This document shows positions 1 through 64,000 of a DNA stretch of 64,000 nt, in pieces. A model generated the notes under the pieces. That model was not told where the DNA came from and searched no databases. It was given only the letters and a program-made list of their open reading frames with translations. The first letter of the stretch is position 1. Each line of letters begins with the position of its first letter. Location: positions 12,832 through 76,831 of the forward strand of contig JBJDZG010000004.1 in NCBI GenBank assembly GCA_051867875.1, written 5' to 3'. The stretch comes from Eubacteriales bacterium (GTDB taxonomy: Bacteria > Bacillota > Clostridia > Oscillospirales > CAG-272). Position numbers and translations under genes: made by a program.

Positions 1-1
1 G

Positions 2-886
2 CTCGACCACGTTCTTCTCTACGGCCCTCCGGGACTCGGTAAGACCACTCTTTCGCACATTATTGCAAACGAGCTCGGTGTGCATATCAAGATAACCTCG
101 GGTCCCGCCATTGAAAAGCAGGGCGACCTTGTGGCGATACTTACGGGGCTTGAAGACGGCGACGTGCTCTTTATCGACGAGATACACCGCCTTTCGCGCT
201 CCATTGAAGAGGTGCTCTATCCCGCTATGGAGGACTTTTCCGTTGATATTATCATCGGCAAGGGTCCCGCAGCGAGAAGCATAAGAATTGACTTACCGAA
301 ATTTACTCTTATAGGTGCTACGACACGTGCAGGTCAGCTTACCACTCCCCTGCGCGACCGTTTCGGCGTTCTGTTAAAGCTTGAGCTTTACACTCCCGAG
401 GAGCTTGCTACGATTATAAAGAGAAGTGCAAAAATTCTCGATATTAAGATTAGCGAGGACGGCGCTTACGAAATTGCTTCGCGCTCACGCGGAACCCCGC
501 GTATCGCCAACAGGCTTCTCAAACGTGTCCGCGACTTTGCTCAGGTCATGGGCGACGGCGTGATTACGAGCGATATTGCAAATTACGCTCTCGGCAAGCT
601 TGAAATAGACCAGCTCGGTCTTGACAACACCGACAGACGTCTTTTGAATACCATAATCAAATTCTACAACGGCGGTCCTGTCGGTCTTGAAACGCTCGCG
701 GCGACCATCGGCGAGGAATCCATTACCATTGAGGACGTTTGCGAGCCCTATCTGCTTCAAATTGGCTTCCTATCCCGCACGCCCAAGGGCAGATGCGTAA
801 CCCGTGCCGCTTACGAGCATCTCGGTATTCCCTTTTACGACGGCTCCAAGGGCAGGACTGACGCAGACCAGACTACCATAATTTAA
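2..886 (+). CDS. ruvB: Holliday junction branch-migration ATPase RuvB (5' end cut by window edge)
   Basis: Frame 2 is open from nt 2. Translation [26 protein letters not shown]... has Walker A GPPGLGKT and Walker [10 protein letters not shown], typical of RuvB. The ORF-track entry 80..886 is the part from an internal Met. Confidence 0.95.
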
Positions 887-890
887 GATT

Positions 891-922
891 AAAAAACCGC
901 AGAGAAAATCTCTGCGGTTTTC
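891..922. terminator. Bidirectional rho-independent terminator between ruvB and the convergent CotF-like gene
   Basis: 9-bp stem ccgcagaga/tctctgcgg (897-905/909-917) with loop aaa. It is flanked by an A-run (891-896) and a T-run (918-921). Confidence 0.75.
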
Positions 923-933
923 ATTATCGAAAT

Positions 934-1179
934 TTAATTTGCCGAAAACTTCTGTCTTACTTCGTTTACCTGCTGAGTTTCAGCCTGCTTGGGTGCGTAC
1001 CAGCCCTTTTCCTTCATCTTGGTGTAAATCTGATTCTGAAGCTGAAGGGACTGATGCAAAGCCGATGAAAATGACGAAAACACTCTCTCGTCGCTCGCTT
1101 CAATAGCACCGTGCATATAGAGGTCGCACGCGCCCTTTTCAAGAAGCAGCATATTTTCCATGATATCTCTGTCCTGCAT
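934..1179 (-). CDS. Spore coat protein, CotF (Coat_F) family
   Basis: 81-aa ORF MQDRDIMENMLLLEKGACDLYMHGAIEAS...KGWY..QAE. It matches the pattern I recall for small clostridial Coat F-domain proteins. Confidence 0.7.
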   Translation of the reverse strand: MQDRDIMENMLLLEKGACDLYMHGAIEASDERVFSSFSSALHQSLQLQNQIYTKMKEKGWYAPKQAETQQVNEVRQKFSAN

Positions 1180-1189
1180 ATTTTCCTCC

Positions 1190-1363
1190 TTAAAGCAAAT
1201 GATAAAATCCGCTGAAAAGCTCAGCGTGTGAACGGTTGAGGTCCGTTACGAAATTTTTGAGCTCGCCGTCCTGGAGCTGTGCGGAGCTCTCCTGGCACTT
1301 TGTCTGAAAATACTTCTCGTGGCTCAAAGCGTCCTCGATATAAAGCAATTCCTTGTTTGTCAT
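1190..1363 (-). CDS. Small hypothetical protein paired with the CotF-like gene
   Basis: The ORF track gives 1190..1426. The internal ATG at 1363 (MTNKELLYIEDALSHEKYF...) follows a strong SD (aagGGAGGtaattATG), so I trimmed to it. Function is unknown. Confidence 0.55.
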   Translation of the reverse strand: MTNKELLYIEDALSHEKYFQTKCQESSAQLQDGELKNFVTDLNRSHAELFSGFYHLL

Positions 1364-1433
1364 AATTACCTCCCTTAATTTTTGCTTGGTAATTTGATTA
1401 TTGCCCTCTTTCAGTCGATTATTCATAGCGGCA

Positions 1434-1463
1434 GAAAAAAGCTCTCCATAAATTTGGAGAGCT
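1434..1463 (-). terminator. Rho-independent terminator downstream of the Mrp/ApbC-like gene
   Basis: Stem agctctcca/tggagagct (1440-1448/1455-1463). An A-run on the plus strand (1434-1440) gives a U-run on the minus transcript. Confidence 0.65.
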
Positions 1464-1473
1464 TTCGTTTTCT

Positions 1474-2307
1474 TTATTTTACGTTTTTAGCAGTTTTCAA
1501 AACCTCAACGGCAGCGTCAAGGTAATGTGAATTCATTTCCTCTATTCTGCCCGCGTCAACGAGGCTTGCAAGCTCGGGGTCAATGGGCATTTTGGAAAGA
1601 AGCTTATAGCCGAATTTCTCCGCTATCTCTTCAATATGGCTCTCTCCGAATATTTTTATCTCCTTACCGCAATCGGGGCATTTTACGTAGCTCATATTCT
1701 CGACAAGCCCTATTACATCAACACCCATCATATTAGCCATATTCGCCGCTTTTTCAACTATCATCGCCACGAGCTCCTGAGGGCTTGAAACGATTATAAT
1801 TCCGTCAAGCGGAATGGACTGAAAAACGGTGAGCGGAACGTCGCCCGTTCCGGGAGGGCAGTCAACGAAAAGATAGTCCAAATCGCCCCAAACAGTACCG
1901 CTCCAGAACTGCTTTACAGTACCCGCGATAACGGGACCGCGCCATACGACCGGCTGTGTCGCATCGGGGAGAAGCAAATTTACACTCATTATTTTAATTC
2001 CCGTAGAGCTCTCGGGAGGAATCATTCCGTCATCGTTTCCCTCAACGCCTGCGCTCACTCCGAACGCCTTCGGAATAGAGGGACCCGTGATATCCGCATC
2101 GAGTATTCCGACTTTATAGCCCGCTCTCTGCATAAGAGTGGCGAGTGCGGAGGTAACGAGGGATTTGCCAACGCCTCCCTTTCCGCTGACGACACCTATA
2201 ACGTGCTTTATTTTTGAAGCAGAATTGAGGGGCTCGAGAAAATCGGTCTTGCTCTTGGTTGAACAGTTCGAAGAACAGCTTGAGCAATTATGCGTACATT
2301 CTGACAT
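1474..2307 (-). CDS. Mrp/NBP35 (ApbC) family Fe-S cluster carrier ATPase
   Basis: Deviant Walker A VVSGKGGVGKS, a Cys-rich N-terminus (CTHNCSSCSSNC) and a CPDCG motif near the C-terminus. Start moved to the ATG at 2307 (MSECTH...), which follows gaaaGGAAGtatatat. Confidence 0.85.
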   Translation of the reverse strand: MSECTHNCSSCSSNCSTKSKTDFLEPLNSASKIKHVIGVVSGKGGVGKSLVTSALATLMQRAGYKVGILDADITGPSIPKAFGVSAGVEGNDDGMIPPESSTGIKIMSVNLLLPDATQPVVWRGPVIAGTVKQFWSGTVWGDLDYLFVDCPPGTGDVPLTVFQSIPLDGIIIVSSPQELVAMIVEKAANMANMMGVDVIGLVENMSYVKCPDCGKEIKIFGESHIEEIAEKFGYKLLSKMPIDPELASLVDAGRIEEMNSHYLDAAVEVLKTAKNVK

Positions 2308-2409
2308 ATATATACTTCCTTTCAAATTATTCTTACCGTAAATTACACAACAGACATATTATACAACGCAAAAAAGCGTTTGTCAAGCCGAGTTTTTTTC
2401 AAAAAGGGC

Positions 2410-2438
2410 TTGATTTCGTCGGTGAAAAAAGTTATACT
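2410..2438 (+). promoter_or_regulatory. Sigma-A-like promoter upstream of gpmI
   Basis: TTGATT (2410-2415), a 17-nt spacer, then TATACT (2433-2438), about 45 nt upstream of the gpmI start. Confidence 0.5.
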
Positions 2439-2481
2439 ATATGATGGTTAAAATTTATAATATTATTCACGGAGGTTCTGA

Positions 2482-4140
2482 ATGAACAAAACTCTTGAAA
2501 AACTTTCAAATTTCGGCGGAGTCAAGGGTCCCGTTCTTACGGTGGTAATGGACGGTGTAGGACTTGCTCCCGATACAGTTTCAAACGCAGTTGCCCAGGC
2601 TTACACACCCACGCTTGACTATCTTATGGCAAATTACCCCATGGTAAAGCTCAAAGCTCACGGTACGGCGGTAGGTCTTCCCTCTGACGACGATATGGGC
2701 AACAGCGAAGTAGGACACAACGCTCTCGGTTCAGGTCAGGTATTCGCTCAGGGCGCAAAGCTCGTTTCAAACTCCATTGAGAGCAAAAAAATGTTCGTGT
2801 CGCCTACTTGGTGCGAGCTTATCTCAAACGTAAAAAACAATAATTCCACTCTCCATTTCATCGGTCTTTTCTCCGACGGTAACGTTCACTCCCACATCGA
2901 CCACCTCAAAGCTATGCTTAAACAGGCTAAGGAAGAAGGCGTTTCGAGAGTAAGGATTCACATTCTCATCGACGGACGCGACGTTGGCGAAACGTCCGCG
3001 CTCGAATATATCACTCCCTTTGAGGCATTCCTCGCTTCTCTTAACGGCGACGGCTTTGATGCAAGAATAGCAAGCGGAGGCGGAAGAATGAAGATTACCA
3101 TGGACCGTTACGAGGCTAACTGGGCTATGGTTGAGGCAGGCTGGAAAACTCACGTTCTCGGCGAGGGCAGACAGTTTGCAAACGCAACTGACGCCGTTAA
3201 CACATACCGCGCTGAATACAAGGTTATCGACCAGGATCTTCCTCCTTTCGTTATCGCAGAGGACGGTAAGCCTCTCGGTACTGTCGAGGACGGCGACAGC
3301 GTTATTTTCTACAATTTCAGAGGCGACCGCTCAATCGAAATTTCCAAGGCGTTTGAAGGCGGTGCGGACTTCGACAAATTTGACCGCGTAAGAGTGCCTG
3401 ACGTCGTTTACGCAGGTATGCTTGAATACGACGGCGACCTTCATATTCCCTCAAAATATCTTGTAAATCCCCCCGAAATCACAAACACTCTCGGCGAATA
3501 CCTCACCGACACGGGTGTAAGCCAGCTTGCTATTTCCGAAACGCAGAAATACGGTCACGTAACGTACTTCTGGAACGGAAACAAGAGCGGTAAGTTCTCC
3601 GAAGAGCTTGAAACTTATATAGAAATTCCATCCGACGTCGTTCCTTTCGAGCAAAGACCTTGGATGAAGTGCGCGGAGATTACCGACAAGCTCATCGAAT
3701 GCCTTGAAAGCGGAAAATACGCCTATCTTCGCGTAAACTTCCCCAACGGCGATATGGTTGGTCATACGGGCAATCTTCTTGCAACACGTTGCTCTATGGA
3801 AGCACTCGACCTTCAGCTTAAAAGAATTATCGACGTAGTTGACAAGCTCCACGGCGTTGCTCTTATCACGGCAGACCACGGAAACGCAGACGAAATGTAC
3901 GAAATGGACAAAAAGACGAAGCTTCCGAAACCCAATAAGGACGGTTCCTTCAAGGCAAAGACAAGCCACACTCTCAACCCCGTTCCCTGCATCATCTACG
4001 ACAATTTCTACGCTGAAAGCTACACGGTTAAGGCTGACGAAGGTCAGTTCGGTCTTGCAAACGTTGCCGCTACCATGGTAAATCTTCTCGGCTACAAAGC
4101 ACCCGAGGTTTGGAACGAATCCATTATCGAAGTTAAATAA
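2482..4140 (+). CDS. gpmI: 2,3-bisphosphoglycerate-independent phosphoglycerate mutase (long ~550-aa form)
   Basis: 552-aa ORF with iPGM hallmarks: N-terminal VVMDGVGL, SEVGHNALGSG (phospho-Ser region) and C-terminal NFPNGDMVGHTG / ITADHGNA metal-site motifs. Confidence 0.9.
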   Translation: MNKTLEKLSNFGGVKGPVLTVVMDGVGLAPDTVSNAVAQAYTPTLDYLMANYPMVKLKAHGTAVGLPSDDDMGNSEVGHNALGSGQVFAQGAKLVSNSIESKKMFVSPTWCELISNVKNNNSTLHFIGLFSDGNVHSHIDHLKAMLKQAKEEGVSRVRIHILIDGRDVGETSALEYITPFEAFLASLNGDGFDARIASGGGRMKITMDRYEANWAMVEAGWKTHVLGEGRQFANATDAVNTYRAEYKVIDQDLPPFVIAEDGKPLGTVEDGDSVIFYNFRGDRSIEISKAFEGGADFDKFDRVRVPDVVYAGMLEYDGDLHIPSKYLVNPPEITNTLGEYLTDTGVSQLAISETQKYGHVTYFWNGNKSGKFSEELETYIEIPSDVVPFEQRPWMKCAEITDKLIECLESGKYAYLRVNFPNGDMVGHTGNLLATRCSMEALDLQLKRIIDVVDKLHGVALITADHGNADEMYEMDKKTKLPKPNKDGSFKAKTSHTLNPVPCIIYDNFYAESYTVKADEGQFGLANVAATMVNLLGYKAPEVWNESIIEVK

Positions 4141-4154
4141 ATTAAATCAGATAA

Positions 4155-4192
4155 AGAAAAAATCCACTCGTTTGAGTGGATTTTTTCTTTTT
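4155..4192. terminator. Bidirectional terminator between gpmI and rluD
   Basis: Stem atccactc/gagtggat with loop gttt, flanked by A-rich and T-rich runs (aaagaaaaa...ttttttcttttt). Confidence 0.75.
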
Positions 4193-4193
4193 A

Positions 4194-5141
4194 TCAAGTG
4201 CAGGTCTTTTCAAGAAGGCCGAGCACCTTTTCAAAATCCTTCGGCAAGGGTGAGGTGAACATCATGCGCTCGCCGCTTCTCGGGTGCGTGAGGTGCAATT
4301 CCTTTGCGTGCAGACACTGCCCGTGAATGCAGTCCTTATGCAACGTCTGAAAGCGCGTCTTGTCCCCTCCATAGACCTCATCTCCGAGCAGCGGGTGCCC
4401 GAGATAAGCCATGTGAACTCTTATCTGGTGCGTTCTGCCCGTTTCGAGCACGCACTGTATATAATCAAAGCCGTGATAGCGCTTGATTACTCTGTAATGC
4501 GTTATTGCATCGCGCGAGGTGTACGACTCGTTCCTTATAACCGCCATTTTCTTACGGTCAACGGGGTGGCGTCCTATGGGAGCGTCTACCGTTCCCGACA
4601 GCTCTTTCAGATTTCCTACGACTACGGCGTGGTAAACACGGCTGACGGAGTGAGTTTTGAGCTGTTCGGAAAGCGAGAGGTGGGACGCGTCATTTTTGGC
4701 AACTACCAAAAGCCCGCTGGTGTCCTTATCGATTCTGTGCACAATGCCCGGACGCGCGACTCCGCCGACGCCCGAAAGCGAATCACCGCAATGATATAGT
4801 AGCGCGTTCACGAGAGTACCGTCGGGATTTCCCGCCGCGGGGTGCACGACCATACCCGAGGGTTTATTCACGACGATAATGTCGGTGTCCTCATAAACGA
4901 TATCGAGCGGAATGTCCTGCGGAATCGCTTTTGCCTCGACAACATCGGGGTGAAATACCTCGATTATATCACTCTCGCGGATTTTATAATTCTTTGCTAC
5001 CGTCTTTCCGTTGACTAAAACAGCTCCGCCCTCGACGAGCTTTGCGCCTGCGGAGCGCGATATTTTTTCTCTCTCGGCTACGACGGTGTCTATTCTCTGC
5101 CCTATGTCGTCCTCAATCAGCTTCAGTGTCGTTTTGAGCAT
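4194..5141 (-). CDS. rluD: 23S rRNA pseudouridine synthase, RluD family
   Basis: N-terminal S4-like region (RIDTVVAE...SRSAGAKLVEGGAVLVNGK) and the catalytic HRIDKDTSGLL motif. It overlaps the 3' end of lspA, a common lspA-rluD arrangement. Confidence 0.9.
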   Translation of the reverse strand: MLKTTLKLIEDDIGQRIDTVVAEREKISRSAGAKLVEGGAVLVNGKTVAKNYKIRESDIIEVFHPDVVEAKAIPQDIPLDIVYEDTDIIVVNKPSGMVVHPAAGNPDGTLVNALLYHCGDSLSGVGGVARPGIVHRIDKDTSGLLVVAKNDASHLSLSEQLKTHSVSRVYHAVVVGNLKELSGTVDAPIGRHPVDRKKMAVIRNESYTSRDAITHYRVIKRYHGFDYIQCVLETGRTHQIRVHMAYLGHPLLGDEVYGGDKTRFQTLHKDCIHGQCLHAKELHLTHPRSGERMMFTSPLPKDFEKVLGLLEKTCT

Positions 5142-5652
5142 TTTCTTCCACTGCCTTAGCAGTTACCTCTGCAAGTTTTTTCTCTTTTTCAGCCTTCATC
5201 ACCTCTATCTCGCTTCGGAGCACGGCGATAACGAAAAGCGCTACGCCTACGCACACGAACGAATCCGCTATGTTGAAAATGGCGAATTTAATCAGTCTTA
5301 CGTCGATAAAATCTATTACGTAGCCGAGCAGACATCGGTCTATCATATTTCCGATTCCGCCGCCGAGTATAAAACTCATTCCCACGCACAGAAGCTTATC
5401 GCCGTTTCTCTCCTTCCAAAGATAGAAGAAAAGGGCAATTATCGCAACGACGGATATCGTGAGGAATATCCACCGTTCGTCGGGCTCGTTGAAGATGCTG
5501 AATGCCGCGCCCGTGTTTCTTACGTAGGTAAAATGAAACACGTTTTCAATTATCGGAACTGTTTCTTTAAGGTCTAAATTTATTACTGTCAGCCATTTGG
5601 TAAGCTGGTCGAGTCCTATCACACCGGCTATTATCAGAAGCCATACAAGCAT
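5113..5652 (-). CDS. lspA: Lipoprotein signal peptidase II
   Basis: Motifs DQLTKW, YVRNTGAAFS and FNIADS. Start trimmed to the ATG at 5652 (MLVWLLIIAG...), preceded by GGAGaaaataATG. Confidence 0.9.
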   Translation of the reverse strand: MLVWLLIIAGVIGLDQLTKWLTVINLDLKETVPIIENVFHFTYVRNTGAAFSIFNEPDERWIFLTISVVAIIALFFYLWKERNGDKLLCVGMSFILGGGIGNMIDRCLLGYVIDFIDVRLIKFAIFNIADSFVCVGVALFVIAVLRSEIEVMKAEKEKKLAEVTAKAVEENAQNDTEAD

Positions 5653-5712
5653 TATTTTCTCCGTTCTGCCGTGGAGTGCGGCGGACTTGCCGCACCCCAC
5701 GGTCTAAAATTT

Positions 5713-8505
5713 TTATTCAAGAATTTTTCTGCATCTCTCGCAGATGAATCCGTCATCCGTAAACTCGCCCTCTGTGGAGTAAGACCAGCAACGGTCGCAT
5801 TTGTGTCCGTCCGCCTTCTCTACGAGAACCGATATTCCGCTCTCGGTTTCGGTAAATGCGCCCTCTGCGGGAGTACCGCTGACGACGTGTGCCGCAGAAA
5901 CGATGAATACCGTTGCAAGGTCGTCTCCAAAGCTGTCAAGGAGAGTCTTGTGCTCCTCGCTGTCGGCAAAAACAGTAACCTTAGCGTCAAGGGATTTACC
6001 TATGAGCTTGGACGCGCGCGCAAGTTCAAGAGCTTTCATTACGTCGTCACGAAGCTCAAAGAGCTTGTTCCAGTGCTCGCTTACAGAGCCGAACGTAAAG
6101 GAGTCGGAATATTCGGGCATATCGTTGAGGAATACGCTCTCCTTAACGTCACTTGACAAGTGAGGCATAGCCTGCCAAATCTCCTCTGCGGTAAATGAAA
6201 GCATGGGAGCGATAAGTCTTGTCATACCCGAAAGTATGAGGTACATAGCGGTCTGCGCGCTTCTTCTCGCTGTGCTGTCCTTCTTCTCAACGTAAACTCT
6301 GTCCTTCGTAATGTCGATATAGAGCTTTGAGAGGTCGTTGGTACAGAAGTTATTGACGCTATGGTATACCGTGTGGAACTCGTATGTGTCATAGCCCTTG
6401 CGGATAGTTGCCGCAAGGTCGTTAAGACGGCTGAGAGCCCATTTGTCGATTTCGTAAAGCCCGTCGATGGGTACCATATCCGTATCGGGATTGAAATCGT
6501 TAAGATTTGCCAAGATGATACGGGAAGTATTTCTTATCTTTCTGTAAGTTTCGGAAAGCTGTTTGAAGATATTATCGGAAACTCGGACGTCTACGCGGTA
6601 GTCGCTCGACGCAACCCAAAGGCGAACGATATCTGCGCCGTATTTATTAATCATCTCTTCGGGAGCTACGGAATTGCCGAGGGACTTGTGCATCGCCTTA
6701 CCCTCTCCGTCAACTACCCAACCGTGTGTAAGCACGGTCTTAAAGGGCGCGCCGCCTCCGAGTGCGCCGACTGCCGTGAGAAGCGATGACTGGAACCAGC
6801 CTCTGTACTGGTCTGCGCCCTCAAGGTATACGTCGCTCGCCTCTCCGAGTTCGCGGTAGAGGTCCTGCGCGCAGAAGTGGGACGAGCCCGAGTCAAACCA
6901 ACCGTCAAGCGTGTTGTGCTCCTTGTCGAAGTGAGTGCCGCCGCAGTGAGGACATACGAAGCCCTCGGGAAGAAGCTCCTCTGCGGGAAGGTCGAACCAA
7001 GCATTCGAGCCATGCTCACCGAATATTTCGGAAATTCTCTTGATAGTTTCATCGTTGCAGATGGGTTTTCCGCAGTCCTCGCAGTAGAATACGGGAATGG
7101 GAAGTCCCCAATGTCTTTGACGGGAGATGCACCAGTCGGCTCTCTCTCTAATCATCTGCTCCATTCTGTCGCCGCCCCACTCGGGAAGCCATGTAACGCC
7201 CTTGCAAGCGGAAACTGCCTCGTCCTTGAATGCATCCACCGAGCAGAACCACTGGGGTGTTGCGCGGAAGATGATGGGATTCTTACATCTCCAACAGTGC
7301 GGATATTCATGTTCAAATTCCTTTGAAGCAAAAAGCGCTCCGCTCTCCGTCATATCCGCAAGAATAGCTTCGTTGGACTTTTCATAGTAAAGTCCTGCGA
7401 ACTTGCCCGCGTCTTTGGTCTGGAAACCTCTGTCGTCAACGGGAACAATAATATCAATTCCGTATCTCGTGCAGGTCTGATAGTCGTCCGCACCAAATCC
7501 CGGAGCAGTATGAACACAGCCCGTACCGCTGTCCATAGTGACGTAATCGGCATTTACCACGAGGCTCTCACGGTCAAGGAAGGGGTGTTTAGCCTTCATA
7601 AATTCAAATTCTTTACCGGGCATCTTTGCAACTACTTCGTAATTTTCAATCTTGCCCTCTTCCATGGTCTTGGCAAGAAGAGCCTCGGCTACGATATAGC
7701 ACTCGCCGTTCTCTGCCCTTGCTACGACGTAATCCTCGTCGGGATTGAGTGCGATGGCAAGGTTTCCGGGAAGAGTCCATGTAGTCGTCGTCCAGATGAT
7801 AAAGTAGGTATTGCTGAGGTCGCAAACGCCCGAAAGCTTTCCGAGGTCGTCGTTGACTCTGAATTTTACGTAGATAGAGGTACACTTATCGGTTGCATAC
7901 TCAATTTCGGCTTCCGCAAGCGCGGTTTCGTCCTTCGGGCACCAGTAAACGGGTTTAAGTCCCTTATAAATATAGCCCTTCTTATACATTTCGCCGAACA
8001 CGAGGACCTCTTTTGCTTCAAAATCGGGATTCATCGTGAGATAGGGGTGCTCCCAATCGGCAGTAACTCCGAGGCGCTTGAACTGCTCTCTCTGGATATC
8101 GACGAAGTTCTGTGCGAAATCGTGGCACTGGCTTCTGAACTCGGAAATGCTCATCTTCTTTCTGTCAAGCTTATTCTTTTTGATAATAGCCGACTCAATG
8201 GGCATACCGTGGTTGTCCCAGCCCGGAACGTAAGGTACTCTGTATCCTTCCATAGTCTTGGACTTGTTGATAAAGTCCTTCAAAATCTTATTAAGTGCAG
8301 TACCCATGTGGATATTGCCGTTGGAGAAAGGAGGTCCGTCGTGAAGAACGAAAACGGGCTTGCCCGCACTCCTTTCCTGCATTTGTGAGTAAAGGTCAAT
8401 ACTCTTCCAGTAGTCGAGCATAAGGGGCTCTCTTGTGGGTAGGTTTGCTCTCATCTCAAATTTCGTACTGGGAAGATTTAATGTGCTTGTGTAATCCTTT
8501 GCCAT
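5713..8505 (-). CDS. ileS: Isoleucyl-tRNA synthetase
   Basis: 930-aa class I aaRS with a HIGH-type motif (PFSNGNIHMG), KMSKS-type KMHKSLGN and a C-terminal Zn-finger CDRCW...CERC. Confidence 0.97.
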   Translation of the reverse strand: MAKDYTSTLNLPSTKFEMRANLPTREPLMLDYWKSIDLYSQMQERSAGKPVFVLHDGPPFSNGNIHMGTALNKILKDFINKSKTMEGYRVPYVPGWDNHGMPIESAIIKKNKLDRKKMSISEFRSQCHDFAQNFVDIQREQFKRLGVTADWEHPYLTMNPDFEAKEVLVFGEMYKKGYIYKGLKPVYWCPKDETALAEAEIEYATDKCTSIYVKFRVNDDLGKLSGVCDLSNTYFIIWTTTTWTLPGNLAIALNPDEDYVVARAENGECYIVAEALLAKTMEEGKIENYEVVAKMPGKEFEFMKAKHPFLDRESLVVNADYVTMDSGTGCVHTAPGFGADDYQTCTRYGIDIIVPVDDRGFQTKDAGKFAGLYYEKSNEAILADMTESGALFASKEFEHEYPHCWRCKNPIIFRATPQWFCSVDAFKDEAVSACKGVTWLPEWGGDRMEQMIRERADWCISRQRHWGLPIPVFYCEDCGKPICNDETIKRISEIFGEHGSNAWFDLPAEELLPEGFVCPHCGGTHFDKEHNTLDGWFDSGSSHFCAQDLYRELGEASDVYLEGADQYRGWFQSSLLTAVGALGGGAPFKTVLTHGWVVDGEGKAMHKSLGNSVAPEEMINKYGADIVRLWVASSDYRVDVRVSDNIFKQLSETYRKIRNTSRIILANLNDFNPDTDMVPIDGLYEIDKWALSRLNDLAATIRKGYDTYEFHTVYHSVNNFCTNDLSKLYIDITKDRVYVEKKDSTARRSAQTAMYLILSGMTRLIAPMLSFTAEEIWQAMPHLSSDVKESVFLNDMPEYSDSFTFGSVSEHWNKLFELRDDVMKALELARASKLIGKSLDAKVTVFADSEEHKTLLDSFGDDLATVFIVSAAHVVSGTPAEGAFTETESGISVLVEKADGHKCDRCWSYSTEGEFTDDGFICERCRKILE

Positions 8506-8519
8506 AATATATCTCCTTT

Positions 8520-8765
8520 AATTGTTATCGAAATCAGTATAAAAAAAGCCCCATAAACCCGAAGGCTTATGAGACGGAATTACCGCGGTACCACTCAATT
8601 TGTGTATAAAACACCACTCTGTATCTTTAACGCAGACGTACGGACCTCTTAAGGTTATTGTCGGAGGTCGGCTCAAAAGTGATTTGTGTATTCTTACTCG
8701 CCATGCGCTCGCACCGCCCGCGCACTCTCTGTCAGCTTTCGGAAAACACCGTCTTTTTCAACGCC
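8520..8765 (-). promoter_or_regulatory. T-box leader (probable Ile specifier AUC) controlling ileS
   Basis: The minus strand reads AAUUGAGUGGUACCGCGGU (plus 8584-8600), which is the T-box consensus. Downstream is a terminator, cauaagcc-UUCG-gguuuaug followed by gggcuuuuuuu. The upstream AGAGA/GUGCG stem I elements lie near ...acaaAUCac..., which may be the specifier. Confidence 0.85.
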
Positions 8766-8772
8766 ATATTGA

Positions 8773-8801
8773 ATTTTAACACAAAAAAAATTTTTTGTCA
8801 A
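8773..8801 (-). promoter_or_regulatory. Sigma-A-like promoter for the ileS T-box leader
   Basis: Minus strand: TTGACA (8801-8796), 17-nt spacer, TAAAAT (8778-8773). Confidence 0.55.
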
Positions 8802-8826
8802 CATTTTTGCATTATTTTATTTAATA

Positions 8827-9648
8827 TTATATATATTTGTCGGCAAAAAGCCTTATCCTGCCCTTTTTCGTGGGTTGGGAAACATCTCTTACGATATATT
8901 TACCATATCCGCGCGCGGAAATAATATCGTTCTCTTTAACCGCCGTGTCGGTCTTTTGAGCGATTTCGTAATTGTGCTCAACAGCGCCGCCCGTAATCAA
9001 ATTTTGCGCCTTTTCCCTTGAAAGATTGAATATCGACGCCACCACGCAGTCAAGGCGCTCTGACGCGACGGTATCGGTAAACGCTTGGTATTTTTGAGTC
9101 GAGGGCATATTAATATCGACCTCTGTCCTCTCAACTTTAACCTTGTCGTTGCCTATCGCGTTAAGGGAAAGCAGAATGTGGCTCCCGATATCCTTCGTGC
9201 AGAAAACGAGCGCGGAATGTTCATCAATTACGCAGATATCCCCAAGCGTTTCCCTCTCAATTCCAAGGGACAAAATGCTTCCGAGATAATCTCTGTGCGT
9301 GAGCGTGCGAAATCCGCTGCCCGTAATTTTGAGCGCAACGAGTGCGTCCGAAAAATCCTCGGCGAGCATATCGAAAAGCGTATTTTCATCACCGCCGTCA
9401 GCGGCGATGACAATATATTCGGGCAAAAGAAAGATTTGCTTTCTCTGGGCATTTTTGTACCCGCCGAAAAAGCAAATCCTGTCCTTCTTTCCTTTTGAGG
9501 AAAAGTAACTTTGAGCCCTGTACTGCTCGCTCGGTGTAAGAAATGACGAATGACGGACAGCTCCGCCGTCAGCTCTTCTTTCCAAATCGTCGAGCCTCGC
9601 CAAAAAGAGCTTCAGCTCTTTATTTCCATAGGCTTCAAAATAACTCAT
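8827..9648 (-). CDS. ylmH: YlmH-like S4-domain RNA-binding protein (division-cluster associated)
   Basis: 273 aa with ...SSFLTPSEQ... N-terminal region and a C-terminal S4-like region (RLDCVVASIFNLSREKAQNLITGGAVEHN). It sits in sepF-ylmH-ileS synteny, as in the Firmicute dcw-distal cluster. Confidence 0.8.
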   Translation of the reverse strand: MSYFEAYGNKELKLFLARLDDLERRADGGAVRHSSFLTPSEQYRAQSYFSSKGKKDRICFFGGYKNAQRKQIFLLPEYIVIAADGGDENTLFDMLAEDFSDALVALKITGSGFRTLTHRDYLGSILSLGIERETLGDICVIDEHSALVFCTKDIGSHILLSLNAIGNDKVKVERTEVDINMPSTQKYQAFTDTVASERLDCVVASIFNLSREKAQNLITGGAVEHNYEIAQKTDTAVKENDIISARGYGKYIVRDVSQPTKKGRIRLFADKYI

Positions 9649-9651
9649 ATT

Positions 9652-10104
9652 TTATTCAGCGTCGTTATAGGAGGATTCGTCCTCTGACTCTTCCTCAACG
9701 TTTTCAAAATCCGTAACGCCGACGTTTCTGGGAGCAAATACGAGAGTGGTCTTGGTAACGCTCTTCATATCTCCGCCGAGAACGTGAATAGCGCCCATAA
9801 GGAAGTCGATAAGTCTTATAGCTCCCTGTCTGTCGAGAGATTCAATATTGAGAACTACCGTGCTGCCTGATGCGAGATGGTCTGCGATAGCAGGACCGTC
9901 GGCATAGCTCTTGGGCTTAACCACTTTAAGAGAAACCGCACTTGAACCGCCTCCGAAAGAAACGCCTTCGCTCTTCTTTTCGCCGTATGTAGTTACGTCC
10001 TCATCGGTTTCCTCTGCATCGCCGTAAATATCATCGTCGTCACGGTAATACTTATCGTAATCGTTGCTGTCTTTCTTTCCGAAAATAGATTGTAAGTTTT
10101 TCAT
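9652..10104 (-). CDS. sepF: Cell division protein SepF
   Basis: C-terminal SepF domain: VVKPKSYADGPAIADHLASGSTVVLNIESLDRQGAIRLIDFLMGAIHVLGGDM. The ORF track starts at TTG 10116, and I prefer ATG 10104 (MKNLQS...). The start is uncertain by 4 codons. Confidence 0.85.
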   Translation of the reverse strand: MKNLQSIFGKKDSNDYDKYYRDDDDIYGDAEETDEDVTTYGEKKSEGVSFGGGSSAVSLKVVKPKSYADGPAIADHLASGSTVVLNIESLDRQGAIRLIDFLMGAIHVLGGDMKSVTKTTLVFAPRNVGVTDFENVEEESEDESSYNDAE

Positions 10105-10206
10105 TTTTTTGTCCAACCTTCTTTAATTTTTTATTTACTGATTTTTATTAAACAATTTCCTGCCCATTTCACAACTTATAATAAACATAAAAACAAGCTC
10201 TCTTAT

Positions 10207-10235
10207 ATTATGTAATTTTTTTTGCAAAATGTCAA
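10207..10235 (-). promoter_or_regulatory. Sigma-A-like promoter upstream of sepF
   Basis: Minus strand: TTGACA (10235-10230), 17-nt spacer, CATAAT (10212-10207). Confidence 0.45.
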
Positions 10236-10340
10236 GCACTAATTGATAACTTTCGTAAAAATATTTCAAATATTCGCTGTTTTTTTAGCATTTTGGCATA
10301 ATTTCGGTCAATCGGGGTAAGATTTTTCCTCCGAGCTTTT

Positions 10341-11618
10341 CTATTTTTTAAGCACCCTGCCGTCGTACATTCCGCCCGTGTCAAGGATTATGAGGTCGTT
10401 AAGGTCGAGACATTCCCGCCAATTCTCGTCATCTCGGTCAAGCTTTTTTACTATGTAATAGCCCTCGCTCTCGGAGATTATCTCCACGCGTCTGAAATAC
10501 ACGACGCTTGCACTGAGAATATACACCCCGCTCTTCTCTTCTCCGCTCTCCTTGTCGGTAAGGGTAACGAGTGCCTGCTTCGGCACGCGATAGCCTTCCG
10601 TGAATGATATATCGAGTTTTACACCTTGATATCGCGTGTAATCAAAATCCGCGGGCATCGTAGAGCAGGAAAACACGAGCATCGTGTGCTCCCCGTCGCT
10701 CTCGCCTATTCGCTCAAGCGTGAGATTTACCTCTCTTTCCCTGATATCAAAAAGCGTTGCAGAATAGCTTTTCCCCTCTCCGAGAAGCCCTGCCGTGCCG
10801 TTATCGCAATAGGTGACTATATGCCAAGTGCTTGAAAGAACGAATTTGCATATATATCCGCTCGTCCTGACGGGCTTTTTCTTGATATCCGAGGTCATTT
10901 TCTTCAAATTTTCAAGTGTGAGAGAGGTCAGAAGCTCGGGAGTCAGTATTTCCTCGTATCCGTCGCAGGAATGGTAAAAATATCCCCCGTGTTCTGCCGA
11001 AACATACTCGATTTCTCCTTTGAACGAGGTATAAAGCCCGTCAAGTTTTTTCTCCGTTTGCTCTATCTCCGCGTCATAGTTTTTGACCTTACCCTCGTAT
11101 ATTTTCATTTTGTTGAGGGCTATGAGAAGCTGATTTTCAAGGCTTTTTGCCTTGACGCTCTCGCCCTTTGCATTGCAGGTCATAACGGCACCGTAAAGCT
11201 TGTCAATTTCGACTTCGAGCTTCTCGATATCAACTGCCGACACAAGCCCCTTGACGTTGCTCTGCTTGTATATTTCAAGCTCGTTTTGGAGCTTTTCTAT
11301 CTCGGCATTCACATTTTCGTCATTCGGCTTTGAATAGACCGCACCGACAATCATATCCACGGACGCGCGCTCGCCGTTCGAGAGATACGGACGGAACGCA
11401 CCGCCGTTTTGCGCCTTTACCGTCTGCTCGTCGCGGACAATGAGCCCTTCGAGGACGACGGACGAGTTCTGCTTTACAAGCCCCGCGGGGGTGGTCGCAA
11501 CACTCTCGGAAAGCCCGAGAGCTATGTGATAAACAGTATATAAAATAAGCAAGGAGATAATTACGGTCAGCGCTTTCCACGCAAAAGAAAATTTCGTTTT
11601 TTTCGTCTTTTCCGCCAT
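10341..11618 (-). CDS. Membrane-anchored coiled-coil protein, HlyD/membrane-fusion-like
   Basis: N-terminal TM segment (FAWKALTVIISLLILYTVYHIAL). Two coiled-coil stretches (NAEIEKLQNELEIYKQ; KVKNYDAEIEQTEKKLDGLY) are flanked by beta-rich segments. Strong SD (aaGGGGGAtaagtATG). The family call is by architecture only. Confidence 0.45.
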   Translation of the reverse strand: MAEKTKKTKFSFAWKALTVIISLLILYTVYHIALGLSESVATTPAGLVKQNSSVVLEGLIVRDEQTVKAQNGGAFRPYLSNGERASVDMIVGAVYSKPNDENVNAEIEKLQNELEIYKQSNVKGLVSAVDIEKLEVEIDKLYGAVMTCNAKGESVKAKSLENQLLIALNKMKIYEGKVKNYDAEIEQTEKKLDGLYTSFKGEIEYVSAEHGGYFYHSCDGYEEILTPELLTSLTLENLKKMTSDIKKKPVRTSGYICKFVLSSTWHIVTYCDNGTAGLLGEGKSYSATLFDIREREVNLTLERIGESDGEHTMLVFSCSTMPADFDYTRYQGVKLDISFTEGYRVPKQALVTLTDKESGEEKSGVYILSASVVYFRRVEIISESEGYYIVKKLDRDDENWRECLDLNDLIILDTGGMYDGRVLKK

Positions 11619-11636
11619 ACTTATCCCCCTTACGTA

Positions 11637-12578
11637 TCAGTTTTCTTTTATTATTTTTTCCGCCTCGTCGGCAAGGTCGGAAAGCGTTTTGCCGTCAGCC
11701 AAAAGCCACCTGACGTCCCCGTGAGCGGAGAACCAGGTAAGCTGACGCTTTGCGTATCTTCTCGTGGCAATTTTCAAGTCCTCAACTGCCTCATCGAGCG
11801 TTTTTCCACCCTCAAAATATGACAAAAGCTCCTTGTAGCCTATCGCCTGCGCAGCAGTTGCATTTGATTCAAAAACTCCGTCGTCGAGCAGGGCTTTCGT
11901 TTCTTCAAGAAGTCCCGCGTCAAGCATTTTGTCAACGCGGAGATTTATTCTTTCGTAAAGGATTTCTCTATCGGCGTATTTTATGCCTATCTGCACCGCC
12001 TCGTATTTGCTCTCAAAGCTCTTGCTCACGGCATCGATTTGACTTTTCGTTTTTCCCGAGGTCTTGTATATTTCGAGCGCGCGGATAACGCGCTTTACGT
12101 TGTTCGGGTGAATTTCCTCGGCAGATACGGGGTCAATCTCCCGCAGTTTTTCGTGGAGCGCCTCATTTCCGTACAAAAGGGCAAATTCCTTCATTTCTTT
12201 TCTGAAAGCAACGTCTGTTTCGGTGCTCTCAAAATCCGCCCCCGACAGAAATCTGTCAAGATACAGTCCCGTACCGCCGCAGAAAATCGGGAGCTTTCCG
12301 CGGGAAAGTATGTCCTGCACCGCGCTTTTCGCGAGCGGTATGTAATCCGCGCAAGAAAACGGTGAATGGGGGTCGGCAAAATCGAAAAGGTGATGCTTCG
12401 CCGCCGCAAGCTCGTCTGCGTCGGGCTTCGCCGTGCCGATATTCATTTGCTTGTATATCTGCATTGAATCGCAGCAGATTATCTCCCCGTCAAGCCTTTT
12501 TGCAAGCTCGACGGCGAGCGCGCTCTTGCCGCTCGCGGTTGGTCCTACGACCGCCAAAATTCTCGGTTTCATTTGCAT
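11637..12578 (-). CDS. miaA: tRNA dimethylallyltransferase
   Basis: P-loop GPTASGKS followed by DSMQIYKQMNIGTAKP, a canonical MiaA N-terminus. Confidence 0.95.
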   Translation of the reverse strand: MQMKPRILAVVGPTASGKSALAVELAKRLDGEIICCDSMQIYKQMNIGTAKPDADELAAAKHHLFDFADPHSPFSCADYIPLAKSAVQDILSRGKLPIFCGGTGLYLDRFLSGADFESTETDVAFRKEMKEFALLYGNEALHEKLREIDPVSAEEIHPNNVKRVIRALEIYKTSGKTKSQIDAVSKSFESKYEAVQIGIKYADREILYERINLRVDKMLDAGLLEETKALLDDGVFESNATAAQAIGYKELLSYFEGGKTLDEAVEDLKIATRRYAKRQLTWFSAHGDVRWLLADGKTLSDLADEAEKIIKEN

Positions 12579-12608
12579 CTCCTGTTGTGGTACTTAATTT
12601 GTAAAGAT

Positions 12609-12650
12609 GCAACTTTTTTCGGAAAAAAGTTGCAAAAAACCTTTTTGCAG
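12609..12650 (-). terminator. Terminator hairpins downstream of the 2-hydroxyacid dehydrogenase gene
   Basis: Two adjacent A/T-rich palindromes: gcaactttttt-cgg-aaaaaagttgc and tgcaaaaa-cc-tttttgca. Either could terminate, in either direction. Confidence 0.5.
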
Positions 12651-12714
12651 AGCTTCACGGTGTAAATCTCGCACAAATTGATTTTATTTTAACCGGTTTA
12701 TTATACCATACTCA

Positions 12715-13668
12715 TTATGTCAAATCAACTCTGTTTCGCGTTTTTCCCGAGAAAAATGCCACTATATTTTCTCTCACCTCATCGCAGAGGCGAACTCTCG
12801 ATTCATACGCTCCCCAAGCCATGTGCGGTGTTAGAATGACATTGCCCATATTCTTGATTTCATAGAACGGGTGCCCATTGGAAAACGGCTCGGCAGAATA
12901 CACGTCGCATCCGAAACCGCTGATTTTTCCGCTCTTTACGGCTTCCGCTACGGCTCTCTCATCGGTCACTGCGCCGCGCGCCACGTTTACTAAAATAACG
13001 CCGTCACGCATACATGAAATGCGCTCCTCATTTATAAGTCCTCTTGTACCGTCATTCAGCGGTGTATGTACGGTAATAATGTCGCACTCACGGCAGAGCG
13101 TGTCGATATCGACACACTCGAAACCTTCCACCGCTTCCCTTTTGTTCACCAAAATTCTGCAACCGAGTGCGTCGGCAATTTTTGCCACCTTGCGTCCTAT
13201 ATTGCCAAAGCCCACGATGCCCCAAGTCTTGCCCTCTATCTCGTGATACGCAGGCGTAAGAATATTTGCAACACCGCACTCGCTGTATTTTCCGCTCGCA
13301 ACACTCTCGCGGTAATCAAAAATTTTATTGCAGAGATCGAGCACCATTCCCGCCGTAATCTGAGCGACGCTGCTTGTTGAATAGCCGACGACGTTGCAGA
13401 CACCTATTTTCCTCTCGCGCGCAAAGGCGAGGTCGATATTGTCAAAGCCCGTCGCGGTTACGCAGATGAGCTTAAGATTTTTCGCGTCCGAAAGATTATG
13501 CTCGCCGAGTTTAAGTTTATTCGTAACTGCCACGTCGCAGTCTGCGACTCTGAACGCAATCTCTGCGTCCGTGCTCGTCGGATATATTTCAATCTCGCCA
13601 AGATCGGAAAAATAAGAAAGGTCTATATCCTCACCCAAGGTGAGCGCATCAAGAAAAACTATTTTCAT
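12715..13668 (-). CDS. D-isomer-specific 2-hydroxyacid dehydrogenase (glycerate/hydroxypyruvate reductase-like)
   Basis: NAD-binding GIVGFGNIGRKVA and a catalytic-region ...TPHMAW... pattern. Start trimmed to MKIVFLDALTLG (ATG 13668). Confidence 0.85.
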   Translation of the reverse strand: MKIVFLDALTLGEDIDLSYFSDLGEIEIYPTSTDAEIAFRVADCDVAVTNKLKLGEHNLSDAKNLKLICVTATGFDNIDLAFARERKIGVCNVVGYSTSSVAQITAGMVLDLCNKIFDYRESVASGKYSECGVANILTPAYHEIEGKTWGIVGFGNIGRKVAKIADALGCRILVNKREAVEGFECVDIDTLCRECDIITVHTPLNDGTRGLINEERISCMRDGVILVNVARGAVTDERAVAEAVKSGKISGFGCDVYSAEPFSNGHPFYEIKNMGNVILTPHMAWGAYESRVRLCDEVRENIVAFFSGKTRNRVDLT

Positions 13669-13720
13669 AAAATACTCCGTTTCATAGGTAAAATTTAAGC
13701 AATACAATGTATTTTAACAT

Positions 13721-13752
13721 AAAAAAGGCACGATTACAATAGAATCGCGCCT
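13721..13752 (-). terminator. Rho-independent terminator after the XRE/S24 regulator gene
   Basis: Imperfect stem aggcacgatt/aatcgcgcct. The plus-strand A-run at 13721-13726 gives a U-run on the minus transcript. Confidence 0.55.
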
Positions 13753-13769
13753 TTAATTTCAAAATTTTA

Positions 13770-14588
13770 TTATTTTCTCTTGAGCTTGCCGATAACGCGT
13801 CCGACGCAGCTTACGTTTTCAAAATCTTTGAGCAAAATATCTCCGTAAACGCTGTTCATAGAGATAAGTCTGTCGCCGCCGTAAATCTTGAAATAGCCGT
13901 TTCCGTCGAGAATGAAAATACCGAGCTCGCCGACCTCAACGCAGTCCGAATTGGAAACGAGAAGCACGTCGCCGTCGCGGTATTTTGGCTCCATACTGTT
14001 ACCGCTGATGCGGAGAGCAAAATCTGCTTCCCTCGTTCTGTCGTTATCGGGAATCATTATCTCCTCACTTGAAGGCGAGTCAACGAACACGCCGACACCG
14101 GCAGATACGGGCATATCGTAAAGAGCAAGGGCTCTTTTGCCGAGTCCTCTGCTCTGTGCGAGCTCGCGTACGCTCGGCTTTGCAACGGATACTGCCGTGG
14201 GCAGAATCTTGCCCGCATTTCCTTCCTTATATTCGAGTGAGTGGTCCTGATACGGTGCTCTTGCGACTCTTTCCTTCTCCTTGTCGAGGACGAGTGTAAC
14301 GAGCTCCTTTCCGTGATGGTCGAGAGCGCGGTAATTTTCAATCAATCTCATCTCTCCTCTGTCGAGAGTGAAATTATTCGTATTCTCGGGAACACCGCTT
14401 ACGACGTATTCGAGGGACACACCAAGTGCGTCGCAAATCGCAACGATATTCGAAAGCTTGGGCGAATCGCTGATGCCCGCAAGTATCTTGCTGAGCGTTC
14501 CGAGCGGAATACCCGTCATCTCGCTGAGTGCGTCGTTGGTTATCTTCTTTTCACTTTTTATCTGTTTTATTCTGTCGATATAATCCAT
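13770..14588 (-). CDS. XRE-family HTH regulator fused to an S24 (LexA/CI-like) self-cleaving peptidase domain
   Basis: N-terminal HTH_3-like region (ITNDALSEMTGIPLGTLSKILAG...LSNIVAICDALGVSLEYVV). C-terminal S24 signature ISGNSMEPKYRDGDVLLV with a downstream basic GRVIGKLKRK. Confidence 0.85.
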   Translation of the reverse strand: MDYIDRIKQIKSEKKITNDALSEMTGIPLGTLSKILAGISDSPKLSNIVAICDALGVSLEYVVSGVPENTNNFTLDRGEMRLIENYRALDHHGKELVTLVLDKEKERVARAPYQDHSLEYKEGNAGKILPTAVSVAKPSVRELAQSRGLGKRALALYDMPVSAGVGVFVDSPSSEEIMIPDNDRTREADFALRISGNSMEPKYRDGDVLLVSNSDCVEVGELGIFILDGNGYFKIYGGDRLISMNSVYGDILLKDFENVSCVGRVIGKLKRK

Positions 14589-14710
14589 AGTAAAATTCCT
14601 TTCTTAAGGTGAATTTTCCTTTTACGGACTTATTATAGCACCATTTTTTCCATTTGTAAAGGGGTTTTTGAAAATTAATAAAATATTTTTCCGATTTTTG
14701 AAAAAATATA

Positions 14711-14739
14711 TTGACAAATGCTGTCGAATGTGGTATTAT
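14711..14739 (+). promoter_or_regulatory. Sigma-A-like (extended -10) promoter for the small membrane protein gene, divergent from the XRE/S24 gene
   Basis: TTGACA (14711-14716), 17-nt spacer ending in TGg, then TATTAT (14734-14739). Confidence 0.55.
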
Positions 14740-14780
14740 CAAGTTACAATAATTCCATTTTACGAAAAAGGAGATACATT

Positions 14781-15122
14781 ATGAACGCTTCTTACAGATA
14801 TAAAAATAGCAGAAACAACCTATATTTCACTCCCGCCTCTTCCAAAAAAGGAAGTTGCCGTCCCTTCGTTCGCCGTCAGTCCGCTTGCGTCGAGTTTGCC
14901 GACAGATGCCTTGCTTTCATTGATACGGTACTTGATTTCTTCTGCTCTGCAAGGTTCCTTATTCGCGCAAAGGCGACCTTTGCATTCGTCGCTCTCGTAG
15001 GACTTCTCGGCATCATCGGCGGAATGGAGTTCGGCACAGTTTCCCTGCTCTCGGGCACCGTATGCCTCGCGCTCGTCATCGCACTTGAATTTCTGGTAAT
15101 TAAAGACGAAACGAATTATTAA
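14781..15122 (+). CDS. Small hypothetical membrane protein
   Basis: ATG at 14781 follows aaAGGAGatacatt. The C-terminal half has two hydrophobic segments (FAFVALVGLLGIIGG; VSLLSGTVCLALVIALEFLV). I recognise no family. Confidence 0.5.
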   Translation: MNASYRYKNSRNNLYFTPASSKKGSCRPFVRRQSACVEFADRCLAFIDTVLDFFCSARFLIRAKATFAFVALVGLLGIIGGMEFGTVSLLSGTVCLALVIALEFLVIKDETNY

Positions 15123-15165
15123 GAATTTATCAAATAATTATTAATAAATTATTAAGAATGAATAC

Positions 15166-15192
15166 AAAAAGGCGGCTAACAACCGCCTTTTT
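15166..15192. terminator. Bidirectional terminator between the small membrane protein gene and the HIT gene
   Basis: aaaaaGGCGGctaacaaCCGCCttttt: a short GC stem flanked by A- and T-runs. Confidence 0.6.
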
Positions 15193-15193
15193 G

Positions 15194-15532
15194 TTACGCC
15201 ATTCTGTCGCTCATCTTCGCTCCGCCGAGAATGTGGAAATGGAGATGATGAACGCTCTGGCAAGCATCGTCTCCGCAGTTTGAGATTACGCGATAACCGT
15301 TCTCGATTCCTGCTTCCTTGGCAATTTTGGGGATATTTTCAAAAATCTCCGCAACGATTTTGCTGTTTTCGGAATTTATGCCGTCAACGGACTCGATGTG
15401 CACCTTCGGTATTACCAAAATATGCACGGGTGCCTGAGGTGCAATATCGTAAAACGCGTAGATATTTTCATTTTCAAAAGCCTTTTTTGAGGGAATTTCT
15501 CCCGCGATTATTTTACAAAACAAACAGTTCAT
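15194..15532 (-). CDS. HIT-family (histidine triad) nucleotide hydrolase
   Basis: 112 aa with the histidine triad HHLHFHILGG and N-terminal CLFCKII. Confidence 0.9.
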   Translation of the reverse strand: MNCLFCKIIAGEIPSKKAFENENIYAFYDIAPQAPVHILVIPKVHIESVDGINSENSKIVAEIFENIPKIAKEAGIENGYRVISNCGDDACQSVHHLHFHILGGAKMSDRMA

Positions 15533-15596
15533 AATTTTTCCTCCTGAATTTTATATACTGATTTTAGCACTATTTTTACCAATAGTCAATAAATTC

Positions 15597-15625
15597 TTGA
15601 TATTTTTCATTTTTTGTGTTACAAT
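15597..15625 (+). promoter_or_regulatory. Sigma-A-like promoter upstream of the FkbM-family methyltransferase gene
   Basis: TTGATA (15597-15602), 17-nt spacer, TACAAT (15620-15625). Confidence 0.5.
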
Positions 15626-15653
15626 GGCTTTATAAATATTTATGAGGTTTGAG

Positions 15654-16739
15654 ATGAATATAGAAATAAAAACGGATTTGTGGCAATACCTAAAAAGTGC
15701 CGACCGCCCCGTAGTAATGTACGGAATGGGCAACGGCGCCGACAAAATAATAAATGTGCTCTCGCGCTACGGCGTCGGAGTTGCGGACTTTTTCGCAAGC
15801 GACGGATTCGTACGCGGACACAAGTTTCACGGCAAGACCGTGCTCTCTTACAGCGCAATGAAAGAAAAATACGAGGGACAAAACCCGATAGTTCTGCTCT
15901 CATTTGCCTCTTCTCTGCCCGACGTACTCGCGCTTTTCAGACGTGTCGGAGAGGAGTGCGAGCTCTACGCGCCCGACGTGCCCGTTTTCGGTGAAACGCT
16001 TTTCACCATTGAATTTTTTGAGGAAAACCGAGAGAGATTTGAGCGTGTTTGGGAGCGTCTTGCCGATGACCAATCGCGCAAAATCTATGAAAACGTGATA
16101 AAATACAAGCTCACCGGCGACCTCAAATATCTTTGGGACTCAGAGAGCGACAGGGACGAGGTTTACCGCGGTATTCTGTGGTGTGAAAACATTTCAAGCT
16201 ATCTCGACCTCGGCGCGTACAACGGCGACACCGTGCGCGAAATGCTTCACTACAACCCGAACCTGAAAAAGGCTGTCGCGCTTGAACCCGACGCACGCAA
16301 TTTCCGCAAGCTCTTGGAGTATTCGGGAACGCTTGAAAATATCGAGATTGAATGTATCAATGCAGGAGCGTGGAACGAAGAAACGACGCTTCTTTTCGAT
16401 GCGAGCGGAAACAGAAACGCGGGCATTGTAAGCAAAGGAAATACAGTTTCAAAAATCAAGGAAGTTCCCGTTACGACGGTTGACCGCGTTCTCGGCGGTG
16501 AGCGAGTCGATTACATTAAATACGACGTTGAGGGCTCGGAGAAAGAAGCTCTTTTGGGCTCGGCAGACACGGTAAGGGCGTACGCGCCTGCACTTCTCGT
16601 GTCCCTCTATCACAGGAGCGAGGACCTTTTTGCGCTCCCCGAGCTCGTCCTCTCACTCTGCCCCGACTATTCACTCTATCTGCGCCGATTTGCCTATATT
16701 CCCGCGTGGGACCTCAATCTCTATGCAATTAAAAAATAA
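15654..16739 (+). CDS. FkbM-family SAM-dependent methyltransferase with an N-terminal Rossmann-like extension
   Basis: LDLGAYNGDTVRE (SAM-binding motif I-like) and ...DYIKYDVEGSEKEAL... match FkbM-type methyltransferases. Start is either ATG 15642 or ATG 15654, and the latter has GAGG 6 nt upstream. Confidence 0.7.
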   Translation: MNIEIKTDLWQYLKSADRPVVMYGMGNGADKIINVLSRYGVGVADFFASDGFVRGHKFHGKTVLSYSAMKEKYEGQNPIVLLSFASSLPDVLALFRRVGEECELYAPDVPVFGETLFTIEFFEENRERFERVWERLADDQSRKIYENVIKYKLTGDLKYLWDSESDRDEVYRGILWCENISSYLDLGAYNGDTVREMLHYNPNLKKAVALEPDARNFRKLLEYSGTLENIEIECINAGAWNEETTLLFDASGNRNAGIVSKGNTVSKIKEVPVTTVDRVLGGERVDYIKYDVEGSEKEALLGSADTVRAYAPALLVSLYHRSEDLFALPELVLSLCPDYSLYLRRFAYIPAWDLNLYAIKK

Positions 16740-16742
16740 CGA

Positions 16743-16777
16743 AACAGCAGAGTTTCTCGCAAAACTCTGCTGTTTTT
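16743..16777 (+). terminator. Rho-independent terminator after the FkbM-family gene
   Basis: Perfect 13-bp stem aacagcagagttt/aaactctgctgtt running into a T-run. Confidence 0.8.
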
Positions 16778-16863
16778 GTCGAAAAAGTTTGATATATTTT
16801 TCACAATATACAAATTCAACAATGTTTTTATAAATTTTTTTGTATATTTATCATAAATATTAA

Positions 16864-16892
16864 TTGACATTTTTCTCTGTCTTTGATATAAT
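16864..16892 (+). promoter_or_regulatory. Sigma-A-like promoter of the rnf operon
   Basis: TTGACA (16864-16869), 17-nt spacer, TATAAT (16887-16892). Confidence 0.6.
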
Positions 16893-16926
16893 GAAAAATG
16901 TTGAATATTAAAATAAATATGAAGGA

Positions 16927-18249
16927 GTGAACGAATTGCCTTTATTCAAATTACCGGGTGTTTCCCTGCCGCACAAAAAAGGGACTGCGGGTCTTGCTCC
17001 CGTGGCAATGCCCTCTCCGAAGAGTATCCTCGTGCCCCTTTCAATGCACATAGGTGCTCCTGCGACTCCCGTTGTCAAAGCCGGCGACGAGGTCAAGGTA
17101 GGTCAGGTCATAGCAGAAGCCGGCGGATACGTTTCCGCTAAAATTCATTCAAGCGTTTCGGGCAAGGTCAAAAATACCGACACGACTATTCTTTCCAACG
17201 GAAGAAAGGTTCCCGCTATTCTCATTGAGAGCGACGGTCTTGACACGCCCTATGAAGAACTCTCGCCAAGAGAGGTCAACACGCTCGAAGAACTCGTCGA
17301 AGCCGTTAAGGAAAGCGGCATCGTAGGTCTTGGCGGTGCGGGCTTCCCCACCGCAGTAAAGCTCAACGTAAAGAGCGTTGACGAAATAGTCATCAACGGT
17401 GCGGAATGCGAGCCCTACATAACAAGCGACACGAGAACGATGCTTGACCGAAGCGAGGATATCTCTTTCGGCATAAAGCTTCTCAAAAAATGCTTAAAGC
17501 CCAAGAAGGTAATCTTCGGAATTGAGAAAAACAAGCCCGATTGTATTGCCAATATCGAAAGAATAGCTTCCAGAATTTCAAACGTTGAGGTGGTTCCTCT
17601 CAAAGCCATGTATCCTCAAGGAGGCGAGAAGGTTCTCGTATATCACACGACGGGCAAGACGATTATGGAAGGAAAGCTCCCCATTGACGCGGGAGTTATC
17701 GTTATCAACTGCACGACTCTTGCGGAGATTGCAAGCTTTGTAAGAACGGGTATGCCCCTGACGAAAAAGTGCATAACGATTGACGGCGGAGCGGTAGCAG
17801 AACCCAAGAACGTAATTGCTCCGATAGGCACGAGAATTGCCGACGTTATCGAATTTGCGGGCGGACTGAAAGAGCCTGCCAAAAAGGTCATTCTCGGCGG
17901 TCCTATGATGGGCTGGTCGGTTGAGAGCATGGAAATGCCCGTTATGAAAAATACCAACGCGGTTCTCTTCTTCAATGAAAAAGAAGCGACTGTTCCCGAG
18001 CCCACGGCGTGTATCAAGTGCGGTGCGTGCACGAACGCTTGTCCCTTCGGTCTTGACCCCAAGGCGTTCGTTCAGGCTTTGCGCGCAGGCGATGACGAGG
18101 CACTCGTAGAGCTTAAAGCTCACGTCTGCATGGAATGCGGCTGCTGTGCATTCGTATGCCCTGCAAAGCGTCAGCTCGTTCACACAAATAAAATTGCAAA
18201 GGCTAAAGCCATGAAAATTATCAGAGAGCGTAAGGAGGCACAGAAATAA
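16927..18249 (+). CDS. rnfC: Rnf electron-transport complex subunit C
   Basis: NADH/FMN-binding region GIVGLGGAGFPT and two ferredoxin-type clusters, CIKCGACTNACP and CMECGCCAFVCP. Start is GTG 16927 or in-frame TTG 16936, which has better spacing from GGAG. Confidence 0.93.
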   Translation: MNELPLFKLPGVSLPHKKGTAGLAPVAMPSPKSILVPLSMHIGAPATPVVKAGDEVKVGQVIAEAGGYVSAKIHSSVSGKVKNTDTTILSNGRKVPAILIESDGLDTPYEELSPREVNTLEELVEAVKESGIVGLGGAGFPTAVKLNVKSVDEIVINGAECEPYITSDTRTMLDRSEDISFGIKLLKKCLKPKKVIFGIEKNKPDCIANIERIASRISNVEVVPLKAMYPQGGEKVLVYHTTGKTIMEGKLPIDAGVIVINCTTLAEIASFVRTGMPLTKKCITIDGGAVAEPKNVIAPIGTRIADVIEFAGGLKEPAKKVILGGPMMGWSVESMEMPVMKNTNAVLFFNEKEATVPEPTACIKCGACTNACPFGLDPKAFVQALRAGDDEALVELKAHVCMECGCCAFVCPAKRQLVHTNKIAKAKAMKIIRERKEAQK

Positions 18250-19196
18250 TGAATAATCTTTTGACAGTATCTCCTTCTCCCCACATAAGAGGCAAACGCA
18301 CGACGAGGTCCGTTATGGGCACGGTGCTCCTTGCACTTTTCCCCGCTGTGATAGCGTCCGTTTTTCTCTACGGTGTTCACGCACTGCTCGTTTTGCTCAC
18401 AGCAAACGTATGCTGCGGACTGTTTGAATTTATCTGGTGCAAAGCAAGAAAGCTTAAAGATACTACCTGCGACCTCTCCTGTTTTGTAACGGGAACGCTC
18501 CTCGCACTCACTCTCCCCGCAAATCTCGGAGAGCTTAAAAACCTTTGGATTGTCGCATTCGGCGCGCTCGTTGCGATAATCGTGGTCAAGGAAATGTTCG
18601 GCGGTATCGGTTACAACTTTGTAAATCCCGCCATCACGGCAAGAATAGTTCTTCTCGTGTGCTTCCCCGACCTTATGACCGCAACGGTACATACCAATCT
18701 CACAGATGCAGAGCTTGCATCCGGTGCGACTCCCCTCGGCGACATCGCCATGGGAAAGACCGAGCTTCTTCCGTCACTTACCGATATGCTCATCGGCAAC
18801 CGCGCAGGTGCTCTCGGTGAGGGCTGTGCAATAGCACTCATTATCGGCGGAATCATTCTTATCGCTGCTAAGGTCATCACTTGGCACATTCCCGTGTCCT
18901 TTATAGTAACTGTGGGACTTTTCACGCTTGCAACGGGTTCTATGCCCTCTTATCAGCTCCTCGCGGGCGGTCTTCTCATCGGTGCGTTCTTTATGGCTAC
19001 CGACTACACGACCTCTCCCGACACTGCGTGGGGTAAACTCATCTTCGGTGTCGGTTGCGGTCTTATCACTGCAATTATCCGTGTGTACGGCTCGTATCCC
19101 GAGGGTGTTTCATTTGCTATCCTGCTTATGAATATTATCAATCCCTACATCATCAAGCTCACAAGAAAGAAAGCGTTCGGAGGTGTTAAGTCATGA
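18249..19196 (+). CDS. rnfD: Rnf complex subunit D
   Basis: Polytopic membrane protein with the covalent-FMN site context ELASGATPLG. It is second in rnfCDGEAB order. Confidence 0.92.
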   Translation: MNNLLTVSPSPHIRGKRTTRSVMGTVLLALFPAVIASVFLYGVHALLVLLTANVCCGLFEFIWCKARKLKDTTCDLSCFVTGTLLALTLPANLGELKNLWIVAFGALVAIIVVKEMFGGIGYNFVNPAITARIVLLVCFPDLMTATVHTNLTDAELASGATPLGDIAMGKTELLPSLTDMLIGNRAGALGEGCAIALIIGGIILIAAKVITWHIPVSFIVTVGLFTLATGSMPSYQLLAGGLLIGAFFMATDYTTSPDTAWGKLIFGVGCGLITAIIRVYGSYPEGVSFAILLMNIINPYIIKLTRKKAFGGVKS

Positions 19197-19699
19197 AAAA
19201 CGATAGCATCAAAGCAGTCCTTGTCCTCTTCGCTTGCTGCCTTGTAGTTGCAGTGCTCCTTGCGGGAATAAATGCAGTAACAGCCCCCATAATCGAGGAA
19301 AATAACGGCAACAAAGTGCTTGCATCTCTCGAAGGTCTTATCCCCGGTGCGGATTACGAGCAGAGAGAGGACCTCTCCGACCTGCCATCGTCGATTTCGG
19401 CGGTATTCGTCGATAAAAACGGAGGCGGAGTTGCAATAATCTTCTCTGCAACGTCGCAATATTCTTCCTCTCCGATGCAATATTCCGTGGGTATCGGCTC
19501 CGACGGCAAAATAATTGCCATAAAGCAGATAACCTATATGGAATCAAAATCTTTCGGAAATTATCCCCAGAATTTCGTAGGTAACGACAAGAACTCCGCC
19601 GCTTCGGTTGAAGTGTTCGGCGGCGTTACGTATTCCTCAAATGCATTCAAGAGCGGTCTGAATGACGCGTTTGCGGCATTTGAAATTATAAATCAGTAA
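19193..19699 (+). CDS. rnfG: Rnf complex subunit G (FMN-binding)
   Basis: N-terminal anchor plus an FMN_bind-like C-terminus (FGGVTYSSNAF). ATGA overlap with rnfD. Confidence 0.85.
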   Translation: MKNDSIKAVLVLFACCLVVAVLLAGINAVTAPIIEENNGNKVLASLEGLIPGADYEQREDLSDLPSSISAVFVDKNGGGVAIIFSATSQYSSSPMQYSVGIGSDGKIIAIKQITYMESKSFGNYPQNFVGNDKNSAASVEVFGGVTYSSNAFKSGLNDAFAAFEIINQ

Positions 19700-19711
19700 G
19701 GAGGACGGAAA

Positions 19712-20425
19712 ATGAGTAATAAAATGCAAACCTTGACAAAAGGTATCATAAAGGAAAATCCCGTTCTCGTGCTCCTTCTCGGCACATGTCCCACACTTGC
19801 GGTAACGACTAACGTTATCTCCGCTATCAGCATGGGACTCTCCACTCTTGCGGTGCTTATGTGCTCCAACATAGTTATCTCGGCGCTCCGCAAGGTCATT
19901 TCCGACAAGGTAAGAATCCCCGCGTACATAGTAGTTATTGCAGGCTTCGTAAGCGTGGTGCAGATGCTCCTTCAAGCTTACGCTCCCGACATTTACGATA
20001 TGCTCGGCGTTTATCTTGCACTTATCGTCGTTAACTGTATCATTCTCGGCAGAGCCGAAATGTTCGCAAACAAAAACGGCGTAATCGATTCCGCACTCGA
20101 CGGAATCGGTATGGGACTCGGCTTTACTCTTACGCTTTTCTTAATGAGCGTAATAAGGGAGGTTTTCGGTGCCGCTACATTTGCAGGTATCGCAATTCCC
20201 TTCCTTGAGCCCTTCAAGTTGCCCATTCTCACAAGCGCTCCCGGCGGTTTCTTCGTTTTCGGTATGCTCATCGCTCTGGTTTCCGTAATCACGAAGGGCA
20301 AATATCCGAAGAAAAAGAGTTTTTCCTGCGAGGGCTGTCCCTCCGCCGCCTCTTGCTCAAAGGCTCAGGCGGGCGGTTGCTCGGGTGCTGACAAAAAGAC
20401 AGAAAGCGAGGGCGAAACGGTATGA
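19712..20425 (+). CDS. rnfE: Rnf complex subunit E, with a Cys-rich C-terminal extension
   Basis: RnfA/E-family membrane protein (NPVLVLLLGTCPTLAVTT; LALIVVNCIILGRAE). The last ~35 aa are soluble and carry C206/C209/C215/C223. Confidence 0.9.
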   Translation: MSNKMQTLTKGIIKENPVLVLLLGTCPTLAVTTNVISAISMGLSTLAVLMCSNIVISALRKVISDKVRIPAYIVVIAGFVSVVQMLLQAYAPDIYDMLGVYLALIVVNCIILGRAEMFANKNGVIDSALDGIGMGLGFTLTLFLMSVIREVFGAATFAGIAIPFLEPFKLPILTSAPGGFFVFGMLIALVSVITKGKYPKKKSFSCEGCPSAASCSKAQAGGCSGADKKTESEGETV

Positions 20426-21015
20426 AAACATTGCTTATAATTCTCATGTCCTCGATTCTCGTCAACAACTACACGCTTTCAAAGTTCCTCGGTATCTGCC
20501 CATTCCTCGGCGTTTCCAAAAAGACCGATCAGGCAACGGGTATGGGTATCGCCGTTACGGCGGTAATGGTAGTAGCAACTGCGGTAACGTGGCCTATTCA
20601 GAAGTACGTTCTTGACACGCTTGGACTCGGATATCTCCAAACTATCGTATTCATTCTCGTTATAGCAACGCTCGTACAGTTCGTTGAAATAGTGCTCAAA
20701 AAATACATTCCCGCGCTTCACAAATCGCTCGGCGTGTATCTTCCCCTTATCACGACGAACTGCGCGGTACTCGGTGTTACGATTAACAATATCTCCGACG
20801 GCTATAATTTCATCGAATCCGTATTCTCCGCGCTCGGCTGCGGTCTTGGTTTCCTTCTTGCCATGGTACTCTTCGCAGGTGTCAGAGGCGTTCTTGAAGG
20901 CAACGACAAGATTCCGAAGGCTATGCAGGGACTTCCCATCACGCTCGTCAGTGCCGCTATCGTTTCCCTTTCCTTTATGGGATTCGGCGGTATCATCGAA
21001 AATCTGTTTAAGTAA
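20422..21015 (+). CDS. rnfA: Rnf complex subunit A
   Basis: RnfA/E-family membrane protein (FLGICPFLGVSK; LPLITTNCAVLGV). ATGA overlap with rnfE. Confidence 0.92.
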   Translation: MKTLLIILMSSILVNNYTLSKFLGICPFLGVSKKTDQATGMGIAVTAVMVVATAVTWPIQKYVLDTLGLGYLQTIVFILVIATLVQFVEIVLKKYIPALHKSLGVYLPLITTNCAVLGVTINNISDGYNFIESVFSALGCGLGFLLAMVLFAGVRGVLEGNDKIPKAMQGLPITLVSAAIVSLSFMGFGGIIENLFK

Positions 21016-21027
21016 GGGGGAGAGAGT

Positions 21028-21852
21028 ATGTTAAAACCTATTTTAATTGCTGCGGCGTTCGTCGCGGGACTCGGTATCCTCTGTGCCATAATTCTCGTGC
21101 TTGCGGCTAAATATATGCACGTTGCCGAGGACGAAAGATTCCCCGCAATCCGCGCGTGCCTTCCCGGTGCTAACTGCGGTGCCTGCGGTTATACGGGCTG
21201 TGATGAATACGCAAAAGCTCTTATTGCAAATCCCGAACTCAAATGCAATCTCTGTGTTCCCGGCGGCGACGACGCTTCGAAAAAGCTCTCCGAGGTTCTC
21301 GGCAAAGAGTTTGAGGACGTCGTTGAAATGGTCGCGGTCGTCAAGTGCGACGGCAACTGCGGTGCGGTTAAGGAACGCTTTGAATACAAAGGCGTTAAGA
21401 CCTGCGAGGCGGCAAATATGTTCTACGGCGGTTCGGGCACGTGCAGCTTCGGCTGTATCGGTCTCGGCGACTGTGCACGCGCTTGCCCACAAAATGCAAT
21501 CTGCATTCAGGGCGGTGTCGCTTACGTCAACTCCGCACTCTGTATAGGCTGCGGAATTTGTGCAAGAACTTGCCCTCACCACATTATTGAGATTGTGCCC
21601 GACGTTTCAAAAACGCTCGTGCTCTGTTCAAGCCACGACAAAGGCGCGATTGTCCGCAAGTTCTGTACCAACGGTTGTATTGCTTGCGGAAAGTGCACGA
21701 AAACGTGTCCCAACGGCGCTGTTACGCTCGTTAACAATCTTGCTACCATTGATTACAGCAAGTGCACAAACTGCGGTGCCTGCCGTGAGGTCTGCCCCGT
21801 TCACTGTATCGTTGAACAGGACATATCGGGTATCCACCGTCAGCCAAAATAA
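21028..21852 (+). CDS. rnfB: Rnf complex subunit B (poly-ferredoxin)
   Basis: N-terminal TM, CGACGYTGC-type cluster region and several CxxCxxCxxxCP ferredoxin motifs (CIGCGICARTCP, CIACGKCTKTCP, CTNCGACREVCP). Confidence 0.92.
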   Translation: MLKPILIAAAFVAGLGILCAIILVLAAKYMHVAEDERFPAIRACLPGANCGACGYTGCDEYAKALIANPELKCNLCVPGGDDASKKLSEVLGKEFEDVVEMVAVVKCDGNCGAVKERFEYKGVKTCEAANMFYGGSGTCSFGCIGLGDCARACPQNAICIQGGVAYVNSALCIGCGICARTCPHHIIEIVPDVSKTLVLCSSHDKGAIVRKFCTNGCIACGKCTKTCPNGAVTLVNNLATIDYSKCTNCGACREVCPVHCIVEQDISGIHRQPK

Positions 21853-21853
21853 C

Positions 21854-21882
21854 AAAAAAAGACCGCTATTGCGGTCTTTTTT
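21854..21882. terminator. Bidirectional terminator shared by rnfB (+) and RNase P RNA (-)
   Basis: aaaaaaaGACCGCtattGCGGTCtttttt. It lies directly between the rnfB stop and the 3' end of rnpB. Confidence 0.8.
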
Positions 21883-21887
21883 GTTAG

Positions 21888-22245
21888 TTGTAATCGCGTC
21901 TGTAAGCCGGGTTCTGTCTTAAACGGTCATCTATCTTCGCACGCCGTCGCCGACGTGCTTCAAGCTTACGCCTGTGCCACCCCGCAGATATGTGTCGGGC
22001 AAACATCTGCTCACGGTGTTGCTTCGAGTAGGGTTTACAGCGGATCTATGTTACCATAGAAACGGGTGAGCTCTTACCTCGCCTTTCCATCCTTACCTCG
22101 CTTGCGCGGGGCGGTCTATTTCTGTTGCACTTTCCCGGTAGTCGCCTACGGCTGACGTTATCAGCTACTCTGCCCTGTGAAGCCCGGACTTTCCTCGCGA
22201 TAACACCTTTCGGCAACATATCGCGCGACCGTTCGGCGCGGTTAC
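21888..22245 (-). ncRNA. rnpB: RNase P RNA (bacterial type A-like)
   Basis: The minus strand contains GAGGAAAGUCCGGGC (plus 22180-22200 region), GGUAAGAGCUCACC, CUGUAAACCC and ACAGAACCCGGCUUACAG. P1 pairs 5' GUAACCGCG with 3' CGCGAUUAC. No long ORF lies on this strand. Confidence 0.93.
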
Positions 22246-22253
22246 ATTTAATG

Positions 22254-22282
22254 ATTATAATATAAATGTGTCAAAAAGTCAA
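22254..22282 (-). promoter_or_regulatory. Sigma-A-like promoter of rnpB (overlaps the thiT stop)
   Basis: Minus strand: TTGACT (22282-22277), 17-nt spacer, TATAAT (22259-22254), about 8 nt before the proposed RNA 5' end. Confidence 0.6.
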
Positions 22283-22944
22283 GCGAAAATTTCGTCTTTT
22301 ACCTTAATTTGAGGAATACGCACCATAAAGCACGCAACTACGGCGGTAATTATGATTTCGGGAATCATATAAAGACCGTTGTAGATAATGGAATATACTA
22401 TGGAGAGCGAAGCGCCGGAAAGGGCGTCAACTATTGCCTGTCCCCAAGCGGGAAAGCCGTCCTGTGTAAAGAACCATTCAGCCCAAGTTCCGAAGAATAT
22501 AGCGCCCGAGATGATATGTGCTATGTATCTGAGGGAAATTGCGACGATACTGCCAAGGCAGAGCGCCTTACCCTTGCTGAGTTTTTTGCGGAAGATACCG
22601 CCGAAACCGAGCACTGTGTATGCGATAACGTAGTCGATAAGGCAAACTATTATCGCTCTGTACCAAATCATCTGTGAGTCGCCCGGAAGGAAGAATGAGC
22701 TTACCGTATTAAAGCCGAGAAGCATCTGCATAATTGAATATACGAATGCTGTGAGCAAGCCCCATTTCGTGCCGTACATATAGGCTACGATGATAATGGG
22801 AAGCATACTTGCAACGGTAAATCCGCCGCCGAAGGGCAGATTGAGGAAAGGTAGTGCCGCACAAACAGCGGCTATTGAGATTGCAAATGCGACCATTACT
22901 GCACTGACTGTGAGCGCTTCGGTCCTGTTTTTGTTTTCTTTCAT
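22279..22944 (-). CDS. thiT: Thiamine transporter ThiT (YuaJ-family ECF S-component)
   Basis: Six-TM protein. LIDYVIAYTVLGFGG, SLRYIAHIISGAIFFG and YSIIYNGLYMIPEIIITAVV parallel B. subtilis YuaJ/ThiT as I recall it. A TPP riboswitch lies directly upstream. Confidence 0.85.
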   Translation of the reverse strand: MKENKNRTEALTVSAVMVAFAISIAAVCAALPFLNLPFGGGFTVASMLPIIIVAYMYGTKWGLLTAFVYSIMQMLLGFNTVSSFFLPGDSQMIWYRAIIVCLIDYVIAYTVLGFGGIFRKKLSKGKALCLGSIVAISLRYIAHIISGAIFFGTWAEWFFTQDGFPAWGQAIVDALSGASLSIVYSIIYNGLYMIPEIIITAVVACFMVRIPQIKVKDEIFA

Positions 22945-22959
22945 AACGAGAAAACCTCC

Positions 22960-23112
22960 TGTAAAAAAAATTCAACCACACGCAAAGGCCGTGTGGTTAA
23001 ATTTTTCGAGATTTATCTCTTGTACTTCCTACGCCGGCATTATCCGTATCAGGTTAAGGGTTTGGAGCGAAGCTCCATCTCAGCAAAAAGCACCCCTGAC
23101 TTTATTATGTGG
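22960..23112 (-). promoter_or_regulatory. TPP (THI-box) riboswitch with intrinsic terminator expression platform
   Basis: Minus strand: AGGGGUGC..CUGAGA..ACCCUUAACCUGAUACGGAUAAUGCCGGCGUAGGAAG, matching the TPP aptamer consensus. This is followed by aaccacacggcc-uuu-gcgugugguu and a U8 run just before the thiT SD. Confidence 0.92.
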
Positions 23113-23122
23113 TTGTGAGATA

Positions 23123-23151
23123 AATATAGCATATTTTTGTCGATTTGTCAA
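23123..23151 (-). promoter_or_regulatory. Sigma-A-like promoter for the TPP riboswitch-thiT transcript
   Basis: Minus strand: TTGACA (23151-23146), 17-nt spacer, TATATT (23128-23123). Confidence 0.5.
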
Positions 23152-23177
23152 TACGAATGCGACAAAGTTTTGCATTT

Positions 23178-26100
23178 TTACGCCGAAGGCGTCTTTTTGC
23201 TCTTTTGCTCTGCTTCGAGGTAGCTCAGGAGTACCTTGTTCAGTTCCCTTAACTGCTGTGCGGACTTTGAGGGACGCACGCTGATATAGGGCTTTGAGGA
23301 AAGAATTATCTTCATCTTTCCGTCGAAGTTTTCTTCGACCTCGGACCATATCTCAATGTCGATATGCGAGGGCGTGATGCGGAACTCATTTCCCTCCTGC
23401 GTTATGCTCGTAATCTTACATTTGAGCGCGTTCGCGCGGATAAGTGCTATCATAAGCAGATTTTCTACGGGCTTCGGCATATCGCCGTAACGGTCGGTTA
23501 TCTCGTCTGCGATATCCATTCGGTCGTACTCGTTTTCAATAAGGGCTATTCTCTTATACAATCCCATTCTCTGCGAGGAGAACGAAACGTATTTTTCGGG
23601 GATAAATGCGTTAAACGCGACGTTCACCGTACATTCGGGAACTTCCTCTACTGTCTCGCCCTTTTCTTCGAGCACCGCTTCGTTTAACAGTTTGATATAT
23701 AGGTCGTAGCCTACGGCATTGAGGTGTCCGTGCTGTTCCGCGCCGAGCATATTACCCGCTCCTCGCAGTTCAAGGTCGCGCATGGCAATCTTAAAGCCTG
23801 CGCCGAACTCCGCGTATTCTCTTACCGCTTCAAGTCGCTTCTGGGCTATTTCCGTGAGTGCCATATCCTTGGGATAGGTGAAATAAGCGTACGCACGGCG
23901 AGAGGAACGGCCTACGCGTCCTCTTATCTGGTGGAGCTGGGAGAGTCCGAGTCTGTGCGCGTTGTCAACGATTAACGTATTCGCATTGGGAATATCAATT
24001 CCCGTTTCGATTATCGTCGTGCTCACGAGAATATCAATTTCACCGCAGAGCATCGCGTTCCAAATATCTTCAAGCTCCTCCTTTTCCATCTTGCCATGTG
24101 CGACGGTTATCTTTGCGTCGGGGAAGCTCTTTTGAAGCCTTGCCGCGACGGCGTGGATACTTTCGACAAAATTGTGCATATAAAATACTTGACCGCCCCG
24201 GCGAAGCTCGCGCCTTATCGCCTCGTTTATAATGAGGTCGTCGTCCTCAAGCACGTATGTCTGTACGGGTATTCTGTCAATTGGTGCTTCGTCGAGCACG
24301 GAAATGTCGCGCAAACCGCCCATTGCCATATTCAGAGTTCTCGGAATAGGAGTTGCGGAAAGGCTTAATACGTCGATGTTTCCGCTGATTTTTTTGAGCT
24401 TTTCCTTTTGCGCCACGCCGAATCTCTGCTCCTCATCAACAATGAGGAGCCCGAGATTGTTAAATTCAATATCATTTGAAATTATTCGGTGCGTGCCGAT
24501 AAGAATATCTATCTCTCCGCGTTTGAGCCTTCGCTTTGTAACTCCCTGCTGTTTAGCGGTTTTGAAACGGGATATCATATCGACGTTTACGCCGAATGCT
24601 CTGAAACGGCTTAACGCCGTCTGGTAGTGTTGGAGCGCGAGAATTGTGGTCGGAACTAAAATCGCTACTTGCTTACCGCCCATGACTGCCTTATACGCGG
24701 CGCGGAATGCCACCTCGGTTTTTCCGAAGCCGACGTCGCCGCAGAGCAGTCTGTCCATGGGCATCGGTTGCATCATATCGTTTTTTATATCGTTTATCGC
24801 TTCAAGCTGAGCATCTGTTTCGTCGTATTCAAACGCCGCCTCGAAATCGCGCTGAAAATCGTCGTCGCGCGGGAAGGCGTATCCGCTCGTTCTCATTCTG
24901 CGAGCATAGAGCTCGATAAGCTCCTTTGCCATATCCTTGACCGCCGCCTTGGCACGGGCCTTGGTCTTGCCCCACTCCGCACCGCCGAAGCGCGAGAGCT
25001 TTATCAGACCGTCGTCGGAGTGAGCGCCGATATATTTCGACACCTTATCGAGCTTTTCAACGGGCAAAAACAGTTTATCGCTTCCCGCATACTGAATTGT
25101 GATATAATCGTGCCCTATGCCGTCCGTTACGAGATTTTCAATACCCGAATAGCGCCCGATACCGTAAGCCTCATGGACTACGTAATCTCCGACTTCGAGG
25201 TCGTTATAGGAAAAGATCGTCTGCGTGTCCCTCTTCTTGTTTTTGCGTTTCAGGTTCTTTGAAACGGAGTTTATACCGCCGCCTCTCCCCTCTCTATCCG
25301 TGGAGAGCACGGCAATACGTGCGCCCGAGAGTTCATAACCGCGGAACTGATGCTTATGGAAAACGCCTATACCCCTGCCGTCAAAATCATCTTCCGAAGA
25401 TACGTCAAAGCCGCGCTCGCGGATAAGACCGCAGATATTCTTTGCAAACATCTCGTTTTCGCACAGCACCGCAACGGCAAATCCGCTACTTATATACTGC
25501 TCGATATCTTCAAGGAGCAAATCTGTTTTTTCGTCGTAGGAAACGGTCTGCTTGCTTCGGAAGTGGAAAAATCCACTCGTGTTCTTCCCCGAAAGTCCTT
25601 GGGTTATGGAGTCGGTGTGGAGCGTTACGTTTCTGTCGCAGAAGAGCTCGTATTGCACGGCGGGCTTTGAATAGTCCGTATATTTCGGCGCTATCGTACC
25701 CGCTGTGAGCAATTCCTCAATTAGCTGATTCTGATGCCACTCCGCACCCTTGATTCTTTCCTTAATGGCGTTCGTGCCCTTTAAGAGAACGCAGGTGCGT
25801 TCGTCGAAATAGTCAAAAAGTGAGCATCTTTCGGGGTACACTAGGGTGATATATTTGTCAATAAATTTAAGGCTTCCGCCCTCGCCGTTCAGCCCGTCGA
25901 TAGTGGTTATCTCGCCCGTCATCTCAACGAAGGCATCGGGGTCCTTGCAAGTTTTTAATTGTGTACTGACTGCCTCGCGGACCTTTGCTATGCTCTGCGC
26001 ATCGGTGAGAATTTCACGCGCAGGGGGGAACTCGATACACTCGACTCTGTCCACCATTCTCTGTGTGTCCACGGAGAAAAGTCCCATTCTGTCTATTTCG

Positions 26101-26753
26101 TTTCCGAAAAATTCAATTCTCACAGGCAAATCCGCTCTTATACGCTCGCCGTTTTCATCAATATAGAAGCCGCCGGGTGCGAAAATATCCACGATACCGC
26201 CGCGAATGGCGTACTGTCCCGAGCCGTCAACCATATCAACGCAGGTATAGCCCGAGAGGGTGAGACGCTTTGCAAGCTCTCGCGGAGTGGTTACGGTATC
26301 CATATCGATTTTAATAATTCCGTCCAGCAGACGCTTTGGCGGAATGGTATACGAGAGCGCGGCGTCGGGCGTAGTGATTACCGCGTCAAGCTCGCCGTAA
26401 AGTATTTCGAAAAGCACTTTAAGCCTCTCATGCTCATACTCATGGGAGGCGGTAATATTATAAAAATTGAGGTCGCGCGAAAGGTAGAAGCCCGCGGAAA
26501 ATCCAAACGAGGAAAGGAGCTTTTGAAGTCTTAAACACTCCTTTTCCTCGGGACAAAGAATAAAAACGGGCATTTTACCGCGCTGTATTTTAGTGTCCTC
26601 GATAAGCGAGATATAACATGCGTCGCTTGCGCCGTCGGAAAGTCCGCTTATCGCTATCGGATAAGGCTTATGAGTCTTAAACTCCTTTTCGACGGCGGAA
26701 ATCAGCTGTTTATATTCAGCGTCGAGCCTTATTGCATCGGTAATAAAATTCAT
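23178..26753 (-). CDS. mfd: Transcription-repair coupling factor
   Basis: 1191 aa. Superfamily-2 helicase motifs (LLCGDVGFGKTEVA, DEEQRFGV), a CarD/RNAP-interaction-like region (DYVVHEAYGIGRY) and a C-terminal TRCF domain. Confidence 0.96.
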   Translation of the reverse strand: MNFITDAIRLDAEYKQLISAVEKEFKTHKPYPIAISGLSDGASDACYISLIEDTKIQRGKMPVFILCPEEKECLRLQKLLSSFGFSAGFYLSRDLNFYNITASHEYEHERLKVLFEILYGELDAVITTPDAALSYTIPPKRLLDGIIKIDMDTVTTPRELAKRLTLSGYTCVDMVDGSGQYAIRGGIVDIFAPGGFYIDENGERIRADLPVRIEFFGNEIDRMGLFSVDTQRMVDRVECIEFPPAREILTDAQSIAKVREAVSTQLKTCKDPDAFVEMTGEITTIDGLNGEGGSLKFIDKYITLVYPERCSLFDYFDERTCVLLKGTNAIKERIKGAEWHQNQLIEELLTAGTIAPKYTDYSKPAVQYELFCDRNVTLHTDSITQGLSGKNTSGFFHFRSKQTVSYDEKTDLLLEDIEQYISSGFAVAVLCENEMFAKNICGLIRERGFDVSSEDDFDGRGIGVFHKHQFRGYELSGARIAVLSTDREGRGGGINSVSKNLKRKNKKRDTQTIFSYNDLEVGDYVVHEAYGIGRYSGIENLVTDGIGHDYITIQYAGSDKLFLPVEKLDKVSKYIGAHSDDGLIKLSRFGGAEWGKTKARAKAAVKDMAKELIELYARRMRTSGYAFPRDDDFQRDFEAAFEYDETDAQLEAINDIKNDMMQPMPMDRLLCGDVGFGKTEVAFRAAYKAVMGGKQVAILVPTTILALQHYQTALSRFRAFGVNVDMISRFKTAKQQGVTKRRLKRGEIDILIGTHRIISNDIEFNNLGLLIVDEEQRFGVAQKEKLKKISGNIDVLSLSATPIPRTLNMAMGGLRDISVLDEAPIDRIPVQTYVLEDDDLIINEAIRRELRRGGQVFYMHNFVESIHAVAARLQKSFPDAKITVAHGKMEKEELEDIWNAMLCGEIDILVSTTIIETGIDIPNANTLIVDNAHRLGLSQLHQIRGRVGRSSRRAYAYFTYPKDMALTEIAQKRLEAVREYAEFGAGFKIAMRDLELRGAGNMLGAEQHGHLNAVGYDLYIKLLNEAVLEEKGETVEEVPECTVNVAFNAFIPEKYVSFSSQRMGLYKRIALIENEYDRMDIADEITDRYGDMPKPVENLLMIALIRANALKCKITSITQEGNEFRITPSHIDIEIWSEVEENFDGKMKIILSSKPYISVRPSKSAQQLRELNKVLLSYLEAEQKSKKTPSA

Positions 26754-26765
26754 ATTTTTACTCCG

Positions 26766-27398
26766 TCAATTTTTCTTGTTGCATATCTGCATAGCGTCGT
26801 CAACCGATGACGAAAGGATTTTTTCAAGTCCCTCGCAAACGGTGGGCAGAGTGCTTTCAAGTGTTTTGAGTTCGCTATCCGAAAACTCGGAGAGCACCCA
26901 GCTTGCAAGGTCATAATCGGGGTGTGGCTTCTCGCCGACGCCTATCTTTATTCTCGGAAAGGTCTGAGTTCCGAGATGCTCGATTATGCTCTTTATTCCG
27001 TTGTGCCCCCCTGCACTTCCGTCACGGCGCACGCGGAGTCTGCCGACAGGAAGGCTTATGTCGTCATAGATAACTATGAGGTTGTCTGGGCTTATCTTAT
27101 AAAAATCAAGAACCGCGCGCACACATTCGCCCGAAAGGTTCATAAAGGTTTGCGGCTTTACGAGAATTACCCGCTTGCCCGCTATATTTGCCTCGCCGAG
27201 GAGTCCTTTATGAGAGGAACGGTTTACCGTTGCCCCGTATTTTCGGCATATACAGTCTATCGCAAGAAAGCCTGCATTATGCCTCGTATGCAAATACTCT
27301 GCACCGGGATTGCCGAGTCCCACGACGACGTGGGAAATCGGCTCTCTCGATGCGTTTTCAGTTGATATTTTCTTAAAAAGTTCAAATATATCAGCCAT
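26766..27398 (-). CDS. pth: Peptidyl-tRNA hydrolase
   Basis: VVGLGNPGAEYLHTRHNAGF and GGHNGIKS motifs. A strong SD (AAGGAGtaaaaATG) supports the 27398 start, which gives a ~20-aa N-terminal extension. Confidence 0.93.
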   Translation of the reverse strand: MADIFELFKKISTENASREPISHVVVGLGNPGAEYLHTRHNAGFLAIDCICRKYGATVNRSSHKGLLGEANIAGKRVILVKPQTFMNLSGECVRAVLDFYKISPDNLIVIYDDISLPVGRLRVRRDGSAGGHNGIKSIIEHLGTQTFPRIKIGVGEKPHPDYDLASWVLSEFSDSELKTLESTLPTVCEGLEKILSSSVDDAMQICNKKN

Positions 27399-27419
27399 TT
27401 TTACTCCTTAATAGAATAA

Positions 27420-30400
27420 TTAAAAGAATGACATCTGGTCGGTGTCGTTCATGCCGTCAAGCACGCCGTTTTTGCGCAAAATGTCGATAACAGAGCCCGA
27501 GAGCTTTGCTCTTATCTGCAAATCCTCGATAGAGAAAAATTCCTCTTCGTTGCGCGCTTCGATGATATTCTGCGCGGCATTTTCACCGAGTCCCGAAAGG
27601 GACGAGAACGGAAGCCTTATTCCGTTATTTTCGGGCAGGAACGCCTTGTGGTCGGATTTTTTTAGGTTGATGGGCAAAAATTTTATTCCTCTTGCGTAGC
27701 ACTCGTTTACGAGCTGAAGGCCCGCGATACTTGCCTGCTCCTTTTGAGAGGCGTCCTTGCCGAGCTTTTCAATTCTCTCTATCTCCGCACGGACTCCGCC
27801 CTTGCCGCGCATTACTATCTCCGCGTCAAGTCCGACGGAGGAAACCGTGAACATGGCGGCGTAGAACACTATGGGCATATGTACCTTGTACCAGCCTACG
27901 CGTATTGCGGACATAACGTACGCCGACGCGTGCGCCTTCGGGAACATATATTTGATTTTCTTACACGAGCCTATGTACCAATCGGGAACGCCAGCCTCGA
28001 CCATCGCCGCTTCCCATTCGGGTTTAAGTCCTTTACCCTTTCTTACCGACTCCATTATCTTGAACGAAAGCGCACTTTCAACGCCGTAAGCAATAAGGTC
28101 GTTCATAATATTATCTCGACATCCGATAACCTTGGAAATGTCACATATACCCTCGTTGATAAGGTCCTGTGCGTTGCCCGTCCATACGTCCGTGCCGTGC
28201 GAAAGTCCCGAAATCTGAAGCAAATCCGCAAAGGAGCGCGGCTTTGCTTCCTCAACCATCTTCATAACGAAGCGCGTTCCAAACTCCGGCAAACCGTAAG
28301 TTCCTATCTTCGCGCCTCCGATGTCCTCGGGAGTAATTCCAAGGGGCTCGGTTGACAAAAATAGCTTGTAAACCTCGGGGTCGTTCATTGGAACGTCCAT
28401 AACGCTCGTATTTGAAAATCTTTCAAGCCATTTATATTTTGTCGGAATATCGTGTCCGAGCTCATCAAGCTTTAAGAGTGTGTCATGCAGATACTCGAAT
28501 GTGAAATGCGTGGTAACTATATTTGAATTTGCATCTTCCGCAGGGTGCTGAACGGGGCAGAAATCGTATATTTCCATTTCCTTGGGCACGACGACGATAC
28601 CGCCGGGGTGCTGACCCGTCGTACGCTTAACGCCGACGCACTTTGATACGAGTCTGTTCATCTCGGCACGCGGAAGGCTTATTCCCTTTTCTTCAAGATA
28701 TTTGAGAACGAAGCCGTAAGCGGTCTTTTCGGCAACACCGCCGATAGTACCGGCACGGAAAACGTTTTCCGCACCGAAGAGCTCCTCGGTATATTTATGT
28801 ACTTTTCCCTGCACCTCGCCAGAGAAGTTGAGGTCGATATCGGGAGATTTTTCACCGTAGAAGCCAAGGAAGGTTTCAAACGGTATGTCGTGTCCGTCCG
28901 CCTTGTACTTAGCACCGCAGACGGGGCAGTTTTTGTCGGGCAAGTCAAAGCCCGAGCCGACCTCGCCGTTCATAAAGAACTCGCTGTGCTTACACGACGG
29001 ACAGTAGTAGTGAGGTTTAAGTGGGTTAACCTCGGAAATTCCCGCGCATGAAGCAACGAAGGACGAGCCTACCGAGCCGCGCGAGCCTACGAGATAACCG
29101 TTATCCTCACTGTATTTAACGAGCTTTTGAGCGATGATATAAAGCACCGCAAAGCCGTTTTTGATAATGGACGAAAGCTCCTTGTCAAGTCTTTCCTTGA
29201 CGTATGGGGGCAAAGGTGAACCGTACTTCGACTCCGCGTTTTCGTAGCAAATTCGCTGAAGGTCCTCTTCCGCCCCCTCGATTTTGGGCGTAAACGTGCC
29301 CCTGGGGAACGGTCTTATATCGTCATCTATCATATCGGCGATAAGGTTGGTATTCTTAACTACAACCTCATAAGCCTTCTCCTTACCGAGATATGAAAAT
29401 TCTTCGAGCATTTCTTCGGTTGTACGAAGATACAGAGGGCAATCCTTGTCCGCGTCCTTAAAGCGCATTCCCGCAAGAAGCACCTTTCTTCCTATTTCAT
29501 CGTCAGCGTTGAGATAGTGAACGTCGCAGGTAGCCACAACGGGCTTTTTATATCTCTCTCCCAGCTCAACTATCTGTCTGTTAAGGTCGCGCAAGTCTTC
29601 CTCGGAGCCAACTGTTCCGTCATCAATCAAGAACTTATTATTTGAAATGGGCTGAATTTCAAGATAGTCGTAAAAGTTGACTATATCTCTTATCTCGTCC
29701 TCGGTTTTCTTTTCAAGAATGGCGCGGAAAAGCTCTCCCGCCTCGCACGCAGAGCCTATTATAAGTCCCTCTCTGTGCTTTTCAAGCTCACTTTTGGGGA
29801 TTCGGGGCACTCTTCTGTAATATTTGAGATAGCTGTACGAAACGAGCTTATACAGATTTTTAAGTCCCTCCTTGTTCTTGACGAGAATGACCTGATGATA
29901 GGGCTTTACCGTCAAGGGATTTGCGTTCTCGCTCATATCTCTTTGAAGGTCGGCAAAGGTCTTTATGTCGAATTTCTCCATTTTATCGACCATGGCAAAG
30001 AAGATATTTGCAAGCATCTCCGCGTCGTCGCAAGCTCTGTGATGATTAAAGTTACCGAGGTCGTAATACTTTGCAACGGCGTCGAGCTTGTGGGATTTGA
30101 GGTCGGCGTTGAGAAATCTTGAAAGCGTTACGGTATCAAGATAGGGGTTCGCAAAGCGGTAACCGCACTCTCTTGACGCTTTTCTTATAAAGGAAATATC
30201 GAAATTCGCATTGTGGGCGATGAGCAGACGGTCGCCTATAAAATCAAGAAATTCGCGGAGCACGGTATCTATTTTGTCCGCGCCCTTTACCATACTGTCG
30301 TCAATACCCGTAAGCTCGACGATATTTTCGGGAATGGGCACCTCGGGGTCAACAAATTTGTTGAAACGTTCAAGCACCTCGCCGTTTTTTATCTTGACCG

Positions 30401-31832
30401 CACCTATTTCTATAATCTGCGAAGTAAGCACGGAAAGTCCCGTCGTTTCAATATCAAATACTACAAATTCTTCGGTAAATGCACCGTTATATTCACCGAC
30501 TACGGCACTCGTTTTGTCGTTTACGAAATATGCTTCCATACCGTAAAGTACCTTCATTCCGAGCTTTTCGGCGGCGAGCATCGCCATCTGATATCCCTGA
30601 ACGTTTCCGTGGTCGGTAATGGCAACTGCACGGTGTCCCCAAGCGTGAGCGGTCTTTACCGCAACGTCGGGGGGCAAGAGGGCGTCCATGGTGGACATCT
30701 GTGTATGAAGATGAAGCTCAACTCTCTTTTCGGGAGCGTTGTCTACTCTCTTTATCTCTTTGATTTTTGCTATATGATTAAAGGTAAAAGTAAGGTCGCG
30801 GTCAAGCGTTCCGTCCTTCTTTCTCTCGTGCTTTGCATTCCCGTAGAGCGCGTAGGACGAGCCGTCTTTGACAGCGTCCGCTATCCTTGCGCTCTCCTCG
30901 GTGCTCTTATATGCGCGCACCTCAACGGACGTATTTCCGTCGTAGACGCAGAATGTTGTAGAAACATTGTTTCCCCGTCTTGTCGGCTCCTGTGTAAAAC
31001 CGAAAACCTCGCCTATAATGCAAACTCCGCCCGAATGCTTTTCGAGCTCGGCAAGCGCAACGGGATTTATATCAAACTCCTCTCCGAGCAGGTATTCGCA
31101 CTCGGAAACGTCGTATTTTTTAACGCCTATGGAGATAATATTCTCATTTCTCGTGATTATTCCGTCACCCTCAAAAAGCGTGCTCACGCGCGGCAAATCA
31201 ACTACCGACGCTTCTTTATTGTCGGCGCTCGAAGCACCGTCGGAGCTCCTGCTCGATACTGCATCGTATCTCTTTGACTGCTCTGCGATATCTCTGTCGT
31301 GCTTCTTCATCTCATCTCGGAGTTTTTCACGCGCGGCTGTGGTGAGCTTTTCGTCATGGTTAATCTTTACGTTATACCTTACGCCGAACTCGGAGAAAAT
31401 AATATTCTCGATTATTTTGGGCGTATTGGCATTTTGAAGCAGAGTTACACCGCCCGCCTCAAAGGGTATCGTAACCGTAATATTATTGCCCGAAATATTG
31501 TAATCACAGCCCGAGAAAAATCCTCTTGCAACTGCACCCACTCTCTCCGCTTCAAGCAAAATCTGAGAAAAATAGTGCTTATCGAAAAGGGACGCGTCGT
31601 ATTTGGGCATTATCTTCATGTGATTGAGCGCGTAAGCCGCCTTTATCTCGTCCTCAATGCGATATAGCAGGCTCTTATCAACGAGCCCGTCAAAATGCAC
31701 CTCAGCCTGCAAAATGCGGTTTGCCTTGTCCGCGAACACCGAAATCTTGTCTGCACGGGAAAGAACGGCAATTATTTCAGTGCCGTTCGGGTGGTATTTA
31801 TTGAAAATTTCAAGAAACGACTTCTCAGCCAT
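27420..31832 (-). CDS. polC: DNA polymerase III alpha subunit, PolC type
   Basis: 1470 aa. An internal DEDDh exonuclease (FVVFDIETTGLS...HNANFDISF...HRACDDA) is inserted in a PHP domain (HLHTQMSTMDA), and there is a Zn-finger CPSCKH...CPVCG. Confidence 0.97.
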   Translation of the reverse strand: MAEKSFLEIFNKYHPNGTEIIAVLSRADKISVFADKANRILQAEVHFDGLVDKSLLYRIEDEIKAAYALNHMKIMPKYDASLFDKHYFSQILLEAERVGAVARGFFSGCDYNISGNNITVTIPFEAGGVTLLQNANTPKIIENIIFSEFGVRYNVKINHDEKLTTAAREKLRDEMKKHDRDIAEQSKRYDAVSSRSSDGASSADNKEASVVDLPRVSTLFEGDGIITRNENIISIGVKKYDVSECEYLLGEEFDINPVALAELEKHSGGVCIIGEVFGFTQEPTRRGNNVSTTFCVYDGNTSVEVRAYKSTEESARIADAVKDGSSYALYGNAKHERKKDGTLDRDLTFTFNHIAKIKEIKRVDNAPEKRVELHLHTQMSTMDALLPPDVAVKTAHAWGHRAVAITDHGNVQGYQMAMLAAEKLGMKVLYGMEAYFVNDKTSAVVGEYNGAFTEEFVVFDIETTGLSVLTSQIIEIGAVKIKNGEVLERFNKFVDPEVPIPENIVELTGIDDSMVKGADKIDTVLREFLDFIGDRLLIAHNANFDISFIRKASRECGYRFANPYLDTVTLSRFLNADLKSHKLDAVAKYYDLGNFNHHRACDDAEMLANIFFAMVDKMEKFDIKTFADLQRDMSENANPLTVKPYHQVILVKNKEGLKNLYKLVSYSYLKYYRRVPRIPKSELEKHREGLIIGSACEAGELFRAILEKKTEDEIRDIVNFYDYLEIQPISNNKFLIDDGTVGSEEDLRDLNRQIVELGERYKKPVVATCDVHYLNADDEIGRKVLLAGMRFKDADKDCPLYLRTTEEMLEEFSYLGKEKAYEVVVKNTNLIADMIDDDIRPFPRGTFTPKIEGAEEDLQRICYENAESKYGSPLPPYVKERLDKELSSIIKNGFAVLYIIAQKLVKYSEDNGYLVGSRGSVGSSFVASCAGISEVNPLKPHYYCPSCKHSEFFMNGEVGSGFDLPDKNCPVCGAKYKADGHDIPFETFLGFYGEKSPDIDLNFSGEVQGKVHKYTEELFGAENVFRAGTIGGVAEKTAYGFVLKYLEEKGISLPRAEMNRLVSKCVGVKRTTGQHPGGIVVVPKEMEIYDFCPVQHPAEDANSNIVTTHFTFEYLHDTLLKLDELGHDIPTKYKWLERFSNTSVMDVPMNDPEVYKLFLSTEPLGITPEDIGGAKIGTYGLPEFGTRFVMKMVEEAKPRSFADLLQISGLSHGTDVWTGNAQDLINEGICDISKVIGCRDNIMNDLIAYGVESALSFKIMESVRKGKGLKPEWEAAMVEAGVPDWYIGSCKKIKYMFPKAHASAYVMSAIRVGWYKVHMPIVFYAAMFTVSSVGLDAEIVMRGKGGVRAEIERIEKLGKDASQKEQASIAGLQLVNECYARGIKFLPINLKKSDHKAFLPENNGIRLPFSSLSGLGENAAQNIIEARNEEEFFSIEDLQIRAKLSGSVIDILRKNGVLDGMNDTDQMSFF

Positions 31833-31840
31833 ATCTACCT

Positions 31841-32923
31841 CTATACTTTCATATCCTTGATTCTGTCAATTAAAACGTCAATTATCCTGTCCTCGGGTAT
31901 CTTTTCGATTATCTCGCCGCGGGAAAAAAGCAAGCCCTCGCCGATACCGCCCGCGATACCTATATCAGCCTCGCGCGCCTCGCCCGGACCGTTTACCGCA
32001 CAGCCCATAATTGCAACTTTTATAGGTTTGTCCGCAAGTCCCTCGCGCTTTACCGCATCTTCAAATCTGTGCACGAGCGATATGAGGTCGATTTTAGTGC
32101 GTCCGCAGGTGGGACAGCTTACTATTTTCATTCCGCTTTGTCCTTCGATTTCAACGGCGTCAAGTATTCTCTTCGCCGATTCTATCTCAAGCACGGGGTC
32201 AGCAGTAAGAGAAACGCGGAGAGTATCTCCTATTCCGTCGCAAAGGAGCGAGCCTATGCCTATGGCGCTTTTCAGCGTTCCCGCAGCTTCGCTTCCCGCC
32301 TCGGTTACACCGAGGTGAATATTATACGGACACGCCTCGGACAGCAGTCTGTTTGCCTCTATCATTGATGCCACGTTTGACGCCTTGATTGATACGACTA
32401 TATCGTTGAAATCGTATTTTTCAAGCAATTTTATATGCGTCAGCGCGCTCTCGCAGAGCGCCGCGGGTGTGGGCGAGCCGTACTTTGCGAGAATATCCTT
32501 TTGAAGCGAGCCCGAATTTATTCCTATTCTTATCGGAATATTTCGAGCTTTGCAAGCCCTTGCAACCGCGCGCACTCTTTCTCCGTCGCCGATATTGCCG
32601 GGATTAATTCTTATCTTATCGACACCGACCTCGGCACAGCGAATTGCTATACGATAGTCAAAATGAATATCCGCAACCACGGGTATGTATATTCCGTTTT
32701 CTTTGAGATAGGGTATCGTTTCGGCTGCTTCCGTATCGGGAACGGTAATTCTCACGATATCGCAGCCCGCGTCCTGAAGTGCCCTTATCTGATTAAGAGT
32801 CGCCGCCTTATCATGCGTGTCGGTGTTCGTCATGGACTGAATGGCTATGGGAGCGTCTCCGCCGATACAGGTATTTCCTATCTTGATTTTTTCGGTTTTT
32901 CTTCTGATGTCGTTGTATCTCAT
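31841..32923 (-). CDS. ispG: 4-hydroxy-3-methylbut-2-en-1-yl diphosphate synthase (MEP pathway)
   Basis: IspG/GcpE pattern: IGGDAPIAIQSMTNT, RINPGNIG and C-terminal cluster ligands SCPTCGR...GCAVNGPGE. Confidence 0.94.
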   Translation of the reverse strand: MRYNDIRRKTEKIKIGNTCIGGDAPIAIQSMTNTDTHDKAATLNQIRALQDAGCDIVRITVPDTEAAETIPYLKENGIYIPVVADIHFDYRIAIRCAEVGVDKIRINPGNIGDGERVRAVARACKARNIPIRIGINSGSLQKDILAKYGSPTPAALCESALTHIKLLEKYDFNDIVVSIKASNVASMIEANRLLSEACPYNIHLGVTEAGSEAAGTLKSAIGIGSLLCDGIGDTLRVSLTADPVLEIESAKRILDAVEIEGQSGMKIVSCPTCGRTKIDLISLVHRFEDAVKREGLADKPIKVAIMGCAVNGPGEAREADIGIAGGIGEGLLFSRGEIIEKIPEDRIIDVLIDRIKDMKV

Positions 32924-32939
32924 TTTATAATTTTATACC

Positions 32940-33980
32940 TCAAAAGAGATTTATTACGTCCTTAATGGAGATGAGGAGCATAAAACCGAGAAGTATCATC
33001 ATGGTAATTCCCGTTATCGTGTCCTCAACCTCTTTTTTGATTACCTTTCTGCCTGCTATGCCGTCGATGAGGTGGAACAGAATTCTTCCACCGTCAAGTG
33101 CGGGAATGGGCAAAAGATTGAATATACCGAGGTTCATACTTATCATTACTACAAGATTTACAAGGGACGCAAAGCTTACTTGGCTCACCTGACCTACGAC
33201 CTCTACTATGCCGACAGGGCCCGAAACGGCTTCCATTCCGAATCTGCCCGAAATAATGCCCCAAAGGGAGTCAAAAACCATCTTTATCATCGACACCGAG
33301 CGATAGAAGGCTTGGTATAAGTAATCGAAAATCGTTACATCCTCAAGCGAATTGAGCGAATAGAGCCTGAAATCGAGGTCGCCGAACACCGTACCCGATT
33401 CTTCGACGGTATTGAAAACCACTCCCTCAAGTAAAATAATCTCGCCGTCGCGCTTTACCTTGATATCAAGCGCCTTGTTGCCCTGATACATAATCTCATA
33501 GACGACTTCCTCACCCGTGTGAACTTTAACGTTGCCCACTTGGATTATCTCGTCGCCCACCTGCAACTTTGAGTTGCTCACGGCGTCATCGTCAAATTTG
33601 CCTATCGTCGTAGAGCCGAGAGTCGTTGACGAAATGACGAGGATAAACATAAGAACTATCGCAAAAACGATATTCACAAGAGGTCCTGCGCTCGTTACGA
33701 GTATCTTTTTCCAAGGGCTCAGGTGGTCGTATCCCTTGGGATTATCGCTCGTGCCCTCTTCGCCTTCCATCTGCACGAAGCCGCCGATGGGAAAAGCGCG
33801 GAGTGCGTATTTCGTGCCCTTCTTGCCTTCCCAAGAGTATATTTTCGGGCCCATACCGATAGCAAATTCAAGCACGGGAACGTCAAAAAGACGCGCAAAG
33901 AAAAAGTGTCCGAATTCGTGAATGAAGGTCAGAAAACCTATCACGAGAATGGTAATAAGCAAATATAAAATAAAGTTCAA
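32940..33980 (-). CDS. rseP: RIP metalloprotease RseP/RasP (M50 site-2 protease)
   Basis: HEFGHFFFA zinc motif in TM1, an internal PDZ-like segment and C-terminal NLLPIPALDGG. Confidence 0.92.
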   Translation of the reverse strand: MNFILYLLITILVIGFLTFIHEFGHFFFARLFDVPVLEFAIGMGPKIYSWEGKKGTKYALRAFPIGGFVQMEGEEGTSDNPKGYDHLSPWKKILVTSAGPLVNIVFAIVLMFILVISSTTLGSTTIGKFDDDAVSNSKLQVGDEIIQVGNVKVHTGEEVVYEIMYQGNKALDIKVKRDGEIILLEGVVFNTVEESGTVFGDLDFRLYSLNSLEDVTIFDYLYQAFYRSVSMIKMVFDSLWGIISGRFGMEAVSGPVGIVEVVGQVSQVSFASLVNLVVMISMNLGIFNLLPIPALDGGRILFHLIDGIAGRKVIKKEVEDTITGITMMILLGFMLLISIKDVINLF

Positions 33981-34003
33981 TTCATTTTCTCCTTAAAGTA
34001 AAA

Positions 34004-35170
34004 TCAAATTTTCAAATACGATTTTGCAACTTCTCTTGCCTCTCTGTCGGCGCAGAGTATGCCGTCGAGCGAGTGAACATTTTTTGCATCGCTCATTTTT
34101 TCAACCGTATAAATAACCGCGTCGGATATCTCTCCGAAGCTTATTTTTTCCGACAAATATGCGGAAACCGCGACCTCGTTTGACGCATTCAGCACAGCGC
34201 AGACAGCTCCGCCCGCTTCAAGTGAATGGAGCGCAAGGTCAAGAAGCGGAAAGGCTTCTCTGTCCACCCTCGCAAAGGTCAGCTTTGATATTTCGGCAAG
34301 GTCAAGGGGCTCTATAATGCCCTCGCTCCTGCTTGCTCTGTCCAGTGCATACTGCACGCAGTGCCGCATATCGGGCACTGAAAGCTGTGCTATAACGCTA
34401 TTATCTATATATTCCACCATAGAGTGAATTATACTCTCCCTGTGCACCAGAACGTCGATTTTGTCGGGCGTCATACCGAAAAGGTGGGACGCTTCTATTA
34501 TCTCAAAGCCTTTATTCATCAAGGTCGCGCTGTCAATGGTTATCTTCGCGCCCATACTCCATGTTGGGTGTGCGAGCGCACGGGAAAGAGGTACGTTCCG
34601 TATCTCCTCTCTCTTCATACCGAAGAACGGTCCGCCCGAAGCCGTGAGAATGAGTTTTTTGACCTCATCTCGCTTACCCGCTCTCAAACACTGATGAATC
34701 GCACAGTGCTCGCTGTCAACGGGCAGTATCTCTATCCCCTTTTTCTTTGCGAGATTCATTACAATCTCGCCCGCGACGACGAGGCTCTCCTTGTTTGCAA
34801 GGGCAAGTCTTATTCCGTTTTCAAGCACCGCAAGCGTCGGGCGCAAGCCCGCACCGCCGATAATCGAGTTTACGGCAAAGCTCGCTCCGCTCCCGCCTAT
34901 CATCTCGCAGATGCCTTCGACTCCCGAAAATACCTTTATATCGGTGTCCGCAAGAGCGCTTTTCAAAGCCGCCGACGCGTCCGCGTCGCACATAGCGGCA
35001 AAGCGTACGCCGTGCTCCCTTGCCTGCTCTGCGACTCGGCGCCAATTTTTATTGGCACATATACCGACTACCTGCGTACCCGTCTTTTTTGCAACGTCAA
35101 GTGCCTGCTCGCCTATCGAGCCCGTCGAGCCCAGAACGAGCATTTTTTCAATTCCGCTCATAAATCTCAC
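34004..35170 (-). CDS. dxr: 1-deoxy-D-xylulose 5-phosphate reductoisomerase
   Basis: LGSTGSIG NADPH motif, LANKESLV and DSEHCAIHQC. The GTG start at 35170 overlaps the cdsA stop (GTGA). ATG 35161 is an alternative start. Confidence 0.94.
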   Translation of the reverse strand: MRFMSGIEKMLVLGSTGSIGEQALDVAKKTGTQVVGICANKNWRRVAEQAREHGVRFAAMCDADASAALKSALADTDIKVFSGVEGICEMIGGSGASFAVNSIIGGAGLRPTLAVLENGIRLALANKESLVVAGEIVMNLAKKKGIEILPVDSEHCAIHQCLRAGKRDEVKKLILTASGGPFFGMKREEIRNVPLSRALAHPTWSMGAKITIDSATLMNKGFEIIEASHLFGMTPDKIDVLVHRESIIHSMVEYIDNSVIAQLSVPDMRHCVQYALDRASRSEGIIEPLDLAEISKLTFARVDREAFPLLDLALHSLEAGGAVCAVLNASNEVAVSAYLSEKISFGEISDAVIYTVEKMSDAKNVHSLDGILCADREAREVAKSYLKI

Positions 35171-35985
35171 GCAAAGAACAGTGCCATCACGATGGCAACT
35201 GCCAAAATGGAGTCAAAACGGTCAAGCACTCCGCCGTGTCCGGGGAAAATCTTGCCGAAGTCCTTTACACCGTAAGTTCTTTTGATAACCGACATCGAGA
35301 GGTCGCCGATTTGCGAGACGAGTGCGGAAAGAAGTCCCGCAAGCGCACAAAGCACGAGATTCATCTGCTGTTCGAGTATATTGTTCACGATAAATCCGAA
35401 GATTACGAAGAAAATAACGCAGAAAACGGTTCCGCCGATGCTTCCCTCAACGGTCTTTTTGGGGCTTACCGCCTCTATAAGCTTGTGCTTTCCGAATAGC
35501 ATTCCCGTAAAGTATGCAAAAATATCCGTAACCCAAGCACCGATGAAGATAAAATACCAATAGTATTCACCGCCCCGCGCGTCGCGCACGAGCACGATTG
35601 AAGCAACCGCGCCTATTATGTAAATCGATACGAACACGCTCGCAAGGATTGAGTTCATATCGATATTCTGATTTTTCTGATACGAGAAAACCCACAGCGC
35701 AAGCATATAGAGTGCAAGCACGAGAAAAGTAAGCATAAGCTTATCGGTATTTGCAAAGATGACGTTTCCGTAATAACGCACCGCAAAAGGAGCGATACCC
35801 GCGATTACGTAAAGAGGAATTGAAATAGCCCTATTTTCTCTCGTATTCATACATCCGAGAAGCTCGTATATTCCGACAATTCCGATAAACGCCATAGCTA
35901 TCGGAAAAATGACCGTATTTGAAAAAATACACACGGGAATGGCAACTATTCCGAGAACGATTGCCGTAATAATTCTTTGTTTCAT
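35167..35985 (-). CDS. cdsA: Phosphatidate cytidylyltransferase
   Basis: Polytopic membrane protein with the CDS signature SxxKRxxGVKDxGxxxPGHGGxLDRxD (SVIKRTYGVKDFGKIFPGHGGVLDRFDS). Confidence 0.93.
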   Translation of the reverse strand: MKQRIITAIVLGIVAIPVCIFSNTVIFPIAMAFIGIVGIYELLGCMNTRENRAISIPLYVIAGIAPFAVRYYGNVIFANTDKLMLTFLVLALYMLALWVFSYQKNQNIDMNSILASVFVSIYIIGAVASIVLVRDARGGEYYWYFIFIGAWVTDIFAYFTGMLFGKHKLIEAVSPKKTVEGSIGGTVFCVIFFVIFGFIVNNILEQQMNLVLCALAGLLSALVSQIGDLSMSVIKRTYGVKDFGKIFPGHGGVLDRFDSILAVAIVMALFFA

Positions 35986-35998
35986 TTTTTCGCCTTTC

Positions 35999-36700
35999 TT
36001 AAAGTCCGCCGTATCTTCGGCGTCTTGAATAAAAATCGTTTATGGCTTCTTTTAAGTCGCCGTCCGAAAAATCGGGCCAGAGCTTATCGCAAAAATAGAG
36101 CTCGGAGTAAGACGACTGCCAGAGCAGGAAATTCGAGAGTCTTCTCTCTCCCGCGGTACGGATTATCATATCGGGCTCGGGGGAGCCTGCGGTGTAGAGC
36201 GTACGGGAGATGTTCTCTTTCGTTATCTCCTCGCCGTTTTGGAGGAGCACGTTGCAGGCGTATACGATTTCGTCCCTGCCGCCGTAATTTATTGCCACGT
36301 TGAGAGTTCTGTCGAAATGAGCGGTTTCGGCTTCGAGCCTGTTTATCTTGTTTTGTAAGGATTTATCAAGTGCTCTCTTGTCGCCTATCATTCGAAAGCG
36401 CACTCCGCGCTTTTTGAGGTCGTCGCCGCACTTGTCAAGATAGAGCCCGAGGAGTCCCATTATGGTCTTTATCTCAACGGGCGGGCGTCTCCAGTTCTCC
36501 GTTGAAAAAGCGTAGAACGTGACGGTGTTAAGTCCGTAGTCAAAGCAGGTATTCGCAATTCTTTCGAACACCCTGACTCCAACCTTGTGTCCCTCTTGCC
36601 TATCAAGTCCCCTCGCCTTTGCCCAACGTCCGTTTCCGTCCATAATAAAAGCGATGTGTCTTAAATTCTCATCAACCTTAAACTCTGTTTTATCAGCCAA
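35999..36700 (-). CDS. uppS: Undecaprenyl diphosphate synthase (cis-isoprenyl transferase)
   Basis: HIAFIMDGNGRWA, FSTENWRRP and RLSNFLLWQSSYSELYF motifs. Confidence 0.95.
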   Translation of the reverse strand: MADKTEFKVDENLRHIAFIMDGNGRWAKARGLDRQEGHKVGVRVFERIANTCFDYGLNTVTFYAFSTENWRRPPVEIKTIMGLLGLYLDKCGDDLKKRGVRFRMIGDKRALDKSLQNKINRLEAETAHFDRTLNVAINYGGRDEIVYACNVLLQNGEEITKENISRTLYTAGSPEPDMIIRTAGERRLSNFLLWQSSYSELYFCDKLWPDFSDGDLKEAINDFYSRRRRYGGL

Positions 36701-36761
36701 AATTTTTACCTCTTATATTCCAAAAAGGCGGGAATTTCGCCCGCCTGAGTAGTCTTATTTT

Positions 36762-37316
36762 TTAGATTGCCATTACTTCTTTTTCTTTTCTTGCGGAGCA
36801 AGCATCAACTTCCTTGATGTATTTATCCGTAAGGTCCTGAACATTCTTTTCGGAGTGCTTTGCTTCGTCCTCTGTAAGAAGTCCGTCCTTCTTCTGCTTC
36901 TTGATAGCGTCGTTTGCGTCGCGGCGAATGTTTCTGATGATTACTTTTGTTTCCTCGCCCATTCTCTGAATCTGCTTTGTGAGCTCTTTACGGCGCTCCT
37001 CTGTAACCTGAGGGAACACGAGTCTTATCATCTTACCATCGTTTGAGGGATTGATTCCGAGATCGCTCATAAGAATTGCCTTTTCGATAGCTTTGAGCGT
37101 TGATGCGTCGTATGGCGTTATCGTAAGCGTTCTTGAATCTGCCATTCTGATATCAGCCATCGTGTTTACGGGTGTGGGTGAGCCGTAGTACTCAAACGAA
37201 ATTCTGTTGAGCACGCCTGCATTTGCCTGACCTGCACGGATAGTTGCAAGGTTGTATTCGTAGGAAGCGATTGTTTTCTTCATCTTTTCTTCATAATCTT
37301 TTGTATTGAATGTCAT
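36762..37316 (-). CDS. frr: Ribosome recycling factor
   Basis: 184 aa with ...IRAGQANAGVLNRI...YYGSPTPVN... and a helical charged C-terminus, in pyrH-frr synteny. Confidence 0.95.
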   Translation of the reverse strand: MTFNTKDYEEKMKKTIASYEYNLATIRAGQANAGVLNRISFEYYGSPTPVNTMADIRMADSRTLTITPYDASTLKAIEKAILMSDLGINPSNDGKMIRLVFPQVTEERRKELTKQIQRMGEETKVIIRNIRRDANDAIKKQKKDGLLTEDEAKHSEKNVQDLTDKYIKEVDACSARKEKEVMAI

Positions 37317-37343
37317 AATCTGTACCTCTATTCTTTCCTTTTT

Positions 37344-38060
37344 TTATCTGTGTAATTCAGTTCCGATTTTTTCGCCCATAATGACCTTGTAAATATTCAT
37401 GGGGTCTTTGAGTTCAAATGCGTAGCATTTTATATCGTTTTCCATGCAGAACGCACTCGCGGTAATATCAAGGGCTTTGAGCTCCTTTTGGAGTATTTCG
37501 GAGTACGTTATCTCGTCGTATCTTACCGCCTTTGGGTCTTTTGCGGGGTCTGCGGAATAAATACCGTCTACGTTCTTTGCCATAAGTATTACGTCAGCGC
37601 CGATTTCCGCTGCGTGAATGGCGGCGGCTGTGTCGGTTGAGAAGAACGGCATACCCGTGCCTCCTCCGATAATTACTACCTCTCCCTCTTCAAGATGGCG
37701 TCTTGCATCTCTTATGCGGTAAGGGTCGGCAAAGGAATTTATCTCCATAACCATCATCGCACGCGACGGAAGACCGCAGGATTTGAAGGTTTCTTCAAGA
37801 GCGAGAGAATTGATGGCGGTTGCAAGCATTCCCATCTGGTCTGCGCGCGCTCTGTCCATGCTTCCGCTCTGCCTGCCTCTCCAAATATTACCCGCGCCGA
37901 CGACGACGGCTACCTGTACCCCTTCGGCAACGCACCTTTTTAACACCTCGGCTATCTTCTCAATATATTCAAAATTGAGAATGCCCGAGCAGTCCTTGGC
38001 AAGCGCTTCGCCCGAAAGTTTGAGCAAAACTCTTTTGTACTTTGGTTGTCTTATTTCCAT
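37344..38060 (-). CDS. pyrH: UMP kinase
   Basis: YKRVLLKLSGEAL and VVVGAGNIWRG motifs. Start trimmed to ATG 38060 (MEIRQPKYKRV), preceded by GGAGGAG. Confidence 0.94.
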   Translation of the reverse strand: MEIRQPKYKRVLLKLSGEALAKDCSGILNFEYIEKIAEVLKRCVAEGVQVAVVVGAGNIWRGRQSGSMDRARADQMGMLATAINSLALEETFKSCGLPSRAMMVMEINSFADPYRIRDARRHLEEGEVVIIGGGTGMPFFSTDTAAAIHAAEIGADVILMAKNVDGIYSADPAKDPKAVRYDEITYSEILQKELKALDITASAFCMENDIKCYAFELKDPMNIYKVIMGEKIGTELHR

Positions 38061-38242
38061 AGGCTTCTCCTCCACACAAATGCTCATCAAATGAACACAT
38101 AGCATTCTACTCTATATAATACTATTTTTTTCTCGTTTTGTAAAGTCCTTTTTTATTAATTTTTGTTGAATTATTAATATTTATTATAAAACACAGAAGA
38201 TAATCGGGGCGTTGCCTTGGCAACGCCCCGAGATATGAAATT

Positions 38243-38722
38243 TTACTTATGGTATTTCCCACCGTGAGTGATGGACAGACAGCGGTAAATGATTTCAACG
38301 AGCCAAACGCGGAGCATCTGGTGTGTGAGCGTCATTTTCGACACGGAAAGGCGCATATCGCACGCACGTTTAAGCTCCTCGGAAAGCCCGAACGAGCTTC
38401 CGATGATAAATGCGACCTCGCCGTGGGTTGCCGAAATTGTATCGAGTTTTTCGGCAAACTCCTCGCTTGAAAACTGCTTTCCCTCGACGCACAGAGCAAT
38501 TTTATAAGCCTTCGGAGATATGTCCGAAAGTATCTTTTCTCCCTCTGCCGCGAGCGCCTGCTCTATCTGCCTCTGTGAAGGATTTTCGGGGAGCTTGTAC
38601 TCCTTATATTCGATAATATCGAGCTTGCAGTACGCTCCGAGCCTCTTTTTATATTCCGCTATTGCATCCTTGTAATACTGCTCCTTGAGCGTTCCCGTAA
38701 CGTATATTTTTACACTTAACAT
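38243..38722 (-). CDS. rlmH: 23S rRNA (pseudouridine1915-N3)-methyltransferase RlmH (SPOUT)
   Basis: 159 aa with YbeA/RlmH layout: ...EYKKRL...LDEKGKQ-like CVEGKQFSSEEFA and C-terminal FIIGSSFGLS...LSVSKMTLTHQM. Confidence 0.9.
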   Translation of the reverse strand: MLSVKIYVTGTLKEQYYKDAIAEYKKRLGAYCKLDIIEYKEYKLPENPSQRQIEQALAAEGEKILSDISPKAYKIALCVEGKQFSSEEFAEKLDTISATHGEVAFIIGSSFGLSEELKRACDMRLSVSKMTLTHQMLRVWLVEIIYRCLSITHGGKYHK

Positions 38723-38729
38723 AGATACC

Positions 38730-39515
38730 TCAAACGAATTTCACGGTACGGTTTTGCTCCGCTACCTTCAAATTTACGCTCATATCGCCGATTGCCGAAA
38801 AGACTTCGTCATAGGCAATATCGGGGTCGTTGTTTTCCTCGCTCAGGTGGGCGAGCAAAATATTTTTCGTTCCCGAAAGGCAGAGCTCGCTTGCAAAAAA
38901 TGCACAATCGCGGTTCGACAGATGACCTCTGTTCGACCTGATTCTGAGTTTCAGGTCGTAAGGGTACGGACCGTTCATCAGCATATCAACGTCGTGATTG
39001 CTTTCAAGAACAACGCTCTCGCAAGCACAAAGCGCGCTCCTTATTTCGTCGGTTATGTATCCGATATCCGTCGCGTAACCTATTTTTGTTACTTCCCCGC
39101 CGTTCCCGATTTCGATAGTGTATCCCACCGAATAGGCGCTGTCGTGTGGCGTCGGAAAGCTCTTCAAGGTCATATTCCCGACGCTTACGGAAAAGACGGG
39201 CGGGTGAACGCACAGAATGTCATCGTAAAGCTCGGGCGTGGCAAAGCGGAGTCTGCTTGCCGATATCCCGACGATATGCACGGGAATACGGTGCTTTTTG
39301 AGCAAAACCTCAAGTGCAGAAACGTGGTCGGCGTGCTCGTGCGTGATAAAAATCGCGTCGATTTCGTCAATGCTTACGCCGATATCCGAGAGCGCCGCCG
39401 TCAGCGCACGGGCACTCTTGCCCGCATCTATCAAAATCTTGGCATTCTCGCTCTCTATAATCACGCAGTTGCCCTTTGAGCCCGAATATAGAGAGGTGAT
39501 TGAATATTTATTCAT
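38730..39515 (-). CDS. MBL-fold metallo-hydrolase (YycJ/WalJ-like)
   Basis: THEHADH metallo-beta-lactamase motif. Start trimmed to ATG 39515 (MNKYSITSLYSGSKGN), which overlaps the galK stop as TGATG. It lies next to rlmH, as with yycJ-rlmH in Bacillus. Confidence 0.8.
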   Translation of the reverse strand: MNKYSITSLYSGSKGNCVIIESENAKILIDAGKSARALTAALSDIGVSIDEIDAIFITHEHADHVSALEVLLKKHRIPVHIVGISASRLRFATPELYDDILCVHPPVFSVSVGNMTLKSFPTPHDSAYSVGYTIEIGNGGEVTKIGYATDIGYITDEIRSALCACESVVLESNHDVDMLMNGPYPYDLKLRIRSNRGHLSNRDCAFFASELCLSGTKNILLAHLSEENNDPDIAYDEVFSAIGDMSVNLKVAEQNRTVKFV

Positions 39516-40801
39516 CAGGCGATTACCTGTATAGCGCCTTCTCTTCTGACGCGGAGAATAAGGCACGCGCCCTCACCGAAAACGCCGTCCATGAGCGCGC
39601 GGTAAGCCTCGACGTCTTCACTCTTTACATACGCTTGAACAGTACCTGCAAATCCGCCGCCGTGAACGCGGAATGCGCCCTCTCTGCCCTTCATAAAGCC
39701 TTCGGTAAGACAAAGAGCAAGGCTCAGTCCCTGTTCAGCGACGTTTTTAGTCGTATAGACGTTCTGCAAGTAGCAGAAGGACGAGCGTCCCGAGGAGATA
39801 ACTCCCTCAAAATACGAGTGAAGGTCGCCCGCTTCAAGCGCACTCTTCATTTCGGCTACGCGCTTATTTTCAGAGAAGAAATGGAACGCACGAAGGAGCG
39901 CTCTGTCGCCGAGTTTTTCGCGGATTGTCTTGGCGTTTTTGAGCACCTCGCCCTCGTCGCAAAGGCGCAGACAGTCCTTGCCGAAAACCGACGCAACTGC
40001 CTTCATCTCGGCGGGAACGGAAGCGTAATCTGCGGTGAGGTCCGCGTGATTTCCGCCCGTGTCAACTATGCAGAGATTATATCCCATAGCGGAGAGGTCA
40101 AAATCGATTTTATCGATTTTTGGTGTTTCAGTATTCTCAAAATCGATGGCAACTATACCTCCGACTGCACACGCGACCTGGTCCATAAGTCCGCAGGGCT
40201 TACCGAAGAAAACGTTTTCCGCATACTGCGAAAGAATAGCTATCTCCACGTTATCGACCTTGCCGCCGTTAAATTCGTGGCTTAAAATATTTCCTATCAT
40301 ATCCTCAAACGCCGCGGACGAGGAAAGTCCCGAGCCGCGAAGCACGCTTGAGGTGCAGTAGGCGTCAAAACCGCCGACGCAGTGATTATTATTTCTGAAT
40401 CCCCTGCTCATGCCTGCAATAAGGGACGCAGAGGTTCCGAAATCGTCCTCGCGGGGCTCGGTATATCTTGAAATATCAACATTAATTGCGTCAAAGCCCT
40501 CGCTTTTGAGATTTATTGTGTCGGTGCCGTTTTTCGACGCTACGGCTATGATATCGAGGTTTATCGAAGAAGCGACGACACAGCCTCTGTTGTGGTCGGT
40601 GTGGTTGCCCGCAAGCTCGCTTCTGCCGGGAGTTGAATATATCGCAACTTCTCTGTCCGCACCGTAAATCGATGCGAACGAATCGAGCGCTGCGAGGTAT
40701 CTCTGCCTTTGAGCAGTTACTGCGTTTTCGTCGTAAAGAGAAGCAAAGCGCGAGTCGAGTGCACCTTCGTTTATAAGACCTTTGAGTTCATTGATTTTCA
40801 T
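39515..40801 (-). CDS. galK: Galactokinase (GHMP kinase)
   Basis: Galactokinase signature GRSELAGNHTDHNRG near the N-terminus and GHMP ATP motif GSGLSSSAA. Confidence 0.92.
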   Translation of the reverse strand: MKINELKGLINEGALDSRFASLYDENAVTAQRQRYLAALDSFASIYGADREVAIYSTPGRSELAGNHTDHNRGCVVASSINLDIIAVASKNGTDTINLKSEGFDAINVDISRYTEPREDDFGTSASLIAGMSRGFRNNNHCVGGFDAYCTSSVLRGSGLSSSAAFEDMIGNILSHEFNGGKVDNVEIAILSQYAENVFFGKPCGLMDQVACAVGGIVAIDFENTETPKIDKIDFDLSAMGYNLCIVDTGGNHADLTADYASVPAEMKAVASVFGKDCLRLCDEGEVLKNAKTIREKLGDRALLRAFHFFSENKRVAEMKSALEAGDLHSYFEGVISSGRSSFCYLQNVYTTKNVAEQGLSLALCLTEGFMKGREGAFRVHGGGFAGTVQAYVKSEDVEAYRALMDGVFGEGACLILRVRREGAIQVIA

Positions 40802-40892
40802 AAAAATTCTCCTTAATAATAAGAGTATTTTGCATATTACATCACGATAATTATATCATTTTTTTCCGATTTGGCAAGCCCTTTTTTCCTAT

Positions 40893-41975
40893 TTACGAAA
40901 GAATTATTTTAGCTATTCTCTCGCACGCGTGCCCGTCGCCGAAAACTAGGCTCCTTGAGCGCATTTTTGCGAGTTTTTCGCCGTCGTCAAAAACGGATAA
41001 AAATTCATTTTTTATTCTCTCCCTCTCACAGCCCACGAGCCTTATATTTCCGAGCTTTGCACCCTCCTCACGCTCCGTCGTGTCACGCAAGAGAAAGAGC
41101 GGTATTCCGAGAAACGCCGCCTCCTCCTGAACTCCGCCGCTGTCCGTCAGCACCGCCGCCGAGCGCGAGAGAATATTGTGAAAATCGTACAGTGAAAGCG
41201 GTTCGCAAAGCTCAATATTCGGAACGTCGGAGAGTGCATTTTTGCACACTTCCCGCACGCGCGGATTAGGGTGCATCGGAAAAACGCCGAAAAGGTCCTC
41301 TCTTGCGAGCAAAATATCCTTAATTCCGAGCATTGACGAGTGCATTTTCTCGCCTAAATTTTCACGGCGGTGCATGGTTACAAGCAAAATCTTTCGCCCG
41401 TTTGCCCTCCCCAAAATCGTCGGGGAATACTCCTCTCCGACGGTGTACGAAAGTGCGTCAATCACCGTATTTCCGACGGTGTAAATACCTTTTCTGCCCT
41501 CGTTTTCAAGCCTTTCTTGCGCAAGAGCAGTCGGAGCAAAAAGCAAATCGGACATAGCGTCAACGGCGACTCTGTTAAACTCTTCGGGATAGGGCGAGTG
41601 GCTATTGTAGGTGCGGAGTCCCGCCTCGATATGTCCTATTTTGATTCCTTTGTAAAAGGCGGAAAGCGACGCGCAAAACGCCGTCGTAGTGTCGCCGTGA
41701 ACGAGTACGAGGTCGAATTTTTCCCTCTCAAAAAGCACCTCAAATTCTCGGAGCAGACGAACTGTCAAATTGCCGAGAGTCTGCCCCTGCCTCATTATAT
41801 TCATCGAAAAATCGGGCTCAACTCCGAAAAATTCAAACACGTTTTTCGACAGCTCCCTGTGCTGACCGCTGTCGCAGACGAGCACCTCTGCGCTCCCGTG
41901 CTTTCTGAGTTCAAGCACTAACGGTAGCATTTTTATCGCCTCGGGGCGAGTACCTAAAACACACAAAATACGCAT
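40893..41975 (-). CDS. wecB: UDP-N-acetylglucosamine 2-epimerase (non-hydrolysing)
   Basis: MRILCVLGTRPEAIKM N-terminus, VHGDTTT, HIEAGLRT and TDSGGVQEEA motifs. Confidence 0.93.
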   Translation of the reverse strand: MRILCVLGTRPEAIKMLPLVLELRKHGSAEVLVCDSGQHRELSKNVFEFFGVEPDFSMNIMRQGQTLGNLTVRLLREFEVLFEREKFDLVLVHGDTTTAFCASLSAFYKGIKIGHIEAGLRTYNSHSPYPEEFNRVAVDAMSDLLFAPTALAQERLENEGRKGIYTVGNTVIDALSYTVGEEYSPTILGRANGRKILLVTMHRRENLGEKMHSSMLGIKDILLAREDLFGVFPMHPNPRVREVCKNALSDVPNIELCEPLSLYDFHNILSRSAAVLTDSGGVQEEAAFLGIPLFLLRDTTEREEGAKLGNIRLVGCERERIKNEFLSVFDDGEKLAKMRSRSLVFGDGHACERIAKIILS

Positions 41976-42030
41976 AACACAAACCTCTCTTTTTAGTCTA
42001 TGTTATGCGTAAAACTGCATATTATTCACT

Positions 42031-42561
42031 TTATTCGGGAGTATTCGAGTCCTCGAAAATCTCAATCGTGAAATGAGTTCTCTCCGCTTGCGCGCCTCTT
42101 ATCTCCACGATATAATCAAGCTCGATTTTTCCGTCTTCGAGCAAAGTATTTTTTATATCTTTGGTGTTGACGCAAATCTCGAATGGCATATATTCCGTCT
42201 GATATGAGCAGATATGTCGCTTGCCCTTTTCAAAAACCAGAATGGTGTTAACAGCACCGTTTCGCATCATCGTTACAAGCCCGGGATTTGAACGCTCAAA
42301 GCGCACCTGCGTGCTCGAGCCCTCCATTCCCGTCAGCTCGCTCTCCTCGTATGCTATTATCACACGCTCATCGGTTATATACAGTTCGCCCTCGGAAAAC
42401 ATTTCAATGGGGCCGTCGTCCTCCTCGACTGTGCTCTCTACTTCGTCCGGCTCGTCGTCAAATAAATCCCCGTCCTCACCGCCGAACAAGCTCTCAAAAA
42501 ACTTTTCCTCGCTCGCCTCGCGCACAGAAACCAGCTTAATTCTGATATTCTTCTTAATCAT
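42031..42561 (-). CDS. DUF1934 (YwiB-like beta-barrel) protein with an acidic N-terminal insertion
   Basis: The pattern ...VIIAYEESELTG...VTMMRNGAVNTILVFEKGKRHICSYQT..., ...GKIELDYIVEI... resembles YwiB/DUF1934 proteins. Assigned from memory of that family. Confidence 0.6.
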   Translation of the reverse strand: MIKKNIRIKLVSVREASEEKFFESLFGGEDGDLFDDEPDEVESTVEEDDGPIEMFSEGELYITDERVIIAYEESELTGMEGSSTQVRFERSNPGLVTMMRNGAVNTILVFEKGKRHICSYQTEYMPFEICVNTKDIKNTLLEDGKIELDYIVEIRGAQAERTHFTIEIFEDSNTPE

Positions 42562-42588
42562 ATACGATAAAACCTCGCTTTCGGTCTG

Positions 42589-42630
42589 TATAGATGAAAA
42601 AGCACCCTATCGGGTGCTTTTTCATCTATA
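42589..42630. terminator. Perfect 19-bp inverted repeat (terminator-like) at the left edge of the AT-rich R-M insert
   Basis: tatagatgaaaaagcaccc-tatc-gggtgctttttcatctata. It lies 35 nt downstream of the methyltransferase stop and 28 nt upstream of the DUF1934 start. Confidence 0.6.
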
Positions 42631-42664
42631 CACGATAGTATTCTAATAAAAAATGACACCGCAT

Positions 42665-43756
42665 TTATTCAAAAGAATTAAAGTCTATAATCGATACGTC
42701 AGGAATTCTTTTTTTTATCACTTTCATAGCAATGTTTGAATTATCAATTCCAATATACTTTCTACCGTTATTTTTGGCAGCCAATAGAGTAGTTCCGCTT
42801 CCTGCAAAACAATCCAATACAATACTATCACTTTTTGAAGATTGCTTTACTATTAAATCAAGCATATCAAGATTTTTTTGAGTCGGATACAATGGATATT
42901 GCGGGTCTTTGAAATTCCAAATATCTTGGATTTTTTTACCCTTATGTTCATCGGCATATTTGATTATTCTAGGATTTCCTTTTGATGACCATTCAATAAG
43001 TCCGATTGAATCTAATTTGTCAAATTCCGTCGGATTTGTTCTCCAGTGCCTGCCCTCAGGTGGATTCATATTTCTCCACGGCATCCCTGTAGGGCTTGTA
43101 GAACTTGATTCTCCGGGAGCATGCAAAGGAATAGTAGTGTATCTTCTGCCGTTTTTATCTATTTTTGTGAATCTTTTGGCCAATTCTTCATCATCGCACT
43201 TAATTTTTATGTTATTCCATATGTTTTTTGATGATTTAGTATACAACAAAATCATATCTTTATGATTGCCATAAGCGCGCCTGTCAAAATTTTTAGGATT
43301 TGATTTTATTCTTGTAATATCGTTCTTAAAAGATGATTCGCCAAAAATTTCATCTAAAATAACCTTAAAATAATGTCCCATTTTCAAATCAATATGAACA
43401 TATAGACTTCCTTCCTCAGAAAGCAATTCATATATCAGGACAAAACATCTGTACATAAAATTAATAAATTCATCTTTTGTCATTTCGTCCGAATATGCAA
43501 TTTCACCATTCTTGGGACGACTGATTGTGCTTGCTCTTGTATCAGTAACAGAAAACTCTTGATTGGTATTGAATGGTGGGTCAATATATACCAAATCTAT
43601 TTTTCCTCTATATTCATTCAACATTGAGGACATTACTTCCAAGTTATCACCCTCAACTACAAAAGAGTGATCAATGAAAGGAAGACTTTTTTCGGCATTC
43701 TTAAACCTCAGAACTATATCTTCTTTGGATTCTTTTCCATCAAATATTATTTTCAT
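42665..43756 (-). CDS. Site-specific DNA methyltransferase, N6-adenine/N4-cytosine, beta class (N6_N4_Mtase family)
   Basis: Motif IV DPPF (YIDPPFNT, aa 58-64) is N-terminal to SAM motif I FAGSGTT (aa 317-323), which is the beta-class order. LDEIFG follows, as in Mod-like enzymes. AT-rich codon usage. Confidence 0.88.
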   Translation of the reverse strand: MKIIFDGKESKEDIVLRFKNAEKSLPFIDHSFVVEGDNLEVMSSMLNEYRGKIDLVYIDPPFNTNQEFSVTDTRASTISRPKNGEIAYSDEMTKDEFINFMYRCFVLIYELLSEEGSLYVHIDLKMGHYFKVILDEIFGESSFKNDITRIKSNPKNFDRRAYGNHKDMILLYTKSSKNIWNNIKIKCDDEELAKRFTKIDKNGRRYTTIPLHAPGESSSTSPTGMPWRNMNPPEGRHWRTNPTEFDKLDSIGLIEWSSKGNPRIIKYADEHKGKKIQDIWNFKDPQYPLYPTQKNLDMLDLIVKQSSKSDSIVLDCFAGSGTTLLAAKNNGRKYIGIDNSNIAMKVIKKRIPDVSIIDFNSFE

Positions 43757-43766
43757 CTTCTTTGCC

Positions 43767-44567
43767 TTAAATTGAGTACAAAAATTCTCTTAAAACTAAG
43801 CTGGATAGGATAATTTGTTCATCATTTTCAATAAGATGCTTATGCATTTTGTTACCTGAATTAATGTACAACACACCATCACAAATAGCTATTTTTATTA
43901 CTTCAACATTCAATCTGTTTGGAAGCAACGGTAATGTTATAGTTGAAATTGCGTCTTCAAACTGCCTGTCTTGATGGCCTCCGAAATCAGTTATAAACTT
44001 TGCTTCCCCAATAACATATTTATTGTTACATCTTGCTATAAAATCCAGTCCTTTGCTATGATTATATCCCAAGTATTCCTCAGCAAATTTCTTCATTTCC
44101 AAATCGGAGATATTCAATACAGCATTTTCTTCAGTAGATAAAAAATCGATTGCATTATGATAGATAGGAAGTCCCAAAACTCCACTTTCAATCCATCTTT
44201 TAAATAACGGACCTATTTGTCTGTTGGTTTCTTTAGGCTCTGTACATTTTTCAAAAATTGAATCTAATCCCATTTCATAAAGATTGCCTGCCAGTCTGTT
44301 AATCGTTTCAGGATTTCTTTCGATTGATGACGGATCTCTCTTTAAGTATGCTACATACGAATCCTTTATAGGAAATAAATCCAAATACAATAAATTCCGT
44401 ACCAAATCATCATTGTTCCGACGTTCAAATGAAGTTTTTATCCTACTCCATTTATCCCAACTTATTTCTCTTCTCAGATTTGGAGACATTGGATATACTC
44501 TAAACAAAGAATCAAGATAGTTTCTCTGGTTTGCAAATTCTACACTGATTTGTGTCCAATAATTCAT
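43767..44567 (-). CDS. Putative type II restriction endonuclease (PD-(D/E)xK fold candidate), specificity unknown
   Basis: 266 aa, sited 10 nt upstream of and co-directional with the methyltransferase gene. It has the D175-x12-E188-A-K190 motif (GLDFIARCNNKYVIGEAKF) expected of PD-(D/E)xK nucleases. I cannot name a family. Confidence 0.6.
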   Translation of the reverse strand: MNYWTQISVEFANQRNYLDSLFRVYPMSPNLRREISWDKWSRIKTSFERRNNDDLVRNLLYLDLFPIKDSYVAYLKRDPSSIERNPETINRLAGNLYEMGLDSIFEKCTEPKETNRQIGPLFKRWIESGVLGLPIYHNAIDFLSTEENAVLNISDLEMKKFAEEYLGYNHSKGLDFIARCNNKYVIGEAKFITDFGGHQDRQFEDAISTITLPLLPNRLNVEVIKIAICDGVLYINSGNKMHKHLIENDEQIILSSLVLREFLYSI

Positions 44568-44739
44568 AATTTATCCCCCATTTATATTTTGATCAAAAAA
44601 TCAGTCTGCTTTCGTTTCAATCTAAAAATCATTATAACATGTTTTGAGAAGTTTGTCCAGCTATTTATGTAATTTTTACAAACCTATCTAAAAATTAAAC
44701 AATACTCATAATAAGCTTGAACGCAAAAAAGTAAAAATA

Positions 44740-44778
44740 AAAGTCTTGACACTTTTAATCATTTGTATCAAGACTTTT
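44740..44778 (-). terminator. Rho-independent terminator of the tRNA operon
   Basis: Minus strand, just after the tRNA-His CCA: aaaagucuuga-(18 nt loop)-ucaagacuuuu followed by auuuuuac. Confidence 0.65.
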
Positions 44779-44781
44779 ATA

Positions 44782-44859
44782 TGGGGTGAGTGATGGGATT
44801 CGAACCCACGGCCTCCAGGGCCACAACCTGGCGCTATAACCAACTTAGCTACACCCACC
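44782..44859 (-). tRNA. tRNA-His (anticodon GUG), with encoded G-1 and CCA
   Basis: Minus strand: GGTGGGTGTAGCTAAGTTGGTTATAGCGCCAGGTTGTGGCCCTGGAGG..GTGGGTTCGAATCCCATCACTCACCCCA. Anticodon stem CCAGG/CCTGG with loop TTGTGGC. There is an extra 5' G opposite C73. Confidence 0.93.
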
Positions 44860-44862
44860 GTA

Positions 44863-44939
44863 TGGCGTGCCTTGAGGGATTCGAACCCCCGACCTACTGC
44901 TTAGAAGGCAGTTGCTCTATCCGACTGAGCTAAAGGCAC
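44863..44939 (-). tRNA. tRNA-Arg (anticodon UCU), CCA encoded
   Basis: Minus strand: GTGCCTTTAGCTCAGTCGGATAGAGCAACTGCCTTCTAAGCAGTAGGTCGGGGGTTCGAATCCCTCAAGGCACGCCA. Anticodon stem ACTGC/GCAGT with loop CTTCTAA. Confidence 0.93.
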
Positions 44940-44963
44940 ACAATAAGCCGACGAATGTCGGCT

Positions 44964-45037
<74 letters not shown>

Positions 45038-45064
45038 ATAGCGCTTTTCAAATAACGCTTAATT

Positions 45065-45093
45065 ATAATATCACAAATCTTTTTCCTTGTCAA
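45065..45093 (-). promoter_or_regulatory. Sigma-A-like promoter of the tRNA Gly-Arg-His operon
   Basis: Minus strand: TTGACA (45093-45088), 17-nt spacer, TATTAT (45070-45065), about 28 nt upstream of tRNA-Gly. Confidence 0.6.
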
Positions 45094-45203
45094 TACTTTT
45101 TTGTTGTTTTTTTGGATTTTTTTCGGAATTTTCAAAAAGGTATTGAAACTTTAACTAAAATTTGATATTATATAAATATCCTGTGACGGAAAGGAAAAAT
45201 AAT

Positions 45204-45728
45204 ATGTTCGATTATTTGTCCCCTGACTTTTATTTCAGCAAATTCAGCGACATAAAGCCTGAATTTCTGAGAGAAAATAATATAAGAACGCTTCTTGTTG
45301 ATATAGACAACACTCTGGCTCCCTACGAGCAGTCCGAGCCCGACGATAAAATTTTAGCGTGGCTTGATTCGCTTAATAAAAACGGAATCAAGTTTGCTTT
45401 TATCTCCAACAATTCGAGCGACAAAAGAGTAATTCGCTTCAACAAAAAGATTGGCGCTCCCGCCTACTGCAAGGCAGGAAAGCCGTTTGCCAAAAAGAGC
45501 ATCAGGAAGGCGCTTATAGAACTTGACGGCGATATTTCAAGCTCTGCTTTTTTGGGCGACCAGATTTTTACCGATATCTGCGCGGGCAAATTCTGCGGTA
45601 TGAGAGCCATTCTCGTGCCTCCCATCAAGGACAAGACAAGCTTATTTTTCCGATTCAAGAGAACTCTTGAAAAACCCGTTATGAATCACTATTTTAAGAA
45701 ACACGGCATAAAAAAATCCGCCGTATAA
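45204..45728 (+). CDS. YqeG-family HAD-IIIA phosphatase
   Basis: LLVDIDNTLAP (HAD motif I), ISNNS (motif II) and FLGDQIFTDI (motif IV-like). Start trimmed to ATG 45204 (MFDYLSPDFYF). Confidence 0.8.
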   Translation: MFDYLSPDFYFSKFSDIKPEFLRENNIRTLLVDIDNTLAPYEQSEPDDKILAWLDSLNKNGIKFAFISNNSSDKRVIRFNKKIGAPAYCKAGKPFAKKSIRKALIELDGDISSSAFLGDQIFTDICAGKFCGMRAILVPPIKDKTSLFFRFKRTLEKPVMNHYFKKHGIKKSAV

Positions 45729-45741
45729 TTAAGGAGAAAAT

Positions 45742-46827
45742 ATGACACAGCTTAAAAGATTACAACAGATAATGAGAGAAAACGGTACAGAGGGCATTCT
45801 TCTCTCCTCCACTCTCAATCAGCGCTATATTTCAAATTTCGCGTATGACGACGGCTATATTTTGGTGCTCTGCGAAAAAGCCTTCCTTCTTACGGACTTC
45901 CGGTACACAGAGGCGGCAGAAAAGCAGGTGAACGCGGATGATTTCGAGATAGTAGTTCCCAAAATCTCACACCTGAAAATGATAGCAAATCTCGCCGAGG
46001 AAAACGGAATTTCAAATATCCTCGTCGAAGAGGACTCTCTTTCCCTTTCCGAACTTTCGAGATTCGTAAAGGTTGCAGAGGGTAAAATCAACTACGTCGA
46101 GGGCGCATCAAAAATCCTGACGACTATGAGAATGGTAAAGACCGAGTCCGAACTTGCATCGATGGCAAAGGCTCAACAGATTACCGATATGGCGTTTTCG
46201 CACATTCTCGATTTCATCACTCCCAACATGACCGAAATTGACGTAGCTCTTGAAATAGAATTTTTCATGCGCAAAAACGGCGCAGAGCGCACCTCTTTTG
46301 ACACTATCGCCGTTTCCGGAACGGCTTCGTCAATGCCCCACGGCGTTCCGAGAAACTGCAAGCTCGAACGCGGATTTCTTACGATGGACTTCGGCTGCGT
46401 AGTTGACGGATACTGCTCCGATATGACGAGAACCGTATCTCTCGGAAAAGCCGACCTCGATATGAAGAAGGTTTATTACACCGTACTCAAAGCGCAGACC
46501 GAGGCGTTGAGTGCCGCTGCAGACGGCGAGCGCGGCTGCTACCGCCTTGACGAGATAGCAAGAGATATCATCAACGGTGCGGGCTTTGAGGGCAGATTCG
46601 GACACTCACTCGGACACGGCGTAGGTATGTTCATTCATGAGTCCCCCCGTCTTGCTCCCGGTATGGACAAGGGCGCGCTTCTCGTTCCCGGTAACGTCGT
46701 AACGTTCGAGCCCGGAATCTACATTCCCGAAAAGTACGGTTGCAGAATTGAGGATATGGCGGCAATCACCGAGGACGGTATTATCGACTTTACGAAGAGC
46801 GACAAGGAGCTTATAGAGCTTTTCTGA
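45742..46827 (+). CDS. Xaa-Pro aminopeptidase/dipeptidase (M24B family)
   Basis: Creatinase-like N-domain plus an M24 pita-bread domain with metal ligands in DFGCVVDGYCSDMTRT, HSLGHGVGMFIHE, FEPGIY and RIEDM. Confidence 0.88.
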   Translation: MTQLKRLQQIMRENGTEGILLSSTLNQRYISNFAYDDGYILVLCEKAFLLTDFRYTEAAEKQVNADDFEIVVPKISHLKMIANLAEENGISNILVEEDSLSLSELSRFVKVAEGKINYVEGASKILTTMRMVKTESELASMAKAQQITDMAFSHILDFITPNMTEIDVALEIEFFMRKNGAERTSFDTIAVSGTASSMPHGVPRNCKLERGFLTMDFGCVVDGYCSDMTRTVSLGKADLDMKKVYYTVLKAQTEALSAAADGERGCYRLDEIARDIINGAGFEGRFGHSLGHGVGMFIHESPRLAPGMDKGALLVPGNVVTFEPGIYIPEKYGCRIEDMAAITEDGIIDFTKSDKELIELF

Positions 46828-46851
46828 TTACCGCTGACAAAGAAATAAATC

Positions 46852-46880
46852 ATGCCTTCCGATATGGAAGGCATTTTTTA
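46852..46880 (+). terminator. Rho-independent terminator after the M24 peptidase gene
   Basis: Stem atgccttcc/ggaaggcat with loop gatat, followed by tttttt. Confidence 0.8.
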
Positions 46881-46911
46881 TCAATTTTATGCTGAAATTT
46901 TAATAAATATA

Positions 46912-46940
46912 TTGATTTATGAGTAAAAATAATGTAAAAT
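46912..46940 (+). promoter_or_regulatory. Sigma-A-like promoter upstream of prfC
   Basis: TTGATT (46912-46917), 17-nt spacer, TAAAAT (46935-46940). Confidence 0.5.
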
Positions 46941-46981
46941 GAAAAAGATGTGTATTTATTTTATGGTTTTCAGAGGTAAAA

Positions 46982-48571
46982 ATGACAAACGAAAAAGAAA
47001 TAAAAAGAAGACGAACATTTGCTATAATCTCACACCCGGACGCAGGTAAAACGACGCTTACCGAGAAATTTCTTCTCTACGGCGGTGCAATTCAGTCCGC
47101 AGGCACGGTCAAGGGCAAGGCAAGCGACCGCCACGCGACGAGCGACTGGATGGACCTTGAAAAACAGCGCGGTATCTCTATTACCTCGTCCGTTATGCAG
47201 TTTGAGTACGACGGTTATTGCATAAATATACTTGACACCCCGGGGCATCAGGACTTCTCCGAGGACACTTACAGAACTCTTATGGCGGCTGACAGCGCGG
47301 TAATGGTTATCGATGCGGCAAAGGGCATCGAGCCGCAGACGCGCAAGCTCTTCAAGGTCTGCGCTATGCGCGACATTCCGATATTTACGTTTATAAACAA
47401 GCTCGACCGCGAGGCGAGGGACCCATTTGACTTGCTCGACGAGCTTGAACGCGAGTTCGGCATAGGCACGTATCCTATGAACTGGCCCATCGGTTGCGGA
47501 GTAGGATTTAAGGGAGTTTTCGACCGTGAAAAGCGCTCGATTTTAGCTTTTGACGAGTTTCACAGCGGACGAAACAAAATTGAAGGCATTGAGTGCGACA
47601 TTACCGAAATAGAAAAAATGGACTCACTCATCGGCGAATACGACCGTAAAGCGCTCGTTGACCAGATAGAGCTTCTCGACGTCGCAAGCTATGAATTTGA
47701 CCTTGAAAAGGTGCGCCACGGCAAGCTCTCGCCCGTATTCTTCGGCTCGGCTCTCAACAATTTCGGCGTTGAGCCATTCTTAAAGAGCTTCTTGCAGATG
47801 ACGACTTCTCCACTGCCCCGTCAGGCGGGAGATACATTAGTTGACCCCTTTGACGACACGTTCTCCGCTTTCGTATTCAAAATTCAGGCGAATATGAACA
47901 AAGCGCACCGCGACAGAATCGCGTTTATGCGAATCTGCTCGGGCAAATTTGAGAGAAATAAGGAATATCTTCACGTTCAGAACAACAAGGTTGCAAAGCT
48001 CTCCCAGCCCCAACAGATGATGGCAGAACAGCGCGAGATTGTCGATTGCGCTTATGCAGGCGACATTATCGGCGTGTTTGACCCGGGTATTTTCTCCATC
48101 GGCGACACAGTATGCGACCCGAGCGTCAGATTTACATTTGAGAAAATTCCCACCTTTGCACCCGAGCATTTTGCGTTAGTTGAGCAAAAGGATTCGATGA
48201 AGAGAAAGCAATTTGCAAAAGGTATGAACCAGATAGCGCAAGAGGGTGCAATTCAGATATTCTTCGAGCCAAATTCGGGTATGGAACGAGTAATCGTCGG
48301 CGTTGTCGGCGTGCTTCAGTTTGAGGTGCTTGAATACCGCTTAAAGCACGAGTACGGCGTTGATATCATTCGCCGTCCCATGCCCCAGCAGTTCATTCGT
48401 TGGATTGAAAATGAGAATATTGACGTAAATTCTCTGACTCTTGACACGGACACCAAGTGGGTACAGGATTTCAGAGGAAACAATCTTCTTATTTTCCCGC
48501 GCGAGTGGAGTATCCGTTGGGCGCTCGAAAAGAACAAAGACCTCGTTCTCAAAGAATTTCACGAGGGATAA
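46982..48571 (+). CDS. prfC: Peptide chain release factor 3 (translational GTPase)
   Basis: RRTFAIISHPDAGKTTLTEK G1 motif, DTPGHQDF and NKLDR. The 529-aa length is typical of RF3. Confidence 0.94.
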   Translation: MTNEKEIKRRRTFAIISHPDAGKTTLTEKFLLYGGAIQSAGTVKGKASDRHATSDWMDLEKQRGISITSSVMQFEYDGYCINILDTPGHQDFSEDTYRTLMAADSAVMVIDAAKGIEPQTRKLFKVCAMRDIPIFTFINKLDREARDPFDLLDELEREFGIGTYPMNWPIGCGVGFKGVFDREKRSILAFDEFHSGRNKIEGIECDITEIEKMDSLIGEYDRKALVDQIELLDVASYEFDLEKVRHGKLSPVFFGSALNNFGVEPFLKSFLQMTTSPLPRQAGDTLVDPFDDTFSAFVFKIQANMNKAHRDRIAFMRICSGKFERNKEYLHVQNNKVAKLSQPQQMMAEQREIVDCAYAGDIIGVFDPGIFSIGDTVCDPSVRFTFEKIPTFAPEHFALVEQKDSMKRKQFAKGMNQIAQEGAIQIFFEPNSGMERVIVGVVGVLQFEVLEYRLKHEYGVDIIRRPMPQQFIRWIENENIDVNSLTLDTDTKWVQDFRGNNLLIFPREWSIRWALEKNKDLVLKEFHEG

Positions 48572-48577
48572 TACAAA

Positions 48578-48616
48578 TAAAAAGGGATAGCCAAGCTATC
48601 CCTTTTGATTTTTTAT
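48578..48616. terminator. Bidirectional terminator between convergent prfC and alaS
   Basis: Stem agggatagc/gctatccct with loop caa, with an A-run upstream and T-runs downstream. Confidence 0.75.
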
Positions 48617-51243
48617 TTAACCATTCCTGCAACGATTTCGCTTGCCTTTGCAAGTGCTTCGGCTATCTTCTGAGCGTCCGCACCGCCTGCCATAGCGGAA
48701 TCGGGGCGTCCGCCGCCCTTACCGCCCGTAACTGCGGCAACTGCGCCTACGAGCTTACCTGCGTGAATGCCGTGAGCCACTGCGTCCTTGCCTGCTACTG
48801 CGATGAAGTTAAGCTTGCCGTGCGCGTTGACTGCAACTACTGCAACAGTGTCGGGATTTTCGGCTTTTATCTTATCCGTAAGAGTTCTCGCACTGTCTAT
48901 ATCCATTTCCTCCGCAAAGGTAGTGATTAACTTAACCGCACCTATCTGCTCCGCTCCCGAAAGAACATCGGTGAGCTTAGAGGAAGCTATCTTATTATTG
49001 AGGGACTCAATTTCCTTTTTGAGAGAGGAAATCTCGCCTTGAAGAGCGTTTGCACGCTTAGCGATATCGTTTGAGTTCTGAACTTTAAGCTCGCTTGCGG
49101 TCTGTGCCACGAGTTCCTCCTGCTTAGCGAGGAATCCAAGCACGCCGTAGCCCGTTACAGCCTCGATTCTGCGCACGCCCGAAGCCACGCTCGACTCGGA
49201 TACAATCTTAAAAAGACCGATTTTTGCGGTATTGTCGCAGTGAGTACCGCCGCAAAGCTCGGTAGAAAAGCTGCCCATTTTTACCATGCGGACCGTCTTG
49301 CCGTATTTCTCGCCGAAGAGCGCCATAGCACCGCTCTTGCGCGCGGTTTCAATATCGGTTTCAACCGTAACTATATCGTTACCTGCAAGAATGTGGCTGT
49401 TTACGAGCATTTCAACCGCACGAAGTTCTTTTTCCGTGAGAGCCGCAAAATGCGTAAAGTCAAATCTGCAAATTTCTTCGCTTACGTAAGAGCCCGCCTG
49501 CTCAACGTGATTTCCGAGCACGCTTCTGAGCGCCGCCTGAAGAAGATGAGCGGCAGAGTGGTTTCTCTTTATCGCCTCACGTCTTAGGTCAACGATGTCC
49601 GCCGTAACCGTATCGCCGACGGAAAGCACTCCGTTTACAACCCGGCAGATATGAATGTATACGCCGTCGGTTTTCTTTGTATCGTAAACTGTCAAAACCG
49701 CGTTGTCCTTATAGATGGTACCCGTATCGCCTATCTGACCGCCGCCCTCTCCGTAGAAAGGCGTTCTGTTAAGAATCACGGTACAGTCGCCCTCGTTTAC
49801 GCTCTCTACGCTATCGTCGCCGACGAGGATTGCAATTACCTTAGCCTCGCTTCTGTAATCGGTGTAGCCCGTAAATTCGGTCTTGGGAAGGTCGGCAAGC
49901 ACACTCTTTGAGCTGTCGCTCCAACCGCTGATATTGGCTCTTGCCTCTCTTGCGCGGTTTCTCTGGTCGAGCATCAAAGTCTTGAACTGCTCCTCGTTTA
50001 TTTTAAGGTGATTTTCCTCTGCTATTTCACGCGTAAGGTCAATCGGGAAGCCGAAAGTATCGTAAAGCTTGAATACTTCCTCGCCCGAAATAACGTCCGC
50101 ATTTTCCTTAACGGCGCTTCTTATCAGGTCGGAAAGAATGGAAAGACCTGCATCGATGGTCGCGTCAAATCTCTCCTCTTCCATTGAGAGCACCTTGCGG
50201 ATATAATCACCCTTTTCGGAAAGCTCGGGATATGCACCGCAGCTCTCGCCGATAGCGACGTTAACCATATCAACAAGGAAGGGACGGTTGATGCCGAGAA
50301 GCTTTCCGTGTCTGCACGCACGGCGTATTATTCTGCGGAGAACGTATCCCCTTCCCTCGTTTGAGGGAATAACGCCGTCGGCTATCATAAACATAGCGCT
50401 TCTGGTGTGGTCGGTAATAACGCGAATGGAAATATCGTTGTCCGCGTCGTCGCCGTAGTTCTTACCGCAGATTTCGCACACCTTGTCGATTATCCTGCGG
50501 ATTGAATCGACCTCGAACATATTGTCAACACCCTGCATTACGCAAGCAAGACGTTCAAGACCCATGCCCGTGTCGATATTCTTCTGCGCGAGCTCCTCGT
50601 ATGTGCCGTCGCCCATATTGTTATACTGGGAGAATACGTTGTTCCAGATTTCCATATATCTGTCGCACTCACAGCCGGGTTTGCAGTCGGGACTTCCGCA
50701 GCCGTACTTTTCGCCTCTGTCAAAGTAAATCTCGGAGCAGGGTCCGCAGGGGCCCGTGCCGTGCTCCCAGAAGTTGTCCGCTTTTCCAAGGCGTACGACG
50801 TGAGCGGGATTTACGCCAATCTTGTTAACCCAGATGTCGTAAGCCTCTTCGTCGTTTTCGTATATTGAGGGCCAGAGAAGCTCCTCGGGGATTTCAAGCG
50901 TAACGGTGAGAAACTCCCACGCCCACGCTATTGCCTCTTCCTTGAAATAATCTCCGAATGAGAAGTTTCCGAGCATTTCAAAGAACGTGCCGTGGCGAGC
51001 CGTATGACCTACGCGCTCGAGGTCGGGCGTACGAATGCACTTCTGGCAGGTGCAAACTCTCGTTCTCGGGGGCTCTTCCTCACCCGTGAAGTATTTTTTC
51101 ATAGGTGCCATACCCGAGTTGATAAGAAGAAGTGATTTGTCGTTAATGGGAACGAGCGGGAAAGAAGGGAGTCTCAGGTGTCCCTTTGATTCAAAGAACG
51201 CGAGATATTTTTCTCGAAGCTCGTTAAGAGATGTCCATTTCAT
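48613..51243 (-). CDS. alaS: Alanyl-tRNA synthetase
   Basis: 876 aa. N-terminal class II AlaRS core (FFESKGH..PSFPLVP, FTNSGM-like INSGMAPMK), editing-domain HxxxH...CGGTH (HSAAHLL...CGGTHC) and a C-terminal DHHA1-like domain. Confidence 0.97.
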   Translation of the reverse strand: MKWTSLNELREKYLAFFESKGHLRLPSFPLVPINDKSLLLINSGMAPMKKYFTGEEEPPRTRVCTCQKCIRTPDLERVGHTARHGTFFEMLGNFSFGDYFKEEAIAWAWEFLTVTLEIPEELLWPSIYENDEEAYDIWVNKIGVNPAHVVRLGKADNFWEHGTGPCGPCSEIYFDRGEKYGCGSPDCKPGCECDRYMEIWNNVFSQYNNMGDGTYEELAQKNIDTGMGLERLACVMQGVDNMFEVDSIRRIIDKVCEICGKNYGDDADNDISIRVITDHTRSAMFMIADGVIPSNEGRGYVLRRIIRRACRHGKLLGINRPFLVDMVNVAIGESCGAYPELSEKGDYIRKVLSMEEERFDATIDAGLSILSDLIRSAVKENADVISGEEVFKLYDTFGFPIDLTREIAEENHLKINEEQFKTLMLDQRNRAREARANISGWSDSSKSVLADLPKTEFTGYTDYRSEAKVIAILVGDDSVESVNEGDCTVILNRTPFYGEGGGQIGDTGTIYKDNAVLTVYDTKKTDGVYIHICRVVNGVLSVGDTVTADIVDLRREAIKRNHSAAHLLQAALRSVLGNHVEQAGSYVSEEICRFDFTHFAALTEKELRAVEMLVNSHILAGNDIVTVETDIETARKSGAMALFGEKYGKTVRMVKMGSFSTELCGGTHCDNTAKIGLFKIVSESSVASGVRRIEAVTGYGVLGFLAKQEELVAQTASELKVQNSNDIAKRANALQGEISSLKKEIESLNNKIASSKLTDVLSGAEQIGAVKLITTFAEEMDIDSARTLTDKIKAENPDTVAVVAVNAHGKLNFIAVAGKDAVAHGIHAGKLVGAVAAVTGGKGGGRPDSAMAGGADAQKIAEALAKASEIVAGMVK

Positions 51244-51299
51244 AATAGTGTTCCTTTCTGTAAGTCAAATAGATAATTTAATGAGCGGTTTTAATATAG

Positions 51300-51565
51300 T
51301 CAGAGCAATAAAAAAATACGCCGACGCCCTATGCAAAACATAAGGACGAGGCGCGCTCGTGATACCACCTTAATTCGCTCCTCTCTTGCGAGAGAAGCCT
51401 CATCGGCTATGAAACCATAGTCCGCGCTGTAACGGGCGCCCCGGCGGGTCTTTCGGCCGCAACTCAAAGATAGCTTCATATCTCCGACGCATATTGCCTC
51501 CCACCAACCGACAACTCTCTTGAATGTTCAAAGATATTACTTATTCTTTTCACAGTTTTTTCATA
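51300..51565 (-). promoter_or_regulatory. T-box leader (probable Ala specifier GCU) controlling alaS
   Basis: The minus strand has AAUUAAGGUGGUAUCACGAG (plus ~51357-51378) and a long imperfect terminator stem followed by UAUUUUUUU (plus A-run 51310-51316). Upstream stem I AGAGA..., with ...augaaGCUauc... as a plausible specifier. Confidence 0.82.
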
Positions 51566-51572
51566 CTTAAAC

Positions 51573-51601
51573 ATTTTAGCATTAAAACTTTCTTTTGTCA
51601 A
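51573..51601 (-). promoter_or_regulatory. Sigma-A-like promoter for the alaS T-box leader
   Basis: Minus strand: TTGACA (51601-51596), 17-nt spacer, TAAAAT (51578-51573). Confidence 0.55.
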
Positions 51602-51624
51602 TAGATATTTTCAAATTTACAGTC

Positions 51625-51655
51625 CAAAAAAGAGAGCGGTCCTGCGACCGCTCTC
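51625..51655 (-). terminator. Rho-independent terminator after the SASP gene
   Basis: Minus strand: ggagagcggtc-gcag-gaccgctctc followed by UUUUUU (plus A-run 51625-51631). Confidence 0.8.
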
Positions 51656-51721
51656 CGAAAATTTATTCAGCAATAAATTTTCCTTTTTGTCCGCACTCCC
51701 GCGGACTACGTCCAAGATAAA

Positions 51722-51907
51722 TTATTTTGCGTTAAGAGAATTTTCGTAAGACTCTACCATCTTCTTAACCATCTGTCCGCCGATGGAGCCTGCCTGACGG
51801 CTTGTGAGGTCGCCGTTGTAACCGCCGTTGTTGAGTGTTACGCCAACTTCGTTAGCAGCCTGCATCTTGAACTGCTCAAGAGCCTTTTTAGATGACTTGT
51901 TTGCCAT
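51722..51907 (-). CDS. Alpha/beta-type small acid-soluble spore protein
   Basis: 61 aa. The pattern ...ALEQFKMQAANEVGV...LTSRQAGSIGGQMVKKMV is the conserved SASP alpha/beta signature (two blocks around the germination-protease site). Confidence 0.9.
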   Translation of the reverse strand: MANKSSKKALEQFKMQAANEVGVTLNNGGYNGDLTSRQAGSIGGQMVKKMVESYENSLNAK

Positions 51908-51981
51908 ATTAATAAATCTCCCTCTGTCGCATTTGCGACTTTTTTGCCCTATTATTTCGGGCTTTATCTATATTATCGAGA

Positions 51982-52011
51982 TGCACCGCAAAACAGCGTC
52001 TTTGCGGTGCA
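51982..52011. other. Perfect 11-bp inverted repeat between pgmB and the SASP gene
   Basis: tgcaccgcaaa-acagcgtc-tttgcggtgca. There is no adjacent U-run on either strand, so it is not a canonical terminator. It may be an RNA 3'-end stabiliser or a protein-binding palindrome. Confidence 0.35.
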
Positions 52012-52162
52012 ATTCTTCGCATCGCTTCCCCGCCGTCTGCTTTGAATCTCTGATATTATTTTGCTCCGTCAATTCAGTTTAATTAGTGGTAAATTTTGTT
52101 TTTTGAACTGAAAATAAAAACGAGCGCCGCCGGAAAATTTTTATTCCAAGCAGCGCTTTTTG

Positions 52163-52795
52163 TTATTTTATTATATTGAGTATCTCTTCAAAATGACTGA
52201 TGCTGTAATCCGCACTTTCGTAACCGTACGCATCGCCAAGAGCGATAGTCGCAAAGCCTCCTGCCTTGCCTGCGTCAACGCCCGCTTTGGCATCCTCAAC
52301 GACGTAACATTCAGAGGGTTGAAGTCCCAAGAACAGAGCGCCCTTGATAAACACCTCGGGGTCGGGCTTACTTCGGGTAATGTTATTTCCGTCGGAAACC
52401 GCATCGAAAAATTTTTCAAGTCCGATATATTTAAGTATTGCAGGGGTATTTTTGCTCGAAGAGCCTATCGCGAGCTTATATCCGCGGGCGCGGAGCTCAT
52501 TAAGCGTTTCCGTAACTCCCGGCAGTCTGTCATCGGGAGTAAGACTTTTAAGGAGTTCCTTGTAAATCTCGTTCTTCTTTGTGGCGAGAATCTGTTTTTC
52601 TTCATCGGAATACTGTCTCTCGGCTCGCTCAAGTATGATTTCAAGGCTATCCATACGGCTGACACCGCGCAGACGGTTATTTATCTTCTCGTCAAAGTAT
52701 ATTCCCTCTTCGTCCGCCATCTGCTTCCATGCAAGATAGTGGAGTCCGTCGGTGGATACGATAACGCCGTCAAGGTCAAATATAAATCCCTTCAT
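52163..52795 (-). CDS. pgmB: Beta-phosphoglucomutase (HAD family)
   Basis: FIFDLDGVIVSTD nucleophile motif, ...RGVSRMDSLE... cap region and VVEDAKAGVDAGKAGG. It lies 9 nt downstream of a GH65 phosphorylase gene, the classic pairing. Confidence 0.9.
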   Translation of the reverse strand: MKGFIFDLDGVIVSTDGLHYLAWKQMADEEGIYFDEKINNRLRGVSRMDSLEIILERAERQYSDEEKQILATKKNEIYKELLKSLTPDDRLPGVTETLNELRARGYKLAIGSSSKNTPAILKYIGLEKFFDAVSDGNNITRSKPDPEVFIKGALFLGLQPSECYVVEDAKAGVDAGKAGGFATIALGDAYGYESADYSISHFEEILNIIK

Positions 52796-52803
52796 ACAGC
52801 ACC

Positions 52804-55050
52804 TCAGATTTTATATACGAGCGTATTTTTGAGTATTCTCTCTTCGCCGTCGGGGGTGTGGATATTAACATTGCCCGCACCCGACTTTTTAAGCGTCAAT
52901 TCTCCGTTTTTCATACTCAGTGTAATCTTTATACCCTTATAAATGAAATGCGCCGTAACGCCATCAAAAAGCGTTCTGACGGGATTTACGCAAAGCGTGC
53001 CGTCATCTCTTACGGAAAGTCCGAAAATTCCGTAGATGACCGCAAGATATCCGCCTGCAAGACAACCGCTGTGAACGCCCTGCCATGCTACTCCGTGAAT
53101 ATCGTCAACGTCCATTTTGACGGTGTTGAGAAGATTTTTGCGGAATGAAAGAATCTGTTTATTCTGTGCACAGGCTATCGCGTGAACGGGGAACGTCAAA
53201 GAGGAGCTGACCTCGCACATATTCTCGTAATAGTCCCAGTTCTCTGCAAAGCGGCTTCTGTCAACGCCGACGTCAACCATTGTATAAAGCAGAATAACGT
53301 CGGGCTGTTTGATTATCTGGCTCTTGTGATAAAGTCCGCTCTTCTTCATCTGGAACTGCTTTAAGGTTCCCTTGCCCTGCTCTTCAAGTGAACGCGAGAG
53401 TCCGAAATATCCGTCAAACTGAGGAATAAGTCCGTTTTCGCATACAGGAAGATAGAGCTTTGAGGATATCTCCCTCATCTTTTCGATGAGCGAAGGCTCA
53501 ACCTCATACGAAAGCTCGCCGCAAAGAGAGATAAAGCGGTCAAATGCGAATTTTACACAATAATTCGTATACGCGTCATTATCAACGTATGGGTGATGCT
53601 CGTCGGTGCCCGTAACTCTGCAAATCTCATATCGGTCGCCGTTAAGGCTGACGCGGGAAATCCAGAATTTCAGACATTCGAGTATCATCTCCATACCGTA
53701 ATCAAGCATAAATTCTCTGTCGCCCGTATAGCGATAGTAATTTATGATACCGTAGGGAATGTCGGAATTAATATGTACCTGCATAAACGGGTGGCGCGCA
53801 TACTGCCACACTCTCTCATCGCCGTTTACGGACGAGCAGAAAGCGAACATAGCTCCGTCATATCCGTTTGCCTCGGCGTTTTTCTTCGCCTGCGGCAACA
53901 TTCTGTATCGGTACATTAACGCATTTTTAGCTGTTTTCGGCGCGGTAAGCAAGAAAAACGGCATCTGATGAATCTCACAGTCCCACCAAACGAACTGATT
54001 GTATCTTTCGCCCGTGAGTCCCTTTGCGGAAATTCCGTGAACGCTGTCATTCATCGAGGCGGAAATGGCGGTGTGATAGCTTGCAAATCTGAGATATGCG
54101 TCCACCTCATCGTCGCCCTCAATACTCACGTCCATCATTGCAAAATACGATTTGTATGCGGCAATATGTGCCTTTTTGAGAATAGCGTAATCAAGACCGC
54201 CCGATGCAAGCTTTTCCCTTGCACAATCGGTAATATCTCTTTCGGTATCGCGGTCGGTAATGATATAAGATATCTTCTCAAACGTATATGCCTTGGCGTT
54301 ATCACAGAGATATTCAATACCCACCGTGCCGTTGACGTCGTATTTTCCGAGCACTTTTCCGTGTGGGAATACGTGCTTTATTCCGTAGCAGGCTGAAAAA
54401 CCGTATTTGTTCGTCGCGTGATATCTGTGAAGAATATCAGTACCTTCTATGTGCAAAAGGTCCGTCTTTGTGATGAACTGACCTCCTGTCTTGACCGAGG
54501 TATCAATACCGGACATTATCATAACGGGCAGGTTATGATTCATCGGTCTTACCTTGATTTTCTGACAATAGAGGTGCTCATCGGCAAATGATGCAAAGCG
54601 TTCAAATACGAACTCGGTCCTGTTTCCCTCTCCGTCGTCCCATACAAGCTCTCTCGTATAGACGGCAGTACCCGGATTAAGCGAGCGATGCCATTTTACT
54701 ATCTTACCCTCCCAAGGAAAGAAGGTCTTTTCGCCCACGGTTATTTTTACCGTGAGAAAATCGTGCATATTGATACAGCTGTCCTGCTTTTCAAAGGTTT
54801 TGAGCTTTTCTTCGTCAAGGTAGTATTTCTTCATATACTCATTGTCCGCAAAAGGCTCCGTTACCTCTATTATCTCATCGATAAATCCGCGAACGAACGC
54901 ACCCTGAACGCGTTGAGAGCCAAACTCCTCAAAGCTGCCTCTGACACCCATATAACCGTTACCCGTAGTAAAAAGAGTGGCGAGAACGGGCTCGTCTGCT
55001 ATATCGTAAATACTTTCACTGAAATTTTTGTTTTTATCCAATCCGTACAT
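52804..55050 (-). CDS. Glycoside hydrolase family 65 disaccharide phosphorylase (maltose/kojibiose/nigerose/trehalose type; substrate unassigned)
   Basis: 748 aa. N-terminal TTGNGYMGVRGSFEE, a catalytic-acid region TGTDEHHPYVDNDAYTN and coupling to pgmB. Substrate specificity cannot be read from the sequence by eye. Confidence 0.88.
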   Translation of the reverse strand: MYGLDKNKNFSESIYDIADEPVLATLFTTGNGYMGVRGSFEEFGSQRVQGAFVRGFIDEIIEVTEPFADNEYMKKYYLDEEKLKTFEKQDSCINMHDFLTVKITVGEKTFFPWEGKIVKWHRSLNPGTAVYTRELVWDDGEGNRTEFVFERFASFADEHLYCQKIKVRPMNHNLPVMIMSGIDTSVKTGGQFITKTDLLHIEGTDILHRYHATNKYGFSACYGIKHVFPHGKVLGKYDVNGTVGIEYLCDNAKAYTFEKISYIITDRDTERDITDCAREKLASGGLDYAILKKAHIAAYKSYFAMMDVSIEGDDEVDAYLRFASYHTAISASMNDSVHGISAKGLTGERYNQFVWWDCEIHQMPFFLLTAPKTAKNALMYRYRMLPQAKKNAEANGYDGAMFAFCSSVNGDERVWQYARHPFMQVHINSDIPYGIINYYRYTGDREFMLDYGMEMILECLKFWISRVSLNGDRYEICRVTGTDEHHPYVDNDAYTNYCVKFAFDRFISLCGELSYEVEPSLIEKMREISSKLYLPVCENGLIPQFDGYFGLSRSLEEQGKGTLKQFQMKKSGLYHKSQIIKQPDVILLYTMVDVGVDRSRFAENWDYYENMCEVSSSLTFPVHAIACAQNKQILSFRKNLLNTVKMDVDDIHGVAWQGVHSGCLAGGYLAVIYGIFGLSVRDDGTLCVNPVRTLFDGVTAHFIYKGIKITLSMKNGELTLKKSGAGNVNIHTPDGEERILKNTLVYKI

Positions 55051-55080
55051 AATCTTATCTTCTATAACAAAATTTTTGCA

Positions 55081-55110
55081 AGCAGGCGGCAGAGCAAACT
55101 GCCGCCTGCT
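55081..55110 (-). terminator. 12-bp GC-rich hairpin downstream of the metallophosphoesterase-fusion gene
   Basis: agcaggcggcag-agcaaa-ctgccgcctgct, 12 nt after the stop. The U-run on the minus transcript is weak (ugcaaaaauuuu). Confidence 0.5.
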
Positions 55111-55121
55111 TTATTATTGTA

Positions 55122-57446
55122 TTAACCGCCGAAAAGTTCCGAAAAGAATTTTCCGATAGAATTGAAAATCGCTTTGAAGAATTCTCCGATAAGCTCCCAA
55201 AGACTCATTTCCTCAAGGGGCTTTTCAGGAGCAGGCTCATCGGGATTTTCCGGATTATCGGGATTTGAAGGCACATCGGGCTCGGTTGTCTTTTCTGTAT
55301 GAACTGCCGTTATTTCAACGCTCATCGTCGATTTCGTAGCCCACGGAGAGAAAGAAACGTAGCAAGCGGAAGAATCCGTAAAATGACTCATTCCTTCAAG
55401 TGCGCTCGCGGGTATTGTAAGTACGTCAGTTCCGAGAGGAGATATAACGCTCATATTAATACCGCCGTTTTCAGCCGACTCGAATTTAATATCGAACGGA
55501 ATAGACCCCGTATTGCCGTACACGAGATAATCGCTTCTGCCGATAGAAATTCCCGAACCTGTGCTTACACTTCCGCTGGCGAAATCGATATTGATAAGCA
55601 ATCCCTCGTTTGAAAGCCACTTATCTTTATACGTGTTGGAAAGCAAAATTCCGAGCACCTTGTTTTCGGACTGTATATTGAGATTCGTAAATCCGAGATG
55701 CAAGCCGTCAAGGTCAAACGTGGAATTGAAACCGAGGAAGTAGTTTTTCGTAGCCTCGTTCCAGTTCAGTTTGACGCCGATATTCGTGCTGTCCTCTATC
55801 CAGCCTTTTGAGGTCATGGGAGAGATACTGAACGTATCGCTCTTTGAGGGAGCAAATTCGTCCGAGCACTTTGTAATGAAATATTTGTTGTAATATTCCC
55901 TTTCGAGATTTTCAAATTCGTCGAGCTTATCCATAAGATTCTTAATCTTATAGTTGAGCTTGTTAATCTCTTTACGCATCGTCGTAATCAGCTCAAGGTC
56001 GGACTCCGTAAGCTCTTTTTCCATAAGCTCGTCTATTCTTGCGTCAAATCTCGTTGCGATGATTGCGTTTTCCTCTGTCATATCAACAAACTTCTGCGAA
56101 AGCTCGGTGCATACGTAGAAGCAGTCATACGCCCTTACCTTGACCGTATAAGGATACTTAAAATCGCCCGTAAACGTCGTTGAGTAGCTCTTCGGCATAT
56201 TCGTAAGCCCCGGGTCGTTGTAGAAAGGCGTTACTATGGTCTTTGATGCAATTACCGTACCGTTCTCATTCTCTACCAAAACCTCATAGTAAAAGACCAT
56301 ATCGTCGTCCACAGCGGACTTGAAGTCGATTCTGAGCTCAGTGCTTGAAACTTCGATTACCTCTATTCCCGCGGGGAATTGAGGAGCACGGTTGTTTGCA
56401 AGTCTTGTTTCCTTTGAGTAGCGTGTAAGAGATGAACCGTCGGACTTGTATGCGTCGATATACCAAGGGTCCTTTATAACCGTATCTTTTGCAATATCTA
56501 TTCTGGTGATGCGGATATTGTTTTCCTTATCCACCTCAACTATCATTCCCTGCGAGAAAGAACGGCGGTTTTCGGGCTTAATAACGTCAAATTCAATGTC
56601 GGAAGCACTGCCCGAATTAATCTGCGTATACGTGCTCTGATTGATATTCGTTTCAAGATTAAGACCGTAATGGGTGTGTCCGCTGAAAAGAATTACCTGC
56701 GGATATTCTTTGAGCACGCTGTCAAGCTGAACCGATGCTCCCCAATCTCCCGTTCCGCTGATATCGTTGGACATACTGCCGTATACGGTGTCCTTTGCGG
56801 GACTGTGGCTGGATACGAATACGTAAGCGTTGGGATTTTCGCCTACTATTCTGTCGAGCGTATTTCTGAGCCACGTCTCAGTCTCTGCGGAAAGAGTGTT
56901 GTAGTTGGGCATATACGTTTCGATATCAACGCTTATAAAGTGATAGCCGTTTATCTCAACGTGGCGGTTGCCCTTGTAGATGCTCTTCATATCCTTATCG
57001 AAAAGATACATATCGGAGCCGTAAGCGTCAACGAATTCCGCTCTCGTCATACAACCAGACCAGTATACGTCGTGGTTGCCGTTTGTAATAATTACGGGTA
57101 CTTTCGTTACGTCGAAAGCCTCTTTCACTATCGAAGCAAACAACTCTGCCTGCTCCTTTTTACCGTCCTGAGTCTGGTCGCCGCAAAAAAGCACTGCGTC
57201 AATGCCGTTCTTGGCATACTTTTTGATAGTTGCAAGAGTATTTCGGAGAATATTTGCATTGTCGCCAAATCCTACGTGCGTATCGGAAAGGTTGGCAAAC
57301 GTAAATACTATCTCGTTTTCGTTAAATGCGTAATCGGGAGTTGACACGGCAGCCACCTCACTCTCTGCACCTGCAAACATGGGAATAACTCCGAAGCACA
57401 TAACAACAGCCAAAGTCAAACTGAGTATTTTGTTAAATTTAGTCAT
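55122..57446 (-). CDS. Secreted multidomain protein with five parts: metallophosphoesterase, Fn3-like domain, helical segment, uncharacterised beta-rich domain, and acidic/Pro linker with C-terminal amphipathic FF tail
   Basis: Sec signal (ILSLTLAVVMCFGVIPMFAGA|ES). Calcineurin-like motifs are DTHVG, GDQTQDG, GNHD, SSHSP and SGHTH (aa ~46-262). The C-terminus is PDVPSNPDNPENPDEPAPEKPLEE followed by MSLWELIGEFFKAIFNSIGKFFSELFGG. Confidence 0.8.
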   Translation of the reverse strand: MTKFNKILSLTLAVVMCFGVIPMFAGAESEVAAVSTPDYAFNENEIVFTFANLSDTHVGFGDNANILRNTLATIKKYAKNGIDAVLFCGDQTQDGKKEQAELFASIVKEAFDVTKVPVIITNGNHDVYWSGCMTRAEFVDAYGSDMYLFDKDMKSIYKGNRHVEINGYHFISVDIETYMPNYNTLSAETETWLRNTLDRIVGENPNAYVFVSSHSPAKDTVYGSMSNDISGTGDWGASVQLDSVLKEYPQVILFSGHTHYGLNLETNINQSTYTQINSGSASDIEFDVIKPENRRSFSQGMIVEVDKENNIRITRIDIAKDTVIKDPWYIDAYKSDGSSLTRYSKETRLANNRAPQFPAGIEVIEVSSTELRIDFKSAVDDDMVFYYEVLVENENGTVIASKTIVTPFYNDPGLTNMPKSYSTTFTGDFKYPYTVKVRAYDCFYVCTELSQKFVDMTEENAIIATRFDARIDELMEKELTESDLELITTMRKEINKLNYKIKNLMDKLDEFENLEREYYNKYFITKCSDEFAPSKSDTFSISPMTSKGWIEDSTNIGVKLNWNEATKNYFLGFNSTFDLDGLHLGFTNLNIQSENKVLGILLSNTYKDKWLSNEGLLINIDFASGSVSTGSGISIGRSDYLVYGNTGSIPFDIKFESAENGGINMSVISPLGTDVLTIPASALEGMSHFTDSSACYVSFSPWATKSTMSVEITAVHTEKTTEPDVPSNPDNPENPDEPAPEKPLEEMSLWELIGEFFKAIFNSIGKFFSELFGG

Positions 57447-57457
57447 AGGGACCTCCT

Positions 57458-59809
57458 TTAATTATATTTATAGTATACTCCCGCAGAGTCTATCTGAGCG
57501 GCAACGTTATACGTTCCCGTAACCTCAAATCCGAAATTCATTCCTCCGATGTAGATATCTTCCCATGAGGTGTCGCCGAGATAGCCTCTTTCCTTTGCGG
57601 TATTGAAGGCGGCCTTAGCGGCATCGAGAAGGTGGAAATCCACCGTTCTGTATTCGTTTACTACGGGACATTTGCCATTCGGATGAACGAGGGCGGAAGA
57701 GGGCTGATATATAAATGCGTGAGTGGCATCTTCCTTTCCTGCATCCTCTGCGGCATATCCGCCGAAAGGAGCACCGGAAATGCGGTTGTCCCAGAGAGTA
57801 ATTCCAAACCAGACGTAGCTTCCGTAATCCTTGTGTCCTACCGTTCTGTTTTGAAGTGTGATATACCAAACGAGCTGTGCACAGTGCTTATTGGAATCCG
57901 CCGAGCTGCCCATACAGTCCTCAAATTTGGTTATCTCATAGCTCATATTCATTACGAGGTCTTGGAGCTCACTTACGTGAACGAGATTCCCGCCGAAATC
58001 CTGCGATATAAGAGTATGAGGCCAGCTCTCGCCGTCCAGGCGGGGATGGTCGTATTCCACCTGTGCATTAAGCTCCATGTATATAGAGCCCTTCGTGCTG
58101 TCAATGGTCAGAATTTTGCCGGGCACATCGACTCCGTTTATCTTCTGACCTGCGGATACATAAGTATAAGCATTTCCGCCGTTGAAATAAGTTCTTTCAG
58201 CATAATCGTAAATGTCATATTTTGAACCCCACTGAGGGAATACCCAAGATGGCTCATCGGTGGCGTTGACTCCCGCTATGTTGCCGGCAACGCTGCCGTC
58301 GGGCTTCAAAACGGTAAATCCATTTTTGAAAAATGGGTCATTAAAAAGCGCCGTATAGCCGTTTTCGGTGTATTTCTCGTATGCGGTTTCAGAGTCTGTC
58401 ACGGGTGTATCCGGCACGGAAGACTCGCAGTTAAAATTTATGAGAGTTGCAAGAAGATTCATAGCGTAAACACGCGCAAAGAAATCGTTGGGGTGGTTTA
58501 CGTTATTGCTCGACATTTCGGTAAAGTATTTGCCCGAATCAAGAAGATCCTGATGTATAGCACCGATATCGACGACGGACACGTTCTCATAATTCTTTGA
58601 TATCTTTTTGAGATATTCTGTATATTCCGTCTGATTTTTGGACTGATTCTTTGCCATCGGGTTTGCAAGCATTGTTCCGAGAAGAATAATCTCGCAGTCC
58701 GGATTCTGCTTGCGAACGGTACTTATCATACTCATAATATTATTGCAGAAAGTATCTATGGAAAGACCGAGTGTAGCGTCGTTCATACCGAATCCGATAA
58801 TGGCAACATCGGGAACGTATCCCTTGAGCTCGCCCGAAACGAACTGCGTTGCAAGACCGGGCTTCTGTACCTGCTGTCCTGCTATCCAGCCCGTACCGCC
58901 GCCGACTCCGTTGGCAGAAGTCCAACCGCCGACACTGGTATTTTTGAGATTAACCGTTGTACCGTAGTAGGAAGAAAGGCTCTGGGCGAACATCTGGGGC
59001 CACGTGGGAAGTCCCGGATTTATACCGAGCACGGAAGATGAGTTCGCGCCCGTGGATATACTGTCTCCGAATACGAGCACGTTTACTTCTTCTTTATTCT
59101 GCAACTTTGTCAAAGTATTTTTAAGCGTCGTATCGCCGAGATACTCGGGCACCGTTCCCGCCCATACGTTCTCAGCGTGAGTATACGTAACGCAGAGCTG
59201 CATCTGTACTATCTGGTAGCCCTCTGTAAAAGGCAGGCAAAGACCGTCGGTCTTCGAGGGAATATCGGACTGCAAAGTAAGTCCGGGAAATTTCTGCTCG
59301 CCTGTAAGCATCTTATCGGTAACATAGGGCATATTCGTCATAAATTCGTCCATCTCAAGTATGTCGTTATGAACGATACTTCCCTTCGCTACGATATATC
59401 CGTTTTCATAAATGAAGTCCACGCCTTCAGTAAAGGTTTTTATTTCAGAGCCGTTATTTTCGTGGAAATACCAAGTAACAGACTCGATTTTTTCTGCTTC
59501 AAAAAGGAGTTTGGCACGGGGTGCCTCAATAATATTGCCTTCGTCGTCGGTCTTGGCGACGAGCATTACGCTCTCGTCGTACATTTTGTCGCCAACCCAG
59601 AAGGGCTTCGCATATTCTTTAACTTTCATATCGTCTTCCGGAGGATTTTCATTACCGCCGGGATTTGTAGTAGTTGTTGTGGTTGATGTGGTTTTATCTG
59701 TGCCGCCGTTAAACTCTTCCCAAAACTCGTCCCAGGCTGTGCAGGAAACAAGTGGGAGCATAACGGCAAATGTAAGCAACAATGCGAGAATTTTTTTGAT
59801 ATTTTTCAA
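57458..59809 (-). CDS. Lipoprotein: beta-rich N-domain, SGNH/GDSL hydrolase domain and ~300-aa uncharacterised C-terminal domain
   Basis: Lipobox LPLVSC|T, then a Thr-rich linker. SGNH blocks are VLVFGDSIST (block I), GFGMNDA (block III) and NHPND (block V-like). The C-terminal domain (aa ~478-783) is paralogous to the ORF at 63401..64000. Confidence 0.8.
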   Translation of the reverse strand: MKNIKKILALLLTFAVMLPLVSCTAWDEFWEEFNGGTDKTTSTTTTTTNPGGNENPPEDDMKVKEYAKPFWVGDKMYDESVMLVAKTDDEGNIIEAPRAKLLFEAEKIESVTWYFHENNGSEIKTFTEGVDFIYENGYIVAKGSIVHNDILEMDEFMTNMPYVTDKMLTGEQKFPGLTLQSDIPSKTDGLCLPFTEGYQIVQMQLCVTYTHAENVWAGTVPEYLGDTTLKNTLTKLQNKEEVNVLVFGDSISTGANSSSVLGINPGLPTWPQMFAQSLSSYYGTTVNLKNTSVGGWTSANGVGGGTGWIAGQQVQKPGLATQFVSGELKGYVPDVAIIGFGMNDATLGLSIDTFCNNIMSMISTVRKQNPDCEIILLGTMLANPMAKNQSKNQTEYTEYLKKISKNYENVSVVDIGAIHQDLLDSGKYFTEMSSNNVNHPNDFFARVYAMNLLATLINFNCESSVPDTPVTDSETAYEKYTENGYTALFNDPFFKNGFTVLKPDGSVAGNIAGVNATDEPSWVFPQWGSKYDIYDYAERTYFNGGNAYTYVSAGQKINGVDVPGKILTIDSTKGSIYMELNAQVEYDHPRLDGESWPHTLISQDFGGNLVHVSELQDLVMNMSYEITKFEDCMGSSADSNKHCAQLVWYITLQNRTVGHKDYGSYVWFGITLWDNRISGAPFGGYAAEDAGKEDATHAFIYQPSSALVHPNGKCPVVNEYRTVDFHLLDAAKAAFNTAKERGYLGDTSWEDIYIGGMNFGFEVTGTYNVAAQIDSAGVYYKYN

Positions 59810-59851
59810 TTTGTTTCACCTCGTTTGCTGTGAAATGAAGGTTTTATAAGA

Positions 59852-59884
59852 GCTTCCGGGTATTATAATATAACACCCGGAAGC
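59852..59884 (-). terminator. Hairpin downstream of the 1118-aa surface protein gene
   Basis: gcttccgggt-(13 nt AT loop)-acccggaagc, with a weak trailing U-tract on the minus transcript. Confidence 0.45.
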
Positions 59885-59992
59885 CATATATCCGGATTTA
59901 CTTGTGATAAATCCAAAGCCTATTTGCAGTCAATCCGATTAAGAGATTTGTTCCCTTTCCCGAATATTTGCATATAAATTTTTGTATGCTTA

Positions 59993-62900
59993 TCAGCCGG
60001 AAATTTTACCGATAAGACCTACGAAGAAGTTTCTGATAGCGTCAACGATGTTTCTGAAGAAACGAGCCAACTGCTGAATGAAAGTAAGCTCTTCTTCACC
60101 GGGCTCGTCACCGGGCTCGTCGCCGGGTTCGTCGCCGGGTTCGTCGCCGGGCTGGTCAGGGTCATCTACCTTAACGTCTTCACCGCATACGTCGCACTTG
60201 CCGTCTTTATCTGCGTCAACGTGCTCGGTGCACTCAGGTTTGTCTTCGGGCATACCGAATTCAACACCGTTAGCACTTACGAGTGTAAGAATGTTGGGAT
60301 ATGACTTGTCGTCTGCAAATGAACCCATTGAGAAGTATACTTCATCGGGAACTGCATGACCGTTATTAGTAAGAGCCTCAGTCGTGAGCACTATCTCAGC
60401 CTCGTTTACTCTGATAACGTAAGCCCAGTATGTAGCGTCCTCTACGAAGCTGTAATACTCTTCGTACTTAACGGAAATAGTAATTGTACCGCCGTCAAGA
60501 GGTGTAGCGATAGCGCTGTTGGCAAGAGGTACGTCCGTGTAGTTCATAATCTGAACGTTGGATTCTGTGGGATAGAGCCAGATTATGATGGAAATACCGT
60601 CGCTCATCGACTTATAGGAGTCGGGAGATGCCAAGAAGTTGAAGCAAAGGTTATTTGCGCTGGAGCCGTTATTGTAGTATGCTGCGCTCGTAAGCTCGAT
60701 AACTATCTCTGCTCCGGATTTAAGGTTAAGAGGCTTGTTATAGTTGAGACGTGCGGGGAATTCAACCTTGGACTCAACTGCAAGACCTCTGTTGTTCCAT
60801 TCAACAAGCGGAATGTTCGTTGAATTCATGTAGTAGAATACATTTGCGGAAATGTCAAGTTCAAGGTCGGCAAGCTCTGCAGCTATCTCTGCATTCTCTT
60901 CCATGAGGTAATCAAGCTTAATGCCCTTGAACTTATTGCGTACTGTCTTGAACTCGTCAAGAACTGTGTACTGCTTTGTAAGGAGGTCGGAAACCTCTTT
61001 AATCTGTGCGCGAACGTATGCCTCGCAAGCGTCTTTAAGTGTATTGTAACCTGCTACGTAACGGCTGTAAAGCTCGCCGTCTTCCTCTGTAATTGTAACG
61101 TAAGTTGCGATTTCTGCATAAGCTGCCTTAGCGTCGTCAAGATTGGGCTTGATTGTAAGGTCAGCTTTAAGCTTTTCTTCCATAGCCGCGATATAGCTTT
61201 CTTTAAGCTGAGGAAGAACTACTGTTTCGATATTTACTACTGCTTCATCACATACTGCGATAGCGCTTTCAAGAGCTGCTTTGTCTTCTTCATTGAGAAC
61301 GGTTGTAATCTTTACATAAGCCGTTGTTGATGTGTATGCTTCTCTGTAAGCCTTAACCTCAACAAGACCGTCAACGATAGAGGGGTCATTCGCATCGAGA
61401 GCCGCAATCTTTGATTCGTATGTTGTTACCCAGAGAAGAGCGATGCAGTAATCGTGTGCATAATCAAGACCTGCAATAGCTGTGTCAATCTCTGCCTTAG
61501 CGTCGTCGCTGAGCATGGAAGCTCTGCTTGCATACTCTGCCTTTGCATCATTTGTAAGAGCAAGAGCAGCTGCAAGGGATTCATTATTAAGCGTTGTTGC
61601 GTCTGCAACAAGTGCATCGTAAGCAGCCTTAGCTGCATCAAGTTTGTCTGTTACTGCCTTCTTAACGATGAGAACGATATCTTCGTTAGCTGCAAGTTCA
61701 GCGTCAACTGCTGCCATTAAAAGATTAAGTTCAGCAAGCTCTCTTGAACGAAGTCCGTTAAGAGAAGCAAGTGCTTCGGATTTAGCTGCCATAGCTGCAT
61801 CGTAGGAAGCTGCGTCCGTAATGGAATCTGCTGCTGTTTTATAAGCCTCAACCTTAGCCTGCGCGCCTGTTACGGCATCGCTTGCAAGGTAAGCTCTGTA
61901 ATTATCGTCAACGATTTTGTACTCTGCTACGCAAGCGGGGTTTGCTCCGGAGGGGAAACCTGCTGCGATAACGTAGCACTCACCGTTTTCGTTGAGCATA
62001 TCTGCTACCGTTGCTTTGGGAAGATATACCGTGCAGCTCTTTTCATCTGCATTGTAGTTGGCGTTGTTGCCCCACATTGAGCTATCCGTCATCGTAATCT
62101 TTACAGAGTAGAAATCATCATTGTAGGACTCAAACTTAATAGTCCAACCCATTGTTGCGGCCTGACTGCAAACCATGGAGCCTGCTACGCCGAAGCCGTT
62201 ATTCGCAGAAGAAACTTCGGGAGCTGTGTAAACAACGGATGAGGAATTGTAATTGTGATTTGTACCGAAGTGAAGTCTTGCCTGTCCGGAATAGAGTTCA
62301 TTCCAATATGTGATGGAGAAAGGAGAATCGTCTCCAAAATATGCGCCGTTTATACCTGAGAAAATAATGCCGGCGCAGTCGCCTTTGTTGGAAGTCGAGC
62401 GGAAGCTGATTTCCAGTCCGTCGAATTTTACGAGATGCTTATAGTAAGAACGAACGCCCCAACCGGAAAGATTGGAAACTTCTGTGTATCCGTTCTCTGC
62501 AAAATTCATCACGGGAGAACCTGCATAAGCTGCCCAGTCACTGTCTGATGCGCCTACGATACCGGGAACTTCGGGAGTCTCGGGCTCGGGGTCAACGGGA
62601 GTTTCGGGCTCTTCAGCACCTGCAGCTTCTGTAACTCTGATGCTGTAATTGGGGCTCGTGAGACCCGAAGCGGAAACATAGAGCTTGCCCTCAGAGTCAA
62701 GAGCACTTGCAAATGTGGATTTAAGCATATAAACGGTGCAGGAGTGTCCGCCGCCCTCTTCGTCAGCGTAGTTTGCGTTGTTGCCCCAAAGGAGATTATC
62801 CTGTGCTACCGTAAATTTAACTGCGTATGTGTTTTCGTCATAAGAATTTATCTCAATCTTGATGTCGGCATCTGTTACGGTATTAAGTACCATAGAGCCT

Positions 62901-64000: not shown

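Follow-up and report, generated by a model that had tools for sequence, protein, structure and literature searches.

Two genes on the minus strand of the window (the whole stretch of 64,000 nucleotides analyzed here) encode exported proteins of 774 and 1118 residues that share no significant similarity outside their tails according to BLASTP. Both proteins end with an acidic, proline-rich linker followed by a predicted FF-x9-FF-x2-[LI][FI]-G helix, the motif stopping 1 and 4 residues short of the stop codon. This raises the question of what the same tail does at the end of two otherwise unrelated proteins. We interpret linker and tail together as a probable portable membrane anchor of the PBP5/PBP6 type at the C-terminus, which would hold Sec-exported proteins to the outside of the membrane. 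For the positions of all features see Table 1.

Table 1. Tail-bearing genes, the gene between them and their sequence features (positions within the window).
Feature	Position	Strand	Basis
Gene of the 774-aa secreted calcineurin-like metallophosphoesterase, tail copy 1	55122..57446	-	ORF list and Pfam Metallophos
Predicted Sec signal peptide of the 774-aa protein, MTKFNKILSLTLAVVMCFGVIPMFAGA, AxA cleavage motif	57366..57446	-	Translation; inspection of n-, h- and c-region
Acidic/Pro-rich linker of the 774-aa protein, EPDVPSNPDNPENPDEPAPEKPLEE	55209..55283	-	Translation
Tail copy 1, MSLWELIGEFFKAIFNSIGKFFSELFGG, predicted amphipathic helix in PBP5-type register	55125..55208	-	Translation, hydrophobic moment, pattern, HMM
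GDSL/SGNH hydrolase lipoprotein (783 aa), between both tail genes	57458..59809	-	ORF, Pfam, translation
Gene of the 1118-aa secreted protein, tail copy 2	59993..63349	-	ORF, 35 orthologues, AlphaFold2, Foldseek
Predicted Sec signal peptide of the 1118-aa protein, MKRRILALLLLIPMMFSVFGQALVFA	63272..63349	-	Translation; same start Met in orthologues
Cys/Asp motif CTEHVDADKDGKCDVCG, directly upstream of the 1118-aa linker	60182..60232	-	Translation
Acidic/Pro-rich linker of the 1118-aa protein, DDPDQPGDEPGDEPGDEPGDEPGEEE	60089..60166	-	Translation
Tail copy 2, LTFIQQLARFFRNIVDAIRNFFVGLIGKISG, predicted amphipathic helix	59996..60088	-	Translation, hydrophobic moment, AlphaFold2, orthologues

The Metallophos domain of the 774-aa protein covers residues 49–260 (E = 6.7e-17), and orthologues of this protein hold the same operon position in L001, L002, L124 and L126. 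Translation of 55125–55295 on the minus strand gives EKTTEPDVPSNPDNPENPDEPAPEKPLEEMSLWELIGEFFKAIFNSIGKFFSELFGG, with the stop codon at 55122–55124. The C-terminus of the 1118-aa protein reads DDPDQPGDEPGDEPGDEPGDEPGEEELTFIQQLARFFRNIVDAIRNFFVGLIGKISG (stop codon at 59993–59995). Its mechanically called ORF starts at a TTG and comprises 1122 residues; the orthologues use the ATG at 63349, which yields 1118 residues. No Pfam domain was matched in this protein, and its fold is lectin-like: the AlphaFold2 model (mean pLDDT 81.9) consists of two concanavalin/galectin-like β-sandwiches, a helical region of ~350 residues and a third β-sandwich, and its Foldseek matches are to galectins, legume lectins and GH16-like folds. 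The signal peptides of both proteins were assigned by eye from their n-, h- and c-regions. A possible lipobox (VVMC) in the signal peptide of the 774-aa protein was rejected, since methionine is unusual at position -1 and VVMC is followed by an AxA cleavage site. The hydrolase encoded between the two genes has an N-terminal lipid anchor (lipobox LVSC) and does not carry the tail.

Compared directly with each other, the two tails do not reach significance (BLASTP E = 0.64 in this single comparison), as would be expected for a mere chance or compositional likeness of two hydrophobic C-termini that have no function in common. A degenerate DNA pattern of the shared motif, however, is expected 0 times in the window and matched it twice, exactly at the two tails, with no match in 100 shuffles. 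When an HMM of the tail was run over 520 six-frame ORFs of the window, copy 2 scored 59 bits and copy 1 scored 41 bits; both sat in the seed alignment, and the informative value is the next-best ORF at 8 bits. Of the 35 orthologues of the 1118-aa protein, 33 keep the tail, as do all four examined orthologues of the 774-aa protein (L001, L124, L126 and P0071). In the 1118-aa family the tail has a length of 32–34 residues and a mean pairwise identity of 60%, whereas the adjacent linker drifts in length (13–33 residues) and sequence (25% identity). The linker of the 774-aa protein likewise keeps neither length nor sequence in the orthologues. This difference suggests that the tail is under selection and the linker is not. 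The specificity of pattern and HMM, the conservation in orthologues, the fixed length and the hydrophobic moment given below make the tail more than a product of chance. Conservation, together with a very large C-terminal enrichment across genomes (see below), refutes the chance explanation, to which we give practically no credence. A sequence-only reading of this locus had proposed that a conserved cassette of linker and FF-x9-FF tail is common to both proteins and sits on unrelated passengers; translation, pattern, HMM and orthologues confirm this, with the refinement that the tail sequence is conserved in orthologues and the linker sequence is not.

Pfam and NCBIfam contain no model for the tail. 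Searches with the full proteins and the isolated tails at E <= 10 returned only noise (SelK_SelG, PT repeat, phiKZ_IP) far below the cut-offs, and a PDB sequence search with the tail gave no match. A word-indexed protein search with a 45-aa alignment of both tails yielded four candidates and no match among them. With an alignment of 23 tails, the same kind of search returned six short proteins, four of them with C-terminal tails; the orthologues were not returned.

The physical properties of the tail are those of an amphipathic helix. Its hydrophobic moment is 0.61 for copy 1 and 0.85 for copy 2, compared with 0.50 for the PBP5 anchor in the same calculation, and none of 2000 shuffles reached the values of the two tails. 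AlphaFold2 predicts a helix for residues 1090–1117 of the 1118-aa protein (pLDDT about 56–60), preceded by a linker region (residues 1062–1089) with pLDDT <50 throughout. The best 19-residue Kyte-Doolittle means are 0.82 (copy 1) and 0.88 (copy 2), far under the usual transmembrane range. Moment and hydropathy thus agree with the earlier view of an amphipathic helix too polar for a transmembrane segment.

One alternative is a true stop-transfer anchor of a type I protein, in which the helix would span the bilayer, maybe as an oligomer that buries the polar face, with the basic end (GKISG, GKK) in the cytoplasm. Most tails of the 1118-aa family indeed have lysine-rich ends (GKK, GKRS, GKITGK), which fit the positive-inside rule. 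In L002, the orthologous operon most distant from that of the window, the two tails have given way to the more hydrophobic, transmembrane-like sequences EAVSIFGLLLELFVLIFSAIAEIFGSLFG and LTTLQKLWKVIIKIWNWIVAFVAALFKKG (Kyte-Doolittle 2.49 and 1.71), and a third small secreted protein encoded there is also tail-bearing. The L002 orthologues may therefore be relatives with true transmembrane anchors. The window tails, however, do not consist of about 19 or more mostly apolar residues followed by basic ones. Their 18-residue motif contains three to five charged residues and several asparagines (six charges in the whole tail of the 1118-aa protein), and the 774-aa tail ends in ELFGG without any basic residue. 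Moreover, the PBP5 motif is a peripheral or oblique anchor that does not span the membrane (PMC2909392). We consider a transmembrane helix unlikely for the window proteins. An interchange of amphipathic and hydrophobic tails, as in L002, is what one would expect if membrane attachment is the selected function.

The comparison with PBP5 rests on a well-defined case. The last 18 residues of PBP5 were defined by experiment as a membrane-binding amphipathic helix, and this tail is described as a membrane anchor without any processing step (PMC2909392). In an ungapped comparison the anchors of E. coli DacA and DacC are in register with the window tails FFKAIFNSIGKFFSELFG-G and FFRNIVDAIRNFFVGLIG-KISG. 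The common register runs FF, two variable residues, two hydrophobic residues, D or N, one variable residue, one hydrophobic residue, two or three variable residues, (F)F, two variable residues, two hydrophobic residues and G. Like the classical anchors, the window tails form the very end of Sec-exported proteins and combine a high hydrophobic moment with a hydrophobicity too low for a transmembrane helix. There are also clear differences. The passengers here are a metallophosphoesterase and a lectin-like protein instead of DD-carboxypeptidases, a long acidic/Pro-rich spacer precedes the helix, and the host is monoderm, so that the helix would lie on the cell-surface face of the sole membrane. 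The domains Peptidase_S11 and PBP5_C are absent from both window proteins; what they have in common with PBP5 is the anchor module and not family membership. E. coli DacD deviates from the motif. The anchors of PBP6 and DacD work in a shape-complementation assay in E. coli CS703-1. E. coli DacA scores 4.3 bits with the tail HMM at the correct position, which is a likeness of pattern and register without statistical support for homology, and PBP5-type tails of other Proteobacteria reach 12–23 bits, although these had been pre-selected by the pattern. Window tails and classical anchors are, as sequences, too short to tell homology from convergence.

How far the motif extends beyond this locus was examined with a DNA pattern written solely from the two window tails, which was scanned against genome contigs. 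The at least 120 matches are a sample and not a census, and about 70% of the matches listed arose by chance in AT-rich DNA, either out of frame or in short ORFs. Among the matches listed that fall into long ORFs, 33 of 38 have a stop codon at most 12 residues away. An exhaustive HMMER search gave a similar picture: 37 of 45 single-copy matches lie within 10 residues of the C-terminus. The pattern retrieved proteobacterial PBP5-type DD-carboxypeptidases, which among the matches listed comprise five with Pfam-confirmed Peptidase_S11 and PBP5_C domains (L005, L063, L072, L088, L108) and three that look PBP5-type by sequence (L004, L014, L089). These proteins were chosen by the pattern itself and attest the existence of the motif in that family, not its generality. 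The sequence-only reading had drawn an analogy to PBP5/6 and had nevertheless regarded the tail as unmatched to any described one. The analogy is borne out by the shared register. The lack of a match is not: the tail has the residue register of the PBP5/PBP6 anchors, for which reason it is not an undescribed tag, and its pattern retrieves proteins with Peptidase_S11 and PBP5_C.

Other passengers of the motif are DUF1002, Clostridial Pectate_lyase_4+CBM77, GHL10, X25, BspA-LRR and PQQ propeller proteins. They are unrelated to each other and mostly exported, with a signal-peptide-like N-terminus in about 25 of 29 complete ORFs listed, as judged by a heuristic. By taxon, the matches listed span Proteobacteria, Bacillota and Actinomycetota, with one match in a MAG labeled Nanoarchaeota. 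All 14 DUF1002 (PF06207) proteins recovered from Bacillota, which are secreted proteins with signal-peptide-like N-termini, end in the motif (e.g. FFANIFNAIKDFFSGLFG directly before the stop codon), outside the Pfam domain. They differ from the window proteins in the passenger domain and in a short connector that takes the place of the long acidic linker. None of the DUF1002 literature searched concerns the tail, as judged by titles and abstracts. On amphipathic C-terminal anchors of Firmicutes surface enzymes, our literature search found nothing specific beyond papers on PBP5 and on tape-measure repeats, and the libraries and papers searched hold no description of the wide, module-like spread of the motif.

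The pattern also retrieved cytoplasmic CoxG and ParB_N proteins, which carry the same motif at the C-terminus and have no signal peptide, and the motif is found at N-terminal or internal sites of other proteins and as free peptides of 32–38 residues. Its presence on CoxG and ParB_N suggests that the helix would bind a membrane from either side and independently of export-linked machinery, i.e. that the motif also works in a cytoplasmic topology. Membrane-targeting helices of the MinD/FtsA type are about 8–12 residues long and act at the cytoplasmic face. They are likewise short, terminal and amphipathic, bind the membrane surface and have endings like ...FLKRLFGG. The present motif differs from them in its greater length and in the double FF pair 11 residues apart, and it would not be confined to the cytoplasmic face. 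It is notable that this particular sequence, and not just any amphipathic helix, appears repeatedly on PBP5-type, DUF1002, CoxG and ParB_N proteins.

This distribution bears directly on a further possibility, namely that the tail is a dedicated sorting signal that is processed by an enzyme, like LPXTG by sortase, PEP-CTERM by exosortase or GlyGly-CTERM by rhombosortase. The tail resembles the LPXTG, PEP-CTERM, GlyGly-CTERM and Firmicu-CTERM signals in its extreme C-terminal place on several exported proteins per genome, here surface enzymes, and a glycine is kept near the end (LFG). In contrast to those signals, it is not built of three parts, a signature followed by a hydrophobic transmembrane segment and then a basic cluster, and there is no contiguous hydrophobic stretch. 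None of the NCBIfam and Pfam sorting models matched, even at E <= 10, which agrees with the earlier observation that an LPXTG, PEP-CTERM or GlyGly-CTERM signature is absent. No sortase-, exosortase-, rhombosortase- or protease-like gene was found in five orthologous operon neighborhoods (~20 kb each). The occurrence on cytoplasmic proteins and at N-terminal and internal sites, as well as the spread over the taxa named above, also argue against a sorting signal, as does the report of the PBP5 tail simply as a membrane anchor (PMC2909392). Enzymatic sorting is in our opinion very improbable, and the dedicated sorting or partner-docking tag suggested earlier finds no support in the operons or in the CoxG and ParB_N proteins. 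For a dedicated tag linked to export, motifs at internal positions and in cytoplasmic proteins are contrary findings, both of which the sequence-only reading had itself named as refuting; they are no argument against a generic membrane-binding helix.

Docking between proteins deserves separate consideration. Here, tails encoded in the same operon, or a tail and a free 32–38-aa peptide, would bundle by their aromatic faces into a multi-enzyme complex at the surface. Tail-bearing proteins do occur side by side, as pairs in the window and in L012 (adjacent ORFs) and as a set of three in L002, the free peptides consist solely of the motif, and the conservation of FF and LFG is stronger than amphipathicity alone requires. 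In addition, the aromatic period of 11 is that of phage tape-measure repeats, whose conserved aromatics have been reported as anchors for auxiliary proteins (PMC3271669). Many phage tape-measure proteins in fact match the tail profile, with multi-copy, internal matches. Long proteins with multi-copy matches were considered as a related surface family and rejected, as they are phage tape-measure proteins. Their 11-residue W/F repeats share with the tail the aromatic period and words like FFxxIWxxIxxFF (PMC3271669), but they form long tandem arrays inside phage proteins, whereas each window tail comprises just one unit, at the terminus, with a span of about 1.5 periods. The likeness is most likely a physicochemical convergence. 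A docking helix is also difficult to reconcile with the same motif on PBP5-type, DUF1002, CoxG and ParB_N proteins of very different lineages and with the lipid anchor established for PBP5 (PMC2909392), and no conserved partner gene was found in the orthologous operons examined. We therefore regard docking as quite unlikely. Nevertheless, the FF pairs and the closing LFG are conserved among unrelated proteins more strongly than bare amphipathicity demands, which makes an extra constraint possible, such as a partner or a particular insertion geometry.

The genomic context fits the membrane anchor favored here. A Gram-positive-type PolC and Rnf place the host among the anaerobic Bacillota; as a monoderm it lacks an outer membrane that could hold back what is exported. 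The operon is of a sugar-utilization type with an ABC importer, and the flanking genes are sugar-utilization genes without any phage genes among them. Lipoboxes are found in the substrate-binding protein, two small proteins and the GDSL hydrolase. With the other extracytoplasmic products of the operon being lipoproteins, the tail would provide for surface retention of the two members that are not, giving them a lipoprotein-like outcome next to the importer of their products.

Based on these results we propose the following mechanism. The proteins would be exported by the Sec pathway via their N-terminal signal peptides, which are then cleaved. The last ~20–30 residues would fold into an amphipathic α-helix. 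The aromatic/aliphatic side of this helix (FF, I[FV], I, FF, L[FI]) would enter the outer leaflet of the cytoplasmic membrane, either in-plane or obliquely, with the K/R/N/D/E side left in contact with water. We infer helix and insertion from the hydrophobic moment together with the predicted helix and the register identity with the PBP5 anchor. The presumably disordered acidic/Pro-rich linker could be a flexible spacer that sets the catalytic or carbohydrate-binding part off from the membrane. A linker of 25 residues is short relative to the thick Gram-positive wall, and the passenger would therefore reside within or under the wall and not beyond it. Neither a processing enzyme nor a receptor would be needed. 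Surface or membrane retention, already suggested in the sequence-only reading, appears to be the best functional interpretation of an amphipathic tail in PBP5-type register, and membrane binding of the two window proteins is predicted from their sequences on this basis.

Monoderm gut Clostridia are known to retain enzymes by lipoprotein anchors, sortase/LPXTG, SLH or cell-wall-binding modules and cohesin-dockerin scaffolds. A PBP5-like C-terminal helix on a flexible spacer may be a further, simple route, with pectate lyases, GHL10, X25, LRR adhesin-like and lectin-like proteins and a metallophosphoesterase as its carriers. Tail proteins would then be annotated as membrane-tethered rather than freely secreted, with consequences for models of selfish versus shared glycan degradation. 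A family model, which Pfam and NCBIfam lack, could be built from the 18-residue signature, and linker plus tail might be of use as a minimal tag for surface display in anaerobic Firmicutes. We see only a small chance for a more far-reaching interpretation, according to which FF-x9-FF-x2-LFG is not just a generic hydrophobic helix but a single portable module of ancient origin that has a defined insertion geometry or a specific partner, and co-operonic tails, possibly with the free peptides, co-assemble into membrane-tethered, glycan-degrading complexes of several enzymes in gut Clostridia. This interpretation would cover PBP5-type carboxypeptidases, DUF1002 proteins, Clostridial surface CAZymes and lectins, CoxG, ParB_N and the free 32–38-aa peptides. 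If true, it would amount to a cohesin/dockerin-independent organization of surface enzymes.

A separate observation concerns the Cys/Asp motif CTEHVDADKDGKCDVCG ahead of the 1118-aa linker. Its mean pairwise identity is 70% (n = 33 orthologues), and it recurs in tandem in P0043 and P0047, which are small tail-bearing lipoproteins.

The 774-aa protein contains a Metallophos domain at residues 49–260 (Pfam), and its translated C-terminus reads ...EPDVPSNPDNPENPDEPAPEKPLEE-MSLWELIGEFFKAIFNSIGKFFSELFGG (linker-tail); that of the 1118-aa protein reads ...CTEHVDADKDGKCDVCG-EDVKV-DDPDQPGDEPGDEPGDEPGDEPGEEE-LTFIQQLARFFRNIVDAIRNFFVGLIGKISG. All C-termini are written up to the stop codon. Retranslation confirmed the description and the coordinates given in the sequence-only reading. 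A GDSL lipoprotein gene lies between the two genes, and beyond the tail the similarity between the two proteins is not significant. A Pfam domain search with the 1118-aa protein gave no hit. Its AlphaFold2 model, calculated with an orthologue alignment (mean pLDDT 81.9), comprises two tandem concanavalin/galectin-like β-sandwiches (residues 35–240 and 270–480), a helical region of about 350 residues (482–834) and a third β-sandwich (849–1026). A Foldseek search with the model matched galectins, legume lectins and GH16/PL7-like folds. We refer to the protein as lectin-like because of the β-sandwiches in the model; judged from this fold it probably binds carbohydrate at the cell surface, and we leave it without a family assignment.

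Coordinates of the tail-bearing genes and of further features (window positions unless a locus is named)
Feature	Position	Strand	Description
774-aa protein gene	55122-57446	minus	Sec signal peptide and calcineurin-like metallophosphoesterase domain
1118-aa protein gene	59993-63349	minus	ATG start same as in orthologues; signal peptide
Cys/Asp motif	60182-60232	minus	C-x2-H-x-D-x-[DN]-x-[DN]-G-x-C-D-x-C-G, directly upstream of the 1118-aa linker
Cys/Asp motif, further record	L043:256-3150
Shared lipoprotein segment	63401-63919 and 57458-57640	minus	C-terminal, in the two small lipoproteins encoded ahead of the 1118-aa gene and at the C-terminus of the GDSL lipoprotein; also in L001:7786-9949
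Hairpin	55080-55111		perfect, 13 bp, GC-rich (9 G-C pairs, 6-nt loop); in the 71-bp gap from the 774-aa gene stop to the GH65 gene start; terminator-like by score on the plus strand
Extra 170-aa secreted protein	L002:18327-18839	plus	own tail, ending ...DRGFFGMLLAFFEWLFKMIEAYFTIRLM; between metallophosphoesterase and GH65 genes; no counterpart in the window
CoxG/SRPBCC proteins (Actinomycetota)	L026:1215-1790	minus	C-terminal FF-x9-FF-x2-LFG
	L075:2292-2861	plus	C-terminal FF-x9-FF-x2-LFG
Small ParB_N proteins (Spirochaetes)	L040:2754-3146	plus	C-terminal FF-x9-FF-x2-LFG
	L105:87-497	minus	C-terminal FF-x9-FF-x2-LFG
Tail-motif-only peptide	L077:3370-3486	minus	Hydrogenedentota MAG

Aligned as a pair and taken alone, the two tails do not reach significance (BLASTP, E = 0.64). 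The shared motif, written as a degenerate DNA pattern (FF-x2-ΦΦ-x2-I-x2-FF-x2-ΦΦ-G), matched the 64-kb window twice, both times at the tails, and was absent from 100 shuffles. A tail profile retrieved only the two tails among the 520 six-frame ORFs of the window; both were members of its seed alignment, and the informative part of this result is the score of the next-best ORF (8 bits). The tail is kept in all 33 C-terminally complete sequences among 35 orthologues of the 1118-aa protein (identity 56–94%). Across 33 aligned sequences the tail has a mean pairwise identity of 60% and a length fixed at 32–34 residues; the corresponding values for the linker are 25% and 13–33 residues. In three further operons, too, the orthologue of the 774-aa protein retains the tail: it ends in ...MNFFERIADFFNRLFASIENFFLNLFKF in L124 and ...MGFFESIAAFFRGIFEAIGRFFTELFGG in L126, and is identical to that of the window in L001. 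P0004, an orthologue from the 1118-aa family, ends in a 774-aa-type tail; the two types of tail thus interchange.

The hydrophobic moments of the two tails (best 18-residue window) are 0.61 and 0.85, values matched by none of 2000 shuffles of the same residues. In the AlphaFold2 model, residues 1090–1117 of the 1118-aa protein are predicted to be helical with a pLDDT of about 56–60, and the linker (residues 1062–1089) has a pLDDT below 50. That the tail represents a true transmembrane anchor is unlikely: the best 19-residue Kyte-Doolittle means of the window tails are only 0.82 and 0.88, so that neither is a transmembrane segment. Such an anchor would better suit L002, the most divergent operon, where both tails are markedly more hydrophobic (Kyte-Doolittle 2.49 and 1.71). 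This swap between amphipathic and transmembrane-like tails among orthologous sequences supports membrane attachment as the property under selection.

C-terminal amphipathic anchors on exported proteins have been known since the 1980s from PBP5 and PBP6. Searches with the tail gave no match to Pfam and NCBIfam models, even at E ≤ 10, or to PDB sequences. The C-termini of E. coli DacA (PBP5) and DacC (PBP6), taken from the MG1655 genome, are nevertheless in the same register as the aligned window tails (FFKAIFNSIGKFFSELFG-G for the 774-aa and FFRNIVDAIRNFFVGLIG-KISG for the 1118-aa protein), and the comparison with PBP5/6-type anchors drawn in the sequence-only reading was thus apt. E. coli DacD departs from the motif. 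DacA scores 4.3 bits against the tail profile, and the likeness in sequence is one of pattern and not of provable homology. In PBP5 the membrane-binding amphipathic helix consists of the last 18 residues; without them the enzyme is delocalised and loses its function (PMC2909392). In shape complementation of E. coli strain CS703-1 (Nelson 2002, cited in PMC2909392), function is restored when the corresponding C-terminal segment comes from PBP6 or DacD, but not with the PBP4 anchor or with a transmembrane helix of unrelated origin.

A pattern derived from the two window tails alone was run on 185,579 species genomes and matched at least 120 loci. Among the matches listed, about 70% are chance occurrences in AT-rich DNA (out-of-frame or in short ORFs) and 38 lie in long ORFs, of which 33 finish at most 12 residues before the stop codon. 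The families named here, from Pfam unless stated otherwise, likewise refer to the C-terminal ones among the matches listed. DD-carboxypeptidases with Peptidase_S11 and PBP5_C domains (L005, L063, L072, L088, L108), themselves picked by the pattern, come from Proteobacteria and, for L108, from the lactobacillus relative Holzapfeliella; L004, L014 and L089 resemble them by sequence. DUF1002 proteins (L007, L028, L046, L049, L115, L091, L032, L076, L084, L038; look-alikes by sequence L100, L101) occur in Lachnospiraceae, Streptococcus, Heyndrickxia and Proteiniclasticum. Further passengers are Pectate_lyase_4 with CBM77 (L039, L109; Clostridia/Eubacteriales MAGs), GHL10 (L092; Eubacteriales MAG), a pullulanase X25 domain (L019; Clostridia MAG), a BspA-type LRR protein (L043; Candidatus Fimenecus MAG) and a PQQ propeller (L012; Acutalibacteraceae MAG), the last adjoined by a second ORF whose product has a Pro/Glu linker and a C-terminus resembling the tail. 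MAG RGIG9912 contains two matches, L019 and L039. The CoxG and ParB_N proteins are without signal peptide, and their tails suggest membrane tethering from the inner face.

A profile of 22 tails, run with HMMER against 1.84 billion representative proteins (E ≤ 1e-3), gave 78 matches, 45 of them single-copy. In this single-copy group 8 tails are N-terminal or internal and 37 are at most 10 residues away from the C-terminus, eight of the latter being free peptides of 32–38 residues. Such predicted peptides consisting of the tail motif only (e.g. MEALWEQIVAFFESIWASIVGFFGGLFGGNDEE) include P0054, P0059, P0069, P0079, P0083, P0089 and P0106. Multi-copy proteins reach the profile via 11-residue W/F repeats, as already described for phage tape-measure proteins (PMC3271669). 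Pfam confirmed this identity (TMP_3 or PhageMin_Tail) in three of four sampled proteins (P0044, P0050, P0074) and gave no match for the fourth, P0081; by analogy P0081 is assumed to be a tape-measure protein too, as are P0053, P0057, P0064, P0070, P0075, P0092, P0093, P0105, P0108, P0111, P0115 and P0116. The aromatic period of 11 common to these repeats and the tail probably reflects convergence among long amphipathic helices. In P0067 a triosephosphate-isomerase-like N-terminal part is joined to linker and tail, and P0090 and P0095 share a tail-bearing C-terminal half but differ in their N-termini. These entries look like assembly or gene-call chimeras, and family counts from metagenome proteins need corresponding care.

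Tail passengers thus belong to many unrelated families, mostly exported and some cytoplasmic. The sequence-only reading had proposed a dedicated tag for surface retention, sorting or docking; by the terms it set for its own refutation, the CoxG, ParB_N and N-terminal occurrences count against a dedicated tag linked to export. The same occurrences are compatible with a generic lipid-binding helix. The tail lacks the architecture of a sorting signal, and the five operon loci contain no sortase-, exosortase-, rhombosortase- or protease-like genes that could provide a processing enzyme. The FF pairs and the terminal LFG are conserved across unrelated families beyond the demands of amphipathicity, so that the helix may insert in a particular geometry or have a partner; a docking or oligomerisation helix is, across this range of passengers, unlikely. 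Taken together, these observations are accounted for most simply if the tail is a portable, PBP5-type amphipathic helix that binds membranes. The window adds two members of this kind, both on new passengers, and the mechanism is not new. The 18-residue signature spans PBP5-type enzymes, DUF1002 proteins, Clostridial CAZymes, adhesin-like proteins, CoxG, ParB_N and free peptides; for this wide, module-like distribution we found no Pfam or NCBIfam model and no description in the literature searched. It bears on annotation and on how gut Firmicutes retain proteins at their surface.

The operon, found conserved at five loci, encodes in this order a regulator of the GntR/periplasmic-binding type, an SBP_bac_1 lipoprotein, two ABC permeases, two small lipoproteins, the 1118-aa protein, the GDSL lipoprotein, the metallophosphoesterase, a GH65 phosphorylase and a hydrolase of the HAD family (Pfam HAD_2) that may be a β-phosphoglucomutase. 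The window encodes PolC of the Gram-positive type as well as an Rnf complex; together with the lipoprotein nature of the substrate-binding protein, these identify the host as an anaerobic monoderm Bacillota. The extracytoplasmic operon products carry an N-terminal lipid or, in the two with ordinary signal peptides, the C-terminal tail; each thus has a retention device. We propose that both window proteins bind the membrane via the tail, the helix lying in-plane or oblique and the linker acting as a spacer. Phosphoesterase and lectin-like protein would in this way be kept on the cell surface, close to the ABC importer.

The Cys/Asp motif next to the 1118-aa linker is 70% identical across the orthologues, is duplicated in P0030 and was modeled at low confidence by AlphaFold2. 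It has no match in Pfam or NCBIfam. Two small lipoproteins among the 37 C-terminal single-copy matches, P0043 (97 aa, one motif) and P0047 (141 aa, several in tandem), consist of signal peptide, Cys/Asp motif(s), linker and tail and nothing else. The motif looks like a small metal-/Ca-binding or disulfide knot travelling with the linker-tail cassette. The hairpin behind the 774-aa gene might serve in attenuation within the operon or in RNA stability. The conserved segment shared by the three lipoproteins (...NGFNIGWE..., ...STNIGWELPGNYD..., ...GGMNFGFEVTGTYN...) is an unannotated domain with three occurrences in the operon.

Follow-up and report, generated by a model that had tools for sequence, protein, structure and literature searches.

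What does a short C-terminal helix do when two unrelated secreted proteins, encoded on the same stretch of DNA (64,000 nucleotides, called the window below), both end in it? The initial annotation had proposed that the two share a C-terminal module, an amphipathic FF-x9-FF tail behind an acidic linker, and this was borne out by BLASTP of both whole proteins, in which the single significant HSP covers the last 55 residues, that is linker plus tail (35% identity, E=7e-7). The two tails are identical at 8 of 27 aligned positions, and when every six-frame ORF of the window is scored with a tail HMM, only these two match, the next best candidate reaching 6 bits. The regions N-terminal to the linkers, which had been described as far more diverged, proved instead to belong to unrelated proteins, lectin-like beta-sandwiches in one case and a metallophosphoesterase in the other. 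The features of both genes are collected in Table 1.

Table 1. Features of the two tail-bearing genes of the window.
Feature	Position	Strand	Basis or remark
Secreted metallophosphoesterase (PF00149), 774 aa	55122..57446	-	Pfam Metallophos, E=6.7e-17
Tail copy 1 MSLWELIGEFFKAIFNSIGKFFSELFGG, C-terminus of the 774-aa protein	55125..55208	-	tail HMM 57.5 bits
Acidic/Pro-rich linker EKTTEPDVPSNPDNPENPDEPAPEKPLEE of the 774-aa protein	55209..55295	-	AF2 pLDDT below 50
Whole gene, secreted lectin-like protein	59993..63361	-	1122 aa from TTG / 1118 aa from ATG
Stop codon	59993..59995	-	adjoins the tail directly
Tail copy 2 ELTFIQQLARFFRNIVDAIRNFFVGLIGKISG, residues 1091-1122	59996..60091	-	translation; tail HMM 55.2 bits
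Acidic Pro/Gly-rich linker VDDPDQPGDEPGDEPGDEPGDEPGEE, predicted disordered	60092..60169	-	AF2 pLDDT below 50
Conserved Cys/His motif PECTEHVDADKDGKCDVCGEDVK (C-x2-H-x8-C-x2-C)	60170..60238	-	between last lectin-like domain and linker
Predicted Sec signal peptide MKRRILALLLLIPMMFSVFGQALVFA, then E	63272..63349	-	judged from sequence; conserved in orthologues
ATG start (MKRRIL...) of the 1118-aa version	63347..63349	-	ORF reading

The two proteins and their tails

The 1122-aa protein, for which no Pfam family was found, consists of a signal peptide, two homologous domains of ~200 aa (38% identical, E=1e-34), an Ala-rich helical stalk, a ConA/legume-lectin-like beta-sandwich (similar to legume lectins by Foldseek, E about 2e-6), the Cys motif, the linker and the tail. 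Its ORF ends in (GDEP)n-EE-LTFIQQLARFFRNIVDAIRNFFVGLIGKISG and the sequence directly N-terminal to the tail is PGDEPGDEPGDEPGDEPGEEE; because the stop codon comes immediately after the tail, the helix is the extreme C-terminus of the protein. The mature protein, tail included, is predicted to lie outside the cytoplasmic membrane. A promoter and terminator scan around the end of this gene found nothing. The 774-aa protein begins with a signal peptide, MTKFNKILSLTLAVVMCFGVIPMFAGA, followed by E and likewise judged from sequence. The neighbours in the window are GH65, HAD, GDSL and alaS genes, not phage genes, and the window annotation includes a SASP gene.

The hydrophobic moment of both tails has its sole peak at 100 degrees per residue, where muH is 0.57 for copy 2 (reached by 3 of 20000 shuffles) and 0.60 for copy 1 (1 of 20000). 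AF2 predicts the tail as a single helix, both in the 1122-aa protein (residues 1094-1121, 59999..60082, pLDDT about 62) and in the 774-aa protein (749-772, after a disordered linker at 719-742); linkers with pLDDT below 50 separate these helices, predicted with moderate confidence (pLDDT 59-72), from confident globular bodies. A transmembrane (TM) helix was ruled out as the identity of the tail, since K, R, D or N recurs every 3-4 residues, i.e. every turn, and the muH of copy 2 compares with 0.24 for the TM segment of the homologue P0083.

The same physical character recurs in 52 further tails, with a median muH of 0.655 (z=4.5), 27% aromatic residues and a net charge from -4 to +7 (mean +1.2); copy 2 carries +3 and copy 1 -1. 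Across 96 tails the positions of the hydrophobic face are 99-100% hydrophobic and those of the polar face highly variable (entropy 2.4-3.0 bits). I24 (94%), F27 (92%), F28 (98%), L31 (96%) and F32 (93%) are near-invariant, figures that are inflated by the choice of the tail set with the HMM. Changes in tail length preserve the helical phase, as in L002, which has an extra 11-residue unit.

Conservation of the tail and its exchange for a transmembrane segment

Among the matches listed, the tail is present in 33 of 33 full-length homologues of the 1122-aa protein (56-94% identity) and in 39 of 39 homologues of the 774-aa protein with at least 55% identity. The tail is under purifying selection that lies in strength between that on the linker and that on the body, with dN/dS values of 0.25 (tail), 0.42 (linker) and 0.12 (body). 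The earlier expectation that the tail would be better conserved than the adjacent linker, with selection on the tail itself, was thus confirmed both by the comparison of dN/dS across orthologues and by mean pairwise identity, which is 0.58 in the tail vs 0.28 in the linker of the 1122-aa family and 0.52 vs 0.30 in the 774-aa family, where linker pN/pS is 0.56. The globular bodies of the orthologues stand above the tail (identity 0.69-0.82). The Cys/His motif has an identity of 0.73 among orthologues of the 1122-aa protein, whose linker varies in length in the alignment, and 35% of the 52 other tail-bearing proteins have a CxxC[GDE] motif in the 60 aa that precede the tail.

Concerted evolution of the two tails within one genome was considered and ruled out: in six loci (L001, L002, L003, L005, L007, L009) each tail keeps the type of its own family, basic ...GLFGKK in one and acidic ...ELFGG in the other. 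P0004 is an exception, with a tail that resembles the P0056/P0074 type of the other family.

According to the initial annotation, orthologues with unrelated C-termini would have spoken against the module. Such ends do exist. The metallophosphoesterase homologues P0081-P0098 (37-48% identity) keep architecture and linker and end in GCGS, ~20 hydrophobic residues and KKRK; three orthologues of the 1122-aa protein, L004 and L008 at 65-66% identity and L010 at 38%, likewise retain Cys motif and linker and then close with ...KKGCKGCGSVIGLGAFAVIATIGLAGVSFLKKKD. However, the substitute is itself an anchor of the GCG-TM-KKK type in the same position, and it therefore helps to explain the role of the tail instead of refuting it. 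L004 and L008 are nested within the tail-bearing clade of a neighbour-joining tree, and this recurrent swap with a Cys-containing TM signal amounts to a natural experiment on anchor exchange. NCBIfam models gave only sub-threshold or TM-segment-only matches to these homologous ends (LPXTG_anchor 16.9 bits, on the TM part; MYXO-CTERM 11.6 bits), so that this signal, like the tail, belongs to no assigned family.

The exchange also bears on a second reading, in which the tail would be a recognition tag for a dedicated partner, either a sorting or processing enzyme or a surface receptor that docks the helix as in dockerin-cohesin pairs. LPXTG, PEP-CTERM and MYXO-CTERM are signals for sorting or processing enzymes, and the tail occupies the exact position of the tripartite GCG-TM-KKK signal of the orthologues. 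The I..FF..LFG residues are near-invariant across unrelated passengers, and the type of anchor is alike for both families within each locus (helix on both genes in 6 of 6 loci, those named above; TM type on both genes of L010), which suggests a genome-level system. On the other side, the tail has neither a hydrophobic TM segment nor a basic cluster, its polar face is hypervariable and it has no conserved small-residue cleavage motif, the junction reading rather as helix capping with an acidic N-terminus and a Gly/Lys C-terminus. An LPXTG-like pentapeptide is absent from the last 60 residues, TIGR01167 has no match at E<=1, and neither do the other NCBIfam sorting domains (PEP-CTERM, GlyGly-CTERM, MYXO-CTERM, PGF-CTERM, Firmicu-CTERM and others), with both whole proteins or with both isolated tails. 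No candidate enzyme was seen in the annotated 39.5-64 kb of the window, and the loci from the metagenome pattern scan described below include none with two tail genes and no recurrent or obvious conserved neighbour. A recognition tag is possible on these grounds, though unlikely. We regard as somewhat more doubtful the wider proposal that the tail, instead of being a passive anchor, could mark an unrecognised sorting or docking system of gut Clostridia, with a dedicated partner, that alternates with an undescribed GCG-TM-KKK signal, and that the tail's aromatic unit of 11 residues could be of common descent with the phage tape measure repeat.

Distribution of the tail on other proteins

From 1.84 billion proteins, the tail profile retrieves 201 cluster representatives (E<=1e-3). 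Of the 150 listed, 148 are new, and 75 of these, a lower bound for the whole set, have a single tail match that ends no more than 6 residues from the C-terminus. Of the 49 longer proteins among them, 38 pass a crude signal-peptide test. The passengers are surface-type modules: X25/CBM26 starch binding, Ig-like, BspA LRR, cohesin, SH3_3, LamG and thioester domains. The only cluster names found are 'starch-binding protein [Clostridia bacterium]' and 'hypothetical protein [Firmicutes bacterium]'. A scan of metagenome contigs with the DNA pattern FFxxIxxxIxxFFxxLFG gave 120 loci, only 34 of which pass the tail HMM, the remainder being unrelated. A homologue search with the tail alignment returned five short proteins with no known orthologue among them and is uninformative on distribution.

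The profile also matches many phage tape measure proteins at their multiple 11-residue W/F repeats. This cross-match raises the reading that the tail is an oligomerisation element whose Phe-rich stripe packs into a coiled coil or helical bundle, as has been suggested for the tape measure repeats, and makes the surface proteins multivalent. The 11-residue spacing of FF-x9-FF resembles the W/F period, and one stand-alone tail-type peptide from outside the window reaches 16.6 bits with the Pfam TMP repeat PF05017 (cut-off 15), whereas the tails of the window have no match to this model at E<=10. The helix is just ~25 residues long, and oligomerisation alone would leave unexplained both the replacement of the tail by a TM anchor in orthologues and its strict position at the extreme C-terminus behind a wall-spanning linker. 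We consider it improbable.

A pro-peptide that is cleaved to free a membrane-active (antimicrobial or cytolytic) peptide appears very improbable. LL-37 is released in this manner from the C-terminus of hCAP18, and this membrane-active helix is the best PDB match of the tail profile, although a weak one (E=0.0096). The net charge of copy 2 and the existence of stand-alone ORFs of 32-38 aa that consist of the motif alone (P0149, P0165, P0169, P0171, P0198, P0204 and the loci L048 and L098) would fit such a release. Nevertheless, antimicrobial peptides are consistently net-positive and the tails, over the range given above, are not; the large surface proteins that carry the tail number in the dozens and are unrelated to one another, a conserved protease site is not apparent, and a TM anchor takes the place of the tail in orthologues.

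A probable in-plane membrane anchor and its known counterparts

Surface display in Gram-positive bacteria is normally ascribed to sortase signals, lipoproteins, TM anchors or wall-binding repeats. The reading that we favour, and hold to be somewhat probable, is that the tail is a self-contained, enzyme-independent in-plane membrane anchor, similar to that of PBP5, which tethers surface proteins through the wall. The protein would be exported by the Sec system, and because of this export the whole mature chain would lie outside the cytoplasmic membrane. Its final ~28 residues would then fold into one amphipathic alpha-helix, with its Phe/Ile/Leu face (i, i+1, i+4, i+7, i+8, i+11, i+12, i+15, i+18, i+19, i+22, i+23) in the plane of the outer leaflet, and the disordered acidic Pro-rich linker would serve as a stalk through the peptidoglycan that presents the passenger, be it lectin-like or an enzyme, at the cell surface. 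We infer that the tail binds lipid, that it is retained uncleaved on the mature protein and that tail-bearing proteins are displayed on the surface; the envelope is presumed to be monoderm from taxonomy (Clostridia MAGs) and the SASP gene.

An anchor of this kind is consistent with the amphipathicity of the tail, the AF2 helix behind a disordered linker, the interchange with TM anchors in both families, the recurrence on unrelated surface proteins, the constraint on the hydrophobic face and the purifying selection, and with the precedents of PBP5 and pestivirus Erns as well as the PDB match to LL-37. Against it, the near-invariant residue identities exceed what generic lipid binding demands and might instead be due to a partner protein; a neutral or acidic charge, which many tails have (copy 1 at -1, some at -4), does not favour their electrostatic attraction by the anionic membranes of bacteria; the AF2 helix is predicted with no more than moderate confidence; and the W/F repeats of tape measure proteins, which the profile matches, are proposed coiled-coil elements, not membrane anchors.

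If the anchor reading is true, it adds an unannotated and enzyme-independent anchor to the modes of Gram-positive surface display. In uncultured Clostridia of gut and rumen, the tail would mark an entire group of surface proteins (starch-binding, lectin-like, LRR/Ig adhesin-like, enzymes) that now appear as 'secreted' or 'hypothetical' to annotation pipelines; its profile would improve the prediction of localisation for these MAGs, and the tail itself would serve as a short, portable surface-display tag.

No description of the tail module was found in the literature searched, only analogues (PBP5, Erns, 11-mer helices and TMP repeats), or in Pfam and NCBIfam, where scans with the isolated tails had no meaningful match either. 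The tripartite signals (LPXTG/sortase, MYXO-CTERM 'GC_trans_RRR', PEP-CTERM, GlyGly-CTERM) likewise follow a low-complexity linker and form the very C-terminal end of surface proteins with signal peptides; unlike them, the tail lacks the TM segment and basic cluster and is amphipathic, not uniformly hydrophobic. Tape measure proteins have a described 11-residue W/F period (Belcaid et al., PMC3271669), and the tail shares with their repeats (PF05017) a unit of the FFxxI(W/F)xxIxxFF type with aromatics 11 apart. However, those repeats are many tandem internal copies in a virion protein made in the cytoplasm, whereas the tail is a single terminal helix of ~2.5 units on Sec-exported cellular proteins. 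Amphipathic helices elsewhere adsorb at the lipid interface (PMC4536213, PMC3937272, PMC6164224), such as LL-37, the 11-mer repeats of perilipins and alpha-synuclein, and pestivirus Erns, whose anchor is an in-plane helix (PMC4536213). Like the tail, they have one helix face with a hydrophobic stripe that is long and straight; neither the organisms nor the sequences are related, and the likeness is physicochemical only.

The closest counterpart is found in E. coli, where PBP5 is attached by its C-terminal amphipathic helix to the inner membrane, on the outer face (PMC2909392). The anchors of PBP5, PBP6 and PBP4 resemble the tail in Sec export and in an amphipathic helix of roughly 18-28 residues at the extreme C-terminus, and presumably in membrane attachment that needs no enzyme. 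The proteins of the window combine, as PBP5-type anchors do, an N-terminal signal peptide (as read from the sequence) with a high-moment helix at the very end, and the hydrophobic moment of the tail is comparable to or higher than that of the PBP5 anchor. On the other hand, there is no sequence relationship; the tail helix exceeds those anchors in length and, by far, in its content of Phe (FF pairs), it is placed behind a long acidic disordered linker, and it is a mobile module of many unrelated Bacillota surface proteins, not a feature of one enzyme family.

Two proteins with a common C-terminal tail

The 1122-aa lectin-like protein and the 774-aa metallophosphoesterase end in ...CTEHVDADKDGKCDVCGEDVKVDDPDQPGDEPGDEPGDEPGDEPGEEELTFIQQLARFFRNIVDAIRNFFVGLIGKISG and ...PDNPENPDEPAPEKPLEEMSLWELIGEFFKAIFNSIGKFFSELFGG respectively, and in a BLASTP comparison of the whole proteins the sole significant HSP covered the final 55 residues (35% identity, E=7e-7). 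A tail HMM run over the six-frame ORFs of the window matched these two ORFs only (55 and 57 bits, against 6 bits for the runner-up), which bears out the shared tail proposed in the initial annotation. Both proteins carry a typical Sec signal peptide, as judged from sequence (signal peptides, here and below, were called by eye or by regular expression). The two N-terminal domains of the 1122-aa protein are homologues of one another (38% identity), and its final globular domain has a predicted fold resembling that of ConA and the legume lectins (Foldseek, E about 2e-6). The 55-64 kb part of the window is a secreted-protein cluster adjoining GH65 and HAD (beta-phosphoglucomutase-like) genes; the small acid-soluble spore protein (SASP) gene in the window indicates that the organism is an endospore-forming Firmicute.

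Positions of the features discussed (window coordinates unless preceded by a locus handle; L002 to L010 are genome loci of relatives, L048 and L098 metagenome loci)
Feature	Position	Strand	Remark
Tsp45I-type type II restriction enzyme gene adjoining N6/N4 DNA methylase gene	42665..44567	-	restriction-modification pair
alpha/beta-type SASP gene	51722..51907	-	PF00269, E=1e-25
ORF of 774-aa protein	55122..57446	-	Metallophos PF00149 domain
Linker and predicted helix, 774-aa protein	residues 719-742 and 749-772		AlphaFold2
783-aa GDSL esterase gene	57458..59809	-	between the two tail-bearing genes; Cys-containing (lipoprotein-like) signal peptide; no tail
ORF of 1122-aa protein	59993..63361	-	1122 aa from TTG; 1118 aa from ATG at 63347..63349
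Tail copy 2	59996..60091	-	final 32 codons of ORF 59993..63361
Predicted helix, 1122-aa protein	residues 1094-1121		AlphaFold2
Conserved C-x2-H-x8-C-x2-C motif (CTEHVDADKDGKCDVCG)	60170..60238	-	directly N-terminal to linker
Paralogue of GDSL esterase C-terminal ~170-aa domain	63401..63919	-	29% identity, E=2e-21
Orthologue with lengthened tail	L002 10175-13399
Carriers of alternative C-terminus	L004 9992-13468; L008 9989-13504; L010 9989-13420 and 15783-18143		also P0081-P0098
Stand-alone motif-only ORFs	L048 1643-1789; L098 418-537

Hydrophobic residues of the tail fall at i, i+1, i+4, i+7, i+8, i+11, i+12, i+15, i+18, i+19, i+22 and i+23, and the hydrophobic moment has its sole peak at 100 degrees per residue. 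The whole-tail moment is 0.57 in the 1122-aa protein (copy 2) and 0.60 in the 774-aa protein (copy 1), values reached by 3 and 1 of 20000 shuffles respectively; in a comparison of muH that took in PBP5, MinD, magainin and melittin, the moment was similar to or above that of the PBP5 anchor. AlphaFold2, supplied with orthologue alignments, predicts one tail helix per protein at moderate confidence, after a linker with pLDDT below 50 and a confident body. A transmembrane segment was ruled out because every turn has charged or polar residues. The best PDB match of the tail profile is LL-37, a membrane-active helix. The tail is probably an enzyme-independent in-plane membrane anchor, a reading held only somewhat above even confidence because we infer lipid binding, retention of the tail and surface exposure: the protein would be exported by Sec, the Phe/Ile/Leu face of the C-terminal helix would enter the outer leaflet, and the passenger would be displayed at the surface, on the far side of a wall spanned by the acidic disordered linker. 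That the tail is a released amphipathic peptide seems very improbable.

Conservation and replacement of the tail

Among the homologues listed, all 33 full-length ones of the 1122-aa protein (56-94% identity) retain a tail with the pattern EELSFIQKLARFFRxIxDAIKNFFxGLFGKxx, and all 39 of the 774-aa protein with at least 55% identity also have a tail, which comes in several subtypes. Mean pairwise identity per column is 0.69 in the body, 0.73 in the Cys motif, 0.28 in the linker and 0.58 in the tail of the 1122-aa family, and 0.77, 0.30 and 0.52 in the body, linker and tail of the 774-aa family, where the Cys motif is absent. With synonymous sites close to saturation, Nei-Gojobori dN/dS over seven loci of the 1122-aa family is 0.12 (body), 0.09 (Cys motif), 0.42 (linker) and 0.25 (tail), and pN/pS in the 774-aa family, used as dS was saturated, is 0.24 (body), 0.56 (linker) and 0.32 (tail). 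By these values the tail is under purifying selection, with a constraint clearly above that on the adjacent linker and below that on the folded domains. Helical phase is preserved across length variants of the tail: P0045 has an insertion of 4 residues, P0056-type tails are shorter, and the L002 orthologue has one added 11-residue unit (FFRNIFDTVGN-FFKNIFSTVSN-FFANLFGKK; …FFRNIFDTVGNFFKNIFSTVSNFFANLFGKK), which shows that hendecad-unit duplication is a way in which the tail evolves. The tail of P0004, a member of the 1122-aa family (SLFQKIWQAIVNFFQAIGKFFRSIFGGNKE), is closer to the QRIWQAIVNFF tails of some 774-aa-family orthologues (P0056, P0074, P0076, P0077) than to those of its own family, which suggests that tails may occasionally be exchanged among genes.

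The initial annotation was right that the tail is better conserved than the sequence next to it, as far as the linker is concerned. Unrelated C-termini, which it named as refuting evidence, were found in both families, at the position of the tail, and there they explain its role rather than refute it. The 1122-aa family members of L004 and L008 (65-66% identity) and L010 (38%) retain the Cys motif and linker and end in ...KKGCKGCGSVIGLGAFAVIATIGLAGVSFLKKKD or similar; P0081-P0098, distant metallophosphoesterase homologues (37-48% identity), have the architecture of the 774-aa protein, acidic linker included, and end in GCGS, about 20 hydrophobic residues and KKRK. This alternative C-terminus of Clostridia homologues (acidic linker, (K)KGCG[SAG], ~20-aa TM segment, KKK/KKRK) matched no NCBIfam sorting-domain model at cut-off except for a TM-only LPXTG_anchor match, and scored just 11.6 bits against MYXO-CTERM (GC_trans_RRR). 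Clostridia may thus have a sorting signal with a Cys residue that is as yet undescribed. A rough neighbour-joining tree built on the body region places L004 and L008 within the clade that bears the tail, with L010 as outgroup, which implies at least two putative anchor exchanges. On this comparison the tail takes the place of a C-terminal sorting signal or membrane anchor, and the two are interchangeable in evolution. Anchor type matches between the two families within a locus, with the helix on both genes in six loci and the TM type on both in L010. This genome-level consistency, together with the near-invariant I..FF..LFG residues, would also suit a tag that a docking partner or sorting enzyme recognises, a reading we consider unlikely.

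Tail-bearing proteins at large

A tail profile (36 positions, 44 tails, alignment A3) searched against 1.84 billion cluster representatives matched 201 proteins at E<=1e-3. Among the 150 matches listed, 148 were new representatives, and in 75 of these (32-1753 aa) a single match ended at most 6 residues from the C-terminus; 38 of the 49 longer proteins in this set passed a crude signal-peptide test. Their Pfam domains, X25 (8), CBM26 (7), Ig-like surface domains, BspA LRR, cohesin, SH3_3, LamG, thioester domain and Big_2, are a surface-protein repertoire. A subset of 52 of these tails has a median muH of 0.655 (z=4.5) and 27% aromatic residues; net tail charge runs from -4 to +7, and the 30 preceding residues have a mean charge of -6.2. 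Across 96 aligned tails, hydrophobic-face positions are 99-100% hydrophobic and polar positions highly variable, statistics that are partly circular as the broad set was HMM-selected. Metagenome contigs, scanned independently with a DNA pattern, gave 34 HMM-positive ORFs, 31 of them ending at most 8 residues from the stop codon. The few names available for tail-bearing representatives are Clostridia/Firmicutes MAGs; the ten genome loci come from MAGs labelled Clostridia, Eubacteriales, 'Lachnospiraceae' or 'Oscillospiraceae', from faecal, sheep-rectum or Hadza samples where named.

Motifs similar to the conserved C-x2-H-x8-C-x2-C motif, of the form H...C-x(1-2)-C-[GDE], precede linker and tail in 35% of the 52 other tail-bearing proteins, and some match zf-C2H2-like Pfam models; this is possibly a small metal-binding knuckle travelling with the tail. 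P0030 carries it twice. Additionally, motif-only ORFs of 32-38 aa without signal peptide (P0149, P0165, P0169, P0171, P0198, P0204; for example MEALWEQIVAFFESIWASIVGFFGGLFGGNDEE) and those of two metagenome loci stand alone, one of them passing the Pfam TMP repeat cut-off; they could be small membrane-active peptides or gene-calling artefacts.

Comparison with known systems

No description of the tail module was found in Pfam, NCBIfam, PDB or the literature searched. The tail profile strongly matches multi-copy internal repeats (FFxGIWxxIxxFF...) of phage tail length tape measure proteins, identified per PHROGs (P0117-P0119, P0131, P0144, P0147, P0162, P0185 and about 60 more representatives). 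From this cross-match the tail could be read as an oligomerisation element, which we regard as improbable. It has no defining feature of the Pfam TMP repeat, nor of LPXTG and other tripartite sorting domains. The in-plane anchor proposed here mirrors the PBP5 anchor (PMC2909392) and, as a second counterpart, the Erns anchor (PMC4536213), and by analogy would work like a PBP5-type amphipathic anchor. The tail is an undescribed, widely shared sequence module; as an anchor it would be of a known kind, with a mechanism that is not categorically new.
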